The notes beneath the pieces were generated by a model. The model saw nothing but the letters and a program-made list of their open reading frames with translations. It did not search any database and was not told where the DNA came from. A stretch of DNA of 64,000 nucleotides from an uncultured Ruminococcus sp. Its GTDB lineage: Bacteria > Bacillota > Clostridia > Oscillospirales > CAG-272. Shown here in pieces: positions 1 through 64,000 of the stretch (the first letter of the stretch is position 1; the number at the start of each line of letters is the position of its first letter). The DNA is taken from the NCBI GenBank assembly GCA_902778725.1, contig CACYYS010000014.1, positions 418-64,417 of the forward strand, written 5' to 3'. A program made the position numbers and the translations under genes.

Positions 1-378
1 CTGCAGCCGCAGCTCGGATAAGAGCTCGTCGAGCGTGATCCGCGCGCGCCGCATCTCCTTCCAGTCCGGCTTTCCCGCCCGGATCAGGATGTTCGGCTTT
101 CCCTCCATCAGCCGCCGCAGAAGGGGGATCTTCAGCATCAGAAAGGAGATCAGGAATTCCAGCCCGAGGATCACCGCCAGCGGCAGGACCGTCCGCCAGA
201 CGGGGATGCGGGCGTCGACCAGCGGGAGCGTGGCGATATCCGAGAGCAGCAGCGTCGTCACAAGCTCGGAGATCTGCAGCTCGCCGACCTGCCGCTTTCC
301 CATTATCTTCATCGCCAGGATCAGCCCGAGATAGACGCACGCCGCCCGCAGGGCGCAGGACCAGACGCTCAGATTCAT
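1..378 (-). CDS. DUF421 (YetF/YcaP-family) membrane protein, 3' end outside the window
   Basis: Not in the ORF track. Manual translation from ATG at 378 gives MNLSVWSCALRAACVYLGLILAMKIMGKRQVGELQISELVTTLLLSDIA...LMEGKPNILIRAG...RITLDELLSELRLQ, the typical DUF421 pattern. GGAGG lies just upstream. Confidence 0.85.
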   Translation of the reverse strand, partial: MNLSVWSCALRAACVYLGLILAMKIMGKRQVGELQISELVTTLLLSDIATLPLVDARIPVWRTVLPLAVILGLEFLISFLMLKIPLLRRLMEGKPNILIRAGKPDWKEMRRARITLDELLSELRLQ

Positions 379-416
379 AAAAAATCCTCCGTGAAAAAGA
401 TCACGGAGGATTTTTT
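379..416. terminator. Intrinsic terminator hairpin after the pnuC-like gene
   Basis: aaaaaatcctccgtga-aaaaga-tcacggaggatttttt, a perfect 16-bp inverted repeat with A/T tails. Confidence 0.75.
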
Positions 417-442
417 GCCGTTTTTTCCGGTTTTATACAGGG

Positions 443-1636
443 TCAGGCTGCGGCGGCGGTCCTTTTTGCGTCCGCGGCGATCTCCTCGCGGTGGGTGCGG
501 ATGTATTTCGTCCACTTGATATAGCCGTAGGTCGTGTTGGTGAGGTAGCCCGCCTTCAGCACCAGCAGGATCCACTGTCCCGTCATGATGTTGATCACGG
601 TCTCGAGGATCGCCACGATATACCAGGCGATCCACTGCTCGCGGTAGCGGAGCAGGATGAACACGCCGTTGGCGATCCCCACGGCGGAGGCGCAGGCGTC
701 GAGATAGCAGATGACGTTTTTGACCGTTACGTTGCTGTTGGCAAGGATGCCGCCCTGCACGTCGATAAAGGTCAGAGCGTAGCCGACGCCGACCGTCCAG
801 ACGGCGATCCCCAGTACCAGCAGGACGTCCTGCCACGGCTTGAGGGACTTGACGACGGTAAGCTCCTCCTGCTGCCGGTCGGGGTGTTTGTTCCATACGA
901 CAAAGCTGATGATGTCGCAGGGGATCCAGAAGAGGAAGGTGACGGCCAGCGTGGCGAAGCGGTAGGCGCAGAGGATGCAGATTAGGATCTCCGTCACCTC
1001 CACGATCAGCGAGATCACAAAGTTCCACTTGCTCTGCTTGGAGATCAGGAGCTCGCAGGAAATATTGGTGATCACGTCGACCAGGTAGAGGACGGTGATG
1101 ATCCAGACGGGGACGAGATAGTTGAGGGGATTGACGTAAAAGTCGCCCTCGCCCGTCTCCGCGGCCTCTTCGGTATCCACGGCGCGTTCAAACGTCTGTC
1201 CGCCCGCGAGCAGCGCCGCGCAAAAGACCGTATCCTCGCCGTCCGGCGCAAATTCGAGCAGCAGCGTGTCGCCCGCCCGCAGAGCGGGGAGGGGGTAGCG
1301 CATCGTGTCGGAGTCCCCGGGGGAGACGGTGTACTCTTCCGTGATCACCTTCCCGTCTTTTTCCAGGGGGATCTCCTCCTCGCTGCCGTCGGCGCGGACG
1401 AGGGTGAGCGAGCCGAGGATAAAGTCGTCCTCCGTCCCCGAAAAATCGAGGACCGCGTTCTCCGCGGCGGGGAGATCGGAAAAGCGGAGCGTGTAGGTGG
1501 GGTCGTCGGTCTCCGGGAAGAGGAAGGAGAAAAGAACGGCAAGGATCAGGATGGAAAAGAACCAGATCTTTTCATAAAGGGTGAAATAGCGCCAAAGTTC
1601 TTTTGCGCGTTGGGAAAACGGTTTTTTCTCTGTCAT
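443..1636 (-). CDS. pnuC: PnuC-family nicotinamide riboside/vitamin transporter with an inserted soluble domain
   Basis: PnuC-like segments CELLISKQSKWNF, W..H, LDA...ANGVFILLRYREQWIAW and YLTNTTYGYIKW; a long hydrophilic insert follows TM1. Confidence 0.75.
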   Translation of the reverse strand: MTEKKPFSQRAKELWRYFTLYEKIWFFSILILAVLFSFLFPETDDPTYTLRFSDLPAAENAVLDFSGTEDDFILGSLTLVRADGSEEEIPLEKDGKVITEEYTVSPGDSDTMRYPLPALRAGDTLLLEFAPDGEDTVFCAALLAGGQTFERAVDTEEAAETGEGDFYVNPLNYLVPVWIITVLYLVDVITNISCELLISKQSKWNFVISLIVEVTEILICILCAYRFATLAVTFLFWIPCDIISFVVWNKHPDRQQEELTVVKSLKPWQDVLLVLGIAVWTVGVGYALTFIDVQGGILANSNVTVKNVICYLDACASAVGIANGVFILLRYREQWIAWYIVAILETVINIMTGQWILLVLKAGYLTNTTYGYIKWTKYIRTHREEIAADAKRTAAAA

Positions 1637-1663
1637 AAGCAGACCTACCTTGTGATGAAACGA

Positions 1664-1693
1664 CCGGCAGCCGCGGAGATCCGCGGCTGCCGG
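1664..1693 (-). terminator. GC-rich hairpin downstream of ppdK
   Basis: ccggcagccgcgga-ga-tccgcggctgccgg; weak U-tract. Confidence 0.5.
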
Positions 1694-1714
1694 AAATGTT
1701 TGAAAACGGATCTG

Positions 1715-4342
1715 TTATTTCTCTTCGCGGAGAGCGGCCTGAGCGGCGGCCAGACGCGCGATCGGAACACGGAAGGGAGAGCAGGAGACGTAGGTCAGCC
1801 CGACCTTGTGGCAGAACTCCACGGTGGACGGGTCGCCGCCGTGCTCGCCGCAGATGCCGAGCTTGATGTTCGGGCGGGTCTGACGGCCGAGCTCGCACGC
1901 CATCTTGACGAGCTTGCCGACGCCGGTCTGGTCGAGACGGGCGAAGGGATCGGACTCGTAGATCTTGCGGTCGTAGTAGGAGCCGAGGAACTTGCCGGCG
2001 TCGTCGCGGGAGAAGCCGAAGGTCATCTGCGTGAGGTCGTTGGTGCCGAAGCTGAAGAACTCGGCGTCCTTGGCGATCTCGTCGGCGGTCAGAGCGGCGC
2101 GCGGGATCTCGATCATCGTACCGATCTTGTAGTGCAGCTCGCGGCCGGCCTTGGCGATCTCCTCGTCGGCGGTGCGGACCACGACGGACTTGACGTACTG
2201 CAGCTCCTTCAGCTCGCCGACGAGCGGGATCATGATCTCGGGGACGATATTCCAGTCGGCGTGCCTGGCGCTTACGTTGAGGGCGGCGCGGATGACCGCT
2301 CTCGTCTGCATCTCGGCGATCTCCGGATAGGTGACGGCGAGACGGCAGCCGCGGTGACCCATCATCGGGTTGAACTCATGCAGCCCGGCGATGATGTCCT
2401 TGATCTCCTTCACGGTCTTGCCCTGGGTCTTGGCGAGCAGCTCGATGTCCTTCTCCTCGGTGGGGACGAACTCGTGCAGCGGCGGATCGAGGAAGCGGAT
2501 GGTGACGGGAGAACCCTCCATCGCTTCGTAGAGCTCTTCAAAGTCGCCCTGCTGCATCGGCAGGATCTTTTCGAGAGCGGCCTTCCTGCCCTCGACGGTG
2601 TCGGAGCAGATCATCTCGCGGATCGCGGCGATGCGGTCCGCCTTGAAGAACATATGTTCGGTACGGCAGAGGCCGATGCCCTCCGCGCCGAGCTCCTTCG
2701 CCTTCTTTGCGTCGGCGGGGGTGTCCGCGTTGGTGCGGACACGGAGTCTTCTGTATTTGTCGGCCCACGCCATGATGCGGCCGAACTCGCCGGCGATCGT
2801 GGCGTCCACGGTCGGGATGATCCCGTCGTAGATCTTGCCGGTGGTGCCGTCGATGGAGATGCAGTCGCCCTCATGGAAGGTCTTGCCGCCGAGCTCGAAG
2901 GTCTTGTTCGCCTCGTCCATCTTGATCTCGGAGCAGCCGGAGACGCAGCACTCGCCCATGCCTCTCGCCACAACGGCGGCGTGGGAGGTCATACCGCCGC
3001 GGACGGTCAGGATACCCTGCGCCGCCTTCATACCGGTGATGTCCTCCGGGGAGGTCTCGAGACGGACCAGGACGACCTTCTCGCCCTTCGCCGCCCACTC
3101 GACGGCGTCGTCGGCGGTGAAGACGATCTTGCCGCACGCGGCGCCGGGGGAGGCGCCGAGGCCCTTGCCGAGCGGGGTCGCCGCTTTGATCGCGGCGGCG
3201 TCGAACTGCGGATGCAGCAGCGTGTCGAGGTTGCGGGGGTCGATCATCAGGACGGCTTCCTTCTCGGAGATCATGCCCTCGTCCACGAGGTCGCACGCGA
3301 TCTTGAGCGCCGCCTGTGCGGTCCGCTTGCCGTTTCTCGTCTGGAGCATATAGAGCTTGCCGTGCTCGACGGTGAACTCCATATCCTGCATATCGCGGTA
3401 ATGGTTCTCGAGGATCTGGCAGACTTCCTTGAACTGCTTGAACGCCGCGGGGAACTTTTCTTCCATCTCGGTGATGTGCATCGGGGTACGGATGCCGGCC
3501 ACGACGTCCTCGCCCTGGGCGTTGGTGAGGAACTCGCCGAAGAGCCCCTTCGCGCCGGTCGCCGGGTCGCGGGTGAAGGCGACGCCGGTGCCGCAGTCGT
3601 CACCCATGTTGCCGAACGCCATCGACTGGACGTTGACGGCGGTGCCCCAGGAGTAGGGGATGTCGTTATCGCGGCGGTAGACGTTCGCGCGCGGGTTGTC
3701 CCAGGAACGGAAGACCGCTTTGATCGCGCCCATCAGCTGTTCCTTCGGGTCGGAGGGGAAATCCGCGCCGATCTTGGCCTTGTACTCCGCCTTGAACTGG
3801 GCGGCGAGGGTCGCGAGATCGTCGGCGGTCAGATCCACGTCGTTCTTGACGCCGCGGTCCGCCTTCATCTTGTCGATCAGCTCTTCAAAATATTTCTTGC
3901 CGACCTCCATAACGACGTCGGAATACATCTGGATAAAGCGGCGGTAGCAGTCCCACGCCCAGCGGGGGTTGTTCGACTTCTTTGCCAGCGTGTCCACGAC
4001 CTGCTCGTTCAAGCCGAGGTTCAGGATCGTGTCCATCATGCCGGGCATCGACGCTCTCGCGCCGCTGCGGACGGAAACGAGCAGCGGGTTCTCGATATCG
4101 CCGAATTTCTTGCCGGTGATCGTTTCCAGCTTGGTGATATACTCCATGATCTCCGCCTGGATCTCGGGGTTGATGGTCCTGCCGTCTTCATAATACTGCG
4201 TGCAGGCCTCCGTCGAGATGGTGAAGCCCTGGGGAACGGGGAGACCGAGATTGGTCATCTCCGCGAGGTTGGCCCCCTTCCCGCCGAGCAGCTCGCGCAT
4301 TTTGCCGTTGCCCTCGGAGAAAAGGTAGATGTACTTTTTCAT
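1715..4342 (-). CDS. ppdK: Pyruvate, phosphate dikinase
   Basis: LLGGKGANLAEM, PLLVSVRSGA, GGMTSHAAVVAR (phospho-His), GIGLCRTEHMF, FSFGTNDLTQ, GICGEHGG. Start set at MKKYIY with GGAGG upstream. Confidence 0.98.
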   Translation of the reverse strand: MKKYIYLFSEGNGKMRELLGGKGANLAEMTNLGLPVPQGFTISTEACTQYYEDGRTINPEIQAEIMEYITKLETITGKKFGDIENPLLVSVRSGARASMPGMMDTILNLGLNEQVVDTLAKKSNNPRWAWDCYRRFIQMYSDVVMEVGKKYFEELIDKMKADRGVKNDVDLTADDLATLAAQFKAEYKAKIGADFPSDPKEQLMGAIKAVFRSWDNPRANVYRRDNDIPYSWGTAVNVQSMAFGNMGDDCGTGVAFTRDPATGAKGLFGEFLTNAQGEDVVAGIRTPMHITEMEEKFPAAFKQFKEVCQILENHYRDMQDMEFTVEHGKLYMLQTRNGKRTAQAALKIACDLVDEGMISEKEAVLMIDPRNLDTLLHPQFDAAAIKAATPLGKGLGASPGAACGKIVFTADDAVEWAAKGEKVVLVRLETSPEDITGMKAAQGILTVRGGMTSHAAVVARGMGECCVSGCSEIKMDEANKTFELGGKTFHEGDCISIDGTTGKIYDGIIPTVDATIAGEFGRIMAWADKYRRLRVRTNADTPADAKKAKELGAEGIGLCRTEHMFFKADRIAAIREMICSDTVEGRKAALEKILPMQQGDFEELYEAMEGSPVTIRFLDPPLHEFVPTEEKDIELLAKTQGKTVKEIKDIIAGLHEFNPMMGHRGCRLAVTYPEIAEMQTRAVIRAALNVSARHADWNIVPEIMIPLVGELKELQYVKSVVVRTADEEIAKAGRELHYKIGTMIEIPRAALTADEIAKDAEFFSFGTNDLTQMTFGFSRDDAGKFLGSYYDRKIYESDPFARLDQTGVGKLVKMACELGRQTRPNIKLGICGEHGGDPSTVEFCHKVGLTYVSCSPFRVPIARLAAAQAALREEK

Positions 4343-4604
4343 AGAAATCCTCCAATCAAAAATTCTTTTCTTTTTTCTGTTTCCATTTATACCAATCAAA
4401 GATTATAACATATCCTTTTCCGGATTTCCATAGTTTGTACAGAATTTTTTTCAAAATTTACACATTCTTTTCCGGGAGAAGGGAAATCGCCCGCCGCGCC
4501 AAAAAACTCTTGCGTTTTTTCCTCTTTTGCGGTAAGATAGAGACAGCTCCGGAGCCTGTTCGGGGCGATTTGTGTTTGCAATACGTCAAAGGAAGGATAC
4601 GGAT

Positions 4605-5249
4605 TTGTCCGGAATTTTCGATCTCTTCAAAAAAATCGAGGCGGAGCGGGAGGAAAAAGCCCGCGCTCCGATCTCTCATATCGTCGCGGGGCTCGGCAAC
4701 CCCGGGGAGAAGTATGAACTCACCCGCCACAACGCGGGCTTTCTCTGCGCCGACTATCTCTTTTCCCGCTTCGGGGGCGAGCGGTGGAAGCTCCGCTTCA
4801 AGGCGCTCTGCTCGGAGTGCGAGACGGGGGCGGGGCGGATCCTCCTCCTCAAGCCCCAGACCTTCATGAACGCGTCCGGCGAGGCGATCTCCGAGGCGAT
4901 GCGTTTTTACAAGCTCCCGCCGGAGAAGCTGATCGTCGTCTGCGACGACGTGAACTTCCCCTGCGGCGCGATGCGCATCCGCCCCTCGGGCAGCGACGCG
5001 GGGCAGAGGGGCGTGCGCAGCGCGATCCTCGCTCTCGGCTCCGACGCGTTCCCCCGCATCCGGCTCGGCGTCGGGGAAAAGCCGGATCCCGCCTACGATC
5101 TCGCCGACTGGGTCCTCTCCCGTTTCGGCGAGGAGGAGAAAAAAGCGATCTACTCCTGCTTTGAGGACAGCGCCGAGGCGATCCGCCTGATCCAGCAGGG
5201 CGGGATCGAGGCGGCGATGAGCCGGTATAACAGAAAGGGTCCCCGCTGA
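4605..5249 (+). CDS. pth: Peptidyl-tRNA hydrolase
   Basis: IVAGLGNPGEKYELTRHNAG, KPQTFMNASG, RIRLGVG; directly upstream of mfd. TTG start at 4605 after AAGGA is inferred. Confidence 0.93.
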   Translation: MSGIFDLFKKIEAEREEKARAPISHIVAGLGNPGEKYELTRHNAGFLCADYLFSRFGGERWKLRFKALCSECETGAGRILLLKPQTFMNASGEAISEAMRFYKLPPEKLIVVCDDVNFPCGAMRIRPSGSDAGQRGVRSAILALGSDAFPRIRLGVGEKPDPAYDLADWVLSRFGEEEKKAIYSCFEDSAEAIRLIQQGGIEAAMSRYNRKGPR

Positions 5250-8200
5250 TGATCTACGATTCCGTCCGGCTCGACCCTCTCTACGGTCAGCTTTCCGAAT
5301 GTATCACCCTTGAGAGGATGGCAAAGCGCTGCCCTCCCCTTTACGTGACGGGAGCGGGCAGCGGGGTGAGCGGGATGCTCTGCGCCGCCCTCGCCGCCGA
5401 TTTCGCTCCGCTCCTGATCCTCGCGGGCAGCGAGCGGGACGCCGCCCGCCTCGCCGCGGCGCTGAACGCCCAGGACCTTCCCGCCGCCGTCTTCCCGCAG
5501 AGGGATCCCGTTCTCTATAACATCGCCGCCTCCCGCACCTCCGAGTACGAGAGGCTCTCGGTTCTCCTGCGCCTTTTGCGCGGGGAGCTGCGGGCGGTCG
5601 TCGCCGTCCCCGGCGCCGCGCTCGGCTTTACCGTCCCGCCCGCGGTCCTGCGGGAGGCGGGAGTGACCGTCCGGATGGGGGACGAGTACCCCGTCGACGG
5701 CCTGGAGCGGGAGCTGCTCCGCCTCGGCTACGCCCGCTGCGAGATGACCGAGGCGCCCGGACAGTTTGCCCGCCGCGGCGGGATCTTAGACGTTTTCCCC
5801 GCCTTCGGTCAGGGGGAGCGGGAGCGCCCCGTCCGGATCGAGTTTTTCGGGGACGAGGCGGACCGGATCGGCTTTTTTGATCCCGCGACCCAGCGGACCG
5901 AGGAGAACGCCTCCTCCGTTTTTCTCCCTCCCGCGCGGGAGCTGCTCCTTGACGCCGGTACGGTCTCCCGCATCCGGCTCGCCGTCGCCACCGCCCGAAA
6001 AAAAGCGAAAACGCCGGAGGCGGCGCAGGCGCTGGACGGGGAGCTCGCCGCCATCGACGGGGAGCTTTCCCTTGATTTTGCCGACAAATACGTCACGCTG
6101 GTCTATCCGGAAAAGGCCACGCTGCTCGACTATTTTTCCTCCGGCGCTCCGGTCGTCATCGCGGGCGGGAACGCCGTCCGCGCCTCGCTGGACGCCGCCC
6201 TCTGGCATGAAAAGGAGAACGTGACCGCCCTGCTCGAGAGCGGCCTTTGCGACGCGCGCTGGGCGTCGTATATGAAGGATCAGGCGGAGCTGGAGCTTTT
6301 CTCCGCCGCGCGGCCCGCCGTCTATCTCGACGCCTTTCTCCCCGCGGGCGCGGGGACGAGAGAGCAGGGGGGCGTCTTTTCCCTCCGCAGCCGCAGCGCC
6401 GCCCACGCGGAGAACCGCGATCTGCTCTTTGAGGACATCGAGGACTATCTGAAAAGCGGTTACCGGATCGTGGCGGGGACCGCCTCCCCGCACGAGAGCG
6501 AGACGCTCGCGGAGATGCTGCGGGAGCGGGGCTGCGCCGTCGCTCTTTTCCCCGGCGGGCGGGTGGACTGCGCCGCGCTCTCGCAGGGGGTGATCTATCT
6601 GACCGACGCGCCCTCGCTCGAGGGATTTGAACTGACCGACGCGCGTTTCGTCTTTCTCTCTCTCTCCTCCGCGGCGGCAAAGCAGGGAGGGACCCTGCGC
6701 CGCGCCCGCCGCAAAAAGCGCTCCGACGCGAAGCAGCTCCTCTCCTACGCCGATCTGAAGGTCGGGGACTACGTCGTGCACGAGACCTGCGGTATCGGAC
6801 GCTATCTCGGGATCGAGCAGCTGACGGTGGACGGCGTGACGCGGGATTATATCAACATCCAGTACGCCGGCAGCGACAAGCTCTTCATCCCCACGACCCA
6901 GCTCGATATGGTCTCCAAATACATCGGCGCCCACTCGGACGACGGGCTGCTCAAGCTCTCAAAGATGGGCGGCGCGGAGTGGAAGCACGCAAAAAGCCGC
7001 GCCAGATCCGCCGTCAGCGATATGGCAAAGGAGCTGATCAAGCTCTACGCGGAGCGGATGCGCCTGCCGGGCTACGCCTTCCCCGCGGACGACGACTACC
7101 AGAGAGAGTTTGAGGAGGCGTTCCCCTACGAGGAGACCGACTCCCAGCTCGAGGCGGCGGAGGATATCAAGGCGGATATGCAGAAGCCCCACCCGATGGA
7201 CCGGCTGCTGTGCGGGGACGTCGGTTACGGCAAGACCGAGGTCGCCTTCCGCGCCGCCTTCAAGGCGGTGGAGGCGGGCAAGCAGGTCGCGATCCTCTGC
7301 CCGACCACCATCCTCGCCTATCAGCATTACACGACCGCGGCGGCGCGGATGCGGGATTTCCCCATCCGGATCGAGATGCTCTCCCGCTTCCGCACCCCCA
7401 CCCAGCAAAAGGAGATCCTGCGCCGCCTCCGGCGCGGGGACGTGGATATCATCATCGGCACCCATACCCTTGTGTACGGCAAGGCGGAGTTCAAGGATCT
7501 CGGCCTGCTCGTGATCGACGAGGAGCAGCGCTTCGGCGTTGCGCAGAAGGAAAAACTCAAGCAGCTCGCCGCCGGCGTGGACGTGCTGATGCTCTCCGCC
7601 ACGCCGATCCCGCGGACGCTCAATATGGCGATCGGCGGGATCCGGGATATGTCGATCCTCGACGAGCCGCCGGGAGACCGCCGCCCGGTGCAGACCTACG
7701 TTCTGGAGTATGACGCCATCATCATCGAGGACGCGATCCGCCGTGAGCTTTCCCGCGGGGGGCAGGTTTTCTACCTCTATAACCGGGTGGAACGGATCAA
7801 TTCCGTCGCCGCCCGCATCGCGGACGCGGTCCCCGGCGCGCGTGTCGCCGTCGCCCACGGGCAGATGGACAAGGAGGAGATCGAGGACGTCTGGCGCTCG
7901 ATGCTCTCGGGCGAGGTGGACGTTCTCGTCTGCACCAGCATCATCGAGACGGGGGTGGACGTCCCCAACGCCAACACCCTGATCATCGAGGACGCGGACC
8001 GCATGGGCCTCTCGCAGCTCCACCAGCTGCGCGGCAGGGTCGGCCGCTCGGGGCGCCGGGCGTTCGCCTACTTCACCTTCCGGCGGGGCAAGGCGCTCTC
8101 CGAGATCGCGGAAAAACGCCTCTCCGCCATCCGTGAGTACGCGCAGTTCGGCGCGGGCTTCCGGGTCGCTCTGCGGGATCTGGAGATCCGGGGCGCCGGC

Positions 8201-8791
8201 AATATGCTCGGCGCCGAGCAGCACGGGCATCTCGACGCCGTCGGCTACGATCTCTATATGAAGCTGCTCTCCGAGGCGGTGCTGGAAGAAAAGGGCGTCA
8301 AAAAGGAGAAAAAGACGGAGTGCGTCGTCGATTTGCGCGTCGACGCCTTCCTCCCGGAGGATTACGTCTCCTCCCAGGCGCAGCGGATCGAGCAGTATCA
8401 GCACATCGCCACGATCGGGACGCGGGAGGACGCGGACGACATCGAGGACGCGATGCAGGACCGCTACGGCGATCTGCCGCAGCCGGTGCGGAATCTGATC
8501 CGGGCGGCGCTGATCAAGGCGGAGTGCGAGGAGTGCGGCTTCAGCCGCTTCGAGCAGCAGGGGAGATCCTTTACGATCCATATCCCGCACCTCGTGCCGG
8601 AGATCTGGATGCGGATGTTCTCCCTCTTGCCGGAGTACAAGCTGCGCGGCGTGCCCGGCAGCGTCTCCCGCATCACCGCCCAGCTCCCGCCAAAGACCGC
8701 TCCCCTTGACGCGGCGCTGCGGCTGCTGGAGCTATATCGGGAACAGTCCGCCGGGCTCCCGGCGGACCGGGAAAAGGAGAAAAACGTATGA
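5249..8791 (+). CDS. mfd: Transcription-repair coupling factor
   Basis: MDRLLCGDVGYGKTEVA, IDEEQRFGV, SATPIPRTL, QLRGRVGRS, RDLEIRGAGN. Confidence 0.98.
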   Translation: MIYDSVRLDPLYGQLSECITLERMAKRCPPLYVTGAGSGVSGMLCAALAADFAPLLILAGSERDAARLAAALNAQDLPAAVFPQRDPVLYNIAASRTSEYERLSVLLRLLRGELRAVVAVPGAALGFTVPPAVLREAGVTVRMGDEYPVDGLERELLRLGYARCEMTEAPGQFARRGGILDVFPAFGQGERERPVRIEFFGDEADRIGFFDPATQRTEENASSVFLPPARELLLDAGTVSRIRLAVATARKKAKTPEAAQALDGELAAIDGELSLDFADKYVTLVYPEKATLLDYFSSGAPVVIAGGNAVRASLDAALWHEKENVTALLESGLCDARWASYMKDQAELELFSAARPAVYLDAFLPAGAGTREQGGVFSLRSRSAAHAENRDLLFEDIEDYLKSGYRIVAGTASPHESETLAEMLRERGCAVALFPGGRVDCAALSQGVIYLTDAPSLEGFELTDARFVFLSLSSAAAKQGGTLRRARRKKRSDAKQLLSYADLKVGDYVVHETCGIGRYLGIEQLTVDGVTRDYINIQYAGSDKLFIPTTQLDMVSKYIGAHSDDGLLKLSKMGGAEWKHAKSRARSAVSDMAKELIKLYAERMRLPGYAFPADDDYQREFEEAFPYEETDSQLEAAEDIKADMQKPHPMDRLLCGDVGYGKTEVAFRAAFKAVEAGKQVAILCPTTILAYQHYTTAAARMRDFPIRIEMLSRFRTPTQQKEILRRLRRGDVDIIIGTHTLVYGKAEFKDLGLLVIDEEQRFGVAQKEKLKQLAAGVDVLMLSATPIPRTLNMAIGGIRDMSILDEPPGDRRPVQTYVLEYDAIIIEDAIRRELSRGGQVFYLYNRVERINSVAARIADAVPGARVAVAHGQMDKEEIEDVWRSMLSGEVDVLVCTSIIETGVDVPNANTLIIEDADRMGLSQLHQLRGRVGRSGRRAFAYFTFRRGKALSEIAEKRLSAIREYAQFGAGFRVALRDLEIRGAGNMLGAEQHGHLDAVGYDLYMKLLSEAVLEEKGVKKEKKTECVVDLRVDAFLPEDYVSSQAQRIEQYQHIATIGTREDADDIEDAMQDRYGDLPQPVRNLIRAALIKAECEECGFSRFEQQGRSFTIHIPHLVPEIWMRMFSLLPEYKLRGVPGSVSRITAQLPPKTAPLDAALRLLELYREQSAGLPADREKEKNV

Positions 8792-9873
8792 AAAAGAGGA
8801 TCCTTGCTCTCTTCCTGGCGGCGGCCGCGCTCCTCGCCTTCTCCTCCTGCGGGAGCGGGCGCGCGGTGATGCGCTACGAGGGGTACAGCGTGAGCGCCGC
8901 TTACTACACCTACTGGCTCTCCCGCTTCAAAGCGAATTTCCTTTATTATTACAGCGACGTGGAGGACAGCGACGCCTACTATTCCTCCGTCATCGGGCAG
9001 AACGGCGAGACGGCGGAAGAGGTGCTGACCTCCCTCTCGGACGGGCGGATCATGGAATACCTGATCGCCGAATACCTCTTCGATCACGCCGGGCTCACGC
9101 TGCCGGAGGCGACGGCGGAGAGCGTGGACGCCCTGCTCGACTCGGTCGTGGAGGGGGAGGCGGCCGGAGATAAAAAGGCGTTTGACGGGCTGGCGGCGCA
9201 GTACGGCGTCAGCTACGCCGACCTGCGCGAGATCTACCGCATCGAGGCAAAGAGCGAGCGCTACCGCAGCTTTTACAAGACGAACGTCCTCACCGTGACC
9301 GACGCGGAGCGGGACGCGTATTTTGAGGCAAACTACGCCCGCACCGTCCATATCTATATCGGGACCGAATACCGCCTGAACATCGACGAAAACGGTACCC
9401 TGATCTATGACGAAAACGGGGATTACCGGATCCCCTATACCGAGGCGGAGAAGGCCGCCCAGCGGCAAAAGATCGCGGAGCTGGAGAAAAAGCTGACGCC
9501 GGAGAACTTTGACGCGCTCCGCGCGGAGTACAACGAGGATCCCGCCGCCTCCGTCTACGAAAACGGCTACTACCTCTCCGGGAATACCGAGGGCTTTGAC
9601 GGCGGCGTGATCGCCGCCGCCCTCGCGATGGAGGAGGGGGAGGTGCGCCGGGTCGACGCCGACCACGGCGTCTTCTTCCTCAAAAAACTCCCCAGGCAGG
9701 CGCGGGCGTACAGCGTCCCCGAGAACGCCGACTTCTTCGACAACTTTGACGACGCGGTCAAAAATGACCTCTATGAAAAATTCCTTGCCGGGGAGAAAGA
9801 GAAGGTGACGGTGGACGCCGCCGTCAAGGACGGGATCACGATCCGCACCGTTTCCCCCTGCCGCAATTTCTGA
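8788..9873 (+). CDS. Lipoprotein, PrsA/SurA-like foldase (putative peptidyl-prolyl isomerase)
   Basis: Lipobox LLAFSSC; parvulin-like segments HIYI, FDALRAEYNEDP, HGVFFLK; conserved position after mfd in Clostridia. Confidence 0.7.
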   Translation: MKKRILALFLAAAALLAFSSCGSGRAVMRYEGYSVSAAYYTYWLSRFKANFLYYYSDVEDSDAYYSSVIGQNGETAEEVLTSLSDGRIMEYLIAEYLFDHAGLTLPEATAESVDALLDSVVEGEAAGDKKAFDGLAAQYGVSYADLREIYRIEAKSERYRSFYKTNVLTVTDAERDAYFEANYARTVHIYIGTEYRLNIDENGTLIYDENGDYRIPYTEAEKAAQRQKIAELEKKLTPENFDALRAEYNEDPAASVYENGYYLSGNTEGFDGGVIAAALAMEEGEVRRVDADHGVFFLKKLPRQARAYSVPENADFFDNFDDAVKNDLYEKFLAGEKEKVTVDAAVKDGITIRTVSPCRNF

Positions 9874-9931
9874 GAGCGGCGGAGACCTGCCCCGGCGGCG
9901 GAAGATTTTTTCGGTTTTTTCCTTTTGCCTC

Positions 9932-9960
9932 TTGACATTTGCGGCAGAGTACTCTATAAT
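9932..9960 (+). promoter_or_regulatory. Consensus sigma70/SigA promoter
   Basis: TTGACA (9932-9937), 17-bp spacer, TATAAT (9955-9960). Confidence 0.85.
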
Positions 9961-9969
9961 TTAGAGTAC
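9949..9969. promoter_or_regulatory. Palindromic operator overlapping the -10 box
   Basis: GTACTCTA-taatt-TAGAGTAC, perfect 8-bp arms. Confidence 0.7.
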
Positions 9970-9986
9970 AAGACCGCAAAGGAGGT

Positions 9987-10688
9987 ATGAACATGACAGA
10001 TCCTAAGGATACGCTCAAGTCCGCCACGGAGGATCTTGCGCTGATCCGCAACACGATGGACCGCTCCCGATACCATTTTGATTTTCTTTCGACTGTTTTT
10101 CTGATCTACGGCGCGGTGATGCTGGCGGGGGAGATTCTGGCCCACATCCTGTCTGTTTGCGGGGTCCGTGACAACGCGCCGGGTTTTTTCATTGTCGGTT
10201 ATCTTCCGTATGTTTTTGTGTTCCTGCTTTTCGTTTTCTATTTTGTGATGCGCAGGAAGTTTATCAAAAGCGAGACGCTCTACTCCCTGCATCTCTATGA
10301 CGTGTGGGGCGTCGTGCTCTTTTTCCTGCCGTTTCTTTCCCTCTGTTTTTCCCTGTCCCGCTTTTTTGTCCCCGGCACAGAAAAAGTGGAAAATGTTGGA
10401 GTTATCGGGATTCTCTTTTGCATCAAAACGTTGCTTTTTCTTTTCGCCGCGCTTATTACCCTGCTTTTCACGGCGATCGCGCTTCGGGACACGCCGCTGC
10501 TTCTGATCGCGCTGATTTGCCTTTCGCTGTTTCTTTTTGTGCTTTTTTGGGGATTCTTTGTCGGATATCCGAGGACGATCGATTTCTTTTATGGTGAATT
10601 GATTACGCGGACACAGTTTTTGGAAAGAGCGGTCTATTTGTTGTATGTAGTTTTAGGGCTGTATCTTAAAATCAGGAAGTATAAATGA
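9987..10688 (+). CDS. Hypothetical polytopic membrane protein
   Basis: AAGGAGG RBS; N-terminal EDLALIRNTMDRS helix followed by about 6 hydrophobic segments; visibly more AT-rich than its neighbours. Confidence 0.75.
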   Translation: MNMTDPKDTLKSATEDLALIRNTMDRSRYHFDFLSTVFLIYGAVMLAGEILAHILSVCGVRDNAPGFFIVGYLPYVFVFLLFVFYFVMRRKFIKSETLYSLHLYDVWGVVLFFLPFLSLCFSLSRFFVPGTEKVENVGVIGILFCIKTLLFLFAALITLLFTAIALRDTPLLLIALICLSLFLFVLFWGFFVGYPRTIDFFYGELITRTQFLERAVYLLYVVLGLYLKIRKYK

Positions 10689-10689
10689 T

Positions 10690-10983
10690 ATGGAATTGTC
10701 AAGTATTCCGGACGCTTTTCAATCTGCGCTTCGTCTTTCCGTTCTGAGCGCGGTGATGATGGGAGAGAAGAGCTTTCGCGAGTTGAAACGGATCACCGGA
10801 GCGACGGACGGGAATCTCGGCGCTCAGATCCGCAAGCTCGAGGAGCAGGGGTATTTGGTCTGTGAGAAGACCTTTTCCGCCCGCAAGCCTCTCACCACCG
10901 TTTCGCTGACTCCGTTCGGCCGCGAACAGTTCCGGGAATACGTGGAATTGCTTGAAAGAATTATAAAAGAGGCAACGAAGTAG
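10690..10983 (+). CDS. Winged-helix transcriptional regulator (HTH_34, MarR/ArsR-like)
   Basis: RLSVLS...SFRELK...ATDGNLGAQIRKLEEQGY...KPLT.VSLT..GR..F..YV..LE. Confidence 0.88.
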   Translation: MELSSIPDAFQSALRLSVLSAVMMGEKSFRELKRITGATDGNLGAQIRKLEEQGYLVCEKTFSARKPLTTVSLTPFGREQFREYVELLERIIKEATK

Positions 10984-11042
10984 CTTTAAGGACGAACGAA
11001 GACCCGGGGAGCGGCGTGGCCGCTCCCCGGGCGATTTTCTTT

Positions 11043-12293
11043 TTACGGGAGATCGTCGGTCTTCGGTCTGTTGGTCAGGCGGTAGAAGCGCCCGATCGCC
11101 TCGATCATCTTGTCGGAGACGGTCGCCTCGGTCCGGTCGCCGCCGCGCCGGTCCCGCAGGATCTCGCGGTACCGCGCCACGGCGCGGTCGATCGCGTCCT
11201 CCCAGGAGAGGTAGAGGGTGCGGGAGGCCCGCTCGCCCGCCTCTTTTGCCAGCTCCGGACGGCGGCAGACGGCGAGCAGCGCCCGGGTAAAGGAGGGGAC
11301 GCTGTCCTCGGTGAGGAAGCCGTTTTCCCCGTCCGTGACGTTCTCGGCGGAGCTGCTGCCCCGGATGAGGACGCTGGCGGTCCGGCACGCCGCCGCCTCC
11401 TTGACGACGAGAGGGTTGTTGTCGAAGACCGAGGGGAGCAGGAAGAGATCGGCGCGGGTATAGAGCGCCTTGAGCAGCGCCCGGTCCCGGATCGCGCCGG
11501 GGAAGACGCAATCGCCGGAAAGGCCCTGCCGCTCGGCGCGTTCGCGCACCGCCGCAAGGTCCTCTCCGTCTCCGACAAAGAGCATCGTGAAGGGCTCGCC
11601 CGCCCGCTTGAGCTCGGCGAGACTGTCGAGGATCGTGGAGAGGCCCTTGTACCACAGCATCCGCCCGACAAAGAGGAAGACGGGCGCGCACGCCTTGATC
11701 CGGTACGTTTCCTCCAGCCGCCGCAGCTCCTCCACCGGGACGGGGTCGAGGGTCATATCCACGCCGTTTTCCATCACAAGATAATCGCCGCGGAAGCCGA
11801 GGCTCTTCAGGTTTTCTCCGGCGCCGCGGTTGACCGCCCACACCTCGTCGCACGCCTCGATGTTGCGGATGATCTCGCGGATCGCGGATTCCTGCAGGAG
11901 CTTGCCCTTTATTACGCGGCGGATATCCACGTCGAACTTGGTATGGTAGGTGAAGACGATGGGCGCGCCGGTCAGGCAGCGCAGCTCGCGCGCAAGGAAG
12001 GTGGACGCCATCGGGCAGTGGGAGTGGATCAGCGTAGGGGAGAAGGCCTCCAGCCGCTGCATCGCGGCGGCGGAAAAGGGGAAGCCGGTCCGGTAGCCGA
12101 GGGACTTTGTCGTGTCGAGGCTGGCATACCGCACCACTTCAAAGGGATAGTCGTCGGTCACGCCGGGGTAGGCGGGCGTTGCGACGGCGGCTTTTTCCCC
12201 CCGCTCGCCGAGGACGCGGGCGTAGTTGAGTACGGTGTTGGAGACGCCGTCCAGCAGCGGCGGGAAGGAATCGTTCAAAAGACAGACGTTCAT
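11043..12293 (-). CDS. GT4 glycosyltransferase, probably a diacylglycerol glucosyltransferase (Mgs-like)
   Basis: NDSFPPLLDGVS, IHSHCP, TYHT, FVGR, ADLFLLPS.FDNNPLVVKEAAA. Confidence 0.85.
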   Translation of the reverse strand: MNVCLLNDSFPPLLDGVSNTVLNYARVLGERGEKAAVATPAYPGVTDDYPFEVVRYASLDTTKSLGYRTGFPFSAAAMQRLEAFSPTLIHSHCPMASTFLARELRCLTGAPIVFTYHTKFDVDIRRVIKGKLLQESAIREIIRNIEACDEVWAVNRGAGENLKSLGFRGDYLVMENGVDMTLDPVPVEELRRLEETYRIKACAPVFLFVGRMLWYKGLSTILDSLAELKRAGEPFTMLFVGDGEDLAAVRERAERQGLSGDCVFPGAIRDRALLKALYTRADLFLLPSVFDNNPLVVKEAAACRTASVLIRGSSSAENVTDGENGFLTEDSVPSFTRALLAVCRRPELAKEAGERASRTLYLSWEDAIDRAVARYREILRDRRGGDRTEATVSDKMIEAIGRFYRLTNRPKTDDLP

Positions 12294-12423
12294 GTTGCTC
12301 CTTTTATCAGACAGGTCCTGCGAACTCTTCTGTAACTTTTATTTTATCATACCCCGCCGGATTTTGCAACCCCGGAGGAAAAGAGAAGGGCGCCGTCCGC
12401 TTTTTGCGGACGGCGCCCGGCGT

Positions 12424-13254
12424 TCAGCGGAGCGCGGAGAAGAGGAAGGGAAGCTCGGTCTCGAACTTCGGCCCGTACCAGTGGTCCTTTTCTTTTGCCG
12501 TGGCGCGGATGCAGCGCACGGTGTAGTCGGCGGCGATGCGCGCGGCGTCGTAGCCGTCCTTTCCGCGGACAAACGCCCCGACAAAGGCGGAGGCGTAAAC
12601 GTCCCCCGTCCCGTGGCAGCCGTTCGGGAGCAGCTCGTGCTCGTAGTAGCGGATCTCCCCGTTCTCAAAGACGGAGACGCCGGTCTTGCCGGTCCGGTAG
12701 CCGACGCCGGTGAGGACGACGTTCTTTGCGCCGAGGGCGAGCAGCCCGTCGGTCAGGGCGGCGATATAGGCGGCGTCATACCCGGTCCGGTAGGGCAGCC
12801 CGGTCAAAAAGGAGGCTTCCGTGATATTCGGCAGGACGTAATCCGCGACGGCGCAGAGGGTCTTCATCTCCTCGACGAACGCCGCGTCAAACGCGGGATA
12901 GAGCTTGCCGTTGTCCGCCATCGCGGGGTCGACGATCAGCGTTCCTCCCGGTCTCAGCGCGTCGCGGGCGAGCTGCCGCACATACGCGATCTGCTCGGCG
13001 CTGCCGAGATAGCCGGTATAGATCGCGTCAAAGAGGATCCCCTCCTTTTTCCAATGCGCGGCGATCGCGGGGATGTCCTCCGTGAGATCGCGGAAGGTAT
13101 AGCCGGTAAAGCCGGCGGTATGCGTGGAGAGCACGGCGGAGGGGAGGACGCAGGTCTCCACTCCGCAGGCGGAGAGGATCGGCAGCGCCACGGTCAGCGA
13201 GCATTGCCCCACGCAGGAAATATCCTGTACGGTCAGGATCTTCGGATAAGCCAT
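12424..13254 (-). CDS. pdxK: Pyridoxal/pyridoxamine kinase
   Basis: QDISCVGQCSL, LSTHT, YTGYLGS, VDPAMADNG, PNITEA, HGTGD; start at MAYPK. Confidence 0.9.
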   Translation of the reverse strand: MAYPKILTVQDISCVGQCSLTVALPILSACGVETCVLPSAVLSTHTAGFTGYTFRDLTEDIPAIAAHWKKEGILFDAIYTGYLGSAEQIAYVRQLARDALRPGGTLIVDPAMADNGKLYPAFDAAFVEEMKTLCAVADYVLPNITEASFLTGLPYRTGYDAAYIAALTDGLLALGAKNVVLTGVGYRTGKTGVSVFENGEIRYYEHELLPNGCHGTGDVYASAFVGAFVRGKDGYDAARIAADYTVRCIRATAKEKDHWYGPKFETELPFLFSALR

Positions 13255-13285
13255 AAAAACACCTTCTTTTCCTAAATTAAGGATA

Positions 13286-13313
13286 GTATACACTCTTTTT
13301 TCGGATTTGTAAA
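13286..13313 (-). promoter_or_regulatory. SigA-type promoter for pdxK
   Basis: Minus strand reads TTTACA-N17-TATACT. Confidence 0.55.
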
Positions 13314-13452
13314 GAGAAAAAAGAAAAAAACGGCCGGCCGGCCGCGCTCGTTTTTCCCCGCGGCGCCGGGAGCGCGGGACGCGTCCGATCTGCAGCGGCC
13401 GCTCCGACTGCGGCGCCTGCGGAAAGGAAAAGAGGACGGAGGATCCGTCCGC

Positions 13453-14142
13453 TTAATCCGATCTGTGCCGGAGCTCCCGGCGCCGCTCCTCCCAGTCGGG
13501 GAGGAATCCGGTGAGAAAAGCCCGGAACCCCGCTCCGTGGTCGGGATACCGGAGGTGCGCCAGCTCATGCAGGATCACGTAGGAGAGGAGCCTGTCCGGC
13601 TCCCGCGAGAGGGAGAGGGAGAGGCGGATGCGGCCGCTGCCGACCGTGCAGGAGCCCCAGCGGGAGCTCATCCGCCGGACCGAAAAGCCGCTCGCCCGCA
13701 GACCGGTCGCTTCTTCCCAAAAGGAGAAGAGAGGTTCCGCCCGCCGGACGAGCCGCTCGGAGAGCGCCCGCGCCAGCGCCGCCTCCCCGTCCCCGCGGAA
13801 AAGGAGAGACGCCCCCTCCTCCGTCACGGTCAGCAGCGTTTTTTTGCCCTGCCGCGCCGCAAACGGGAGGCGTTTTCCCTCCAGCGTCAGCTCCCCGCTC
13901 TCAAAGGGCGAGGGGGAGAGCGGGGCGGATCCGCCGTTTTGCTTTTCCCGGATCCAGCCCTCCCGGGAGCGGAGGAACCGTTCCACCGCCGCGCGGCTCG
14001 CCCGCGCCGGCGCCGTCGCAAGGACCGTTTTGTCCTCCCGCACCCGGATCCGGTAGTTCTTCACTCCGGTCTTCCATTCGACGGGCACGGGGATCTCCCC
14101 GAGGTGGACCGTCTCCCGCCGGACTGTCTGATAGCGCGCCAT
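13453..14142 (-). CDS. M48/YgjP (DUF45) zinc metallohydrolase
   Basis: MSSRWGSC, YVILHELAHLRYPDHG..F. Confidence 0.9.
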   Translation of the reverse strand: MARYQTVRRETVHLGEIPVPVEWKTGVKNYRIRVREDKTVLATAPARASRAAVERFLRSREGWIREKQNGGSAPLSPSPFESGELTLEGKRLPFAARQGKKTLLTVTEEGASLLFRGDGEAALARALSERLVRRAEPLFSFWEEATGLRASGFSVRRMSSRWGSCTVGSGRIRLSLSLSREPDRLLSYVILHELAHLRYPDHGAGFRAFLTGFLPDWEERRRELRHRSD

Positions 14143-14155
14143 ATCCCCTCCGTGA

Positions 14156-14186
14156 AAAAGCGCCTGCCGGCCGGCAGGCGCTTTTC
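14156..14186. terminator. Intrinsic terminator after the yegP-like gene
   Basis: aaaagcgcctgccgg-ccggcaggcgctttt inverted repeat. Confidence 0.7.
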
Positions 14187-14195
14187 TGCTTTTTT

Positions 14196-14567
14196 TCAGT
14201 CTTCCTTGACGGTGTCGGCGTCCGGCGCGTTCTTCTTCACGCTGGCGATCCCGTTGAGGCAGCTCGCCTTGGACTTGTAGCCCTCGGAGGTGGCGATGAC
14301 TTCGCCGTTTTTCGCCTTCAGGCGGAAACGGAACTCGCCCGCCTTGTCGGCGTAGACTTCGAACTTCGGGTTCTTGACGGCGGCGTAATTCTCAACGGTC
14401 TGGTCCTCGATCTCGCCGACGCAGTTCTTCTTGACGCTCTCGATGCCGTTGAGGCAGGAGGACTCGGCGTTATAGAGCTCAGACGTTGCGATGATCTCGC
14501 CGTTGCCGGCCTTCAGATTGAAATTGAACTTGCCGGACTTGGTCTGCTTATAAACGAATTTTCCCAT
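14196..14567 (-). CDS. YegP-family protein (tandem DUF1508)
   Basis: Two copies of F.F.LKA.NGE.IATSE.Y....SCLNGI.SVKKN. Confidence 0.92.
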   Translation of the reverse strand: MGKFVYKQTKSGKFNFNLKAGNGEIIATSELYNAESSCLNGIESVKKNCVGEIEDQTVENYAAVKNPKFEVYADKAGEFRFRLKAKNGEVIATSEGYKSKASCLNGIASVKKNAPDADTVKED

Positions 14568-14721
14568 GATCTTTCCCTCCAGTATTTTGGTTTATTTTTC
14601 GGCGAATGCTTCCGGAAAAGCATTTCTGCCTTGATTATAGCATATAAAAAAAGAGGTTGCAAGAGAAAAGAGACAAAAAAACCGGACAAACTCTTCTTTT
14701 TTTTCGCTTTTTTTCGGGAGG

Positions 14722-14750
14722 TTGACTTGCGGGAAGGAAAGTGCTATACT
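14722..14750 (+). promoter_or_regulatory. SigA promoter of alr-murI-aspS
   Basis: TTGACT-N17-TATACT with an extended -10 TG. Confidence 0.65.
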
Positions 14751-14799
14751 ATTACAATAAGTTTGTCTTTCAATGATCCCGGAAAAGAAAGGGGTCCTT

Positions 14800-16011
14800 A
14801 TGGAACAGAATAAAAGCTTTGTTCTCCGCCGGCGCACCTGGGCGGAGATCGATCTGGACGCGGCGGAGGCAAATTACCGCGCCGTGCGGGACGCCGTCCC
14901 CGAAAAAACGGCGGTCTGCTGCGTGATCAAGGCGAACGCCTACGGCCACGGCGCCGTCCGGCTCGGCCGCCTGTATGAGACCCTCGGCGCCGCCTTCCTC
15001 GCGGTCTCGAACGTGGAGGAGGCGCTCCAGCTCCGGCGGGGCGGCGTCTCCCTCCCCGTGCTGATCCTCGGCTACACGCCGGAGGCCTGCGCGCCGACGC
15101 TGGCGCGCGAGGGGATCCGGCAGTGCGTCTATTCCCTCGCGTACGGCAGGGCGCTCGCGGACGCCGCGGAGTCGGCGGGCGTCACCGTGAAGATCCACGT
15201 CAAGCTGGATACCGGCATGGGCCGCATCGGCTTTCTCTGCCGGGGAGGGGAGAGCACGGAGATCGGAGAGGCGGCGGAGATATGCAGCCGCCGCGGCCTT
15301 GACCCCGAGGGGGTCTTCACCCACTTCGCCGTCGCCGACGAGGGCGGGGAGGGCGAGGCCTATACCCGCCGTCAGTATGAAAACTTTCTCTCCGGCGTCC
15401 GCGCGCTCGCCGACCGCGGCGTCTCCTTCCGCATCCGCCATTGCGCCAACAGCGCGGCGATCTTCGATTACCCCGAGCTGCACCTCGATATGGTCCGCGC
15501 CGGGGTGGTCCTCTACGGTCTGCGCCCCTCCGGCGAGGTCAAGCGCTGCCCGCCCCTTCGCCCGGTGATGACCGTCCGCTCGGTCATCTCGCATATCAAG
15601 ACCCTTTACCCCGGCGAGTCGCTCAGCTACGGCAGGATCTATACCGCGGCGCGCGAGATGCGCGTCGCCACCGTTCCGGTCGGATACGCAGACGGCTTCT
15701 GGCGCTCGAACGGCGCGGCCGCCCGGCTGCGCGTGGGCGGGGGTCTTGCCCCGATCGTCGGCAGAGTCTGCATGGACCAGCTGATGATCGACGTCACGGA
15801 CGTCCCCTGCTCGGTCGGCGATCCGGTCGAGATCTTCGGCGCATCGGAGCCCTGCACCGCGCAGACGCTGGCAAAAGAGAACGGCACCATCCCCTACGAG
15901 ATCGTCTGCGCCCTCGGCGAGCGGGTCCCCCGCGCCTATCTGCGCGGAGGAAGGATCATCGCCTGGAACGATATGATCTATGACGAAGATCTGGAGGAGG
16001 GAAAGGTATGA
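14800..16011 (+). CDS. alr: Alanine racemase
   Basis: VIKANAYGHG (PLP lysine), KLDTGMGRIG, VGYADG, VGRVCMDQ, TIPYE. Confidence 0.97.
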   Translation: MEQNKSFVLRRRTWAEIDLDAAEANYRAVRDAVPEKTAVCCVIKANAYGHGAVRLGRLYETLGAAFLAVSNVEEALQLRRGGVSLPVLILGYTPEACAPTLAREGIRQCVYSLAYGRALADAAESAGVTVKIHVKLDTGMGRIGFLCRGGESTEIGEAAEICSRRGLDPEGVFTHFAVADEGGEGEAYTRRQYENFLSGVRALADRGVSFRIRHCANSAAIFDYPELHLDMVRAGVVLYGLRPSGEVKRCPPLRPVMTVRSVISHIKTLYPGESLSYGRIYTAAREMRVATVPVGYADGFWRSNGAAARLRVGGGLAPIVGRVCMDQLMIDVTDVPCSVGDPVEIFGASEPCTAQTLAKENGTIPYEIVCALGERVPRAYLRGGRIIAWNDMIYDEDLEEGKV

Positions 16012-16802
16012 AGACCCTCGGGATCTTTGACAGCGGCGTCGGCGGACTGACCGTGCTGCGCGAGATCGTCGCCCGCGGCAGCGCCTACGACCGCATCGTC
16101 TATTTCGGCGATACCGGGCGGGTCCCGTACGGGACGCGGTCCCGGGAGACGATCATCCGCTACTCCCGCCAGGACGTGCGCTTTCTCCTCTCCCGCGGAG
16201 CGGACGAGATCATCGTCGCCTGCGGCACGGCGAGCGCCAACGCCCTCGACGAGCTGAAGGCGTCCTTTCCCCAGCCGATCACCGGCGTGATCGACGTCTC
16301 CGCCGAGGCGGCGGTCGCCGCGACGAAAAACGGCAGGATCGGCGTCATCGGCACCGCCGCGACCATAAAGAGCGGCGTCTACCCCCGCAAGCTGAAAGCC
16401 CTCTCCCCCTCGGTCGAGGTCTTCGGGCAGGCGTGCCCCCTCCTCGTCCCCCTCGCGGAGTACGGCTTTGCGGAGAGGGGGAACCAGATCGCCCGTCTCA
16501 CCTGCGCCCACTACCTCGGAGGGCTCAAAGAGAAGGGGATCGACACCCTGATCCTCGGCTGCACGCATTTTCCGCTTTTCTCCGGGATGATCGGCGAGTA
16601 CCTCGGACCCGGGGTCCGGCTGATCAACAGCGGCGCTGAGCTCGCGCGCCGCCTCGCCTCTCCCCGCGCGGGGACGCCCGCCCTGGAGTTTTACGTCAGC
16701 GACGATCCCGCCGGCTTCTGCGCGGACGCCGCGATCTTCCTCGGCGCGGAGCATCCCGTCTCCGCCTCTCTCACGGATATCGCCGCCTACCCGGCGGACT
16801 GA
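16008..16802 (+). CDS. murI: Glutamate racemase
   Basis: FDSGVGGLTV, VPYG, VACGTAS, LILGCTHFP; ATGA overlap with alr. Confidence 0.96.
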   Translation: MKTLGIFDSGVGGLTVLREIVARGSAYDRIVYFGDTGRVPYGTRSRETIIRYSRQDVRFLLSRGADEIIVACGTASANALDELKASFPQPITGVIDVSAEAAVAATKNGRIGVIGTAATIKSGVYPRKLKALSPSVEVFGQACPLLVPLAEYGFAERGNQIARLTCAHYLGGLKEKGIDTLILGCTHFPLFSGMIGEYLGPGVRLINSGAELARRLASPRAGTPALEFYVSDDPAGFCADAAIFLGAEHPVSASLTDIAAYPAD

Positions 16803-16839
16803 AAAAGACAAGAATTTTTGAAAAAAGAGGACAAAAACG

Positions 16840-18044
16840 ATGAACAGAACCTATATTTCCGAGGTCAAACCGGACGGATGCAGGTCACGCTGGAGAAGGA
16901 GAAATATCCCGAGCTTGCCGCCGTGGTCGACACGCTGACGATCCACTCGGTGATCAGCGTGGAGGGCGAGGCTGTCGCAAACGAGTACGTCAAGCTCGGC
17001 GGCGTTGAGATCCTGCCCTCCGCGATCTTCGTCGAGTCGATCGCGGACGCGCTGCCCATCAAGGACGACAGCGAGATCGACTCCCGCATGGACTTCCGCT
17101 GGATCGATCTGCGGCGCGACCGCAACCAGCTGATGATCCGCGTCCAGACGGTCTTCACCGCCGCCCTGCGCGAATACCTGCTCGCGCGCCGCTTCGTCGA
17201 GATCCACACCCCCAAGCTGATCGGCGCGGCGAGCGAGTCCGGCTCCGACGTGTTCGAGGTCAAGTATTTCGATACGAAGGCGTATCTCGCCCAGTCCCCG
17301 CAGTTCTATAAGCAGATGGCGATGGCGGCGGGGCTGGACCGCATCTTTGAGAGCGGCCCCGTCTTCCGCGCGGAAAAATCCTATACCAACAAGCACGCGA
17401 CCGAGTTCACCGGCTTCGATCTGGAGTTCAGCTACGTCTATTCCGCCGAGGAGGTCATGCACCTCGAGGAGGAGCTGCTCGCCTACGCGATCGGCAAGGT
17501 AAAGGACGCCTGCGGCGAGGAGATCCTCGCGCAGTTCGGCCGCGAGGTCGTCGTCCCCTCCGTCCCCTTCCCGCGGATGAAGCTGGCGGACGTCTACCGG
17601 GAGCTCGAGGAGCGCTACGGCTACAAGGTCGCGGACGAGGTGAAGGGGGATCTCACCACCGACGCCGAGCATCTCTGCGAAAAACTGGCGAAGGACAAGT
17701 TCGGCAGCGAGTTCCTCTTCATCACCGATTACAGCGCGGCGGAGCGCGCCTTCTACCATATGCGGGACGAAAACGGCGTCCCCATGGGCTACGATCTGAT
17801 CTGGCGCGGCTGCGAGATCACGACCGGCGCCGTCCGCGAGCACCGCTACGAGATCCTGAAGCGCCAGGCGGAGGAGAAGGGACTCGGGAAAGACGTGGCG
17901 TTTTACCTGCAGTTCTTCCGGTACGGATGCCCGCCGCACGGCGGCTTCGGGCTCGGGATCGACCGGATCACGATGCTCTTCCTCGGTCTCTCGATCAAGG
18001 AGGCGGAATTCCTCTTCCGCGGGCCGAACCGTCTCACCCCGTGA
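16840..18044 (+). pseudogene. aspS: Non-discriminating (archaeal-type) aspartyl-tRNA synthetase with a frameshifting deletion near the 5' end (or an assembly error)
   Basis: Body has AYLAQSPQFYKQ, FRAE and GCPPHGGFGLGIDR. The natural-looking start (GAGG...ATG 16840, MNRTYISEVKP) is out of frame with the body and stops at 16938. Confidence 0.75.
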
Positions 18045-18050
18045 CAAATC

Positions 18051-18082
18051 AAAAAAACCGGCTTTCTTCAGCCGGTTTTTTT
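18051..18082 (+). terminator. Intrinsic terminator after aspS
   Basis: aaaaaaaccggct-ttcttc-agccggttttttt. Confidence 0.8.
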
Positions 18083-18170
18083 ATCTCAAAAAATTTTTTA
18101 AAAAATTTTTGAGTCTTTGACCAATTTTCCCGAAAAAAAGTGTTATACAGGATAGGAGGGAAAAAAGGCT

Positions 18171-18716
18171 ATGCTGTTGTTCTTTGCTTTCACAGTCGAA
18201 AAGGAAAACGCCCCGGAGACGCCGACCGTTCTCTCGCAGCTCTACCGGCTCCATCGGGGCAGGATGTACCGCTACGCCCTCGGCGTTCTGAAAAACGGGA
18301 GCGACGCGGAGGACGCGGTGCAGGAGGCGTTCCTCGCTCTCTTCCGCTATCAGCCGGACTTTGCCGATCTCGGCGCGGAAAAAACGCTCGGGTATCTGCA
18401 AAAATGCGTCCGCTCCGCCTGTATCCGCCAGCTGGAAAAGCGCCGGCGCGCCCCGGCCGCCCTGCCGCTGGACGAATGGGAGGGAGAGGCGGCGACGGAG
18501 GAGGAGGCGTTTTCCGGCACGTACGACGCGATCCGGCGGGCGATCCTCTCCCTGCCGGCGATCTACCGGGATCCGATGGCGCTCTACTGCCTCTACGAGG
18601 AGCCGCCGGGGCGGATCGCCGCCCTGCTCGGCATCAGCGAGCAGGCGGTCCGCTCGCGGATCCGCCGGGGCCGCGCCCTCCTGAAAAAAACGCTTGGAAA
18701 GGAGTTCGGAGAATGA
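18171..18716 (+). CDS. ECF-type RNA polymerase sigma factor
   Basis: Region 2 DAEDAVQEAFL; region 4 LPAIYR...IAALLGISEQAVRSRIRRGR; AGGAGG RBS. Confidence 0.9.
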   Translation: MLLFFAFTVEKENAPETPTVLSQLYRLHRGRMYRYALGVLKNGSDAEDAVQEAFLALFRYQPDFADLGAEKTLGYLQKCVRSACIRQLEKRRRAPAALPLDEWEGEAATEEEAFSGTYDAIRRAILSLPAIYRDPMALYCLYEEPPGRIAALLGISEQAVRSRIRRGRALLKKTLGKEFGE

Positions 18717-19780
18717 AAAACAGAAAAAAAGATCTCCTTCGCGACGAGTCGGTCCGGCAGGCGTTCGCCGGGATCGAGCGGACGGAAGCGGCGCGTTTCG
18801 CGGCGCTGCCGGACGGGGAGCCGACCTTTTCCCCCGGCTTTGAGGAGCGGATGGACGCCCTCCTCTCCCGGGGCAAGGAGCCGCGCCGCACCGCGCCAGT
18901 GCGCCGCCGCGTGATCGCCGCCGGCGTCGCCGCCGCGCTCGCCGCCGCGCTGCTGCTCGTCTTCCTCGTTTTCCCGTTATTCTCCGGCGGGAATACGTCG
19001 GAAAAAGTGCTGCAAATCAACCGGGAGCATTACAGCGAGCAGCAAAGTGAGCAAAAAAGCAGGTCTGTTTTTCCTCTTGTTGACGAGACGGAAATCTTTA
19101 TTGACAGTGAAAAAATCGGCAAAACGGTCAACTTCTCGTTTTTGGGGAAACAGTACGAGGGAAAATACTGTCGATCCTTCCGGTATAACCTTTATAGCAT
19201 TTCCGTTGACTCCTATACCTTGAACGGGATCGAGGAAGAGAAAGAATGCGTTCTTCTCCTGCCGGACGGGCAGGTCTTTGCGATGCTGTTCCACTTTGCA
19301 ACGCTCGATATCGACCCGTTTGCAAGCGAACAGGAGGTTCGGGAAAAAGCGGAGGAGGCGCTGCGCGGAGAGATCGATTTCAGTTTCTATCAAAACTTCA
19401 AAAGCACGCAGTCCTTTCCGGGAGGCGGTGAACACGGCTTCGGCTTGTATGCTTTTTCGTGGTACAATACAAAGGAAGATATCCCTCTTGGAAACGCGAC
19501 AAGCTTATTTGTTTTAGACAACGGAGAAATGGGCGGCCTGCGGATGTTTAATAAAGCGGGAAATCCCTATGATCTAAAAGAAAATTTAAGCACAGAACAG
19601 TTTTTGCCGGAAATGGAAGAAGCGATCCGGGAGATTTATCAGGAAGATCTGGCGGATTGGCGTTTGCAGTCCTCCAAAGTCGTGACCTATCGCGAGCAAT
19701 ACTATTTGTATTGCCAGATCGGCGTCAGTCTCCGACGCGGATGGAACGAAGCCTGCGAATTGCTGATCAGGATCGATTAA
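18713..19780 (+). CDS. Putative single-pass anti-sigma factor with an extracellular domain
   Basis: ATGA overlap with the sigma factor; N-terminal PTFSPGFEERM, one TM helix (VIAAGVAAALAAALLLVFLVFP) and a soluble C-terminal domain. Confidence 0.72.
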   Translation: MKNRKKDLLRDESVRQAFAGIERTEAARFAALPDGEPTFSPGFEERMDALLSRGKEPRRTAPVRRRVIAAGVAAALAAALLLVFLVFPLFSGGNTSEKVLQINREHYSEQQSEQKSRSVFPLVDETEIFIDSEKIGKTVNFSFLGKQYEGKYCRSFRYNLYSISVDSYTLNGIEEEKECVLLLPDGQVFAMLFHFATLDIDPFASEQEVREKAEEALRGEIDFSFYQNFKSTQSFPGGGEHGFGLYAFSWYNTKEDIPLGNATSLFVLDNGEMGGLRMFNKAGNPYDLKENLSTEQFLPEMEEAIREIYQEDLADWRLQSSKVVTYREQYYLYCQIGVSLRRGWNEACELLIRID

Positions 19781-19877
19781 AAACAAGGCGACCCCCGCGG
19801 CGGCGCTTTCCCTCGGCGGCGTCTTCCTCGCCGCGAAAAAGAGAAAACGGACAAACTGACCGAAAAGAAAAACGGTC

Positions 19878-19918
19878 CCGCAAAACGGGCAGGCGCCGCG
19901 CGCCTGCCCGTTTTGCGG
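19878..19918. terminator. Long hairpin between convergent genes
   Basis: ccgcaaaacgggcaggcg...cgcctgcccgttttgcgg, 18-bp perfect stem. Confidence 0.6.
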
Positions 19919-19968
19919 TTGAGAGCGTTTTTCCGGGCGGGAGCCGCGGCGCCGATCTTCCTTTGTTT

Positions 19969-20751
19969 TTATGCTTTGTCGGTATTCCCGCGGTAGCTTT
20001 TCGGCGTTTGCCCTGTAACGGATTTGAACTGCTGGATAAACTGCACGTCGCTGGGGTAGTCGAGCTCGTCCGCTATCATCTTTACCGTATAGCCGGTGGA
20101 GGAGAGCAGCTCCTTTGCGTATTCTATGCGGCTGTTGATCACGTCGGCGACGGGGGCGGTCCCGAACTGCTGCTTGTAGAGATGCTGAAAATAGGAGACG
20201 CTGATATTCAGCGATTCCGCCATCTCCCTTGCGCTGCGTTTTTGCTTCGGGTTGGCGTAGATCTCCGCCCGGAGCCGCCCGAGCTCCGCGTGATATCTGC
20301 CGGTATCGGAGCCGGAAAAGGTCGCCTGCTCCGCCAGCTTCAGCAGCAGGATGTGGAGATACAGGTCCGCCGTCTGCTTTGCCGCGGCGTTGCCGGAGTA
20401 GATCTCGTGCTGTACGGTCTTTATCAGCTCGGAGAGCACGGAAACGTCCCGCACGTTCATCACCTCGTCAAAGCGCACGCCGGCGGCAAGAACGTCCTGC
20501 CGCTCGCTTTCCGTCAGGTCAAAGGTGATCCAGTCGTGCAGGAACGGCTCCCCGTCCGCGCCGAAATGCTGCGGCGTGGTCTTGTCGTAGATCAGGACGG
20601 AGCCGGGAGGCGCGCACGTCCTTCCTCCGTCAAAAGAGAAAAACGTCCGCGAGCGCAGCACGAGCATAACGTACTCCACGATCCTCGGCGGGCGCTCCAG
20701 TACGAACTCCGCGCTCTGTCCGCGATTGTATCCGATGCATCTGACCCGCAT
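19969..20751 (-). CDS. AraC-family transcriptional regulator
   Basis: C-terminal double HTH (MAESLNISVSYFQHLYKQQFG...RIEYAKELL...IADELDY...F..QFK..TG.TP..YR) and a cupin N-terminus; start at MRVRC after GGAGG. Confidence 0.92.
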   Translation of the reverse strand: MRVRCIGYNRGQSAEFVLERPPRIVEYVMLVLRSRTFFSFDGGRTCAPPGSVLIYDKTTPQHFGADGEPFLHDWITFDLTESERQDVLAAGVRFDEVMNVRDVSVLSELIKTVQHEIYSGNAAAKQTADLYLHILLLKLAEQATFSGSDTGRYHAELGRLRAEIYANPKQKRSAREMAESLNISVSYFQHLYKQQFGTAPVADVINSRIEYAKELLSSTGYTVKMIADELDYPSDVQFIQQFKSVTGQTPKSYRGNTDKA

Positions 20752-20833
20752 ACCCTTGCCTCCGATAGCAGAATATATAAGTTTATTCACAGTATAACAT
20801 ATTGAAGAAAAAATGTAAAGATGTTATACTATA

Positions 20834-21080
20834 CGCAGAAAGTCTTGCTGCGCAAGCCTTCAGGCGTTCGCCTCCGTGCGCTTTGCGCACGCTGCGTGAT
20901 TGACGGCTTCGCAAAAATGCTCTTGCAAGCAAGCATTTTTGCTTCATGGTATCATACCCGCAGAAAGTCTTGCTTCGCAAGCCTTCAGGCGTTCGCCTCC
21001 GCGCGCTTTGCGCGCGCTGCGTGATTGACGGCTTCGCAAAAATGCCCTTGCAAGCAAGCATTTTTGCTTCATGGTATCAT
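20834..21080. repeat. Two tandem copies of a multi-hairpin element with a 125-bp period (REP/MITE-like)
   Basis: Copies at 20834-20955 and 20959-21080, near-identical, each with several short stems. Confidence 0.9.
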
Positions 21081-21106
21081 CAAATAAAAAAAGGAGGCGG
21101 CGACAC

Positions 21107-22417
21107 ATGGCAAACGTCAGGATAAACGCACAAAAAACCGCGGAAAAGATCAAGCCGCTGCACGGCACGGTGAACGGCCCGGTAGCAAACCACGATAACA
21201 GCTGCGGCACGGTGGAAGCGTTCAGGGAGATCGGCGTGCCTTACGTCCGTCTGCACGACTCGTCCTTTTTCGCGAATTACGGCGGGGAGCATACGGTGGA
21301 TATTTCCGGTATTTTCCCGGATTTCGACAAGGATCCGTACGACCCGGCGTCCTACGATTTTTACTTCACCGATATGTACGTGCAGAGGACGGTGGGCGTC
21401 GGCTGCAGGATCCTTTACCGCCTGGGGCAGAGGATAGAGGTGCGCGCCAAGACGTACCACGTCCATCCGCCGAAGGATTATAAAAAATGGGCGGTCATCT
21501 GCGAGCATATCATCCGCCATTATAACGAAGGCTGGAACGAAGGCTTCCGTCTGGGGATCGAATACTGGGAGATCTGGAACGAGCCGGATAACGTGCCCCC
21601 CTGCTGGACGGGGACGGCGGAACAGTTCGACGACTTTTTCGAGGTCTCCGCAAAGCACCTGAAGGGGTGCTTCCCGGAGCTGAAGATCGGCGGTCCCGCG
21701 TTTGCCGAGTGGTCGGTAGACAACGGGAACGTCGAAAGATTCGTGAAGGAAATGAAGCGGCGCGGCGTCCCGATCGATTTCCTTTCCTGGCATACGTATT
21801 CCCGCGTGGTAGGGGACTTCACGCGGCGAGCCGCGGAGGTGCGGCGCGTCCTCGACGCGGAGGGCTACCCCCGCGCGGAGAGCATCCTCGACGAATGGAA
21901 CTATCTCGTCAACTGGAAGGACGGGATGCGGGAGTCATATTATAAGATCATCAGTATGGAGGGCGCCGCGCTCGTCGCCGCCGTCCAGGCGACCATGCAG
22001 AACAGCGCGGTGGATATCATGACCTACTACGACGCGCGCCCCTGCGCGTTCAACGGGCTTTTCCGCGCGTTCACGTACGATAAATACAAGGCGTTCTATT
22101 CGTTTTTGTTCTTCTCGAAGGTCTACGCCGCCGGCAACCGTGCGGAAAGCAGCACGGACGACCGGGACGTCTACGCTCTCGCGGCGTCGGACGGCGGGAG
22201 CTTCGCCGCTACCGTCACGTATTACACCTACGATCCGGAGGCGAAGGAGAAGACGGTTTCCGTAAACGCGGAGGGGGTGCGCGAGGATCTGAACGTCTAC
22301 CTGCTCGACGAAGAGCACGACGGCGCCTTCCTCTGTAAAGCGAAGGCGGGAGAAACGCTGACGCTCACGCTCCGCCCGAACTCGGTGCTCCTGCTGCAAA
22401 GTCCGGCGAAAGAATAA
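21107..22417 (+). CDS. GH39-like glycoside hydrolase (clan GH-A), no signal peptide
   Basis: YVRLHD, YWEIWNEPD (acid/base), KIGGP, DFLSWHTY, ILDEWN (nucleophile); AGGAGG RBS. Confidence 0.85.
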   Translation: MANVRINAQKTAEKIKPLHGTVNGPVANHDNSCGTVEAFREIGVPYVRLHDSSFFANYGGEHTVDISGIFPDFDKDPYDPASYDFYFTDMYVQRTVGVGCRILYRLGQRIEVRAKTYHVHPPKDYKKWAVICEHIIRHYNEGWNEGFRLGIEYWEIWNEPDNVPPCWTGTAEQFDDFFEVSAKHLKGCFPELKIGGPAFAEWSVDNGNVERFVKEMKRRGVPIDFLSWHTYSRVVGDFTRRAAEVRRVLDAEGYPRAESILDEWNYLVNWKDGMRESYYKIISMEGAALVAAVQATMQNSAVDIMTYYDARPCAFNGLFRAFTYDKYKAFYSFLFFSKVYAAGNRAESSTDDRDVYALAASDGGSFAATVTYYTYDPEAKEKTVSVNAEGVREDLNVYLLDEEHDGAFLCKAKAGETLTLTLRPNSVLLLQSPAKE

Positions 22418-22430
22418 AAGGAAAAAGAAA

Positions 22431-24464
22431 ATGAAAAAAACGTTTTTGATCTTTGCGCTTGCGGCCTCTCTGCTTCTCTCGGCTTCCTGCGCCGCCGGCG
22501 CGCCCCCGTCCGTTACCGCGCCCGTGACCTCCGCGGACCCGGCGCCGGATACCGCGGCGCAGACCGCGCCGGATACTGAGGCGGATACGGCGCCGCAGAC
22601 CGCATCGGATACGGCGCCGCAGACCGCGCCCGGGACGGCGCCGGCGGCGGATACCGCGGCGCAGACCTCCGCCGAGACAGACCCTGCGCCGGAGACGACC
22701 GCGCCGGAAACGGCGCCGGCGGAAACGACGCCGGCGGAAACGACAAAAACCGATGAAGGAGAATTGCCCATGGCAACCGTTTTTACCAATCCCGTCGCGC
22801 CCGGCGCGGACCCGTTCGTTCTCAAGGATGACGACGGAACTTATTATCTGTACGTAACGGCGGACGACGACTACGGCTACCGCGTGTATTCGTCAAGGAA
22901 TCTCGTGGAGTGGACCGCGCACGGCTTCTGCCTCCTCCGCGGCGACGTGTATACCGACCCGAACTCCAAGTACGGCTATCGCTTCTGGGCGCCGGAAGTC
23001 ATGAAATATAACGGAAAATACTATATGGTATATACGGCGCAGCACCGGATCGGGATCGCGGTCGCCGACCGTCCGACAGGTCCGTTCCGGACCGGCACCA
23101 AGGAGTATCTGATCAACTCCTGCAACGTGATCGACGGCAGCTTCTTTACCGACGACGACGGAAAGGTCTATCTCTATTTCGTCACGCAGGGCGCGGCTAC
23201 CCTCGGCAGTTCCAGCGTCAAGAAGGGCAACAATATATGGGGCTGCGAGTTTAATATGGACACGCTGACGATCCGGTCGGGCAGCATAAAGCTGCTTGTC
23301 AGCCCGACCCCGACGATCGAGCTGGAGTCGAAAAACGGCGGCGACTGCTGTGAAGGACCGTTTATGATCAAACACGGCGGCGTCTACTATCTGACGTTTT
23401 CCTCCAACCGGTATTATTCCACCAAGTATTCGGTGCAATACGCAACGGGCAGCTCGCCGCTCGGCTTTTTCAAGCGCGGCGCGAAGAACGTCACGCTGAT
23501 GTGCGACGACCTCGACTATAAGGATAACCGCAACCCGCATCTTTACGGCACGGGCCACCACTCCTTTGTCGAAGCGCCGAACGGCAGGGATATCGTGATC
23601 GTATATCACGCGCACCGCACCGGCATTTCGGATCAGTTCGTCGGTACCGGAACGGCGACCGTTTCCAGCAATCCGCTCTGCAGCCCGAGGAACGTCTGCG
23701 TCGACCTCGCCTGGTTCACGGAGGACGGCAAGCTGCAGGCGGGGATGAAGGACAAGCCGACGGTACCTACCGCCGTGGCGCAGCCCTTCTTCGAGGGGGC
23801 GGCGTCCGAGAGAAAGACGCACTACACCGGCGCGTTTGCGGCGATACCGGAGCTGCCTGTGGTCTACCTTTCCCAGATGGACGGCAAGGACACGAACAGC
23901 GGGGAAAAGAACTCCCCCGTGCAGACGCTCGCGAAAGCGGTATCCAAGCTGGCAAAAGGCGGTACCGTCGTGCTCGTCAACGGGTACGAGTCAAAGGACG
24001 CGGTCCTTTCCGTTCCGCACTGCTCCGGGCCGCTTTTGATCACGGCGGAGCATAACAACGTCGTCCTCTCTTTCAAATTCATCCGTCTGAACGGCGACGT
24101 TTATTTCGACAATATCATTTTTGCGCCCGTCACCCTGAACGAGGTGTCCGTCATCGAGTGCAATTTCCACAACGTGGTGATGGGAGAGGGCGTCAGTTGT
24201 CTCAACCGCCGCCTGCACCCGGACTATCCGTATCTGATCGGCGGAAAGTGGAAGTACGCGGGCGCGTCGGGCGACGCCGTGTATAAAAACAACTTCAACG
24301 CCGCGGAAAGCGCGCTCGTCAGCACGGCAAGCTACGGGATCTCCGTTTACGGCGGTACCTGGCAGTCCGTCTCCGCGGGGAGCATGAGGACGTATGCTCC
24401 CATCGAAGGCTCCGCGGAGAACGCGCAGCTCACGGTAGGGGAAGGCGCCCGCGTGATCGGGTGA
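22431..24464 (+). CDS. Lipoprotein GH43 glycoside hydrolase with a Thr/Ala/Pro linker and C-terminal accessory domain
   Basis: Lipobox LLSASC; TNPVAPGADP, FWAPE, IDG, EGP, GTGHHS; VYLS..DG.D.NSG....PVQTL.KA resembles DUF1565. Confidence 0.88.
   Translation: MKKTFLIFALAASLLLSASCAAGAPPSVTAPVTSADPAPDTAAQTAPDTEADTAPQTASDTAPQTAPGTAPAADTAAQTSAETDPAPETTAPETAPAETTPAETTKTDEGELPMATVFTNPVAPGADPFVLKDDDGTYYLYVTADDDYGYRVYSSRNLVEWTAHGFCLLRGDVYTDPNSKYGYRFWAPEVMKYNGKYYMVYTAQHRIGIAVADRPTGPFRTGTKEYLINSCNVIDGSFFTDDDGKVYLYFVTQGAATLGSSSVKKGNNIWGCEFNMDTLTIRSGSIKLLVSPTPTIELESKNGGDCCEGPFMIKHGGVYYLTFSSNRYYSTKYSVQYATGSSPLGFFKRGAKNVTLMCDDLDYKDNRNPHLYGTGHHSFVEAPNGRDIVIVYHAHRTGISDQFVGTGTATVSSNPLCSPRNVCVDLAWFTEDGKLQAGMKDKPTVPTAVAQPFFEGAASERKTHYTGAFAAIPELPVVYLSQMDGKDTNSGEKNSPVQTLAKAVSKLAKGGTVVLVNGYESKDAVLSVPHCSGPLLITAEHNNVVLSFKFIRLNGDVYFDNIIFAPVTLNEVSVIECNFHNVVMGEGVSCLNRRLHPDYPYLIGGKWKYAGASGDAVYKNNFNAAESALVSTASYGISVYGGTWQSVSAGSMRTYAPIEGSAENAQLTVGEGARVIG
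22541..22745 (+). repeat. Intragenic degenerate 12-15-bp tandem repeats encoding a DTAP/QTAP/ETTPA linker
   Basis: Repeated gataccgcg / cagaccgcg / gaaacgacg units. Confidence 0.8.
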
Positions 24465-24527
24465 TAACGCCGGCGTCCGCGCCGCCTCACGGCGGCGCGG
24501 ACGCCGGAAGAAAAGAGAAATCGCAGT

Positions 24528-25895
24528 ATGTTGTTTTCCCGTAAGGATCTCGCAAAGATCCTTCTCCCGCTGGTGCTGGAGCAGGTCCTCTCCGTCACGG
24601 TCGGAATGGTGGACTCCATGATGGTCTCCGGCGTGGGAGAGGCCGCCGTTTCCGGCGTTTCGCTCGTCGACTCGCTCAATCTGCTGATGATCAACATTTT
24701 CTCCGCGCTTGCGACCGGCGGCGCCGTCGTCTGCTCCCAGTTTTTAGGGAAAAAGGACTACGCCTCCGCGCGCGACTCGGCAAAAATGCTCTATTACGTA
24801 CTGTTCGCCGTGTCCGCTTCCGTGACGGCGATCGCGGTGATCTTCCGGAGTCCTCTCCTTTCCCTGATCTTCGGGAGGACGCAGGCGGACGTGATGGAGA
24901 ACGCAAAGATCTATTTCCTCTTCACGGCGCTCTCCTATCCTTTTCTTGCGCTTTACAACGGCGGCGCCGCCGTTTTCCGCGCGATGGGCGATACCCGTAT
25001 CTCTCTCCGCGTCTCGCTGGGGATGAACCTGCTGAACGTCGCCGGCAACGCGGTCTTCATCTACGGGCTGCATATCGGAGCGGCCGGAGTCGCGATCGCT
25101 ACGCTGATTTCCCGCGCGGTCGGGGCGGCGGTGATCGTCGCGCTTTCGCACGGCAGGTCCAATCTGATTTACGTGGAAAAGCTGCTGCTCTTCCGCCCAG
25201 ACGCCGCGCTGATCAAAAATATCGTCCGCATCGGGATCCCCAGCGGACTGGAGAACGGGATGTTCCAGTTCGGCAAACTGCTGACGCAGAGCCTCGTCTC
25301 CACCTTCAGCACCGCGTCCATCGCCGCCAACGCCGCGGCAAACTCCCTCGTTTCCTTTGAATACGCCGTGGGCGGCGCCGTCGGACTTACCATGATCACG
25401 GTGATCGGCAGGTGCGTCGGCGCGGGAGAAAAGGAGCAGGCGAAGAGCTACGCGAAAAAACTGCTGGGATTTGCGTACGCCATCATGTTCGCCACCGCGC
25501 TGGCGCTGACCGTTTTTGCGCGGCCTGCCGTCGGCGCTTATCATCTTTCACCGCAGTCCGGGGATCTGGCGCGGAAGCTGATCCTTCTGCATAACGCGTG
25601 CGCGGCGGCGATATGGCCCGTGGCCTTCGCCCTGCCGAACGCCTTCCGCGCCGCAAGCGACGTCAGCTTCACCATGATCGTTTCCGCTTTTTCCATGTGG
25701 ACGTTCCGGGTGGGGTGCAGTTATCTTCTCGCTTACCGTTTTGGACTCGGGGTCGCAAGCGTCTGGATCGCCATGATGATAGACTGGGTATTCCGCGCCG
25801 CCGTTTTTCTGTGGCGGTTCTTCAGCGGGAAATGGCTTGAAAAACGCCTTGCCGCGCCGCGCTCCGCTGGACAGCCGGCGGCAAAGGGCGACTAA
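24528..25895 (+). CDS. MATE-family transporter
   Basis: VGMVDSMMVSGVGEAAVSGV, FRAMGD, IGIPSGLE; about 12 TM segments. Confidence 0.93.
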   Translation: MLFSRKDLAKILLPLVLEQVLSVTVGMVDSMMVSGVGEAAVSGVSLVDSLNLLMINIFSALATGGAVVCSQFLGKKDYASARDSAKMLYYVLFAVSASVTAIAVIFRSPLLSLIFGRTQADVMENAKIYFLFTALSYPFLALYNGGAAVFRAMGDTRISLRVSLGMNLLNVAGNAVFIYGLHIGAAGVAIATLISRAVGAAVIVALSHGRSNLIYVEKLLLFRPDAALIKNIVRIGIPSGLENGMFQFGKLLTQSLVSTFSTASIAANAAANSLVSFEYAVGGAVGLTMITVIGRCVGAGEKEQAKSYAKKLLGFAYAIMFATALALTVFARPAVGAYHLSPQSGDLARKLILLHNACAAAIWPVAFALPNAFRAASDVSFTMIVSAFSMWTFRVGCSYLLAYRFGLGVASVWIAMMIDWVFRAAVFLWRFFSGKWLEKRLAAPRSAGQPAAKGD

Positions 25896-25912
25896 ATACG
25901 GAGGAGAGCGTT

Positions 25913-26566
25913 ATGAAAATTGTTTTTATGGGTGACAGCGTGACGGATTGCGGCAGGAACAGGGAGGACGACTCCAAACAGTCCGCGCTCGGGTACGGCT
26001 ACGTCCGCGTGATAGGGGACCGACTGATCGGACGGGTGCCGGACGGGTATACGATCCTCAACAGGGGCGTCAGCGGCAACCGCATCGTCGATATGTACGC
26101 GGGGATCAAGTGCCGCCTTTGGAACGAGGCGCCGGATCTCGCCAGCTTTCTCATCGGGATAAACGACGTGTGGCACGAGATCACGGCGAAAAACGGCGTC
26201 GACCCGGAACGGTATGAAAAGATCTACCGCATGGTGATCGAGGACACAAAAAAGCGCCTCCCGGATATGAAGATGATCCTGTGCGAGCCGTTCGTCGTGG
26301 AGGGGAGCGCGACGTGCGCGACGGAGGAATTCCCCGACCGGTTCGACCGCTTCCGGGAGATATACGCATACGCGGCGGCGGTGAAAAAACTTGCAAAAGA
26401 GTACGGTCTTTATTTTCTGCCGCTGCAGAGCGCGTTTGACGCCGCGGTGGAGAAATACGGCGCAAAGCGGTTTGCGCCGGACGGCGTACACCCGAACGTC
26501 GGCGGTTCCTCGCTTATCGCCGGAGAGTGGCTGAAGCTGTTTTATTCGCAGATAGAAAAACAGTAA
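25913..26566 (+). CDS. SGNH/GDSL hydrolase (putative carbohydrate acetylesterase)
   Basis: GDSVTD, NRGVSG, GIND, DGVHP. Confidence 0.92.
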   Translation: MKIVFMGDSVTDCGRNREDDSKQSALGYGYVRVIGDRLIGRVPDGYTILNRGVSGNRIVDMYAGIKCRLWNEAPDLASFLIGINDVWHEITAKNGVDPERYEKIYRMVIEDTKKRLPDMKMILCEPFVVEGSATCATEEFPDRFDRFREIYAYAAAVKKLAKEYGLYFLPLQSAFDAAVEKYGAKRFAPDGVHPNVGGSSLIAGEWLKLFYSQIEKQ

Positions 26567-26584
26567 AAGAAAAGGACGCTGAGA

Positions 26585-27304
26585 ATGAACTATATCCATA
26601 TCGGCAATATCGCCGACTTTGCGTACACGAACGAGCATCTGCTTGGAAACCCTCCGGTGGGGATCGTACCGTATCTCCACGGGCTGGGGAGAGGGCAGAG
26701 GCTGAAGGAGGATCTTGAGGGGGGGATCTATCTTGCAAAGCGGGATATCTTGCTTGTCTACCCCTATTCCTGCACGTGGGGCTGGGCAAACGAGGAGACG
26801 ATGGGCTATATCGACGAGTGCGTCGACGTTTTTCTTGCCAAGTACGGAGACGCCCTGCCCGTTTGCATAGCGGGCGGCTCCATGGGGGGCTTTTCCGCTC
26901 TCGTATACGCCTGCACGACGAAAAGGAAGCTTGTCGCCTGCGCCGCCGACTGCCCGGTCTGCGATCTGTCGCGCCAATTTGAAGAAAAACCGGAAATACG
27001 CCAGACGATCTATACCGCGTATTACGGGGAAAAAGATTTTGCAGCCGCCATAAAAGAGCGGTCGCCGGTCTCGAATATCGCAAAATTCCCGCGCATTCCT
27101 TATTATATCAATCACGGGTACGGGGATACCGCGGTGCCGAAGACGCAGCATTCCGATCTCTTCGTTTCTCTGATGCGCTCCGCCGGGTACGACGTAACCT
27201 ACGCGCAGCCGGATACGGCGCACTGCAAGTATACCGAGGAGAGCTTTGCAAACTATTACGGCTTTATGGCGGAGGCGATCCGATCCGCCGCCGGCGGGAG
27301 ATAA
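26585..27304 (+). CDS. Alpha/beta-hydrolase esterase (S9-like)
   Basis: GGSMGG nucleophile elbow, HGYGDTAVP and a C-terminal His. Confidence 0.82.
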   Translation: MNYIHIGNIADFAYTNEHLLGNPPVGIVPYLHGLGRGQRLKEDLEGGIYLAKRDILLVYPYSCTWGWANEETMGYIDECVDVFLAKYGDALPVCIAGGSMGGFSALVYACTTKRKLVACAADCPVCDLSRQFEEKPEIRQTIYTAYYGEKDFAAAIKERSPVSNIAKFPRIPYYINHGYGDTAVPKTQHSDLFVSLMRSAGYDVTYAQPDTAHCKYTEESFANYYGFMAEAIRSAAGGR

Positions 27305-27343
27305 GCGCAAGGAGAGCGGCTACCGCCGCGGGTCTTTAGACGC

Positions 27344-27826
27344 GCGGCGAGGTTTTTATTCCGCGCGGCTGCCGCCGCGCGGCGGTTCCCGCCCTACAAA
27401 AAACGACGCGCTCCTTCCCTATAAGGAAAGCGTGATCCCCGGTTTGGCTCCCTCCCCGAGGGAGCTGTCGCCGAAGGCGACTGAAGGAGTCAAGGGAGAA
27501 AGGGAGAACGCGGGAGAAAAGACAGGGAGACGAAACTCCTTCCGTCGCGGCAAGCCGCGCCACCTCCCTCGGGAGGGAGGCTAACGGGGACTCTTTCCGC
27601 GGCGAGGCTTTTATGCCGCGCGTCTTCCCCCCGCGGCGTTCCCCGCCCTACAAGGAGAAAAAGAGCGGGAGAAGGCTCCCTCTTGAGGGAGCTGTCGCCG
27701 TAGGCGACTGAAGGAGTCAAGGGAGAAAGGGAGAACGCGGGAGAAAAGACAGAGAGAAAAACTCCTTCCGTCTCGCTCCGCGAGCCACCTCCCTCAAGAG
27801 GGAGGCTGACGGGGACTCCTTCCGCA
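27344..27826. repeat. Two tandem composite REP-like units (a GCCCTAC hairpin module plus a GGCTCCCTC...GAGGGAGGCT long palindrome)
   Basis: Palindromic modules at 27446-27582 and 27674-27807, each preceded by a gcggcgagg.ttttat...cgccctacaa module. Confidence 0.88.
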
Positions 27827-27843
27827 GCGGGTCGCTCAAACCG

Positions 27844-27872
27844 AAAAACGCCCGATCGACCGGGCGTTTTTT
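27844..27872. terminator. Bidirectional intrinsic terminator
   Basis: aaaaacgcccg-atcgac-cgggcgttttt. Confidence 0.7.
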
Positions 27873-27912
27873 GTTTGCGGGCGGAGATGAACGCGCTATA
27901 TTGCGCAAAAGG

Positions 27913-27944
27913 AAAAAGCCGCCCATCCGTACCGGGCGGCTTTT
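27913..27944. terminator. Second intrinsic terminator, downstream of the SDR
   Basis: aaaagccgccc...gggcggctttt. Confidence 0.65.
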
Positions 27945-28005
27945 GGAGAAGGAGTCGCTGTGTTTGCGCTTTTTTTGATCCCTGCCCCTTCAAAAAGTCT
28001 TTTGC

Positions 28006-28707
28006 CTACTTTTCTTCAGAAAAGTACGGCTTTTCTGAAGAAAAGTAGGAAGGCCAGACGAAGGTGGCGTTGAGGTCGTGCTCGCCGTTGTCGATCAGGA
28101 GGTTCTGTCCGGACATGGAGCGGTTCTCGAGGGTGAGGAAGAGGACCCAGTCCGCGACCTCGTCCGCCGTCATCCATTTTTTCATCGGGGTGACGGACAT
28201 GATCTTCTCCCAGGAGGCGGGGTCGCGCACGACGGGGTCGTTCAGGGGGGTGAGGACGCCGCCGAGGGAGAGAGCGTTGCAGGTCACGCCGCGGGGGGCG
28301 AGGCGGATCGCCACGTTCTTCATATATCCGACGACGCCGGCTTTGGCGGCGGCGTAGAGGGGGAACTCCTGGCCCGAGACGGCGGAGGCGGAAGCGTTGA
28401 AGAGGACCGAGCGCAGGGAGGGGGCGTTTTCGATGTACTTTTCCGTTACGTTTACCGTACCGGTGAGGTTGTTCCCGATATCGTCCGCGCTGTTCTGCGC
28501 GCCCGCGTTGTTGAAGAGGACGGCGACGTCGGGGATCTCCGGCAGGGAGGCGGGGTCCCGGATATCCGCCGTAAAGTGCCGGTAGCGGGGATGGGAGACG
28601 GAGGCGGGGGCGAGATCGATCCCGAACACGTCATGCCCGAGGGCGAGGAAGCGCTCGGCGGTCCGCGCTCCGATCCCGCCGGAGGCGCCGGTGATCACGA
28701 TGTTCAT
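28006..28707 (-). CDS. Classical short-chain dehydrogenase/reductase (SDR), predicted NAD(H)-preferring
   Basis: TGASGGIG, GID (acidic residue after beta2), NNAG, S...YAAAK, GQNLLIDNG. The ATG at 28707 overlaps the transporter stop. Confidence 0.92.
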   Translation of the reverse strand: MNIVITGASGGIGARTAERFLALGHDVFGIDLAPASVSHPRYRHFTADIRDPASLPEIPDVAVLFNNAGAQNSADDIGNNLTGTVNVTEKYIENAPSLRSVLFNASASAVSGQEFPLYAAAKAGVVGYMKNVAIRLAPRGVTCNALSLGGVLTPLNDPVVRDPASWEKIMSVTPMKKWMTADEVADWVLFLTLENRSMSGQNLLIDNGEHDLNATFVWPSYFSSEKPYFSEEK

Positions 28708-29426
28708 GCGTGCTTCCTCCTGTATTCCTCGCCTACTCCGTCGCGTTTCCACCGCTTGAGGACAAGGTAGCCGATGGGGGAGAAGACGATCTCCATCAAA
28801 AGCTCCAGTCCCGCGCCGAGCAGGGAACAGGTGAAGCACTGGAGGAGGGTCCAGGAGAACCCGTCCCAGAAGATGGGGGCAAAGACCGTGAAGGTCAGGA
28901 TCGCGAAGACGAAATTGTCAAAGAACTGCCCGATGAAGGTGGAGAGGTAGCTGCGGGTCACGTAGGCGAGCTTGCCGTCCGGGTTTTTGCGGAAGAGTTT
29001 GCCGATGCTCCAGTTGAGGAAGTTGTTGACAAAGGCGGAGAAGAGGAAGGCGACGGTGCTGCTGAGCAGGATGAACCAGGTGCCGCCGATGATGGAGTTG
29101 AAGGCGGTGTAATCCGTCTCGGTCGGGATGATGCTGACGACAAAAAAGATCAGGCAGACGAGGAGATTGACCCCGATGGCAAAGACGGAGAGTTTGGTCG
29201 CCGCCCGAGGACCGAAGGCCTTTGTGACGATGTCCATACAGAGGAAGGAGAGCCAGGATACGAGGATACCGCCGTCGATCGCCAGCCACCCGGACTGGTA
29301 GATGGTTTTGCTCGCGAGGATGTTCATCGTGACGACGGAGACGGTGAAGAGCGCAACGACGACGGCGGGGATGCTGTAAAAGAGCATTTTGGTGTCGGCG
29401 AGGGCGTTTTTCAGTTTTTCTTTCAT
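28704..29426 (-). CDS. VUT/YhhQ-family queuosine-precursor transporter
   Basis: NILASK, D.G...SWLSFLCMDIVTKAFG, SSTVAF, RSYLSTFIGQFFDNFVF; preQ1-like riboswitches upstream. Confidence 0.88.
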   Translation of the reverse strand: MKEKLKNALADTKMLFYSIPAVVVALFTVSVVTMNILASKTIYQSGWLAIDGGILVSWLSFLCMDIVTKAFGPRAATKLSVFAIGVNLLVCLIFFVVSIIPTETDYTAFNSIIGGTWFILLSSTVAFLFSAFVNNFLNWSIGKLFRKNPDGKLAYVTRSYLSTFIGQFFDNFVFAILTFTVFAPIFWDGFSWTLLQCFTCSLLGAGLELLMEIVFSPIGYLVLKRWKRDGVGEEYRRKHA

Positions 29427-29432
29427 TTCTTT

Positions 29433-29482
29433 CTCCTTGGTTTTGATTGATAAGGCGGAGGATTCAGAGGCCGAACTCCGCC
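29433..29482 (-). promoter_or_regulatory. preQ1-I-like riboswitch aptamer 2 (translational, overlaps the SD)
   Basis: GGCGGAG-UUCGGCCUCUGAAUC-CUCCGCC-UUAUCAAUCAAAACCAAGGAG, ending 6 nt before the ATG. Confidence 0.65.
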
Positions 29483-29493
29483 GGCGGAACCGG

Positions 29494-29535
29494 AAAAAAA
29501 CCGCCCTCAGCCGCCGGATGGCGCACTAAGGGCAG
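29494..29535 (-). terminator. Riboswitch-controlled terminator
   Basis: CUGCCCUUAGU...GCUGAGGGCGG followed by U7; the 5' arm can alternatively pair with ACUAAGGG of aptamer 1. Confidence 0.78.
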
Positions 29536-29551
29536 AGATATCCCGTTTGTT

Positions 29552-29607
29552 CCCTTAGTTTTGATCGCCGGATCGCTCCGGCCGGCAGGATGGTCACGAA
29601 CTGCCGG
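29552..29607 (-). promoter_or_regulatory. preQ1-I riboswitch aptamer 1 (transcriptional)
   Basis: CCGGCAG-UUCGUGACCAUC-CUGCCGG, an inserted CCGGA-GCGA-UCCGG hairpin, then AUCAAAACUAAGGG; matches the GUUCG..ACCAUCC / AAAACUA pattern of class I preQ1 aptamers. Confidence 0.8.
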
Positions 29608-29635
29608 ATCCGTACCGGGGTACGGAACAGAGGGT

Positions 29636-29664
29636 ATTGTAGCACGCGGGGGGAAAAAAGTCAA
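29636..29664 (-). promoter_or_regulatory. SigA promoter of the VUT-SDR operon
   Basis: TTGACT-N17-TACAAT with an extended -10 TG. Confidence 0.78.
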
Positions 29665-30631
29665 GAGGGATCTTCCGTCTTCCCGTCCAGCGCGGCGCGG
29701 ACCGCCTCCGTAAGCAGCCGGCGGCGCGGGCGTGCCCGCCGCCGCCGAAGGCGGCGCAGAGGTCGCTGACGTTCACGCTGCCGTCCGAGCGCAGAGAGAT
29801 CTTGAAGCTGCCGTCCTCCCCGTCCTTTTCCTTGATCGCGGCGGCGACCGCGACCCCGCGGACCGAGCGGACCGTATCGATGGCGGAGGAGAAATACTCG
29901 GCGGCGAGCGCGCCGCGCGCGGCGCGGTCGAGCAGGACGGCGCCGAAGCGTCCGCCGAGCAGCAGCCGGATGTTCTGCAGGGTGATGCGCTCCGCTTCCA
30001 GTTCCTCGGGGGAGCGGCTCTCAAAGAGGAGATGGTTGATCGCGGCGCCGTCGCACCCCGCTTCAAGCAGCCGGGCGGCGACGCGGTGGGTCTTTGCCGT
30101 CGCGTTGGAAAAGCGGAAGCAGCCGGTGTCCGAGGAGATGGAGAGATAGAGATCTTCCGCTATCCCGGCGGGCAGGTCGGAGAACCAGCCCTCTCCGCAG
30201 AGGATCTCCGCGATCTCAAAGACGATCTCGCCGACCGCGGCGGCCGAAGGGACGGTGCAGAAGTCGGAGAGACGCTCGCTCTTTTCGTGGTGGTCGAGCA
30301 TCAGGTCGATCTTCCCGTCAAAGAGGGGGAAGAGCTCGCCGAGCTGGGCGCGGGAAGCGACGTCCACGCAAACGACCGAGCGGTAGCGGGCGGGGTCGAT
30401 CCCGCCGGGGAGGAGGATCCGGTCCCGGATCAGGGGAGAGAGCGCCTCCGGCGGCTTGTCGGGCGCGGCGATCTCCGCCCCGCCGCCGAGCGCGCACAGG
30501 AGCTTTTTCAGCGCCATCGCGGAGCCGAGGGTGTCCCCGTCCGGCGAGGTGTGGCAGAGCAGGAGCGTGTCCCGCATCGAACAGAGGCGGTGCGCCGCCT
30601 CCGCAGGGGTGAGAGAGCGGAAGTCAGCCAT
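29661..30631 (-). CDS. nrnA: DHH/DHHA1 phosphoesterase (NrnA-like); 3' end frameshifted by an apparent small deletion
   Basis: HTSPDGD, DHH, SDTGCFRF, GGGGHARAAG; follows rbfA. A natural-looking tail LLTEAVRAALDGKTEDPS* (stop 29661) is in another frame; the ORF as assembled runs on to 29594. Confidence 0.82.
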
Positions 30632-31013
30632 CGCTTTCCTCGCTTTTCCGCCCGTTTGCGGCGGGCTCCTCTTGTTCGGGCAGGACCTCGCGCAAAAGCT
30701 GCGCGATCCGCGCGCCGTGCGCGATCGAGTCGTCCCGGAGGAAGGTCAGCTCCGGGGTGATCCGGAGGTTGAGGCGCCGGGCCAGCTCCCGCCGGAAGTA
30801 ACCGGCGGCGCTCTCGATGCCCGCGATCGCCTCCTCGGTATCGCCGCCGTAGACCGAGTAGCGGATCTTCGCCGTTTTGAGGTCGGGGGAGACGTCCGCG
30901 GAGAGGATGCTGACCATCGAGCCGGAGAGTCGGGGGTCCTTGCTGTTCTGCAGCGCGAGGGAGAGCTCTTCCCGCACCGCGTCGTTGATCCTGGCGCGTC
31001 TGTAAGATGACAT
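30624..31013 (-). CDS. rbfA: 30S ribosome-binding factor A
   Basis: RRARIN...KDPRL, VSPDLKTAKI, LNLRITPELTF..DDSI..GARI. Confidence 0.96.
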   Translation of the reverse strand: MSSYRRARINDAVREELSLALQNSKDPRLSGSMVSILSADVSPDLKTAKIRYSVYGGDTEEAIAGIESAAGYFRRELARRLNLRITPELTFLRDDSIAHGARIAQLLREVLPEQEEPAANGRKSEESDG

Positions 31014-31082
31014 GGTGCACCGCCTTTCGTTTCCTTTTTTATTGTCGACCGCCTGCCGTGTCCGGAGACCCGGCGGGCGGGA

Positions 31083-32648
31083 TCATTGCGGGAGCTTCTG
31101 CACGGTGGAGGTGGGGCCGCCGATCACCAGTACGTCGTAGGGCTCGCCCTCTACCTTCACAAAGCGGTAGCGGTCGATGCAGCAGTCGCGCGGATGGACG
31201 GAGTCGACGCTCCGGTGGCGGTGGTAGACGATCATCGGCTCCCCGTTCGCGGCGACGAAAAAGGCGTGATGCCCCGGGCCGTAGCAGTTGTTGATCGCGG
31301 AGAGCTTGAGGATCGGATTGCCCGAATACCGGGTGTAAGGCCCGAGGGGGGAGGACGCCGTCGCATAGCCGACGGCGTAGTTCTGGCTCGTGTAGCCGTT
31401 GCCGGAATAGGTGAGGTAATAGATCCCGTTGTGCTTGAGGACAAAGGGGCCCTCGTTCACCCGTCCTTCTTTTGTATCCCACGCGCCGTCCTGCGGGGCG
31501 AGGAGCTTGGTCGGGGTGCCGACGGGACGGAGCGTCTTCATATCAAAGGGGACGGCGTAGATGACGTTGCCGCTGTCCGTCCGCACAAAGAAGAGATAGA
31601 CCTTGCCGTCGTCGTCGAAGAAGAGATGCCCGTCGATGGTCTTGAAGCTGAAGAGAAAGGAGGTCGCGTCGTTTTTGAAGGGGCCGAGCGGGGAGTCCGC
31701 GACGGCGACGCCGAGATGTCCGCCGACGGTGTAGACGAGATAGAATTTCCCGTCGTAATGGTAGACTTCCGGCGCCCAGAAGCCGGCGCTGCTCGTGTGC
31801 TCTCCGTAGACGTCCGCCTCCCGGAGGCACATCCCCTTGTTCTCCCAACGGATAAGGTCGGTGGAGACGCTGACGTTGTAGCCCGCGTTGACGTTGTTGG
31901 TGCCGTAGAGGTAGTACTTGCCGTCGTAGCAGAGGATATAGGGGTCGGCGCAGTTCTGCGCGATCGGGTTGGTGTAGAAGGAGCCGGCCTCCGGCTTGTA
32001 GGAGTAGTCGGCGAGGGCGAGATCGGAGAAGGAGGTCTCCCCGCTGCCGAAGTCGAGGAGGACGCCGCTGCGCGCGAGCGCGGAGATGGTGAGATCGAAC
32101 TTGGGGAAGGGATCCGGGTCGTGGGGATTGTCATAGACGAAGATCTTGCAAAGAGCGCCCGAGAGCGCGATCTTCACCTTCAATTCGCCCGTGTCCCCGA
32201 TCCGGCAGGGGACCGATCGCAAAAGGGAGGGCTCGCCCTTTTTCATCTGGGCGAGGGTCACGGTCTGCCGCGCGCGGCTGAAGGAGAGGTGATAGTAATT
32301 CTCGGGATCCGCCGCGCGGAAGCCGATGCTGCCGGTCAGCCCTTTTTTGTAGCGGAGGGTCAGGGAGAGCTCGCCCGCGGAGAAGAGCTCGGCGCAGTAG
32401 GCGCTGCCCGCCCCGTTCGAAGAAAGGACGCCGTCCCTTGCCGCCGCGCCCTCAGGGAGGGAGAAGGGAAAGCCGCCGAGCTCGGCGATCCGTTCGTCGC
32501 CCCCGGTCCCGGGAGCGGCCGTCGCGTCGCCGACGGGAGCGGAGGTCCCGTCATCCGGTTTTTCCTCCCCGCAGGAAGAGAAGAGGGGGAGGAGGAGCGC
32601 CGGGAGGAGGAAGAGCGCAAGCGCGCGGGAGAGAATTCGTTTCATCAT
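31083..32648 (-). CDS. Lipoprotein GH43 glycoside hydrolase with an N-terminal beta-sandwich domain
   Basis: Lipobox LFSSC; TNPIAQNCADP, FWAPE, TIDG, NEGP, GPGHH. Confidence 0.88.
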   Translation of the reverse strand: MMKRILSRALALFLLPALLLPLFSSCGEEKPDDGTSAPVGDATAAPGTGGDERIAELGGFPFSLPEGAAARDGVLSSNGAGSAYCAELFSAGELSLTLRYKKGLTGSIGFRAADPENYYHLSFSRARQTVTLAQMKKGEPSLLRSVPCRIGDTGELKVKIALSGALCKIFVYDNPHDPDPFPKFDLTISALARSGVLLDFGSGETSFSDLALADYSYKPEAGSFYTNPIAQNCADPYILCYDGKYYLYGTNNVNAGYNVSVSTDLIRWENKGMCLREADVYGEHTSSAGFWAPEVYHYDGKFYLVYTVGGHLGVAVADSPLGPFKNDATSFLFSFKTIDGHLFFDDDGKVYLFFVRTDSGNVIYAVPFDMKTLRPVGTPTKLLAPQDGAWDTKEGRVNEGPFVLKHNGIYYLTYSGNGYTSQNYAVGYATASSPLGPYTRYSGNPILKLSAINNCYGPGHHAFFVAANGEPMIVYHRHRSVDSVHPRDCCIDRYRFVKVEGEPYDVLVIGGPTSTVQKLPQ

Positions 32649-32796
32649 ATACCTCGCTTGTCTGTCGTTGATTCCAGTATAACGGAAAACGCCGTTTTTT
32701 TCAAGAGCAAAGTGCAGAAAATCGCAAAAACAAGGAACGAAGCGGTATTCCTTTTTGCGTCGAGAAATGGTGATTTCGGATCGGGAACGGGACCGT

Positions 32797-34824
32797 TCAG
32801 TTGCCGCCCGGAGCCTTCTGCGGGGTGGAGGTGGGGCCGACGATGCGGAGAAGGTCGGGGCCGCCGTCGGGATCGGGGACAAAGACGACCCGGTCGATGC
32901 AGACGCTGCGGCTCGATCCTTCGTTGCCGACCGTCGTGTGGCGGTGGTAGACGACGAAGAGCTCGCTGCCGTCGGGGGAGGGGATGACCCAACTGGAGCC
33001 GACGCCGTCCGCGGCGGCGGAAAAGGAGAGGATCTCGTTATATCCGGATTTTTGATAGGGACCGTAGACGCTTTTGCTGACGGCGTAGGCGATGCCGTAG
33101 TGTCCCTTGTAGTGTCCGGCGGCGTAGAGCATATAGTAGAGCCCGTTATGCTTGACGATCATGCCGCCTTCGGCGATCTTGCCGTAGTCGTCGATCTCGT
33201 ACCAGCTGTCCGGATGGATCACGGCTTTGGCGGCCGAAACGGCGGAGAGCGTGCCGTTTTCCGCTTTGATCTCCTGGACGTAGACGTGGTTGCCGCCGCC
33301 GAAGCGGGTATGCGTCAGATAGAGCTTCCCGTCGTCGTCGATAAAGGGGAACCCGGCGATCTCCGTCGCGTTGTTGAGGACGTCTTTTTCTCCCTTCATC
33401 GTGAAGGGACCCGTCGGGGAGGAGGCGGTCGCGCAGCGGGTCCGCGCGTCCGACTGCCCTTGCGTTTTGGTGCAGAACCAGAGGTAATAGATCCCGTCGT
33501 ATTTCAGAATGACGGGAGACATGGCGAGGGTGAGCGAAGGGATCTGTTCTTTGAAGGAGAGACAGACCGTCTTCTCCGACCAGGAGACGAGATCGGGAGA
33601 GGTCTGGACGAACGCCGTCCTGGAATTGCAGGTATAGAGATAATAAAGGCCGTTATCATAGAGGACGACGGGGTCGGCGCCGGGGGTGACCGGGTTGGTG
33701 TAGGTCTTCTCGGGCGCCGCGGGCGCGTCGGTGACGGCGGGAGTAAAGGAGAAGGACGCGCTGACGGCGGCTTCCTTATCTCTCATCTCTCCCTCAAAGA
33801 GCGGGTAATCTTCATAGGAGAAGAAGAAGCGGCAGACCCCGTCCGAGAGGGTGACGCCGACGGGGTAGTCCTTCCCCTCGCGGATCGGCAGGCAGTAACG
33901 CGCCGCAAATTTCGAGGACCAGCCGGTCTCCCGCGTCACAAGGACGGTGTCGGAGTCCGCGTCGAGGTGGAAGGCGTACCCGGCGCCGCTCTCCGAGAGG
34001 ACGGTGAGGCGCTCCGTTTTCCCGGGCGTGAGGGTAGCGGTAAAGGCTTTGCCCTTTTCCAGCGTCAGCGCTTTTGCGACCGGCTTGAGGGAGCGGATCT
34101 CCAGGTTTTTCACATACCCGACGCCCCCGTCGTTATAGAGACGCAGACCGATCACGCCGGAGCGGGCGGAGAGGACGTCGTTCTTGCTGTCGCCGAGACG
34201 GTACTCGGAGCGGAAGACCTCCTCCCCCGTCGCGTTGTCGCGCACCGTGTAGACGATATAGTCGGAGAGCGCCAGCACGCGCAGGTGGAGGCTTGTCCCG
34301 GGCTTTGTGACGGCTTTTTCCGAGACGAAGAAGTTGCCCTTCCAGCCTCCGTCGTCGGAGGCGGCGCCGAGGGCGGCGGTCACGCCGTCCTTGTGGATGA
34401 ACGCAAGATATCCGTAAAAGGAGTCGGCGCTCTTTGCGCTGATCTTTTCTTCGTTTGCGCGGAAGATCAGGCCGCAGCCCGTGCGGTGATCGACAAAATC
34501 GCACTCCACGGTGAAGTCGTCGAGCTTCCCTGTATCAAAGAGCAGGGTGGAGTAGTCGCCTTTTTTATCCTTCGCCGTGCGGAATTCTCCGTTCTCAAAG
34601 AGGATCGAGCCGTAGAGGGGCTTCACCTTCGCGTTCGCGTCCGAGGAGGAGAAGACGAGCGAGGTGTCCTCCGGCGCCTCAAAGGGGACTGTGATCGGAG
34701 CCGTCCCGGCGGCGGTCTCTCCGCCGGAAGTGACGGGCGGATCGACGGGGCCCGCCGTGCAGGCGGAGAGGAGCAGCGTTCCCGCAAAGAAGAGGGAAGA
34801 AAGCCTAAATCTGCGTTTCATCAT
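32797..34824 (-). CDS. Lipoprotein with ConA-like domains and a divergent GH43 module
   Basis: Lipobox LLSAC; TNPVTPGADP, AEGG; C-terminus paralogous to the adjacent gene (CIDR...GPTST.QK.P). Confidence 0.8.
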   Translation of the reverse strand: MMKRRFRLSSLFFAGTLLLSACTAGPVDPPVTSGGETAAGTAPITVPFEAPEDTSLVFSSSDANAKVKPLYGSILFENGEFRTAKDKKGDYSTLLFDTGKLDDFTVECDFVDHRTGCGLIFRANEEKISAKSADSFYGYLAFIHKDGVTAALGAASDDGGWKGNFFVSEKAVTKPGTSLHLRVLALSDYIVYTVRDNATGEEVFRSEYRLGDSKNDVLSARSGVIGLRLYNDGGVGYVKNLEIRSLKPVAKALTLEKGKAFTATLTPGKTERLTVLSESGAGYAFHLDADSDTVLVTRETGWSSKFAARYCLPIREGKDYPVGVTLSDGVCRFFFSYEDYPLFEGEMRDKEAAVSASFSFTPAVTDAPAAPEKTYTNPVTPGADPVVLYDNGLYYLYTCNSRTAFVQTSPDLVSWSEKTVCLSFKEQIPSLTLAMSPVILKYDGIYYLWFCTKTQGQSDARTRCATASSPTGPFTMKGEKDVLNNATEIAGFPFIDDDGKLYLTHTRFGGGNHVYVQEIKAENGTLSAVSAAKAVIHPDSWYEIDDYGKIAEGGMIVKHNGLYYMLYAAGHYKGHYGIAYAVSKSVYGPYQKSGYNEILSFSAAADGVGSSWVIPSPDGSELFVVYHRHTTVGNEGSSRSVCIDRVVFVPDPDGGPDLLRIVGPTSTPQKAPGGN

Positions 34825-34963
34825 GTGACTCCTTGTCGTGATCTGATAGGGGGTTATGCCGGAACGGCGTTTTCCCTCTGATACGATTATAGCGTTTTTT
34901 CCTTTCTATTACAATGCGTTTTTTCGACTTTTTTTAAGTTTTTATACCTCTCGGCCGGAGAAA

Positions 34964-34996
34964 GAAAAAAGAGAGGACCGCGCGGGCGGTCCTCTC
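34964..34996 (-). terminator. Intrinsic terminator after the parB-like gene
   Basis: gagaggaccgc-gcgg-gcggtcctctc with a U-tract on the minus strand. Confidence 0.7.
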
Positions 34997-34999
34997 GTT

Positions 35000-35926
35000 T
35001 TACGAGGCTTTCGGCTTCGGCGGGACGGTGGGGATGCGGATCAGGATCTCCGTCTCTCCCTTGCGGTCGGTGCGTTCGGTCTGTACGTTCACGCCCGCGC
35101 CGCGCATCACCTCGATCGCGCGGTCGAGGGTGTTGAAGAAGAGACGCACGTCGTGCAGCACGAGGATCTGTTTTCCCTCCCGTGCCTCTTTTGCGCGTTC
35201 GGTGTCGGAGGGCGCGCCCTCGAGGATCCGGGAGACGAACTGCTCGGTCGCTTCTCCCCCCATCCCCTCCGAGCAGATCCGCTTGAGCGCCATCCGGCGC
35301 TGCTCGTCGCTCTTGAGGCGCAGCAGCGCCGCGACGTGCCGGCGGGAGAGGCAGTTGGAGATCACGGCGGCGCGCTCCTCCTGCGAGAGCCGCAGGACGG
35401 CGAGACGGCGCCCCACCTCTTCCTCGCTGCAGGAGAGTTTTTTCGCCACGTCCATCCGGGAGAGGGAATAGATATCCATCAGGGAGGCGATGGCGTTCGC
35501 TTCCTCAAACATATTGAGGTCCTCCCGCACCATGTTCTCCGCGAGGGCGATCTCCGCGCTGCGGCGGCTGTCCGCATTGACGATGATGCAGGGGATCTCG
35601 CGCAGCCCGAGGAGCTTAGCGGCGCGGAAGCGCCGCTCCCCCTCCACGATCTCGTAGCAGGGATCGGGACCGCCGAGCCCGCTCGGCCGGACGGTGACGG
35701 GCTGGATCAGTCCGTACTGCCGGATGCTGTCGGCGAGCGAGGCGATCGCCGCCTCGGAGAAGATCCGGCGCGGCTGCGAGGGGTTCGGCTGGATCCGCTC
35801 CAGGGGGATGCCGAAGACGGCGGCGCCGGCGGGCGCCGCCACCGCAAAGCCGCCGTAGGGACGGCCCTCCTGCCGTCTGGTTTCTCCGGGGCGCTCGTCC
35901 TGTTTTTTTCTTTCAAAAAGCAACAT
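35000..35926 (-). CDS. ParB/Spo0J/Noc-family protein
   Basis: PNPSQPR..F, LADSIRQYGLIQP, GERRFRA, ALAENMVREDL; C-terminal DVRLFFNTLDRAIEVMR is Noc-like; start at MLLFERKK after GGAGG. Confidence 0.88.
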   Translation of the reverse strand: MLLFERKKQDERPGETRRQEGRPYGGFAVAAPAGAAVFGIPLERIQPNPSQPRRIFSEAAIASLADSIRQYGLIQPVTVRPSGLGGPDPCYEIVEGERRFRAAKLLGLREIPCIIVNADSRRSAEIALAENMVREDLNMFEEANAIASLMDIYSLSRMDVAKKLSCSEEEVGRRLAVLRLSQEERAAVISNCLSRRHVAALLRLKSDEQRRMALKRICSEGMGGEATEQFVSRILEGAPSDTERAKEAREGKQILVLHDVRLFFNTLDRAIEVMRGAGVNVQTERTDRKGETEILIRIPTVPPKPKAS

Positions 35927-36089
35927 GATCTCAAGTCCTCCTGCGTTTTTTGGCGTGATGAACGAAAAACGTCTTACTGCCAACATTTTACCCCGCTCCC
36001 CGCGCGAAAAAGCGCAAACCGCGTCCGTAAAAAAGGACTTTTTTTGTTGCACTCTGTAAAAAAACGGAAGAAGAGAAGAAAAACCGCAT

Positions 36090-36121
36090 AAAAAAGCGGC
36101 GCTCCGGAGAGCGCCGCTTTT
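36090..36121. terminator. Intrinsic terminator after hpf
   Basis: aaaagcggcgctc-cgga-gagcgccgctttt. Confidence 0.75.
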
Positions 36122-36125
36122 GGAT

Positions 36126-36644
36126 TTATTCGGGGATCAGGAGCCCGTACGCGCCGTCCTTGCGGCGGTAGACCACGCAGGTGCGGTTATCGTCCTCCGC
36201 GTTCGAGAAGGCGAAGAACTGATGCTCAAGCAGGTTCATCTGCAGGATCGCCTCGTCGACCGACATCGGCTTGGCGGGGAAGGTCTTGGTGCGGATATCA
36301 AAGAAGGTCTCTTCCTCTTCCTCCGCCGCCTCCCCCTCGGGGAAGGCGCCCTCCCGCAGGCGTTTTTCCAGCCGGGTCTTGTTTTTGCGGATCTGGCGGG
36401 TCAGGGTATCGAGCGCGGAATCCAGCGCGTTCTGGAAGGTGGCGTCCTCTTCCTCACTGCGGAACAGGACGCCGCCGTAAGGAATGGTGATCTCAATGAT
36501 CTCCTTATCTTTTTTATAACGGAAGGTGACGGTCGCTTCTCCGTCCGGTCCGAAAAATTTGTCGAGTTTGGCAAGCTTTTTTGCCGCGAGGACCTTCTGA
36601 TCTTCTCCTACTGTCATCTGTCTGCCGATAAACGTAAGCTTCAT
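36126..36644 (-). CDS. hpf: Ribosome hibernation promoting factor (long HPF/RaiA)
   Basis: KLAKLDKFF, RQIRKNKTRL, KPMSVDEAILQMNLLEH.F..F, VVYRRKDG.YGLL. Confidence 0.96.
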   Translation of the reverse strand: MKLTFIGRQMTVGEDQKVLAAKKLAKLDKFFGPDGEATVTFRYKKDKEIIEITIPYGGVLFRSEEEDATFQNALDSALDTLTRQIRKNKTRLEKRLREGAFPEGEAAEEEEETFFDIRTKTFPAKPMSVDEAILQMNLLEHQFFAFSNAEDDNRTCVVYRRKDGAYGLLIPE

Positions 36645-36793
36645 AAAGGGTACCGGTCCTTTCTTTCAAATAATAGGGCGTGACGACGCGGGGCAGTCCT
36701 TTCATCTCCTTTCCTTGTATCCTGATTCTATTATAGCGTGACTGAATGAAAAAATAAAGTCCTTTTCGTGAATTTTTGGTGATTTTATAAAAG

Positions 36794-36824
36794 AAAAAAA
36801 GCGCGCTCCCGAAGGGGAGCGCGC
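36794..36824 (-). terminator. Intrinsic terminator after murA
   Basis: gcgcgctccc-gaag-gggagcgcgc followed by U7 on the minus strand. Confidence 0.78.
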
Positions 36825-36840
36825 AAAGGGAACGGGAGGG

Positions 36841-38127
36841 TCAGACGGCGACGGTCGCGTCGTCCGGCTCGGTCACCTTTCGGATATCGGCGCCGAGGGC
36901 GGCGAGCTTGCCGCAGATGTTGTCGTAGCCGCGTTCGATCGAGCCGATGTTGACGATGCTCGATACGCCGTCCGCCGCAAGAGCGGCGATGATCAGGGCG
37001 GCGCCTCCGCGCAGGTCCATCGCGCGCAGGGTCGCGGCGGAGAACTGCGGGACGCCCTCGATGATCGCGGTCTTGCCGTTGACGACGCGGACGTTCGCGC
37101 CCATCTTCTGCAGCTCGTCTATGTATTTGAACCGGTTTTCAAAGATCGTTTCGGTCACGTGGCTCACGCCGTCGCACAGGCAGAGCAGCGTGGCGATCTG
37201 CGGCTGAAGATCGGTCGGGAAGCCGGGGTAGGGCAGGGTCTTGACGGTGGTCTTATCCAGCCGCCTGTCGGCGGAGACGAGGATGGAGTCGTCCACCTCC
37301 TCGATCTGGGCGCCCATTTCCTCCAGCTTGGCGGAGAGACATTCCATATGCTTGGGGATCACGCCGTCGATGCGGACGCGTCCGCCCGTCGCCGCCGCCG
37401 CGATCATGAAGGTGCCGGCCTCGATCATATCGGGGATGATGCTGTAGGAGCAGCCGTGGAGGGTGTCCACGCCCTTGATCTTGATCACGTCCGTGCCGGC
37501 GCCGGTGATGTTTGCGCCGCAGGTGTTGAGGAAGTTGGCAAGGTCGACGATGTGCGGCTCTCTCGCCGCGTTGTCGACGATCGTGGTCCCCTCCGCCGTA
37601 ACGGCGGCGAGGATCAGGTTGGCGGTGGCGCCGACCGAGGTGGAGTCGAAGTAGACGGAACTGCCGTGCAGACCGTTTTTCGCCTCCGCGTCGATAAACC
37701 CGCTGTCGGTCGTGACGGTGGCGCCGAGCGCTTCAAAGGCCTTGACGTGCTGGTCGATCGGGCGGTTGCCGATGTCGCAGCCTCCGGGCCAGCCGACGTG
37801 CGCCCGGCCGAAACGCCCCAGCTCCGCGCCGATAAAGTAGGTGGAGCCGCGGATCTTGCCGATCAGCTCGGGCGGGGTCTGCCCCTGCCGGACGCGGCGG
37901 GTGTCGATCTCGACGGTGTTTTTGCCGGTCATGCGGACCGAGGCGCCCATCGCCCGGAGGATCTGGAGGGTGATCTCCACGTCGCTGATGGAGGGGACGT
38001 TTTCGATCACGCAGACGTCCCCGGTGAGGACAGTGGCGACCAGAATGGGGAGGGCGGCGTTTTTGAACCCGCTGATCGGGACGGAGCCCTGTAATCTTTT
38101 ACCGCCGTTGATGACGATTTTGTCCAT
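36841..38127 (-). CDS. murA: UDP-N-acetylglucosamine 1-carboxyvinyltransferase
   Basis: SGFKNAALP, PGGCDIGNRPIDQH, SVGAT, NAAREP, PGFPTDLQ, DLRGGA. Confidence 0.97.
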   Translation of the reverse strand: MDKIVINGGKRLQGSVPISGFKNAALPILVATVLTGDVCVIENVPSISDVEITLQILRAMGASVRMTGKNTVEIDTRRVRQGQTPPELIGKIRGSTYFIGAELGRFGRAHVGWPGGCDIGNRPIDQHVKAFEALGATVTTDSGFIDAEAKNGLHGSSVYFDSTSVGATANLILAAVTAEGTTIVDNAAREPHIVDLANFLNTCGANITGAGTDVIKIKGVDTLHGCSYSIIPDMIEAGTFMIAAAATGGRVRIDGVIPKHMECLSAKLEEMGAQIEEVDDSILVSADRRLDKTTVKTLPYPGFPTDLQPQIATLLCLCDGVSHVTETIFENRFKYIDELQKMGANVRVVNGKTAIIEGVPQFSAATLRAMDLRGGAALIIAALAADGVSSIVNIGSIERGYDNICGKLAALGADIRKVTEPDDATVAV

Positions 38128-38337
38128 ATCAATCGCGCTGATCGCGCTTCCTTTCTGAATTTTGAAAAGGAAAAGCGGGAAAGACCGGCGTGAAACGGCG
38201 GTCTTCCGCGAGAGGATGTTTTATTATCGTCTAATTATAACACAGCCTTCCGGAAAAGGGAAGAGGTTTTTCAAAAAAATCCGAAAAAAGAGCGTCGTTT
38301 ACTGACAGTATACGGCGCGGCGCGGGATCGGTGCGGG

Positions 38338-39498
38338 TCAGTTTTCCCCGTCGGCCGCGCGGTAGTAGGCGACGGCGAGATCGACGACCATGCCGTAGCT
38401 TTTCGTCCCCTCCGTGCCCTGATATTTGAGGTAGGAGTCGTTGATCGCCTCGTTGACGGTCGCCGCGGTCGACTCGCGGTACTTCTCAAAGAAGGCGGCG
38501 TAGGCGCGCAGCTCCCCCTGTACCGCGGGCAGGAGCGCGCCGTATACCTCGCGGTAGCGGGCGGAGTCCGCGCCGTAGAGGGCGTTCAGGACGTATTCGA
38601 GGACGCCGAGCGCGCCGCTGTACCGGATATAAGGATCGGAGGACTCCATACAGACGAGGAAGCCGATGAAATTCGCTTCATCTTCCCGGGAGACGCCCCG
38701 TTGATGCGAGAGCTCGTGCGCGGCGGTGTAGGGGAGGGAATAATCGGGGAAATCGATATTGAGATTCGCCTCCCCGGTGAAGGGGAAGTAGATGCCGGTC
38801 GTGTGCATGTAGGACATCGCAACGCTGAATGCAACAGGCTTTACGCGGGTCCGGAAGCTTTGTAGGAAGGGATGGCGGAGGTGGAGGGAGGCGTAGGCGT
38901 CGCACAGCTTTCCGCTCAGCTCGTCGAGGGAGTACGGCATCACGGAAAAGCCGGTGTCCGCATAGTCGAGACCGGGTGAAAGTCGGTTCACTTCCTCGGC
39001 GAGCCGCATCGCGGTCCCGTATAGCTCGTCGGTGCTGACCGCCCGTTTCTCCATCCCGAGCCGGCGGTCGATCGTGCTGGTCTGATACCCGCAGAAAAAG
39101 GTGAAGACCGAGAAGGTGTAGACACAGAGCGCGACGGAGAGCAGGAGGGAGGAGAGGCGCAGGAAGCCGCCTCTTTCCGCCAGCTTCTCCCACGCGATGA
39201 TCAGAAAAGCGACGAAGAGAAAGGGCGAGAGCAGGATCAGCGTCTCCCCGAGGGAGAAGGGGAGGAGCGAGGTGAGCTTGCCGAGCAGCATCCGGGGAAG
39301 GGAGGCGATATGATCGGTGAAAAAATCGGCGAAGGCGGCGGAGCGGGAGGCGACGATCCGCAGGATCAGCGAGAGGAGGGCGAGCCCCGCCGAGACAAGG
39401 AGGAGGGGACGGAAAAAGAGCCGGGCGCGGGAGGTTTTTCCGGGGGCGGATCCGGCCGCTCCGGCCTTTTCCTCCGGGGGTTGCGCCGATGTGTTCAT
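38338..39498 (-). CDS. DUF3810-family membrane-anchored putative metalloprotease
   Basis: PFSLGE, GIYFPFTGEAN, AHELSHQRG..REDEANF. Confidence 0.85.
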   Translation of the reverse strand: MNTSAQPPEEKAGAAGSAPGKTSRARLFFRPLLLVSAGLALLSLILRIVASRSAAFADFFTDHIASLPRMLLGKLTSLLPFSLGETLILLSPFLFVAFLIIAWEKLAERGGFLRLSSLLLSVALCVYTFSVFTFFCGYQTSTIDRRLGMEKRAVSTDELYGTAMRLAEEVNRLSPGLDYADTGFSVMPYSLDELSGKLCDAYASLHLRHPFLQSFRTRVKPVAFSVAMSYMHTTGIYFPFTGEANLNIDFPDYSLPYTAAHELSHQRGVSREDEANFIGFLVCMESSDPYIRYSGALGVLEYVLNALYGADSARYREVYGALLPAVQGELRAYAAFFEKYRESTAATVNEAINDSYLKYQGTEGTKSYGMVVDLAVAYYRAADGEN

Positions 39499-40397
39499 AG
39501 GACGGTACCGAACCTTTCTTTTGCTTCTTTTGCCAGCCGTTCTTCCGCCGGGCAGACGACGGCGAGCGTTTCCCCCGTCAGCGGGTGGGAAAAGCGGATC
39601 TCCCGGGCGTGGAGCATACAGCGGGAGGCGCCGCTTTCCTCTCCGTAAAAGCCGTCTCCCGCGATCGGGCAGCCGATCGCCGCGAGGGAGACGCGGATCT
39701 GGTGGGTCCTGCCGGTGCGGGGGAAGACGTGCAGGAGAGCCCCCCGCCCGTCTTTCGCCAGGACCGTGTAGTCGGTGCGGGCGTACTTTCCGACGGGATC
39801 GGAAAAGGAAAAGACGCGTTGGATCCCAGGTCCTTCCGCGCGCCGGATATAGCCCTCGATCCTGCCGCTCTCCTCCGCCGGGACGCCGTCCGTGATCGCG
39901 AGATAGCGTTTTTCGATCCCGCCCGAGGCGATCATGGCGGAGAGGCGGGAGGCCGCGTATTTTGTTTTTGCGCAGAGGACGACGCCGGAGACGTCGGTAT
40001 CCAGCCGCGTGATCGGCCGGAAGACGAACGGCTCGCCCCGCTCGGAAAAGAGGAAAGCGGCGCCGTTTGCCAGCGTGCCGCGCGGATGCCCGCGCGAGGG
40101 ATGGGTGGGGATGCCCGCCGGTTTTTCGAGCAGGAGCAGGGCCCCGTCCTCAAAGAGGACGCGGATCCCGAGATCGTCGGGAAAAAGGTCGGCGGTCTCG
40201 GTCTCCCTGTCGCAGTCGACCGAGACGGTCTCGCCCGCCCGGACCGGGTCGCGCATGAAGCGCGGTCTTCCGTCCACCAGGACGCCGGTCTCCGAGCGTC
40301 TGAGGTCTTTGAGCAGTTCGGCGGAGCAGTGGAGCCGGCTGCGCAGCAGCGTGCGCAGGCGGACGCCGTCCTGCTCCTTTTGCACGGTATAACGCAT
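39495..40397 (-). CDS. RluA/RluD-family pseudouridine synthase
   Basis: KPAGIPTHP, TRLDTDVSG, TGRTHQIRV, GD.FYG, LHA; the true start MRYTV follows GGAGGGG, so the 652-aa ORF is over-extended. Confidence 0.92.
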   Translation of the reverse strand: MRYTVQKEQDGVRLRTLLRSRLHCSAELLKDLRRSETGVLVDGRPRFMRDPVRAGETVSVDCDRETETADLFPDDLGIRVLFEDGALLLLEKPAGIPTHPSRGHPRGTLANGAAFLFSERGEPFVFRPITRLDTDVSGVVLCAKTKYAASRLSAMIASGGIEKRYLAITDGVPAEESGRIEGYIRRAEGPGIQRVFSFSDPVGKYARTDYTVLAKDGRGALLHVFPRTGRTHQIRVSLAAIGCPIAGDGFYGEESGASRCMLHAREIRFSHPLTGETLAVVCPAEERLAKEAKERFGTVL

Positions 40398-40613
40398 AGT
40401 CCCCTCCGATCTTTCAGACATATCCAGTATACCACGGATCGGGAAAAAATCAACACTTTCCTTTCCTCCGGCGGAGGGGCGCGAAAAAAGCGGGGCGGGA
40501 AGAAAAAAATTTACGGAAACTATTGGACATTCGCAATATAGTATGTTATACTTAATTTTACATAGTCGTGCGCGTCGGCTTTCCGGCGCAAAAAAGCGTG
40601 ACGGGGGATCTCT

Positions 40614-41498
40614 ATGGAAGCGATCAAGGAATATTTTTCCGCGTTCTTCACCAATATGGCAAGTCAGCTGAAGATGATGAAATGGACGGACGTCCTCGAT
40701 ATCCTCCTGCTGACGGCGCTGCTGTATCTCTGCTACCGCTTCCTGCGGGACCGGCGGGCGGGCAAGCTCGCCTCCGGCGTCCTGTTCGTCCTCCTTCTCC
40801 TCCTGCTCTGCGAGGTCCTCGCGCTCAACACGATGCGTTTCCTTTTGCAGAACGTCGTACAGGTCGGGATCATCGCGCTGCTCGTCCTTTTCCAGCCTGA
40901 GCTGCGCGAGGCGCTGGAAAAGGTCGGGACCCAGCCTCTGCGCGGGATCAAGAGCCTCTCCGAGTCGAAGGATCTCGCGGCGTTCAACGGCGCCGTCAAC
41001 GAGATCTGCACCGCCGCGACCGAGCTCAGCCGTTCCCGCACCGGCGCGCTGATCGTCATCGAGCGCAATACCAAACTCGGCGATATCATCCGGACCGGCG
41101 TCCCCGTGGACGCGAACGTCAATTCCTACCTGATCCGCAACATCTTTTACGAGGGGGCGCCCCTGCACGACGGCGCCATCATCATCCGCGACTTCCGCGT
41201 CTGCGCCGCCAACTGTTATCTCCCCCTCTCCCAGAACCCGGATATCACCAAAGAGGTCGGCACCCGCCACCGCGCGGCGATCGGCATCAGCGAGGCGAGC
41301 GACGCCGTGGTCGTCTGCGTGTCGGAGGAGACGGGGATCATCTCCGTCGTGATCGGCGGGGAGATGACCCGCCGCTACAACTTCCAGACCCTCAACGAAA
41401 AGCTGACCCGCGAGCTTTCCGATACCGATCTGTTCCGCAGGATCAAGAAGCATGAACAGAAGCCCGGCGCCGCCGGAGAAAAGGGGGAGGACGCCTGA
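40614..41498 (+). CDS. cdaA: Diadenylate cyclase CdaA/DacA
   Basis: 3 TM segments, FQPELR.ALE, GALIVIER, PLHDGA, GTRHRAA, VSEETG. Confidence 0.96.
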   Translation: MEAIKEYFSAFFTNMASQLKMMKWTDVLDILLLTALLYLCYRFLRDRRAGKLASGVLFVLLLLLLCEVLALNTMRFLLQNVVQVGIIALLVLFQPELREALEKVGTQPLRGIKSLSESKDLAAFNGAVNEICTAATELSRSRTGALIVIERNTKLGDIIRTGVPVDANVNSYLIRNIFYEGAPLHDGAIIIRDFRVCAANCYLPLSQNPDITKEVGTRHRAAIGISEASDAVVVCVSEETGIISVVIGGEMTRRYNFQTLNEKLTRELSDTDLFRRIKKHEQKPGAAGEKGEDA

Positions 41499-41499
41499 T

Positions 41500-42747
41500 A
41501 TGAACGCAGAAGAGAAAAAATCTCCCGGCGGGAGAGGGGAGCGGACTCCGGGCGGCTACTCCCGCGTCGTCAACGTCGTCGCCTTCATCGTCTGTCTCGT
41601 CATCGCCGTCTCCGCCTGGCTCTACGTCATGCAGACGGAGAGTCCCGAGTACGAGGAGACCTTTGCCCGCGTCGCGATCGAGATCGAGAATACCTCCCGT
41701 CTTTCCCAGACGAATTCCCTCTCGGTGATCGGCGGCTGGAACGCCTCGGTGGAGGTCAAGGTCAAGGGCAAAAAATCGGATATCGCCAAATACACGGCGG
41801 AGGATCTCTCCGCCTCCGTCGACGTCGGCGCGATCACCGCGCCCGGCGTGCATACCCTTGACGTTTCCGTCCGGCTCCCGGAGCGGCTCACCTTTGTCAG
41901 CTGCTACCCCTCCTCCGTCCAGGTGGAGGTGGACTACGTCGCGACAAAGACGGTCCGGGTGGAGCCGAGGATCGTTTCCGCCTCCTACGGGACGGAGCGG
42001 GAGCTCGGCGACCCGGTCGCCAGCCCCGCGGAGATCACCGTGAGCGGCCCCTCCGCCGTGCTGGAAACGGTCGCTTCCGCGCGCGTCTCGCTGTCCCTCG
42101 GGGAGCTGACCGGCTCCGTCGTGGCGGTCGATACCGTGACGCTGGTCGACTCGGAGGGAGAACCGGTCGAAAACCCCTATCTCACCCTCAGCAGCGGCAG
42201 CGTCTCCGTCACCGTCCCGGTCTATGAAAAAAAGACGGTCCCGCTGAAGGTGGATTACCGGTACGGCTACTTCAACAATCTCTACTGTAAAGTGACGATC
42301 GAGCCGGCGTCCGTCACCCTCAAGGGGGAGCGCGGCGCGCTGGAATCGGTCGACTTCATCCTGCTTGACACGCTCGACGAAAAACAGATCACCTCCGACA
42401 TCACGCGCAGCATCGCGATCTCGGTGCCGGAGAAGACGACGCTGGTCGACGGCGTGACCGCCGCCACCGTCACGGTGGAGAACACCAACACCTCGCAAAA
42501 GACCGTCAGCGTGACCGATATCAAGAAGATCGGAAACGGCTACGAGCTTGTGACAAAGAGCCTGGAGATCCTCTTGCGGGGTCCGACGACGATCATGGAC
42601 AAGATCGAAGCGAAGGACGTGACCGTCACCGTGGATCTGACCAAGCTGACGGGAACGGGAGAAATCAAAGTGGAGGCGAACGTCGCGGTGGCGAGCAGCT
42701 TCGTTTACGAGCTGGGGACCTATTACGTCACCGTGAAGAAGAACTGA
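41500..42747 (+). CDS. cdaR: CdaR (YbbR-domain) regulator
   Basis: Single TM ending W.YV, then repeated YbbR-like beta domains (P..ITVSGP, P.SVTLKG); directly after cdaA. Confidence 0.88.
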   Translation: MNAEEKKSPGGRGERTPGGYSRVVNVVAFIVCLVIAVSAWLYVMQTESPEYEETFARVAIEIENTSRLSQTNSLSVIGGWNASVEVKVKGKKSDIAKYTAEDLSASVDVGAITAPGVHTLDVSVRLPERLTFVSCYPSSVQVEVDYVATKTVRVEPRIVSASYGTERELGDPVASPAEITVSGPSAVLETVASARVSLSLGELTGSVVAVDTVTLVDSEGEPVENPYLTLSSGSVSVTVPVYEKKTVPLKVDYRYGYFNNLYCKVTIEPASVTLKGERGALESVDFILLDTLDEKQITSDITRSIAISVPEKTTLVDGVTAATVTVENTNTSQKTVSVTDIKKIGNGYELVTKSLEILLRGPTTIMDKIEAKDVTVTVDLTKLTGTGEIKVEANVAVASSFVYELGTYYVTVKKN

Positions 42748-42748
42748 T

Positions 42749-44356
42749 TTGGCCGAACTGATCTTAAACGACGTGATCCTCCCGCCGGACGGGGGAGAGG
42801 CGGAGGCGTGCGCTCTCGCCGAAAAGCGGCTGAGGGAAAACGGTCTCCGCGCGAGCGGGACGTCCGTTTACCGCTGCGCGGTGGACGCCCGCCGCAAACA
42901 TAACGTCCGGCTCGTCTGGTCCGTCCGCGTGCGGACGGAGGATCCCCTCCCCGCCGGGGAGGAGGAGAAAAAAGCGCTGCTCGCCCGCCTGCACGCAAAC
43001 GAGGGCGGCGCTTTCTACGATCTTTCGCGTTTTCCGGAGAGGGAGGCGCCGCCGGAGGGACCGCCGCTGATCGTCGGCATGGGTCCGGCGGGGCTGTTCG
43101 CCGCTCTCCTCCTGGCAAAGAAGGGGATGCGGCCTGTTCTCCTCGAGCGGGGCGGTACGGTCCGGGAACGGATCGCCGCCCGCGACGCTTTTTATCGGAC
43201 GGGACGGCTCGACCCCGACTGCAACGTCCAGTTCGGCGCCGGCGGCGCCGGCACCTTCTCGGACGGGAAGCTCGTCACAAGGGTGAACGACCCCCGCTGC
43301 CGCTTCGTTCTGGAGGAGCTTTGCTCCCTCGGCGCGCCGCGCGAGATCCTCAGCCGCGCCCGGCCGCACGTCGGGACCGACCGGCTCCCCGCCCTGATCG
43401 AGCGGGCGGCGGAACGGATCGCCGCGCTCGGCGGCAGGATCCTCTATCACACCGCTCTCACCGGTTTTTTTGTCTCGGACGGGCGTATCGCCGCCGCGCG
43501 GACGACCGGCGGAGAGATCCCCTGTTCCTCTCTCGTCCTCGCCTGCGGACACAGCGCGCGGGACGTTTACGCTTTCCTCCCGCGATGGGGCGTCCCTCTC
43601 GAGGTAAAGCCCTTCTCGGTCGGGGTGCGGATCGAGCATACCGCGGCGGAGATCGATCGCGCCATGTACGGCGCGCTTGCCGGACATCCGGCGCTCGGTC
43701 ACGCCGAGTACAACCTCTCCCACCGCGTGGACGGCAGGGGAGTCTACACCTTTTGTATGTGCCCGGGCGGGGAGGTCGTCGCCGCCGCGACGGAGGCGGG
43801 CGGCGTCGTCACCAACGGTATGAGCCCCTTTGCGCGCGACGGCGTCAACTCCAACGCGGCCGTGGCCGTTTCCGTCTTTCCCTCGGATTGCGGCGGTACG
43901 CCGGAGGGGGCGGTCGCCTTCCAGCGGGAGCTGGAGCGGCGCGCCTTCACGCTCGGCGGCGGGGGGTATTTCGCTCCCGTTTCCACCGTCGGGGATCTGA
44001 TGCGGGGACTGTCGGGGACCGCGCCCTCGCGCGTCCGTCCGACCTATATGGGCGGCCGGTGCCGCGCGGCGGATCTCGGCTCGCTTTTCCCCTCCTTTGT
44101 TACACGGGCCCTCCGGGGAGGCCTCGCCGCCTTCGGCGGGACGCTCGCGGGGTTCGACGCGCCGGACGCCGTCCTGACGGCGGCGGAGACGCGCACCTCC
44201 GCTCCGCTCCGGATCCCGCGGGATCCGGAAACTCTCGCGTCCCCCGTCCTGTCCAATCTCTACCCCTGCGGGGAGGGAGCGGGCTACGCCGGAGGGATCA
44301 CCAGCGCCGCCGCGGACGGGCTCCGGGTGGCGGAAAAGATCTTACTGGGAGACTGA
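42749..44356 (+). CDS. Uncharacterised FAD-dependent oxidoreductase (COG2509-like)
   Basis: IVGMGPAGL, GGAGTFSDGKL, GVRIEH, YTFCMCPGG, ETRTSAP, PCGEGAGYAGGI. Confidence 0.88.
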   Translation: MAELILNDVILPPDGGEAEACALAEKRLRENGLRASGTSVYRCAVDARRKHNVRLVWSVRVRTEDPLPAGEEEKKALLARLHANEGGAFYDLSRFPEREAPPEGPPLIVGMGPAGLFAALLLAKKGMRPVLLERGGTVRERIAARDAFYRTGRLDPDCNVQFGAGGAGTFSDGKLVTRVNDPRCRFVLEELCSLGAPREILSRARPHVGTDRLPALIERAAERIAALGGRILYHTALTGFFVSDGRIAAARTTGGEIPCSSLVLACGHSARDVYAFLPRWGVPLEVKPFSVGVRIEHTAAEIDRAMYGALAGHPALGHAEYNLSHRVDGRGVYTFCMCPGGEVVAAATEAGGVVTNGMSPFARDGVNSNAAVAVSVFPSDCGGTPEGAVAFQRELERRAFTLGGGGYFAPVSTVGDLMRGLSGTAPSRVRPTYMGGRCRAADLGSLFPSFVTRALRGGLAAFGGTLAGFDAPDAVLTAAETRTSAPLRIPRDPETLASPVLSNLYPCGEGAGYAGGITSAAADGLRVAEKILLGD

Positions 44357-44357
44357 T

Positions 44358-44819
44358 ATGCAGCAGAATGCGACTGTGATCAAAACGGACGGCGTATACG
44401 CCGTCGTGGAGGCGGTCCGCTCCTCCGCCTGTGACGGATGTCACCGGGCGGCGGAAGGATGTACCGCCTGCAGTCTGCTCGGCGGGAAAAACACGATGCA
44501 GGCAAAAGCCCGCAACGACGCCGGCGCAAAGGAGGGGGACCTCGTCTCGGTGGAGGCGTCCTCCGGGCGCACGCTTTTTTACGCGATCCTCGTTTTCCTC
44601 CTTCCGCTCCTTCTGGCGGCGGCGGGCTATTTTGCCGCCTTCCTTGCCGGCGGGGAGGAGAAGATCCGGATCGCCGCGGGCGCCGGCGGCTTCCTCCTTG
44701 CCATGATCGGCGTTTTCCTGTATTCCCGCCTGGCGCTCGCCGGCCGCTGCGACATCCGCGTCACGGAGATCCTTTGCCCTGCCGCGGACAGGGAGAAAGA
44801 CGAGGGCCCGGATCGGTGA
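44358..44819 (+). CDS. RseC/MucC-family membrane protein
   Basis: RSSACDGC......CTAC, A.N..GAK.GD.V.VE and two TM helices. Confidence 0.82.
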   Translation: MQQNATVIKTDGVYAVVEAVRSSACDGCHRAAEGCTACSLLGGKNTMQAKARNDAGAKEGDLVSVEASSGRTLFYAILVFLLPLLLAAAGYFAAFLAGGEEKIRIAAGAGGFLLAMIGVFLYSRLALAGRCDIRVTEILCPAADREKDEGPDR

Positions 44820-47026
44820 ACGGCAGAGCTTTGGAAAAAAAGACAAAAAAATGGACTCTGCGCGAGGGCGCGGAGGAGCGGCGGGAGTCGGCGGAGGTCG
44901 ACGCTCTGGCGGCGGATCTGCGCGTTTCCCGCGCGTTTGCTTCGCTGCTTTTTGTTCGCGGATACCGCGACGCAAAGCAGGCGAACGCCTTTCTCCGCGC
45001 ACAGGAGGAGATTTTGCACGATCCCTTCCTCCTCCCCGATATGCGGCGGGCGGTCGATACCGTCGAGCGTACGCTGAGGGAGGGGAAGAAGATCCGCGTC
45101 TACGGAGACTACGACGTGGACGGCGTTACCTCGGTCAGCACGCTCTTCCTCTACCTCCGCTCCCGGGGCGCGGACGTTTCCTACTATATCCCGGACCGGA
45201 TCCGGGACGGATACGGGATGTCCGCTTCCGCCGTCGCCGCGATGGCGGAGGAGGGCGTCTCCCTGATCGTTACGGTCGATACCGGCGTCACGGCGAACGA
45301 GGAGATCGCGCAGGCCAAAGCGCGCGGGCTCTCGGTCGTCGTGACCGACCACCATGAGTGCAGAGACGAACTCCCGGACGCCGATGCCGTCGTCAATCCC
45401 CGCCGGCGGGACAGCGAGTACCCCTTTGACGGGCTTGCCGGGGTCGGGGTCGTCTTCAAGCTGATCTGCGCGATGGAGATGCTGCGAAAGGACGATCCGC
45501 TCTCCGCCGTGCGGGAGGTGTGCGCCGAATACGCCGACCTCGTCGCGCTCGGCACGATCGCGGACGTGATGCCCATCGCGGATGAAAACCGCCTGATCGT
45601 CAAGTACGGGCTGTCCCGGATCCGCCGCGGCAGCCGCAAGGCGATCTCCGCGATCATCGCCTCCTCGCGCAAGCGCCCGGACGGCGGCTCCTCCTATCAA
45701 AAGCCGCCGCGCATCACCTCCTCCTTTATCGGCTTTACCATCGCGCCGCGGATCAACGCGGCGGGCCGGATCGCGAACGCCGCGCGCGCGGTCGAGCTGT
45801 TTCTGACCGAGTCGCCCGCCCGCGCGGAGGAGCTCGCCGACGAGCTGTGCGAGGTCAACCGCCTCCGCCAGACGGAGGAGAACCGCATCGCCGCGGAAGC
45901 GATGGAGAAGATCGGGGAAGAGCTTGACCCGGAAAAGGAACCGGTGATCGTGCTGGAGGACGATCACTGGCATCACGGCGTTGTCGGGATCGTCTCCTCC
46001 CGGATCACCGAGCGCTTCGGCCTCCCCTCCATCCTGATCTCCTACGAGGGGTCGGGGAACGGGACGCCGGACGGCGAGGATATCGGAAAAGGCTCCGGAC
46101 GGAGCGTGCGGGGGCTGAACCTTGTGGAAGCGCTCGCCTCCTGCTCCGATCTGCTGGAAAAATACGGCGGGCACGAGCTGGCCGCCGGTCTGACGGTGAA
46201 GCGGCGCAACGTCGCCGCCTTCCGCCGCCGGATCAACGAGTACGCCGCGGGCGTCTTTTCCGCCGGCGCGGCGGAGCTCTCTCTCGAATACGACATGGAG
46301 CTTGCTCCCGGAGAGGCGGATCTGCCCTTCGCGGAGGAGCTGCAGCTGCTTGAGCCGTGCGGGGTCGGCAATCCCGCCCCCCTCTTTGTCATGCGGGACG
46401 TCCCCGTGCTGGAGGTCCTGCCGGTCAGCGCGGGCAAGCATACCAAGCTGATCCTCGACTGCGGCGGCACCCAGATCGCCGCGATGTATTTTTCCCGCTC
46501 TCCGGCCGCCGCCGGCGTTTTTGCAGGGGAGAGGGCGGACCTGCTCTTTTCCGTCGATATCAACGAGTACGGCGGGGCGCGGAGCGTGCAGTTCATCTTA
46601 AAGGATCTGCACCGGTCCGAGACGGCGGAAAAACGCCGTCTGCAGCAGCGGACGCGCTTTGCCGAGATCCTGGCGGGCGCGGAGATCCCGGCAGGCGAGG
46701 ACGCCGTACCGGAGCGGGCGGATATCGCCGCCGTTTATACGATGCTCCGGCGGGAGGCGCGCGTCGGCAACGACGAGCTGAGCTGCCGCGCGATGCTCTC
46801 GCTCCTGCAGGAGGACGGGGGAGAGGGACCGGGCTACCTCAAGCTTCGCTTCACCCTCCTGATCCTCGAGGAGCTCGGCCTGATCAAGCTGGAGGAAAAG
46901 GAAGAGGAGACCTACCGGATCTCCTTGGAACCGGTAAAGGAAAAAACGCTGCTGGAGCGCTCCGCGCTGCTCCGGCGGCTGCGCGCATCACAAAAACGGG
47001 AGAACGGCTATGGCGGAGACCGATAA
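44816..47026 (+). CDS. recJ: Single-stranded-DNA exonuclease RecJ
   Basis: YGDYDVDG, TVDTG, TDHH, GTIADVMP, APRINAAGR, GGHELAAG; GTG start overlapping the previous stop is inferred. Confidence 0.95.
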   Translation: MNGRALEKKTKKWTLREGAEERRESAEVDALAADLRVSRAFASLLFVRGYRDAKQANAFLRAQEEILHDPFLLPDMRRAVDTVERTLREGKKIRVYGDYDVDGVTSVSTLFLYLRSRGADVSYYIPDRIRDGYGMSASAVAAMAEEGVSLIVTVDTGVTANEEIAQAKARGLSVVVTDHHECRDELPDADAVVNPRRRDSEYPFDGLAGVGVVFKLICAMEMLRKDDPLSAVREVCAEYADLVALGTIADVMPIADENRLIVKYGLSRIRRGSRKAISAIIASSRKRPDGGSSYQKPPRITSSFIGFTIAPRINAAGRIANAARAVELFLTESPARAEELADELCEVNRLRQTEENRIAAEAMEKIGEELDPEKEPVIVLEDDHWHHGVVGIVSSRITERFGLPSILISYEGSGNGTPDGEDIGKGSGRSVRGLNLVEALASCSDLLEKYGGHELAAGLTVKRRNVAAFRRRINEYAAGVFSAGAAELSLEYDMELAPGEADLPFAEELQLLEPCGVGNPAPLFVMRDVPVLEVLPVSAGKHTKLILDCGGTQIAAMYFSRSPAAAGVFAGERADLLFSVDINEYGGARSVQFILKDLHRSETAEKRRLQQRTRFAEILAGAEIPAGEDAVPERADIAAVYTMLRREARVGNDELSCRAMLSLLQEDGGEGPGYLKLRFTLLILEELGLIKLEEKEEETYRISLEPVKEKTLLERSALLRRLRASQKRENGYGGDR

Positions 47027-49298
47027 AGACAAAAGAATACAGAACGCGGAGGGCTCCGTCCCCCCCGCGGCGGAGACGGAGGTACCGGAGCAGGAGGATC
47101 TTTCCGGGATCGCCGTCCTGCTCGATATGCTCCGGCAGAGCGGGAAGAAATACAATTTTGAGAAGATCGAGCGCGCCTACGTCTACGCGCGCGACCTGCA
47201 CGAGGGACAGTTCCGGCAGAGCGGGGAGCCCTATATCACCCACCCCGTTTCCGTCGCCGAGATCCTGGCGGGGCTCGGACTGGACTCCGACTCTATCTGT
47301 GCCGCCCTCCTCCACGACACGGTCGAGGACTGCGAGGGAAAGACCGACCTTGACGCGATCACCAAGCTCTTCGGACCGGAGGTCGCGCTGCTGGTCGACG
47401 GCGTGACCAAGATCGTCGCGATCGATATCGAGGACAAAGAGGAAGCGCATATCGAAAACATCCGCAAGATGCTCCTCGCGATGTCGAAGGATATCCGCGT
47501 GATCTTCATCAAGCTCTGCGACCGGCTGCACAATATGCGCACCCTGCAGGCAAAGGCGGAGAGCAAGCGCCGCTCGGTCGCGCTTGAGACGATGTACGTC
47601 TACGCTCCGCTCGCGCACCGGCTCGGTATGCAGCGCATCAAGCAGGAGCTGGAGGATCTCAGCCTCCGGTATCTCGACCCCATCGGCTACGGGGAGGTCG
47701 AGCGCGCGATTAAGCAGAAGTACGGCAAGAGCGTCGGCTTCATCGAGACGGCGCGCGCCCAGATCGAGCAGAAGCTGGCGGAAAACAAGATGCCCTTCAC
47801 GCTGGAGATGCGGATCAAATCGGTGTACAGCCTCTACAACAAGATGTACACGCAGAACAAGACCTTCGACCAGATCTACGACTTTTACGCGCTGCGCATC
47901 ATCGTGGAGACGGAGCTGGAGTGCTACACCGCGCTCGGCTTGATCCACGAGATGTTCAGCTCGGTCCCCGGCCGTTTCAAGGACTATATCTCCACGCCGA
48001 AGCCGAACAACTACCGCTCCCTGCATACCACGGTCATCGGCAAGGGCGGCATCCCGTTCGAGGTGCAGATCCGCACCTACGAGATGCATCATATCGCGGA
48101 ATACGGTATCGCGGCGCACTGGAAGTATAAATCCGGGGAGAGATCGAGCGACGACCTGACGCAGAAGCTCAGCTGGGTCGCCAAGCTCCTGGAAACGGAG
48201 AGCAGCACCACCGACCCCGACGAGTTCATGCACGCGCTCAAGACCGATATTTTCAACGACGAGACCTTCGTCTTCACGCCGCGCGGGGACGTCGTCGCCC
48301 TTCCGCTCGGCTCCACCGTCATCGACTTCGCCTACTCCATCCACTCGGAGGTGGGCAACAAGATGATCGGCGCCAAGATCAACAACGTCATCGTCCCGAT
48401 CGACCGCGTCCTGCAGAACGGGGAGATCGTGGAGATCCTGACCTCCGCCGCCTCCAAGGGACCGAGCCGCGACTGGCTCAAGATCGTCAAAACGAGCGAG
48501 GCGCAGAACAAGATCCGTCAGTTCTTCAAAAAAGAGCGGCGCGCGGAGAACATCCTCGTCGGCCGTTCCGAAGTGGAGCGGGAGCTGAAGCGCTCCGGCA
48601 GGGCATACAGCGAGGAGCAGCTCGCCGAGATCGTGACCAACGTCGCCCGCAAGATGGGGATCCAGGAGGCGGACGACCTCTACAACACCATCGGCTACGG
48701 CGGTTTGTCCGCCGCCAAGATCGCAACGAGACTGCGGGACGAGTTCGACCGCGTCGTCGCGCCGGAGCCGCAGGTGATCACCGAGGCGGAGCAGGTCAAG
48801 ACCACCCAGCCGAAGAATATCAAGAGCAGCGGCGGCATCGTTGTGGACGGGCAGCACGATTGCCTCGTCAAATTCGCAAAATGCTGCAACCCCCTGCCCG
48901 GCGACGCCGTGGTCGGCTTTGTGACGAGGGGCTACGGCATCTCGATCCACAAGGCGGACTGCCCCAACTTCACCGCCAGCGTCGCCCGCGCGGAGAACGC
49001 CGACCGGTGGGTGGAGGCCCATTGGGAGCGGGAGGAGAGCGCCGCCGGCTCTTCGGGCGTCTACGAGGCGATGATCCAGATCCGCGCGGAGAATACGCTT
49101 ACCCTGCTCGCCGACATCACGACGGCGCTGGCGGAGATGCGCGTCGCCCTGATGCAGATCAACACCGGGCAGCGGACCGAGGCGTCCATCGTCGTCAACC
49201 TTACCGTCGCCTGCAAGGACGTCAACCACTATCATTCCATCGTTTCCCGTCTGCGCTCGATCCGGGGCGTGATCCACGTCAGCCGGGGCTTTGCGTAA
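47010..49298 (+). CDS. relA: Bifunctional (p)ppGpp synthetase/hydrolase Rel
   Basis: SGEPYITHP, LLHDTVED, DRLHNMRT, FKDYI, YRSLHTT, EVQIRT, plus TGS and ACT domains. Confidence 0.97.
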   Translation: MAETDKDKRIQNAEGSVPPAAETEVPEQEDLSGIAVLLDMLRQSGKKYNFEKIERAYVYARDLHEGQFRQSGEPYITHPVSVAEILAGLGLDSDSICAALLHDTVEDCEGKTDLDAITKLFGPEVALLVDGVTKIVAIDIEDKEEAHIENIRKMLLAMSKDIRVIFIKLCDRLHNMRTLQAKAESKRRSVALETMYVYAPLAHRLGMQRIKQELEDLSLRYLDPIGYGEVERAIKQKYGKSVGFIETARAQIEQKLAENKMPFTLEMRIKSVYSLYNKMYTQNKTFDQIYDFYALRIIVETELECYTALGLIHEMFSSVPGRFKDYISTPKPNNYRSLHTTVIGKGGIPFEVQIRTYEMHHIAEYGIAAHWKYKSGERSSDDLTQKLSWVAKLLETESSTTDPDEFMHALKTDIFNDETFVFTPRGDVVALPLGSTVIDFAYSIHSEVGNKMIGAKINNVIVPIDRVLQNGEIVEILTSAASKGPSRDWLKIVKTSEAQNKIRQFFKKERRAENILVGRSEVERELKRSGRAYSEEQLAEIVTNVARKMGIQEADDLYNTIGYGGLSAAKIATRLRDEFDRVVAPEPQVITEAEQVKTTQPKNIKSSGGIVVDGQHDCLVKFAKCCNPLPGDAVVGFVTRGYGISIHKADCPNFTASVARAENADRWVEAHWEREESAAGSSGVYEAMIQIRAENTLTLLADITTALAEMRVALMQINTGQRTEASIVVNLTVACKDVNHYHSIVSRLRSIRGVIHVSRGFA

Positions 49299-49314
49299 GG
49301 AAAGGAGATTTGCC

Positions 49315-50847
49315 ATGAAGATCCGTGTCGGCGAGGGGATCAACCCCTATTACGCACAGACTCTCGCCATGCTCTTTTTCCCGGGAGCAAAGTTCCCGGA
49401 GGATCCGGCGGAGGACGACGGACAGGCGGAGCTCACCGCCTCCCTTGAGGAGACGGAGGAGGGCTATCTCGCGCACGCCGCGCTGCGCGCGGGGGAGAAG
49501 ACCGCGCAGGCGGACGGGCGGTATCTCTTTTCCGAGGGGATCCCCGTCTCCCGCGGCAAAAAGCTCGCCCTCGGGCGGGCGGTCTTCGCCGCCGGGAAGG
49601 AGCTTTTCGGGATCCAGCCGCCGTGGGGGATCCTTACCGGCGTCCGCCCCGCCAAGGTCGCGATGGAATGCCTCGCGTCCGGCTCCGGGATCATGAAGAC
49701 GCGCGCTTTCCTGCGCAGCGAGTATTTCCTCAGTCTGAAAAAGGCGACCCTCTGCACCGGCGTCGCCGCCGCGGAGCTGAAGCTCAAGCGCTCTCTCACG
49801 CCGGATATGTGCAGCGTGTATATCTCCATCCCTTTCTGTCCCTCCCGCTGCGCGTACTGCTCCTTCGTTTCCTACACCACGCCGCGCCTGCTCTCCCTGA
49901 TCGACGACTATCTTGATCTTCTCCTCCTTGAGATCCGGTCGGTGTTCCGCCATATCGAAAATCAGGGGAAGAAGGTCGCGAGCATCTACATCGGCGGAGG
50001 CACGCCCACGATCCTCTCCGAGGAGCAGCTCAAAAAGCTCCTCACCGAGATCGGCCGCTGCACCGACGTTTCCTCCCTCCTCGAGTTCACGCTGGAGGCG
50101 GGCCGGCCCGATACCATCAATCCGGAAAAACTGAAGATCGCCCGCGCCTGCGGCGTGACGCGCATCAGCGTCAATCCCCAGAGCATGTCGGACGTCGTTT
50201 TGGAGACGATCGGCCGGCGCCATACCGTCGCGGACTTTTTGCGCGCGTACAATATCGCGGTCAAGAGCGGCATCGGGACGATCAACGTCGACCTGATCGC
50301 CGGACTGCCGGGGGACAATTTCACCCGTTTTTCCCGCTCGCTCGACCGGGTGGCGGAGCTCGCGCCGCAGAACGTGACGGTGCATAGCTTCTGCGTCAAA
50401 AAATCCTCGGATTTTCTGCGCGAGAGCACCGAGATCTACCGCCGGGGCGGCGGCGACGCCGTGAAGTGCGTGGATTACTCCCAGCTCAAGCTCCGCAACA
50501 CGGGCTATAAGCCATACTATCTCTACCGGCAGAAGAACACCGTCGGCAATCTGGAAAACGTCGGGTTCGCGAAGGAAGGGAAGGAAGGGATCTACAACGT
50601 CGTGATGATGGAGGAGTACCACTCCGTCTACGGCGCCGGAGCGGGCGCCGTGACCCGCCTCGTCCGCTGGGGCGAGGACGAGGGCCGCGCCGAAAAGATC
50701 AAACGCATAATCAACCCCAAATATCCATACGAATATCTGCGGGGAGACTTTTCCGAGCGGGCGCTGCTCGCCCGCCTGGAGGAGGGGGAGCGGGCCGTCG
50801 CCCTGCCCGGCGGGGAGGAGCTTGCCCCCGACCCGCAGGACGCCTGA
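49315..50847 (+). CDS. hemZ: HemZ radical SAM protein
   Basis: PWGILTGVRP.K, IPFCPSRCAYCSF, EAGRPDTI, PYYLYRQKN. Confidence 0.93.
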   Translation: MKIRVGEGINPYYAQTLAMLFFPGAKFPEDPAEDDGQAELTASLEETEEGYLAHAALRAGEKTAQADGRYLFSEGIPVSRGKKLALGRAVFAAGKELFGIQPPWGILTGVRPAKVAMECLASGSGIMKTRAFLRSEYFLSLKKATLCTGVAAAELKLKRSLTPDMCSVYISIPFCPSRCAYCSFVSYTTPRLLSLIDDYLDLLLLEIRSVFRHIENQGKKVASIYIGGGTPTILSEEQLKKLLTEIGRCTDVSSLLEFTLEAGRPDTINPEKLKIARACGVTRISVNPQSMSDVVLETIGRRHTVADFLRAYNIAVKSGIGTINVDLIAGLPGDNFTRFSRSLDRVAELAPQNVTVHSFCVKKSSDFLRESTEIYRRGGGDAVKCVDYSQLKLRNTGYKPYYLYRQKNTVGNLENVGFAKEGKEGIYNVVMMEEYHSVYGAGAGAVTRLVRWGEDEGRAEKIKRIINPKYPYEYLRGDFSERALLARLEEGERAVALPGGEELAPDPQDA

Positions 50848-50880
50848 CCCGCCGCGACTGAAAAGAAAAGAGGATGATCC

Positions 50881-52560
50881 ATGCCGGAACTGCAGAACAA
50901 CGCTGCCGCTGAAAAAGGCCGCAGCCTCGTCGTCTCCAGCGTTCTCGTCTATACGCTGGCCAATATCCTGACCAAAGTCATCGGCGTCTTTTTCAAGATC
51001 CCGATGCTCTCCCTGCTGGGCAATACCGGCATGGGATATTTCAACACCGCCTATCAGGTCTACGTCTGGTTTTATATGATCTCAACGGCGGGGCTGCCCG
51101 TCGCCGTTTCCACTCTGGTGGCGGAGAGCCGCGCCAAGGGGCGCTTCCGCCAGGTGCGCAAGATCTATTTCATCGCGCTGCGTCTCTTTTTCGTGATCGG
51201 GCTTGTCGGCGCGCTTCTGATGTTTGCGCTCTCCGGTCCGCTTGCCGATAAGGTGATCGAGCGTCCCGCCGCCCGATTCTCCATTATCGCGCTCGCGCCG
51301 ACGCTCTTCTTCGTCTGCCTTTCCAGCGCCTTCCGCGGCTATTTCCAGGGTTTCCGCTATATGGTGCCCACCGGGATCTCGGAGGTGATCGAGGCGCTCG
51401 GTAAGCTCCTGCTCGGTATTTTGTTCGCCCAACTCGCGATCTCCGCGGGCAAGCCGATCGAGGTGGTCGCCGCCTGCGCCGTCCTCGGCGTGACGGTCGG
51501 CGTGATCCTCGGCTTCTTCTATCTCTGGCTCACCAAGCTTTCCTTCTCTCCCGCCCGTTACGACGTGGAGTACCGCGCCATCTACGGCAGGGGCGTCCCC
51601 GACTGCGCCGGGACAAAGCCCATCATCGGCCGTCTCCTGCGGGTCGCGGTCCCGATCACCCTTTCCTCCTCCGCGATGAGCCTTTCGGGGATGATCGATA
51701 CGATGGTCCTCAACTCCGGTCTGACGCGCGCGGGGTTCGATCCGGATACTGCCTTCGATATGTACGGAGCCTACAGCACCCAGATCACCTCGCTCTTCAA
51801 TCTTCCCCCCGTCCTGATCTACCCTGTCGCTTATATGATCGTTCCGCTTGTGGCGGAGTGCGTCGCGCGCCGGGAGCGGAAGCGGATGCGCGGGATCCTC
51901 ACCTCCGCCTTCAAGATGACGGCGATCATCGCCCTCCCCTGCGCGCTCGGGATGGCGGCGATCCCGCGGTATATCCTCAACACGGTCTATAACCACGGCG
52001 ACGCGGACGACCTCGCACCGCTGCTCTCGATCATCGCGGTCGCGGTCTTCTTTGTCGGGATCCTCGCCACGACCAACAGTACCCTCCAGGGGGCGCGCAA
52101 GGAGCGCTATCCCATCATCTCCATGCTTGCGGGCGCCGGCGTCAAGCTGGTCTCGAGCTGGATCCTCGTCGGGATCCCCGCGGTCAACATCTACGGAGCG
52201 CCGATCAGCACCCTGCTCTGCTATATCACGGCCGCCTCCCTCAATCTCTGGTTCGTCTTCACCAAGGTCGGCTATTTCCCCTCGGTCACCCGCGTGTTCC
52301 TCCGGCCCTTTGTCGCGGCGGCGGCGGCGGGCGGCTCCGCCTTTGCCGTCTCCCGCCTCGCGGAAAAGGCGCTCTTCTCCTCTCAGGCGGTCGGCCGCGG
52401 GCAGAATCTCCTGATCACCCTCCTCGCCGTCCTTGTCGCCGTCCCGGTCTACGGGATCATCCTGTTTAAGGCAAAGGGGGTCACGGAGGAGGATCTCACC
52501 CTGCTCCCGAAGAGCAAAAAGATCGTCGGATTTCTGAAAAAGATCCGCCTTCTCGGGTAA
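50881..52560 (+). CDS. SpoVB/YabM-family MOP flippase (polysaccharide biosynthesis protein)
   Basis: KIP...LLG..GMGYF..AY, STAGLPVAVS, FRGYFQG; about 14 TM segments; synteny with yabOPQ. Confidence 0.88.
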   Translation: MPELQNNAAAEKGRSLVVSSVLVYTLANILTKVIGVFFKIPMLSLLGNTGMGYFNTAYQVYVWFYMISTAGLPVAVSTLVAESRAKGRFRQVRKIYFIALRLFFVIGLVGALLMFALSGPLADKVIERPAARFSIIALAPTLFFVCLSSAFRGYFQGFRYMVPTGISEVIEALGKLLLGILFAQLAISAGKPIEVVAACAVLGVTVGVILGFFYLWLTKLSFSPARYDVEYRAIYGRGVPDCAGTKPIIGRLLRVAVPITLSSSAMSLSGMIDTMVLNSGLTRAGFDPDTAFDMYGAYSTQITSLFNLPPVLIYPVAYMIVPLVAECVARRERKRMRGILTSAFKMTAIIALPCALGMAAIPRYILNTVYNHGDADDLAPLLSIIAVAVFFVGILATTNSTLQGARKERYPIISMLAGAGVKLVSSWILVGIPAVNIYGAPISTLLCYITAASLNLWFVFTKVGYFPSVTRVFLRPFVAAAAAGGSAFAVSRLAEKALFSSQAVGRGQNLLITLLAVLVAVPVYGIILFKAKGVTEEDLTLLPKSKKIVGFLKKIRLLG

Positions 52561-52638
52561 AGACGCGCAAAACGCCCGGGATTTACGGAAAAAAACGGAA
52601 AAAAACCGCCTCCCGGGCAAGAAAAATCAAAAATACTC

Positions 52639-52667
52639 TTGATAAATCCCTGGATAGATGGTATAAT
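52639..52667 (+). promoter_or_regulatory. SigA promoter of hup
   Basis: TTGATA-N17-TATAAT with an extended -10 TG. Confidence 0.7.
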
Positions 52668-52724
52668 GATACCAAAGGAAGGGTTTTCCTTCTTTAATAA
52701 ATAAATGAAAGGTGAGAAAATACG

Positions 52725-52997
52725 ATGAACAAGACCGAATTTATCGAAGCCGTCGCAAAGAAAGGCGAGTTCTCCAAAAAGGATGCCGAGAAGGCCGTCA
52801 ACGCGTTTATCGACGCGATCAAGGACGCCCTGAAGAAGAAACAGAAAGTCCAGCTTGTCAACTTCGGTACCTTTGAAGTGAAGACCCGCGCCGCCAGAGT
52901 CGGCCGCAACCCGCAGACCAAAGAGACCATCAAGATCCCGAAGACCAAGTATCCGTCCTTCTCCGCCGGCAAGGGCTTCAAGGACGCCGTCAAATAA
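52725..52997 (+). CDS. hup: DNA-binding protein HU
   Basis: MNKTEFI, VQLVNFGTFEV..RAARVGRNPQT. Confidence 0.97.
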   Translation: MNKTEFIEAVAKKGEFSKKDAEKAVNAFIDAIKDALKKKQKVQLVNFGTFEVKTRAARVGRNPQTKETIKIPKTKYPSFSAGKGFKDAVK

Positions 52998-53022
52998 ACA
53001 ACGGAGCGTATAAAGCGCAAGG

Positions 53023-53055
53023 GCCGCTCCCGCTTCGGCGGGAGCGGCTGTTTTT
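53023..53055 (+). terminator. Intrinsic terminator after hup
   Basis: gccgctcccgc-ttcg-gcgggagcggc-tgttttt. Confidence 0.8.
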
Positions 53056-53061
53056 ACAGCG

Positions 53062-53307
53062 ATGAGAATTGATAAATTTCTGAAAGTTTCGCGCCTGATC
53101 CGCCGCCGCACCGTGGCAAACGACGCCTGCGGCGCCGAGCGCATCACCGTCAACGGCAAGGCGGTCAAGCCCTCGTACGACGTAAAGCCCGGGGACGTGA
53201 TCGGCATCGCCTTCGGCGGCCGGACGGTCTCCGTCCGTGTGACCGAGATCAAGGACAGTACAAAAAAAGCGGACGCGGGCGCAATGTACGAGGTCGTCGA
53301 CCTCTGA
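53062..53307 (+). CDS. yabO: S4-domain RNA-binding protein YabO/RqcP
   Basis: MRIDKFLKVSRLIRRRTVA..AC, VNGK..KPS. Confidence 0.93.
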   Translation: MRIDKFLKVSRLIRRRTVANDACGAERITVNGKAVKPSYDVKPGDVIGIAFGGRTVSVRVTEIKDSTKKADAGAMYEVVDL

Positions 53308-53336
53308 GCATATCCGCCTCTCCCGGCGCATAAGGT
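53308..53336 (+). promoter_or_regulatory. Putative SigE-type sporulation promoter for yabPQ
   Basis: GCATAT-N15-CATAAGGT; yabP is SigE-dependent in Bacillus subtilis. Confidence 0.4.
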
Positions 53337-53365
53337 ATGGTAAACTTCTTTTGCCGGGAGATCTT

Positions 53366-53656
53366 ATGAACGAACAAAACGCCGCTCCGTCGGTCTCGCA
53401 GGACGTTACCCTCCGCCAGAGGAGGGAGCTGGAGATCACGGGCGTTTCCGACGTGATCGGCTTTGATGAAAATTCCGTTACCCTCCGCACCGCTCTCGGG
53501 CGGCTCGACGTGGAGGGAGAAGGGCTTTCCGTCGTGGGGCTCTCCTCCGAGTCCGGCAGGGTCCGGATCGTCGGCTCCGTCTCCGGACTCTGGTACTCCG
53601 ACGAAAGGGAGAAAAGGGAGAGCCGCTTCCGCTCCTTCTTCGGGCGCAAGGGCTGA
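53366..53656 (+). CDS. yabP: Sporulation protein YabP
   Basis: R.ELEITGVSDV.GFDE..V.L.T.LG.L.V.GEGL; synteny. Confidence 0.88.
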   Translation: MNEQNAAPSVSQDVTLRQRRELEITGVSDVIGFDENSVTLRTALGRLDVEGEGLSVVGLSSESGRVRIVGSVSGLWYSDEREKRESRFRSFFGRKG

Positions 53657-53659
53657 GAG

Positions 53660-54301
53660 ATGGAGGTCTGGCTTTCCGATCAGCTCCGCCTCTTTGCCGC
53701 CTCTTTGCTCGGCGGCGCCGTCCTTTCCCTTTTTTACGATCTCCTCCGGCTGACCCGCCTTCTCTGCGGCGAGGGGCCGCGATCCCGCCGGGTGCCGGAG
53801 CTTTCCTCGCTCGCCCTTCCCCTGCTTCCGCCTTCCCGTCCCCCAAAAAAGCGCAAGGCGTCCGCCTTTTTCCGCGCCGCTCTCCTTTTTGCGGAGGATC
53901 TCCTTTTTTGCGCCGTGAGCGCCGCGCTGCTGCTTATCCTTTTTTACAACTTCAGCCGCGGACGCGTCCGGCTGCTGGCGATTTTTTGCGCCGCGCTCGG
54001 CTTTTCCCTCTGCCACGCCACGCTCGGACGGGCGGTCCTCCTTTTGTTCGAGGCGCTCTGGCTCGGGATCCGCGTTGCGCTCCGCTATCTTCTCTTTTTC
54101 CTGCTTTTTCCTTTCCGGCGCCTGGTCCTTCCCCTTTGTGCGCGCTTCGCCGCTCTTTTTGCCGCCCTTGCCCGCGCGGCGGGGGATCTCTCCTTCCTTT
54201 GGCGGGCAAAGCGGTTTGACCGCGGGGAGCAGACCCGTCTCCTTGCCGGACCGCGCCGCTTTTTTACGGATTATCTCAACGATCACGGAGGTCAAATATG
54301 A
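53660..54301 (+). CDS. yabQ: Spore cortex protein YabQ
   Basis: Q...F..SLLGG......YDLLR, EDLLF, N.SRGRVR; synteny. Confidence 0.8.
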   Translation: MEVWLSDQLRLFAASLLGGAVLSLFYDLLRLTRLLCGEGPRSRRVPELSSLALPLLPPSRPPKKRKASAFFRAALLFAEDLLFCAVSAALLLILFYNFSRGRVRLLAIFCAALGFSLCHATLGRAVLLLFEALWLGIRVALRYLLFFLLFPFRRLVLPLCARFAALFAALARAAGDLSFLWRAKRFDRGEQTRLLAGPRRFFTDYLNDHGGQI

Positions 54302-54591
54302 AAGAAGTAACGCCCGCGCGGGGCAGCAGCCTGCTTGTGAAGGTCCTTGCCGTTTTTTTCGTTGTGGTCGCCGTGTTTTCCATTTTCCGGATGCAGCTCC
54401 GTAAAAACGAACTCCTCGCGGAAAAGGAGCGGCTGGAGGAACAGTATCAGAAAAACGCGCGCACCATCGCCGCGCTCAAAAAGGATCTGGAAGCGGAGAT
54501 GGACGACGAGCAGATCAAAAAGATCGCCCGGGAAAAACTCAATCTCTGTATGCCGGACGAGATCATCTTCTACAACGATCTGACCGAGTGA
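54298..54591 (+). CDS. divIC: Septum formation initiator DivIC/FtsB
   Basis: TM plus coiled coil, IKKIAREKLNL.MPDEIIF. Confidence 0.88.
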   Translation: MKEVTPARGSSLLVKVLAVFFVVVAVFSIFRMQLRKNELLAEKERLEEQYQKNARTIAALKKDLEAEMDDEQIKKIAREKLNLCMPDEIIFYNDLTE

Positions 54592-54655
54592 GGGCGCGCC
54601 TCGCCGTGATAAAATCCGCGCCGGCAGGACCGGCGCGTTTCTTTTTCGAGGACGT

Positions 54656-55501
54656 ATGAAACACCTTTCTTTTTCCCTTGTGCGGGATACCGTGGCCCGG
54701 CTCTTTCGCGAGGCGTGCTACACGCCGGGGCGCGAAGTGGACGAGGCGCTCGCCCGCGCCGAGAGCAGCGAGAGCTGCGCGCGCTGCCGTCTGGCTCTCT
54801 TCTCTTTGCGGGAGAACCTTTCCGCCGCGCGGGAGCTGAACGTCCCCGTCTGTCAGGATACCGGGATGGCTGTCGTCTTCTGCGAGATGGGCGATCAGGT
54901 CGTGATCGACGGAGGCAGCCTCCGGGAGGCGGTCGACGCGGGCGCGGCGCAGGGATATACCGAGGGGGGGATGCGGCTCTCGGTCGTTTCCGACCCGCTC
55001 TACGACCGCAGGAATACCGGCACCAACGCCCCGGCGATCCTGCATCTTTCCTCCGTCCCGGGGGACGGGCTGCGCATCGTCGCGGCGCCGAAGGGCTTCG
55101 GCAGTGAGAACAAAAGCGCGCTCCGGATGCTGACGCCCGCCGCGGGGGAGGAGGAGGTCGTCTCCTTCGTCCTCGAGACGGTCCGGCGCGCCGGGCCGGA
55201 TCCCTGTCCTCCGATCATGGTCGGGGTCGGGATCGGCGGGGATTTTGAGTATTGCGCCTACCTCGCCAAACGCGCCCTGATCCGCCCGATCGCGGACCGG
55301 CACCCCGATCCGCGCTACGCCGCGCTGGAGGAGCGCCTGCTCGCGGAGATCAATGCGCTCGGCATCGGCGCCGCGGGCTTCGGCGGGAGCGTGACGGCGC
55401 TCGCCGTCAAGGTGGAGGAGTATCCGACGCATATCGCCGGACTCCCCGTCGCCGTCAATATCAACTGCCACGCGATCCGCCACGCGGAGGCGACGCTCTG
55501 A
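54656..55501 (+). CDS. Fe-S hydro-lyase alpha subunit (fumarate hydratase/tartrate dehydratase)
   Basis: PVCQDTG, PKGFGSEN, PCPP..VGVGIGG, THIAGLPVAVNINCHA.RH. Confidence 0.92.
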   Translation: MKHLSFSLVRDTVARLFREACYTPGREVDEALARAESSESCARCRLALFSLRENLSAARELNVPVCQDTGMAVVFCEMGDQVVIDGGSLREAVDAGAAQGYTEGGMRLSVVSDPLYDRRNTGTNAPAILHLSSVPGDGLRIVAAPKGFGSENKSALRMLTPAAGEEEVVSFVLETVRRAGPDPCPPIMVGVGIGGDFEYCAYLAKRALIRPIADRHPDPRYAALEERLLAEINALGIGAAGFGGSVTALAVKVEEYPTHIAGLPVAVNINCHAIRHAEATL

Positions 55502-55506
55502 AAAAG

Positions 55507-55547
55507 AAAAAGCGGGGGACACAGGAGTCTGTGTCCCCCGCTTTTTT
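55507..55547. terminator. Bidirectional terminator between convergent operons
   Basis: aaaaagcgggggacacag-gagt-ctgtgtcccccgcttttt. Confidence 0.85.
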
Positions 55548-56523
55548 ACGGACGGCGTTTCCGGTGTTTGAGCTCCTCCCGGAGGGCGAGATAGCTTTCG
55601 TGGCGGGACGGGGCGATCGCGCCGTCCCGGACGGCGGCGAGGATCGCGCAGCCTTCCTCTTTGCTATGGGTGCATTTTGTGTAGCGGCAGCGGCCGAGAT
55701 ACGGCTCAAACTCGGGAAAGGAGAAGACGAGCTCCTCCGGCTCCATAAAGTCGAAACGGGCAAAGTCGAGCAGGCCGAAGCCGGGGGTGTCGGCAAGGAA
55801 GCAGTACCGGCCGCTCTCCCCGAGCGGGAGCCGGTGGAGGACCGCCTGGCGCGTGGTGTGGCGTCCGCGCCCGGTGCGTTCGCTGACCCGCCCGGTCGAG
55901 AGGGAGAGGGCGGGGAAGAGGAGATTGAGACAACTGGATTTTCCGACCCCGGAGGCGCCGGCAAAGGCGGCGCACCGGTCGGGCAGGAGGGAGACGAGCG
56001 CGGTGCGCAGCGCCTCCGTCCCCTCGCCCGTGCGGACGGAGATCGGGTAGACGGCGAGCCCCGCCGCGCGGTAGATCTCTGCGAGAGAGTCGCAGGCCGC
56101 GGGGGCGAGGTCGCGCTTGTTGAGGACGAGGATCGGCGTCACGCCGCGGACGAGCGCGGATGCGATCAGCTTGTCGAGCAGCAGGGGGGAGGGAGCGGGC
56201 TCGGCCGCCGCCACGGTGACGATCAGATAATCGAGGTTGGCGACGGGCGGGCGGATCAGCAGGCTTTTGCGCGGCAGGATCTTCTCCATCAAAAGGCCGC
56301 GTCCGTCCTCCGGCACGCCGTTTTCATCCAGCTCCGCCCGCAAAAGGACGAGATCCCCCGCGGTCGGGCTTTCCCCCTGATAGCGGAAGGCGCCGCGCGC
56401 CCGCAGAAAAAGGGGCGTTTGCCGGAGCGTTTCGGGAACGGGGTATCCCTCCGTCTCCTCCGGGAAAAAGGTGTAAAGCCCTCCCGTGCAGGAGAGGAGG
56501 CGCCCGGTCATCTTGGTTTCCAT
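55546..56523 (-). CDS. rsgA: Ribosome small-subunit GTPase RsgA/CpgA
   Basis: RPPVAN, NKRDL, GASGVGKSS, GRHTT, DTPG, C....C.H..EEGC. Confidence 0.95.
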   Translation of the reverse strand: METKMTGRLLSCTGGLYTFFPEETEGYPVPETLRQTPLFLRARGAFRYQGESPTAGDLVLLRAELDENGVPEDGRGLLMEKILPRKSLLIRPPVANLDYLIVTVAAAEPAPSPLLLDKLIASALVRGVTPILVLNKRDLAPAACDSLAEIYRAAGLAVYPISVRTGEGTEALRTALVSLLPDRCAAFAGASGVGKSSCLNLLFPALSLSTGRVSERTGRGRHTTRQAVLHRLPLGESGRYCFLADTPGFGLLDFARFDFMEPEELVFSFPEFEPYLGRCRYTKCTHSKEEGCAILAAVRDGAIAPSRHESYLALREELKHRKRRP

Positions 56524-56529
56524 CGGCGG

Positions 56530-58386
56530 TCAGGGAGTCGGGGAGGCGTTTTCACGGGTCCCGGCAACGCCGGTCGTCTCCGCGGCGCCGGTCGTTTCCG
56601 CCGCCGTCGTGGCAGGGGCGGTGGAAGCGTCTGTCGTGACCGCGGCGGTCGTCTTTGCCGTTTCGGTACCCGTCTGGGAGTCCGTTGTGGAAGGCGCTGT
56701 CGTGACCGGCGCCGTTGTGACGGGCGCCGCCGTCGTGACGGGGGCTGTCGTTACGACCGGCTCCGGCCCTTTGCTGAGGACAAAGTCGATCTTGGTCACG
56801 AATTTGGCGACGCGCCGGTCGGGTTCGGGATTCTGCTTGAGGACGACCCCTTCTTTCTCTTTTTTCGAATACTCGTAGGTCACCTCGCCCACCTCCAGAT
56901 CCGCGTCAAGGAGGGCTTTCAGGGCGCTCTTTTCATCCATCCCGATAAACTTCGGGACGTAGACGTACTCGATCTCCTCGCCGCTGCTGACGTAAAGCTC
57001 GATGATGTCTCCGGTCCGGACGGTCGCGCCCGGCTCCGGCGAGGTGCGGATCACAAAGCCGCCGGGGATCGCGTCGTGCATCTCGCGGATCAGGGTGACG
57101 CCCAACCCCTTTTCCCGGAGAGCGATCTCCGCCGTCCGGGCGTTTTGCAGGGAGTAGTCGCCGAGGATCTGCTCCTCCATCCCGGCGCTGACGGTCAGCA
57201 CCAGCTTGACGGTCTGTCCCCCTTTGAGCCTGCGGTTTTCCCCGGGCGAGGGGCTCTGCGACATGATTACGCCCTTTTCCACGTTTTTATCGAATACTTC
57301 GACAAACTGTACGGTGTAGTTTTTCCCGAGAGAGGAGACGAGCTCCTCGTTTGCGATCTTTCCCATGCAATCCGCCACCGTCACGACCTGGACGGTCCCG
57401 CCGCCGGAGAAGAAGAGGGTCTTGACGACAAAGATCCCGGCGACGACCAGCGCGATGCCGAAGGCGGAGAGGATGCCGAGGATGATCGGGAGCATCGGGC
57501 TGGCGCCCTGATGCTTTTTCGCTTCCGCGAGGCGGACGGTACGGTTCGGATGGCGTTTCACTTTTTGCAGATACTTTTGCATTTGAGCGGCGGACTCAAA
57601 GCGGTCGAGCGGATTTTTCTCCATCGCGGTCAGGATCAGGCTGTTGAGACCGTTGGGGATATCCTTTTTCAGTTCTTTGGGGCGTTTCGGGGTCTCGCTG
57701 ATCTGCTTTAAGGCGATCGAGACGGTGCTGTCGCTGTTGAAGGGGAGCTTGCCTGTCGCCAGCTCGTACATCAGCGCGCCGAGGGAGTAGATATCGGACC
57801 GGGCGTCCACCTTTTTGCCTTTCGCCTGTTCGGGGCTGATATAATAGACGGTGCCGATCGCCTTGCCGGACATATTGGCGGTCTCCTTGGTCGCCGTCAG
57901 CTTGGCGATGCCGAAGTCCGCGACCTTGATGGTCCCGTCCCGGAGCAGGAGGATGTTCTGCGGTTTGATGTCGCGGTGGATCACGCCCCGCTCGTGCGCG
58001 TGCTGGAGCGCGGCGAGGATCTGCTCGGAGATGGAGCAGACCTCTTCAAAGGGGAGCGCGCCCCGCTTTTTCATATAACTTTCCAGCGTGACGCCCTCGA
58101 TATACTCCATCACGATGTATTTCAGCTTTTCGCTGACGGAGACGTCGTAGATGTTCACGATGTTTTTGTGGGAGAGCATCGCCACCGCTTTGGACTCGTT
58201 GATAAAGCGCTTGACGGCTTCCTCGTCGTCGGCAAATTCGTCGCGCAGCAGCTTGACGGCGACGGTGCGGTTCATCCGGGTGTCCTGCGCGCGGAAGACG
58301 ACGGCCATCCCGCCGGTGCCGATCAACTCTTCGATCTGATAGCGCCGGTCAAAGAGCTGACCGACGTATTCTTCATAACGGTTCAT
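56530..58386 (-). CDS. prkC: PASTA-domain Ser/Thr kinase PrkC/Stk1 with a Thr-rich tail
   Basis: GTGGMAVV, HRDIKPQN, DFGIA, GTVYYISPEQ, a TM helix and about 3 PASTA repeats. Confidence 0.95.
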   Translation of the reverse strand: MNRYEEYVGQLFDRRYQIEELIGTGGMAVVFRAQDTRMNRTVAVKLLRDEFADDEEAVKRFINESKAVAMLSHKNIVNIYDVSVSEKLKYIVMEYIEGVTLESYMKKRGALPFEEVCSISEQILAALQHAHERGVIHRDIKPQNILLLRDGTIKVADFGIAKLTATKETANMSGKAIGTVYYISPEQAKGKKVDARSDIYSLGALMYELATGKLPFNSDSTVSIALKQISETPKRPKELKKDIPNGLNSLILTAMEKNPLDRFESAAQMQKYLQKVKRHPNRTVRLAEAKKHQGASPMLPIILGILSAFGIALVVAGIFVVKTLFFSGGGTVQVVTVADCMGKIANEELVSSLGKNYTVQFVEVFDKNVEKGVIMSQSPSPGENRRLKGGQTVKLVLTVSAGMEEQILGDYSLQNARTAEIALREKGLGVTLIREMHDAIPGGFVIRTSPEPGATVRTGDIIELYVSSGEEIEYVYVPKFIGMDEKSALKALLDADLEVGEVTYEYSKKEKEGVVLKQNPEPDRRVAKFVTKIDFVLSKGPEPVVTTAPVTTAAPVTTAPVTTAPSTTDSQTGTETAKTTAAVTTDASTAPATTAAETTGAAETTGVAGTRENASPTP

Positions 58387-59165
58387 TTTTCTGTTTCCTC
58401 CTCGCCGGTAAAGGCCATCACGGCGGTGATGTTGTCCGAGCCGCCTTCTTCGTTCGCCAGCTTTACCAGGCGGCGGACGGTCGCTTCGATCGGCAGGGAG
58501 AAGTCGGCGAGGTATTTTCCGATCACGGCGTTTTCCGCGTTGGAGCTGAGCCCGTCCGAGCAGATCAGGACGCGGCTGTCCTCTACCACGGCGGTGAAGA
58601 CGTCGGTCGCGAGGCCGGGCGCCACCCCGACGGCGCGGGTGATGATATTGCGGTTTTTATCGGTGCGGGCCTCATCCTCCGAGATCCGCCCGAGATCCAC
58701 GAGGTACTGGACGTAGGAGTGGTCGCGGGAGAGCTGGCGCATATCGCCGTCGCGGCTGCAGGTGTAGACGCGGCTGTCCCCGATGTTGATCCCGCAGAGC
58801 AGGTCGCGCGTGACCAGAGCCGCGGCGAGGGTCGTTCCCATCCCCTGCAGCTCCGGCTGATGCTCCGCCCGCTCGAACACGGCGCGGTTCGCCTTTTGCG
58901 CCGCCTCCGCGAGATCGCTCATGATCTTTTCCGTGTCGGCGGTGAAGTACCCTTTTTCCGGGTCGTAGTATTCCTCCGCCTTTCCGGCGATCGCCTCGTA
59001 AAAAGTCCGGATCGCGATGGCGCTCGCCTCTTTCCCGCCGGCGACGCCGCCCATCCCGTCGCAGACGCAGAGCAGAGCGAGGCCGGGCAGGAGCTCCTTT
59101 GCGATAAAGTCGTCCTGGTTGACGAGACGTTCCCGTCCGATGTCGGTCATTCCGAAGATCTGCAT
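58383..59165 (-). CDS. prpC: PP2C Ser/Thr phosphatase PrpC/Stp1
   Basis: TDIG..R..NQD, CDGMGG, GMGTT, NIGDSR, CSDGL, GGSDNIT. Confidence 0.95.
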   Translation of the reverse strand: MQIFGMTDIGRERLVNQDDFIAKELLPGLALLCVCDGMGGVAGGKEASAIAIRTFYEAIAGKAEEYYDPEKGYFTADTEKIMSDLAEAAQKANRAVFERAEHQPELQGMGTTLAAALVTRDLLCGINIGDSRVYTCSRDGDMRQLSRDHSYVQYLVDLGRISEDEARTDKNRNIITRAVGVAPGLATDVFTAVVEDSRVLICSDGLSSNAENAVIGKYLADFSLPIEATVRRLVKLANEEGGSDNITAVMAFTGEEETEK

Positions 59166-59168
59166 AGA

Positions 59169-60260
59169 CTATCTCACCGTCCTTTCGGTAGTGTGTGGAG
59201 ATCCCGCGTCCTTTATGCGGGAGCGGCGCAGCTGGCCGCACGCGGCGTCGATGTCCGGTCCCAGCCGCCGCCGCAGGGTGGCGTTCATCCCGAGGCGGCA
59301 GAGCGCCTCGCAGAAGGCCTTTGCCGCCGCGTCGTCCGGGGAGCGGTAGTCCCGCTCGCGGACGGGGTTGAGGCGGATCAGGTTGATATGGACCGGAGTC
59401 CCCTCGGGAAAGTAGCGGCGCAGGAGCCGCGCAAGGCGCCGGGCGTCCTCCTCGCTGTCGTTTTCTCCGCGGAGCATCGTGTATTCAAAGCTGATCCTGC
59501 GTCCCGTCGCGGAAAAATAGTCGCGGCAGGCGGAGAGCAGGACGTCGAGGGGGTAACGGTCGTTGACCGGCATCACGGCGGAGCGCCGCGCGTCGTCGGA
59601 GGCGTGCAGGGAGATCGAGAGGGTGATCGGCAGGTCGGCCCGCTTCAGCTCTTCGATCTTGTCGGCAAGCCCGCAGGTGGAGAGGGAGATGTGGCGGTAT
59701 CCGATGCAAAGCCCCTCCGGTTCCCCCACGAGCGCAAGGAATTTCAGGACGTTTTCGAGGTTGTCGAGCGGCTCGCCGATCCCCATCATCACGATCCCGT
59801 CGATCCGCCGACCGGCGTCCCGCCCGGCGGCGATCACCTGCCCGTAGATCTCGGAAGGGAGCAGGTCCCGGACCCGTCCCCCGATCGTGGAGGCGCAGAA
59901 GCGGCAGCCCATCCGGCAGCCGACCTGGGAGGAGACGCAGAGGGTCGCGCCGTGCTCGTAGAGCATCAGCACGCTCTCCACCTCCTCGCCGTCGGTCATG
60001 CGCATCAGGTATTTGGTCGTGCCGTCCAGCGCGGAAACCTGTTTCTGCGCGATCTCGGGGATGCGGTATTCCGCCGTCTCCTCCAGCCTCGCGCGCAGAG
60101 AGAGGGGAAAGGTCGTGATCTCCGAAAAGCGCTTCCCCCGCGCGATCGCGGAGAAGAACTGCTTTGCGCGGTACTTCGGCTCCCCGAGGGAGGAAAAATA
60201 AGACTCAAGCTCCCGTACCGTGAGGGAACAGAGATCGGTCTTTACGGTCGTTTCAGGCAT
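59169..60260 (-). CDS. rlmN: Dual-specificity RNA methyltransferase RlmN
   Basis: CVSSQVGCRMGCRFCAS, MGIGEP, ISLHA, DIDAACGQL. Confidence 0.97.
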   Translation of the reverse strand: MPETTVKTDLCSLTVRELESYFSSLGEPKYRAKQFFSAIARGKRFSEITTFPLSLRARLEETAEYRIPEIAQKQVSALDGTTKYLMRMTDGEEVESVLMLYEHGATLCVSSQVGCRMGCRFCASTIGGRVRDLLPSEIYGQVIAAGRDAGRRIDGIVMMGIGEPLDNLENVLKFLALVGEPEGLCIGYRHISLSTCGLADKIEELKRADLPITLSISLHASDDARRSAVMPVNDRYPLDVLLSACRDYFSATGRRISFEYTMLRGENDSEEDARRLARLLRRYFPEGTPVHINLIRLNPVRERDYRSPDDAAAKAFCEALCRLGMNATLRRRLGPDIDAACGQLRRSRIKDAGSPHTTERTVR

Positions 60261-61587
60261 GGGCGTTTTCCTTTTTGATCATCCGGCAGAGGAAAAAACC
60301 GTCGGTGTGGGTCTTTGCGGGCAGGAGCGTCAGCATCCCGTTTTCAGACGGGAGAGCCGTCCCGTCCCGGCCGGTGAAGGTGAAGTCGAGCGGAGAGAAC
60401 TCCGGATGCGCGGCGAGAAAGCGCCGGCAGACCTCGTCGTTCTCCGCGCGGCGGAGAGTACAGGTGGAATAGACCAGCACGCCGCCCTCCCGGAGGTAGT
60501 CGGAGGAGGCGTCGAGGATCGCGTAGGAGGTCTCCGGCAGGGGGAGGACCTCCGCCTCCTCTTTGCGGCGGATATCCGGCTTTTTGGCGGCGACGCCGAG
60601 CCCGGAGCAGGGCACGTCGCAGAGGACGCGGTCCAGCTTGCCGAACAGCTTTTTGCGCGGGGAGAGAGCGTTCTGCTCGGCGGGGAAGACGTTTTCCAGA
60701 CCGAGGCGCCGCGCGCCGCTCTCGATCAGGGAGAGCTTGGAGCGGTGCAGATCGAAGGAGCGTACCCGTCCCGTCCCCTTCATATCGAGGGCAAGGGAAA
60801 AGCTCTTGGAGCCCGGCGCGGCGCAGACGTCCGCGACGTCCTCGCCCTCCTTTGCTCCGAGGAGGCGGGCGCAGAGCTGAGACGCCTCGTCCTGAACGAA
60901 GAAGAGACCCTCGTCAAACCCGGGGAGACGGGAAGGGGCGGCGTTTTCGCCGATCACGATCCCGCAGTCGGAAAAGTCGGTTTCCCGCGCGCCGAAGGGG
61001 GAGAGGAGAGCGAGCAGCTCTTCCCGCGAGGTCTTTTCGGTGTTGACGCGCAGGGTCAGCGGCGCCTTGCGGGAGAAGGCCTCCAGCGTTTCCTCCGCCG
61101 TTTTCTCGCCGTAGTCGCGCACCAGGGAGGCGCACATCCAGAGAGGGAAGGAATAGCGGACGGAGAGGTAGGGGAGGAGTCCGTCCTCCTTTTTCGGGAG
61201 GACGGCTTTTTCCGGCTCGCGCAGATAGGAGCGCAGCACGGCGTTGACAAAGCCGCGCTCGCCCTGCTGCCGCGCCAGCGCGACCGTCTCGTTCACGGCG
61301 GCGTGCGGCGGTGTGGCGAGGAAGATCAGTTGATAGAAGCCGAGCCGGAGGATATAGCGGGTGAAGCGCTCCAGCTCCTCCACGGGGCGGGAGGAGTAGG
61401 CGGCGAGGTAGCGGTCGAGGGTGATCTGCTTTTCCGTCACGCCGTAGACGAGCAGCGTGAAGAGCGCCCGGTCCCGCTCGTCGTCAAAGGCGGCGAGCGC
61501 GGAGGGGAGCGCCAGGTTGAGATATTTTTTGTCCCGCTCCGCGTCACAGAGGAAACGGAGCGCGGCGTCTCTTACTTTGTCTTTCAT
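60253..61587 (-). CDS. rsmB: 16S rRNA m5C967 methyltransferase
   Basis: NusB-like N-terminus, VQDEASQ, DVCAAPGSK, DVPCSGLG, YSTCT, DGFF. Confidence 0.95.
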   Translation of the reverse strand: MKDKVRDAALRFLCDAERDKKYLNLALPSALAAFDDERDRALFTLLVYGVTEKQITLDRYLAAYSSRPVEELERFTRYILRLGFYQLIFLATPPHAAVNETVALARQQGERGFVNAVLRSYLREPEKAVLPKKEDGLLPYLSVRYSFPLWMCASLVRDYGEKTAEETLEAFSRKAPLTLRVNTEKTSREELLALLSPFGARETDFSDCGIVIGENAAPSRLPGFDEGLFFVQDEASQLCARLLGAKEGEDVADVCAAPGSKSFSLALDMKGTGRVRSFDLHRSKLSLIESGARRLGLENVFPAEQNALSPRKKLFGKLDRVLCDVPCSGLGVAAKKPDIRRKEEAEVLPLPETSYAILDASSDYLREGGVLVYSTCTLRRAENDEVCRRFLAAHPEFSPLDFTFTGRDGTALPSENGMLTLLPAKTHTDGFFLCRMIKKENAHA

Positions 61588-62279
61588 TTTTTTCTCCGGT
61601 CGGCGATCAGAAGGAGCCGCAGGATCTGGGTCAGGGAGACGGCGAGCGCCGCCACGTACGTCAGCGCCGCCGCGCGCAGGACCTTGCGGGAGGAGGCGAG
61701 CTCTTTTTCGGTGAAGCGCCCGCTGTCCGCCATCGCCTTCAGCGCGCGGTTGCTCGCGTCAAACTCCACGGGCAGCGTCAGAAGCTGGAAAACGGCGGAA
61801 AAGGCGAAAAGAAGGATCCCGATATACGCAAGGGAGGAAAAATTCAGCAAAAGTCCGATCGCAAAAAGCGGTATCGCGAGCGTGGAGCCGATCTCGGTCA
61901 GCGGGATGACGGCGGAACGGATGCGGACGGGGAGGTAATTCTCCTCGTGCTGGAGAGCGTGGCCCGCTTCGTGAGAGGCGACGCCCACCGCCGCGGCGGT
62001 GGCTTTGTCATGCACGGCGTCCGAGAGCCGGAGGACGTTCGAGCGGGGATCGAAGTGGTCGGTCAGCTCGCCCGCGACGCGCTCGACGCGCACGCCGTAG
62101 AGGCCGCCCCGGTCAAGGATCATCCGTGCGGCGTCCGCCCCGGTCATCCCGTTTGAGACGGGGAGGGAGGAGGCCTTTTTGAAGGTGCTTTGCACGTTGT
62201 ACTGCGCCCAGAGGGCAAAGAGGACGGCGGGGAGAACGAGGATGACGTAGGTCCAGTCGATCCCGTAATAGTAGAGCAT
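61584..62279 (-). CDS. YugP-family zinc metallopeptidase
   Basis: G.LTDHFDP, ASHEAGHALQ, TLPVEFDAS.RA, AALTYVA. Confidence 0.93.
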   Translation of the reverse strand: MLYYYGIDWTYVILVLPAVLFALWAQYNVQSTFKKASSLPVSNGMTGADAARMILDRGGLYGVRVERVAGELTDHFDPRSNVLRLSDAVHDKATAAAVGVASHEAGHALQHEENYLPVRIRSAVIPLTEIGSTLAIPLFAIGLLLNFSSLAYIGILLFAFSAVFQLLTLPVEFDASNRALKAMADSGRFTEKELASSRKVLRAAALTYVAALAVSLTQILRLLLIADRRKK

Positions 62280-63224
62280 TCAGTTCTCCTTTCGGCCGAG
62301 AAGATCTCCTTTTTTCAGCTTTCTGCCGCGCAGGTAGTCCGCGGCTTTCATTTTTTGCTTCCCCTCGGGGATCAGTTCGGTGATCTCGAGGACCTCTCCG
62401 TCCCCGCAGAGGACGAGGAGTCTGTTTTCATCGGAGAGGAGCTCTCCCGCCTCCCCTTCGGCCGAGAGGGAGGGCAGGGTGGAGGAGACGATCTTGAGCA
62501 GCGCCCCGCCGGGAGTAAAGGTGCGGCAGAGAGGAGAGGGAGAGAGGGCGCGGATCCGGTTGTGCAGGGTGCGCGCGGGGAGGGAGAAATCCAGCGTTTC
62601 CTCCTCTTTGCCGATCTTCGGCGCGACCGTCGCGCGGGAGTTGTCCTGCGGGATCGGGACGAGCGTGCCGGCCGCCAGTTTTTCCAGCGTTTCGGTCAGT
62701 GCGTCGGCGCCGAGCCGGGCGAGCGCGTCCGAGACGGAGCCGAAGCACTCGTCCTTCCCCGGCCGGTAGGTGCGGGTGAGGAGCATATCGCCGGTGTCCA
62801 TCCCCTCGTCCATCTTCATCGTCGTAACGCCGACGGTCTCGCGCCCGTCCATGAGGGAGCGCTGCATCGGCGCGGCGCCGCGGTATTCGGGGAGCAGGCT
62901 GCCGTGCACGTTGACGCAGCCGAGGGGGGGATAGGCGAGGACGGAGGCGGGGAGGATCTTGCCGAACGCGACGACGACGATCACCTCCGGGTCGAGCCGC
63001 AGAAGGAGCGAGGCGAACGCCCCGTCCCGCAGGGTGTCCGGCTGGAAGACGGGGAGACCGAGCTCCTCCGCGCGCACCTTGACGGGCGGCGGAGTGAGAC
63101 GCATCTTTCTCCCCTGCGGGGTGTCCTTTTTTGTGACGACGCCGCAGATCTCGTGTCCCGCGGCGACCAGAGCGTCGAGGGAGACGACGGCGAATTCCGG
63201 CGTCCCCATGAACAGTATCTTCAT
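62280..63224 (-). CDS. fmt: Methionyl-tRNA formyltransferase
   Basis: FMGTPEFA, VAFGKILP, NVHGSLLPEYRGAAP, MDTGD. Confidence 0.97.
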   Translation of the reverse strand: MKILFMGTPEFAVVSLDALVAAGHEICGVVTKKDTPQGRKMRLTPPPVKVRAEELGLPVFQPDTLRDGAFASLLLRLDPEVIVVVAFGKILPASVLAYPPLGCVNVHGSLLPEYRGAAPMQRSLMDGRETVGVTTMKMDEGMDTGDMLLTRTYRPGKDECFGSVSDALARLGADALTETLEKLAAGTLVPIPQDNSRATVAPKIGKEEETLDFSLPARTLHNRIRALSPSPLCRTFTPGGALLKIVSSTLPSLSAEGEAGELLSDENRLLVLCGDGEVLEITELIPEGKQKMKAADYLRGRKLKKGDLLGRKEN

Positions 63225-63228
63225 CGTT

Positions 63229-63723
63229 TTATTCGGCGGGGATCAGTCCCGCTTCCTTCATCTCTTTCTTTGTCAGCATATGGACGGCAACGTCGGGATA
63301 GAGCTTTCCGTCCAGGTGGTCAAGCTCGTGGCAGAGGGCGCGCGCGAGCAGGTCGGAGCCCGTCACTTCAAAAAAATCTCCGTTCCGGTCCTGCGCCCGT
63401 ACCGTTACCGTCTTCGGGCGGAGGGTATAGCCCCAGCGTCCGGGGAGGGAGAGGCAGCCCTCCATCTCGGTCTGCGTTTCCTCGGACGCTTTGATGATCA
63501 CGGGATTGATCAGCTCGATCGGGTGACCCTCTTCCGTCTCGACCACGACGACCCGGCGCAGCACGCCGACCTGCACGGCGGCAAGCCCGCAGCCGTTTGC
63601 GCGGCGCATCGTCTCCAGCATATCGTCGAGCAGGGTCGTGATGCGCGGGGTGATCTCGTCGACCCGCCGGCTGATCTTGCGCAGGGTCGGGTCGTCGTCC
63701 TTGATGATGTTGCGTATTGCCAT
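63229..63723 (-). CDS. def: Peptide deformylase
   Basis: GCGLAAVQVG, EGCLS, HELDHLDG; start at MAIRNI. Confidence 0.96.
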   Translation of the reverse strand: MAIRNIIKDDDPTLRKISRRVDEITPRITTLLDDMLETMRRANGCGLAAVQVGVLRRVVVVETEEGHPIELINPVIIKASEETQTEMEGCLSLPGRWGYTLRPKTVTVRAQDRNGDFFEVTGSDLLARALCHELDHLDGKLYPDVAVHMLTKKEMKEAGLIPAE

Positions 63724-63746
63724 GGTTTCGCCTTTCTTTTTTTCGT

Positions 63747-64000
63747 TCAGATTCCCGAGGGGTTGAGATCGGCGGACAGCGTCACGCCGCTTTTGCCCGC
63801 CCCTTCTCCGAACTCGCAGAGCAGCGTCCCGAAGAAGAGACGCGTCCGGGCGGAGAGCCGGCATTTGACGACCATCCGCATCCGGTAGCGGTCCGCAAGC
63901 TTGTAGATCGGCGCTTCAAAGGGACCGAAGGCCGTCACCTTCACGTCGGAAAAGTCGTTTTGCAGATGGGCGGCGAAGAGGGAGGAGAGTCGCTCGCTCG
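63747..64000 (-). CDS. priA: Primosomal protein N' (C-terminal fragment, 5' end outside the window)
   Basis: GPFEAPIYKLADRYR.R.VVK and terminal D.NP; conserved priA-def-fmt synteny. Confidence 0.85.
   Translation of the reverse strand, partial: SERLSSLFAAHLQNDFSDVKVTAFGPFEAPIYKLADRYRMRMVVKCRLSARTRLFFGTLLCEFGEGAGKSGVTLSADLNPSGI

Follow-up and report, generated by a model that had tools for sequence, protein, structure and literature searches.

A transporter gene of the VUT/QPTR family and an SDR gene form a conserved pair that probably points to an undescribed step of enzymatic queuosine recycling. The pair was found in a 64,000-nt stretch of DNA from an uncultured Ruminococcus sp. (hereafter the window). 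Its tie to 7-deazaguanine salvage is strong, because the leader RNAs, the pairing itself, the gene profile of the carrier genomes, the phage clusters and an amidase-linked sister clade all point to it. The initial annotation had proposed that the SDR oxidises queuine or queuosine so that preQ1 is released, and as a whole that interpretation was partly supported.

The two-gene layout that had been claimed (promoter, VUT gene, ATGA overlap, SDR gene, terminator) was recovered in full on the minus strand. The sigma-70-type promoter (29636-29664; TTGACT, 17 nt, TACAAT with an upstream TG; 10 of 12 matches) sits within the 3' end of the upstream DHH/DHHA1 ORF, and one promoter-type site was observed against 0.3 expected from shuffles. 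The transporter gene (28704-29426, 240 aa) and the gene for a classical SDR of the NAD(H) type (28006-28707, 233 aa) share the ATGA at 28707-28704, where the former stops and the latter starts. The operon is closed by an intrinsic terminator (27914-27944; 12-bp stem with seven G-C pairs, then a T run), and an AT-rich hairpin at about 28050-28007 overlaps the final SDR codons. Homology searches were run with a 221-aa version of the SDR lacking 12 non-conserved C-terminal residues of the true 233-aa ORF.

With an MFE of -90.1 kcal/mol, where shuffles gave -71.0 ± 4.7 (z = -4.05), the leader of about 200 nt was strongly structured, and it holds two preQ1-I-like aptamers in tandem. Aptamer 1 (29551-29607, minus strand), of a type-I-like preQ1-I form, was read with P1 at 29607-29601 and 29588-29582, the loop UUCGUGACCAUC and the A-rich tail AAAACUAAGGG, and it differs from the preQ1-I consensus in an extra 14-nt hairpin (29581-29568) between P1 and the tail. 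The same insert-bearing arrangement was present in loci L001 and L002. The 12-nt loop was identical to that in the leader of the orthologous locus L051, which was matched to RF00522 over its full length with 21.4 bits (E 0.022; gathering score 39); type-I-like preQ1-I aptamers precede the operon in the window, L051, L001 and L002. The leader tail AAAACUAAGG agreed with the Rfam consensus. Downstream of aptamer 1 lies a leader terminator (29494-29535, minus strand; 10-bp stem followed by U7, from the MFE fold and the sequence), whose 5' arm could alternatively pair with the aptamer-1 tail (CUAAGGG/CCCUUAG).

Scanning of the window with Rfam gave no family at gathering score, and within 29380-29720 no preQ1 family was matched even at E ≤ 10. 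RF00522 was matched nowhere in the window's own genome (85% complete) and at gathering score in none of 35 related loci, and no recognisable riboswitch was found before the bacterial operons L044, L045 and L048. The earlier description of the leader as preQ1-like stands as far as sequence likeness goes, with two preQ1-I-like aptamers, and is not an Rfam preQ1 call. Because neither of the window's aptamers is recognised by Rfam, preQ1 is named here as the putative ligand. The second aptamer-like element did not figure in the initial annotation.

Aptamer 2 (29428-29484, minus strand; alignments A2 and A4, model R1), referred to as motif 2, is a preQ1-I-like variant with a 7-bp P1, a 15-nt loop UUCGGCCUCUGAAUC and a long A-rich tail ending AAAACCAAGGAG. 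It was strongly conserved, and the window's copy scored 77.2 bits with model R1. Compensatory changes in P1 were seen in two of the seven pairs in A2 and in six of seven in A4, an alignment fitted to R1 and hence biased towards the structure, and the observed score was reached by 0 of 500 shuffles. Motif 2 adjoins the Shine-Dalgarno sequence, and the CUCU of its loop is complementary to GGAG at 29436-29433; this candidate P2 was almost invariant, with no double changes in either alignment. The positions named as type-I preQ1 contacts in passages of PMC11625349 and PMC8752633 (UU following the 5' strand of P1, UC preceding its 3' strand, AC in the tail) were invariant in A2, and the U of the type-I CUA in the tail is replaced by C. 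Motif 2 shares with the type-I preQ1-I riboswitch (RF00522) the small hairpin, the A-rich tail, these contact positions, a place at or over the Shine-Dalgarno sequence and occurrence before Q-precursor transporters, but its loop is longer than the consensus of about 12 nt and its linker is longer by about 10 nt. Model R1 also picked up a canonical preQ1-I aptamer before QueT in genome G077 (28 bits), and the exact motif-2 core was found upstream of QueT in three metagenome loci; at least 120 metagenome stretches carry the leader motif. One phage copy of motif 2 gave a weak Rfam match to cow-rumen-4, whose gathering score is 48.5; at 14.6 bits (E 8.7) it was set down to chance.

The transporter was assigned to Pfam Vut_1 (PF02592) with 86 bits (cut-off 27.2), covering profile positions 1-152 of 152. 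With the 'queuosine precursor transporter' equivalog of NCBIfam (TIGR00697) it reached 45.8 bits, under the cut-off of 50.95, and an alignment of 123 residues with E. coli YhhQ showed 22% identity. It resembles QPTR (YhhQ/COG1738) in Pfam family, in the putative preQ1-type leader and in the salvage-dependent genomes that carry it; yhhQ is described under preQ1-type riboswitch control in passages of PMC11625349. Known QPTR members are E. coli YhhQ, which carries preQ0 and preQ1 according to passages of PMC11130926, and the QPTR of C. trachomatis, a queuine transporter. In contrast to QPTR, the transporter here always has an enzyme as its partner, as a neighbouring gene or in a fusion: the SDR or, for a sister clade, an amidase. 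Elsewhere QPTR and QueT function without a partner enzyme (PMC11130926, in part), and pairing or fusion of QPTR with an enzyme is not described in the passages of the QPTR literature that were consulted.

For the SDR, the Pfam domains adh_short and adh_short_C2 were detected, and no Radical_SAM domain was matched in either protein. An acidic residue at the end of beta-2 marks NAD(H) preference in SDRs. Across 36 orthologues the catalytic S/Y/K residues (S106 or S108, Y118, K122), the TGxxxGxG cofactor motif (TGASGGIG in the window), NNAG and Asp31 after beta-2 were all invariant, the last of which indicates a preference for NAD rather than NADP. The residues read by the initial annotation (the S-Y-K triad, the Asp, and lack of the TGxxxRIG motif that it ascribed to FolM/PTR1) were thereby upheld; the 36 orthologues show G, S, K or R one position earlier and never R at the motif position. 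No cysteine was conserved among them. The AlphaFold2 model (mean pLDDT 95) was aligned by Foldseek to solved classical SDRs with TM 0.84-0.87 and a Rossmann fold, and the nearest structures were generic (L-2-keto-3-deoxyfuconate 4-dehydrogenase and EntA, 21-30% identity). Since only generic classical SDRs were returned by the structure search, no substrate can be read from them. The best NCBIfam match gave 87 bits against a cut-off of 270 and the best PDB match 63 bits, and in the protein atlas only 'SDR family' clusters were hit, one of them entirely viral.

The predicted linkage of SDR and VUT was borne out. Of 52 orthologous genome loci, 49 had the VUT gene directly upstream of the SDR gene and three were interrupted by contig ends; the adjacency held down to about 41% VUT identity. 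A 4-nt start/stop overlap was present in 32 of the 48 evaluable loci. Natural fusion proteins with an N-terminal VUT and a C-terminal SDR part formed five clusters (466-546 aa), and the operons mostly follow preQ1-I-like leaders. No third gene was found conserved beside the pair, which occurs in bacteria of the rumen and gut and in their phages. In a monophyletic sister clade of VUT genes, also under motif 2, the partner was an amidase in 14 of 55 evaluable loci, fused to VUT in three of those 14. Near-obligate adjacency, overlapping genes, repeated fusion, retention by phages and the amidase-linked sister clade together argue that the enzyme acts on the transporter's cargo. Either enzyme, SDR or amidase, could strip the substituent from an N-substituted preQ1.

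The 43 carrier genomes are MAGs of unstated completeness, mutually related and spanning more than the background class with which they were compared. The expected presence with tgt and queA was confirmed: both genes were found in the window's own genome, tgt in 40 and queA in 41 of the 43 carriers. Of the conditions named as refuting in the initial annotation, none that is open to computation was seen to hold. A QueH or QueG-like protein was encoded in 39 carriers, and with that gene already at hand a role of the SDR as epoxyqueuosine reductase was rejected. Genuine queC was found in 0 of 43 carriers; the matches obtained, of at most 31.7 bits, were PP-loop cross-matches, against 190-290 bits for genuine QueC in the class sample. 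Genuine queF was likewise found in 0 of 43, the 'QueF' matches in two carriers being FolE inside a folate operon, and queC, queF and QueT were not found in the window's own genome (85% complete). The anticorrelation with de novo genes, also predicted, was dropped as evidence: just 9 of the 151 class genomes had a genuine QueC, so the absence of queC and queF from carriers is the class norm and carries no signal. QueT was present in 7 of 43 carriers against 107 of 150 genomes of the class sample. Exactly one VUT was encoded in 42 carriers and a second in the remaining one. In 36 of the 43, with tgt and queA, no further transporter recognised for a precursor was found, and in most carrier genomes the pair is the sole recognisable precursor route. 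One annotated locus with two adjacent QueT genes held no QueK-QueT-QueL cluster.

The SDR was further detected on 57 viral contigs, with VUT present in 51. In 32 of the 57 loci the pair lay inside or beside 7-deazaguanine DNA modification clusters: the order VUT-SDR-QueF-like-QueC-QueD-QueE-FolE was seen in about 14 phage loci, a DpdA-like gene (phrog_887) was nearby in 18, and in nine the SDR stood immediately beside the QueF-like gene (113 bits). DpdA-like genes were found elsewhere in the genome in all five sampled group-A phage records, and no phrog_887 match in any of five sampled 45-kb phages carrying the pair. The described phage clusters comprise FolE, QueD, QueE, QueC, QueF, DpdA and sometimes YhhQ, which some phages encode according to passages of Hutinet et al. 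2019 (PMC6884629). The placement of the pair within or beside such clusters in these 32 loci supports the salvage reading independently of the bacterial genomes. Its SDR is not among the described Dpd/Que proteins, and the word 'dehydrogenase' does not occur in PMC6884629.

On balance, with a confidence somewhat above even, the operon is read as a self-contained module that salvages a queuosine precursor and is repressed by preQ1. Its anatomy, the coupling and fusions of the two genes, the phylogenetic profile and the phage context are observed; the ligand, the cargo and the SDR reaction are putative. Transcription from the promoter would run through both preQ1-I-like aptamers. With ligand bound, aptamer 1 would sequester the CUAAGG tail so that the leader terminator forms, the loop of aptamer 2 would fold onto the Shine-Dalgarno sequence, and the two together would switch expression off. 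With ligand scarce, the divergent QPTR/VUT transporter and the translationally coupled, NAD-dependent SDR would be made. The transporter would import a derivatised 7-deazaguanine, the cytosolic SDR would turn it into a base insertable by Tgt, namely preQ1, and QueA followed by QueG/QueH would complete queuosine on tRNA.

In an improbable reading, the module imports preQ0, and the SDR, as a non-orthologous replacement of QueF, makes preQ1 by reducing the nitrile or an imine intermediate. This reading would suit the lack of genuine QueF in all 43 carriers and the window's genome, the joining of an NAD(P)-dependent oxidoreductase to a QPTR-family transporter in one operon, and the transport of preQ0 as well as preQ1 by the E. 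coli protein (PMC11130926, in part). Yet invariant Asp31 points to NAD(H), and QueF uses NADPH (passages of PMC11625349). The protein consists of SDR domains only, without the T-fold QueF domain, and the lack of a conserved Cys in 36 orthologues excludes a QueF-like thioimide route. We know of no precedent for nitrile reduction by an SDR. In nine phage loci the SDR stands beside the QueF-like gene, so the two are not alternatives there, and the amidase of the sister modules is incapable of nitrile reduction.

It is also unlikely that preQ1 itself is imported and that the SDR is accessory, trapping or recycling a side product, detoxifying an analogue or serving an unrelated, co-regulated redox role. 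QPTR and QueT do work elsewhere without a partner (PMC11130926, in part), motif 2 precedes QueT alone in three loci, and the SDR has no specific family assignment; these points are set against adjacency in 49 of 52 loci down to about 41% VUT identity, start/stop overlap in 32 of 48, repeated fusion into a single polypeptide, retention of the pair by phages and an entire sister clade with a different, hydrolytic partner. Little probability is likewise given to a module unrelated to queuosine, in which the divergent VUT imports a purine, pterin, vitamin or the like that the SDR processes and the variant RNA senses. The sub-threshold TIGR00697 score, the 22% identity to YhhQ, the failure of Rfam to recognise motif 2 and the five of five sampled 45-kb phages with the pair and no DpdA-like match would agree with it. 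Against it stand the type-I-like aptamers before the operon in four loci, the occurrence of motif 2 upstream of QueT, the preQ1-contacting positions that motif 2 keeps, the phage pairs in queF-queC-queD-queE-folE clusters or beside DpdA-like genes, and the lack of any other recognised precursor transporter in 36 of the 43 carriers, which do have tgt and queA.

Within the favoured salvage module, a specific but tentative guess is that the substrate is queuine and that its oxidation by the SDR releases preQ1, as a non-radical counterpart of QueL. The SDR with NAD+ would oxidise the allylic hydroxyl of the queuine cyclopentenediol, the resulting gamma-amino enone would tautomerise to an imine, and imine hydrolysis would yield preQ1 and a reductic-acid-type dione. 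Such a release is chemically plausible and would fit Asp31 and the amidase-linked sister modules. Extended further, and again put forward only as a possibility, the SDR may be an NAD+-dependent 'queuine oxidative lyase' and belong to a wider, undescribed family of 'unmasking' enzymes, SDRs or amidases coupled or fused to a transporter. With these, bacteria of the rumen and gut and DpdA-feeding phages would regain preQ1 from N-substituted 7-deazaguanines, under a preQ1-I riboswitch subtype missed by current models.

QueL queuine lyase is a radical enzyme with a radical-SAM domain. If the queuine guess is right, the module would resemble the indirect salvage of C. difficile in that finished Q base is imported, preQ1 is regenerated for the canonical bacterial Tgt and the transporter is clustered with the enzyme. 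Queuine salvage in that species is described, in passages of bioRxiv 10.1101/2023.12.05.570228 and PMC11130926, as depending on the hydrolase QueK, the transporter QrtT/QueT and QueL. The module differs from it in that the enzyme is a 233-aa NAD-type SDR without a radical-SAM domain, the transporter is a VUT and not an ECF S-component, and no nucleoside hydrolase is linked. No description of the transporter-SDR pair was found in the literature on the preQ1 riboswitch, YhhQ and queuine or queuosine salvage; the neighbourhood tables of PMC11130926 (Tables S2 and S3) and those of a Bartonella preprint lay outside that search and could list such neighbours.

Queuosine is a micronutrient passed between microbes and hosts, and its salvage enzymes and transporters are still being catalogued (PMC11130926, in part). 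The pair is abundant: it was seen in 52 genome loci and on 57 phage contigs, and its leader motif is carried by at least 120 metagenome stretches. If the SDR and the amidase do regenerate preQ1, current models of how Q moves through rumen and gut communities would need revision, the reaction of QueL would have a second solution that is independent of oxygen and of SAM, and the means by which phages without biosynthetic genes supply their DNA-modifying transglycosylases would be explained. The leader of the window, with preQ1 as its putative ligand, would add a divergent subtype of preQ1-I, together with a natural tandem of aptamers.

The transporter and the SDR lie on the minus strand of the window in a compact operon. 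A sigma-70-type promoter (TTGACT, 17 nt, TG-TACAAT; 29664-29636) was located by motif scan and is the sole such site in 2.1 kb, where 0.3 would be expected. The first gene (29426-28704) encodes a transporter of 240 aa, identified with Pfam Vut_1 (86 bits, gathering score 27.2). The second (28707-28006), from domain search and ORF calling, encodes a classical SDR of 233 aa, whose ATG overlaps the transporter stop codon in a shared ATGA (28707-28704). At the 3' end a hairpin overlaps the last SDR codons, and a terminator scan placed an intrinsic terminator downstream of the SDR (27944-27914, minus strand). The anatomy claimed in the initial annotation (promoter, structured leader, VUT, ATGA-joined SDR, terminators) was right, all elements being located.

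The 214-nt leader, taken from promoter to start codon, folds at -90.1 kcal/mol compared with -71.0 ± 4.7 for shuffled sequences (z = -4.05). Its description as preQ1-like was not matched by Rfam: no family was found in the whole window at gathering thresholds, no preQ1 family in 29380-29720 at E ≤ 10, and RF00522 had no match in the window's 85%-complete genome. The description held by comparison with orthologues, as two preQ1-I-like elements were recognised when the leader was read alongside orthologous leaders. Aptamer 1 (29607-29551, minus strand), defined from the sequence and these leaders, consists of a P1 of 7 bp, the loop UUCGUGACCAUC and the tail AAAACUAAGGG, with an inserted 14-nt hairpin separating P1 from the tail, as in the two closest relatives (loci L001 and L002). 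At locus L051 the insert is absent, loop and tail are identical, and the leader gives a full-length match to RF00522 (21.4 bits, E 0.022), below the gathering score of 39. A terminator followed by U7 (29535-29494, minus strand; sequence and fold) comes next. The aptamer 1 tail appears able to pair with the 5' arm of this terminator, and the two together would have the arrangement common among transcriptional OFF switches. The upstream neighbour, a DHH/DHHA1 (NrnA-like) ORF (ORF call, 29594-30631, minus strand), continues for 39 residues past its last domain, spanning the operon promoter. Its TGA stop codon falls within the aptamer 1 loop, so read-through transcripts would include the riboswitches as well.

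Aptamer 2, or motif 2 (29484-29428, minus strand), was defined from the conserved leader alignment and lies immediately 5' of the start codon in the window and at 37 genome loci. Its 7-bp P1 carries a 15-nt loop that hardly varies (consensus UUCGGCCUCUAAAUC), and its long A-rich tail finishes with AAAACCAAGGAG. Covariation backs P1: among 33 sequences, two of its pairs showed compensatory changes (14 cells double-changed), a score reached by 0 of 500 shuffles; among 74 distinct sequences including phage and metagenome copies, in a model-fitted alignment, six of the seven pairs were double-changed. A putative P2 would join the loop CUCU to the complementary Shine-Dalgarno GGAG, both invariant. 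Reviews (PMC11625349 and PMC8752633) list three features as hallmarks and as ligand contacts of type I preQ1-I riboswitches: UU following the 5' strand of P1, UC preceding its 3' strand, and AC within the tail. Motif 2 retains these positions; it departs from type I in the lengths of loop and linker and in a single base of the tail. Its covariance model matched a canonical preQ1-I aptamer directly 5' of QueT in an unrelated genome with 28 bits, and the two RNAs are therefore related. The leader RNAs are predicted to work like the preQ1-I riboswitch, although Rfam does not return them as members. Tandem motif copies were found at L225:1717-1840 and at the phage loci L126:6895-7113, L134 and L092:6930-7212. 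Because the upstream copy of L126 comes with a terminator of its own, transcriptional as well as translational expression platforms exist in the class. At three bacterial loci of one VUT-SDR subclade (L044, L045 and L048), the promoter is followed by a short untranslated leader with no recognisable riboswitch.

SDR searches used the first 221 residues as query; the remaining C-terminal tail is not conserved. A scan of species-representative genomes gave 52 orthologues (48-88% identity), with record titles mostly of rumen and gut MAGs. In 49 of them VUT is the next gene upstream, in the same orientation; the other three end at a contig edge. Start and stop codons share 4 nt at 32 of the 48 loci that could be evaluated. 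Flanking genes vary by lineage, with no conserved third gene beside the pair. Natural fusion proteins form five clusters, with VUT N-terminal, SDR C-terminal and a low-complexity linker in some. The pair is a unit, and the linkage to VUT genes expected by the initial annotation was borne out by the 49 loci and the fusions.

The salvage role proposed for the SDR presupposed tgt, and tgt and queA are both present in the window's genome; QueC, QueF, QueH and QueT were not found there. Across the 43 carriers of the orthologous pair, the expected co-occurrence was recovered for tgt (40) and queA (41). QueH occurs in 24, a QueG-like gene in 17, and at least one of the two in 39. The QueG-like gene encodes a short iron-sulfur protein, found in the window's genome (G000:C33:7856-8506, L089) and 16 other carriers, which scored 65-171 bits with TIGR00276, below the cut-off of 200. 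Most of these carriers are without QueH, which suggests a divergent epoxyqueuosine reductase. Neither genuine QueC (top match 31.7 bits) nor genuine QueF was found in the 43 carriers; two QueF matches were FolE (244 bits on GTP_cyclohydroI). The anticorrelation predicted with de novo genes carries no signal, because QueC occurs in only 9 of 151 genomes of the class sample. Carriers stand out by their lack of QueT (present in 7 of 43, compared with 107 of 150 in the class sample), the 43 being mutually related MAGs that are not all from the sampled class; exactly one VUT was found in 42. By gene content, carriers make Q from preQ1 on tRNA, with no preQ1 synthesis of their own and mostly no other known importer, and the VUT-SDR pair would fill this gap in queuosine metabolism.

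A metagenome scan with the exact motif 2 core gave at least 120 loci, of which 80 were listed. Among the 77 listed loci with enough sequence, the next gene was VUT in 73, QueT in three (L171, L190 and L199:200-780; Pfam QueT, 155 bits for L199) and unclear in one. Of the 55 listed loci with ≥1.5 kb downstream, 40 have the SDR as second gene, 14 have an amidase-signature enzyme (PF01425, 282-328 bits) instead, and one has QueT alone. The amidase is a separate gene at L156, L160, L161, L162, L175, L187, L197, L211, L226, L227 and L232, and is fused to VUT (~710 aa) at the other three (L185:1652-3781, L205 and L206). No NCBIfam equivalog was matched at cut-off for the amidase-linked module. Amidase-linked VUTs cluster together in the VUT tree (17 rows, SH-aLRT 91), 16 of them in a clade with support 100, and partner labels need two changes compared with 16.5 in shuffles, under midpoint rooting only. 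Partner enzyme and transporter therefore diversify together.

SDR orthologues (37-53% identity) are also encoded on 57 viral contigs, 51 of which have VUT, directly upstream in 34; motif 2 precedes VUT at eight phage loci. Group A (~14 loci) has the order VUT, SDR, QueF-like (9 loci), QueC, QueD-like, QueE-like and FolE, with a DpdA-like gene elsewhere in all five sampled records. At the 18 loci of group B the pair adjoins a DpdA-like gene (phrog_887, 72.9 bits) and another resembling DnaN. Group C (~18 loci in phages of ~45 kb: L108-L111, L114, L117-L120, L122-L125, L127-L129, L131, L133 and L147) has the pair within the replication module, and phrog_887 was matched in none of five sampled records.

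These facts say that the VUT clade is predicted to import a compound ending up as Tgt or DpdA substrate, that the enzyme is predicted to act on this cargo at the cytosolic face, and that a putative preQ1-type RNA would switch the operon off. Within the QPTR family the transporter is a remote member (22% identity to E. coli YhhQ), below the cut-off of the QPTR equivalog model. The logic of the pair resembles the C. difficile QueK/QueL route, with an unrelated enzyme here. Within the literature searched, no link of an SDR or amidase to queuosine salvage or QPTR was found. The system includes a candidate for a new enzyme activity together with a putative riboswitch subtype missed by current models. 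We slightly favour the general reading in which the SDR converts an imported derivative of 7-deazaguanine for use by Tgt.

In queuine, the amine of preQ1 bears a cyclopentenediol. By our own reasoning, the SDR might oxidise the allylic hydroxyl of queuine to a gamma-amino enone, whose imine tautomer would hydrolyse to preQ1 and a reductic-acid-type dione; the amidase could do the same for preQ1 held in an N-acyl derivative, setting it free. Such a shared unmasking, with either enzyme freeing preQ1 as the initial annotation had proposed for the SDR, would account for both partner enzymes and the preQ1 feedback, and we regard it as a tentative and rather doubtful possibility. Sequence and structure searches gave no informative relatives of the SDR, and its alignment has no conserved cysteine. 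The enzyme is of the standard alcohol/ketone type, with invariant Asp31 (NAD-type), Glu-Phe-Pro before the catalytic Tyr and a C-terminal Phe-x-Trp. Two orthologues with 76% identity, P0121 and P0122 (485 and 480 aa), carry a C-terminal class II aldolase/AraD-like domain (Aldolase_II, 171 bits), which may reflect genuine gene fusion or else read-through into the adjacent gene.
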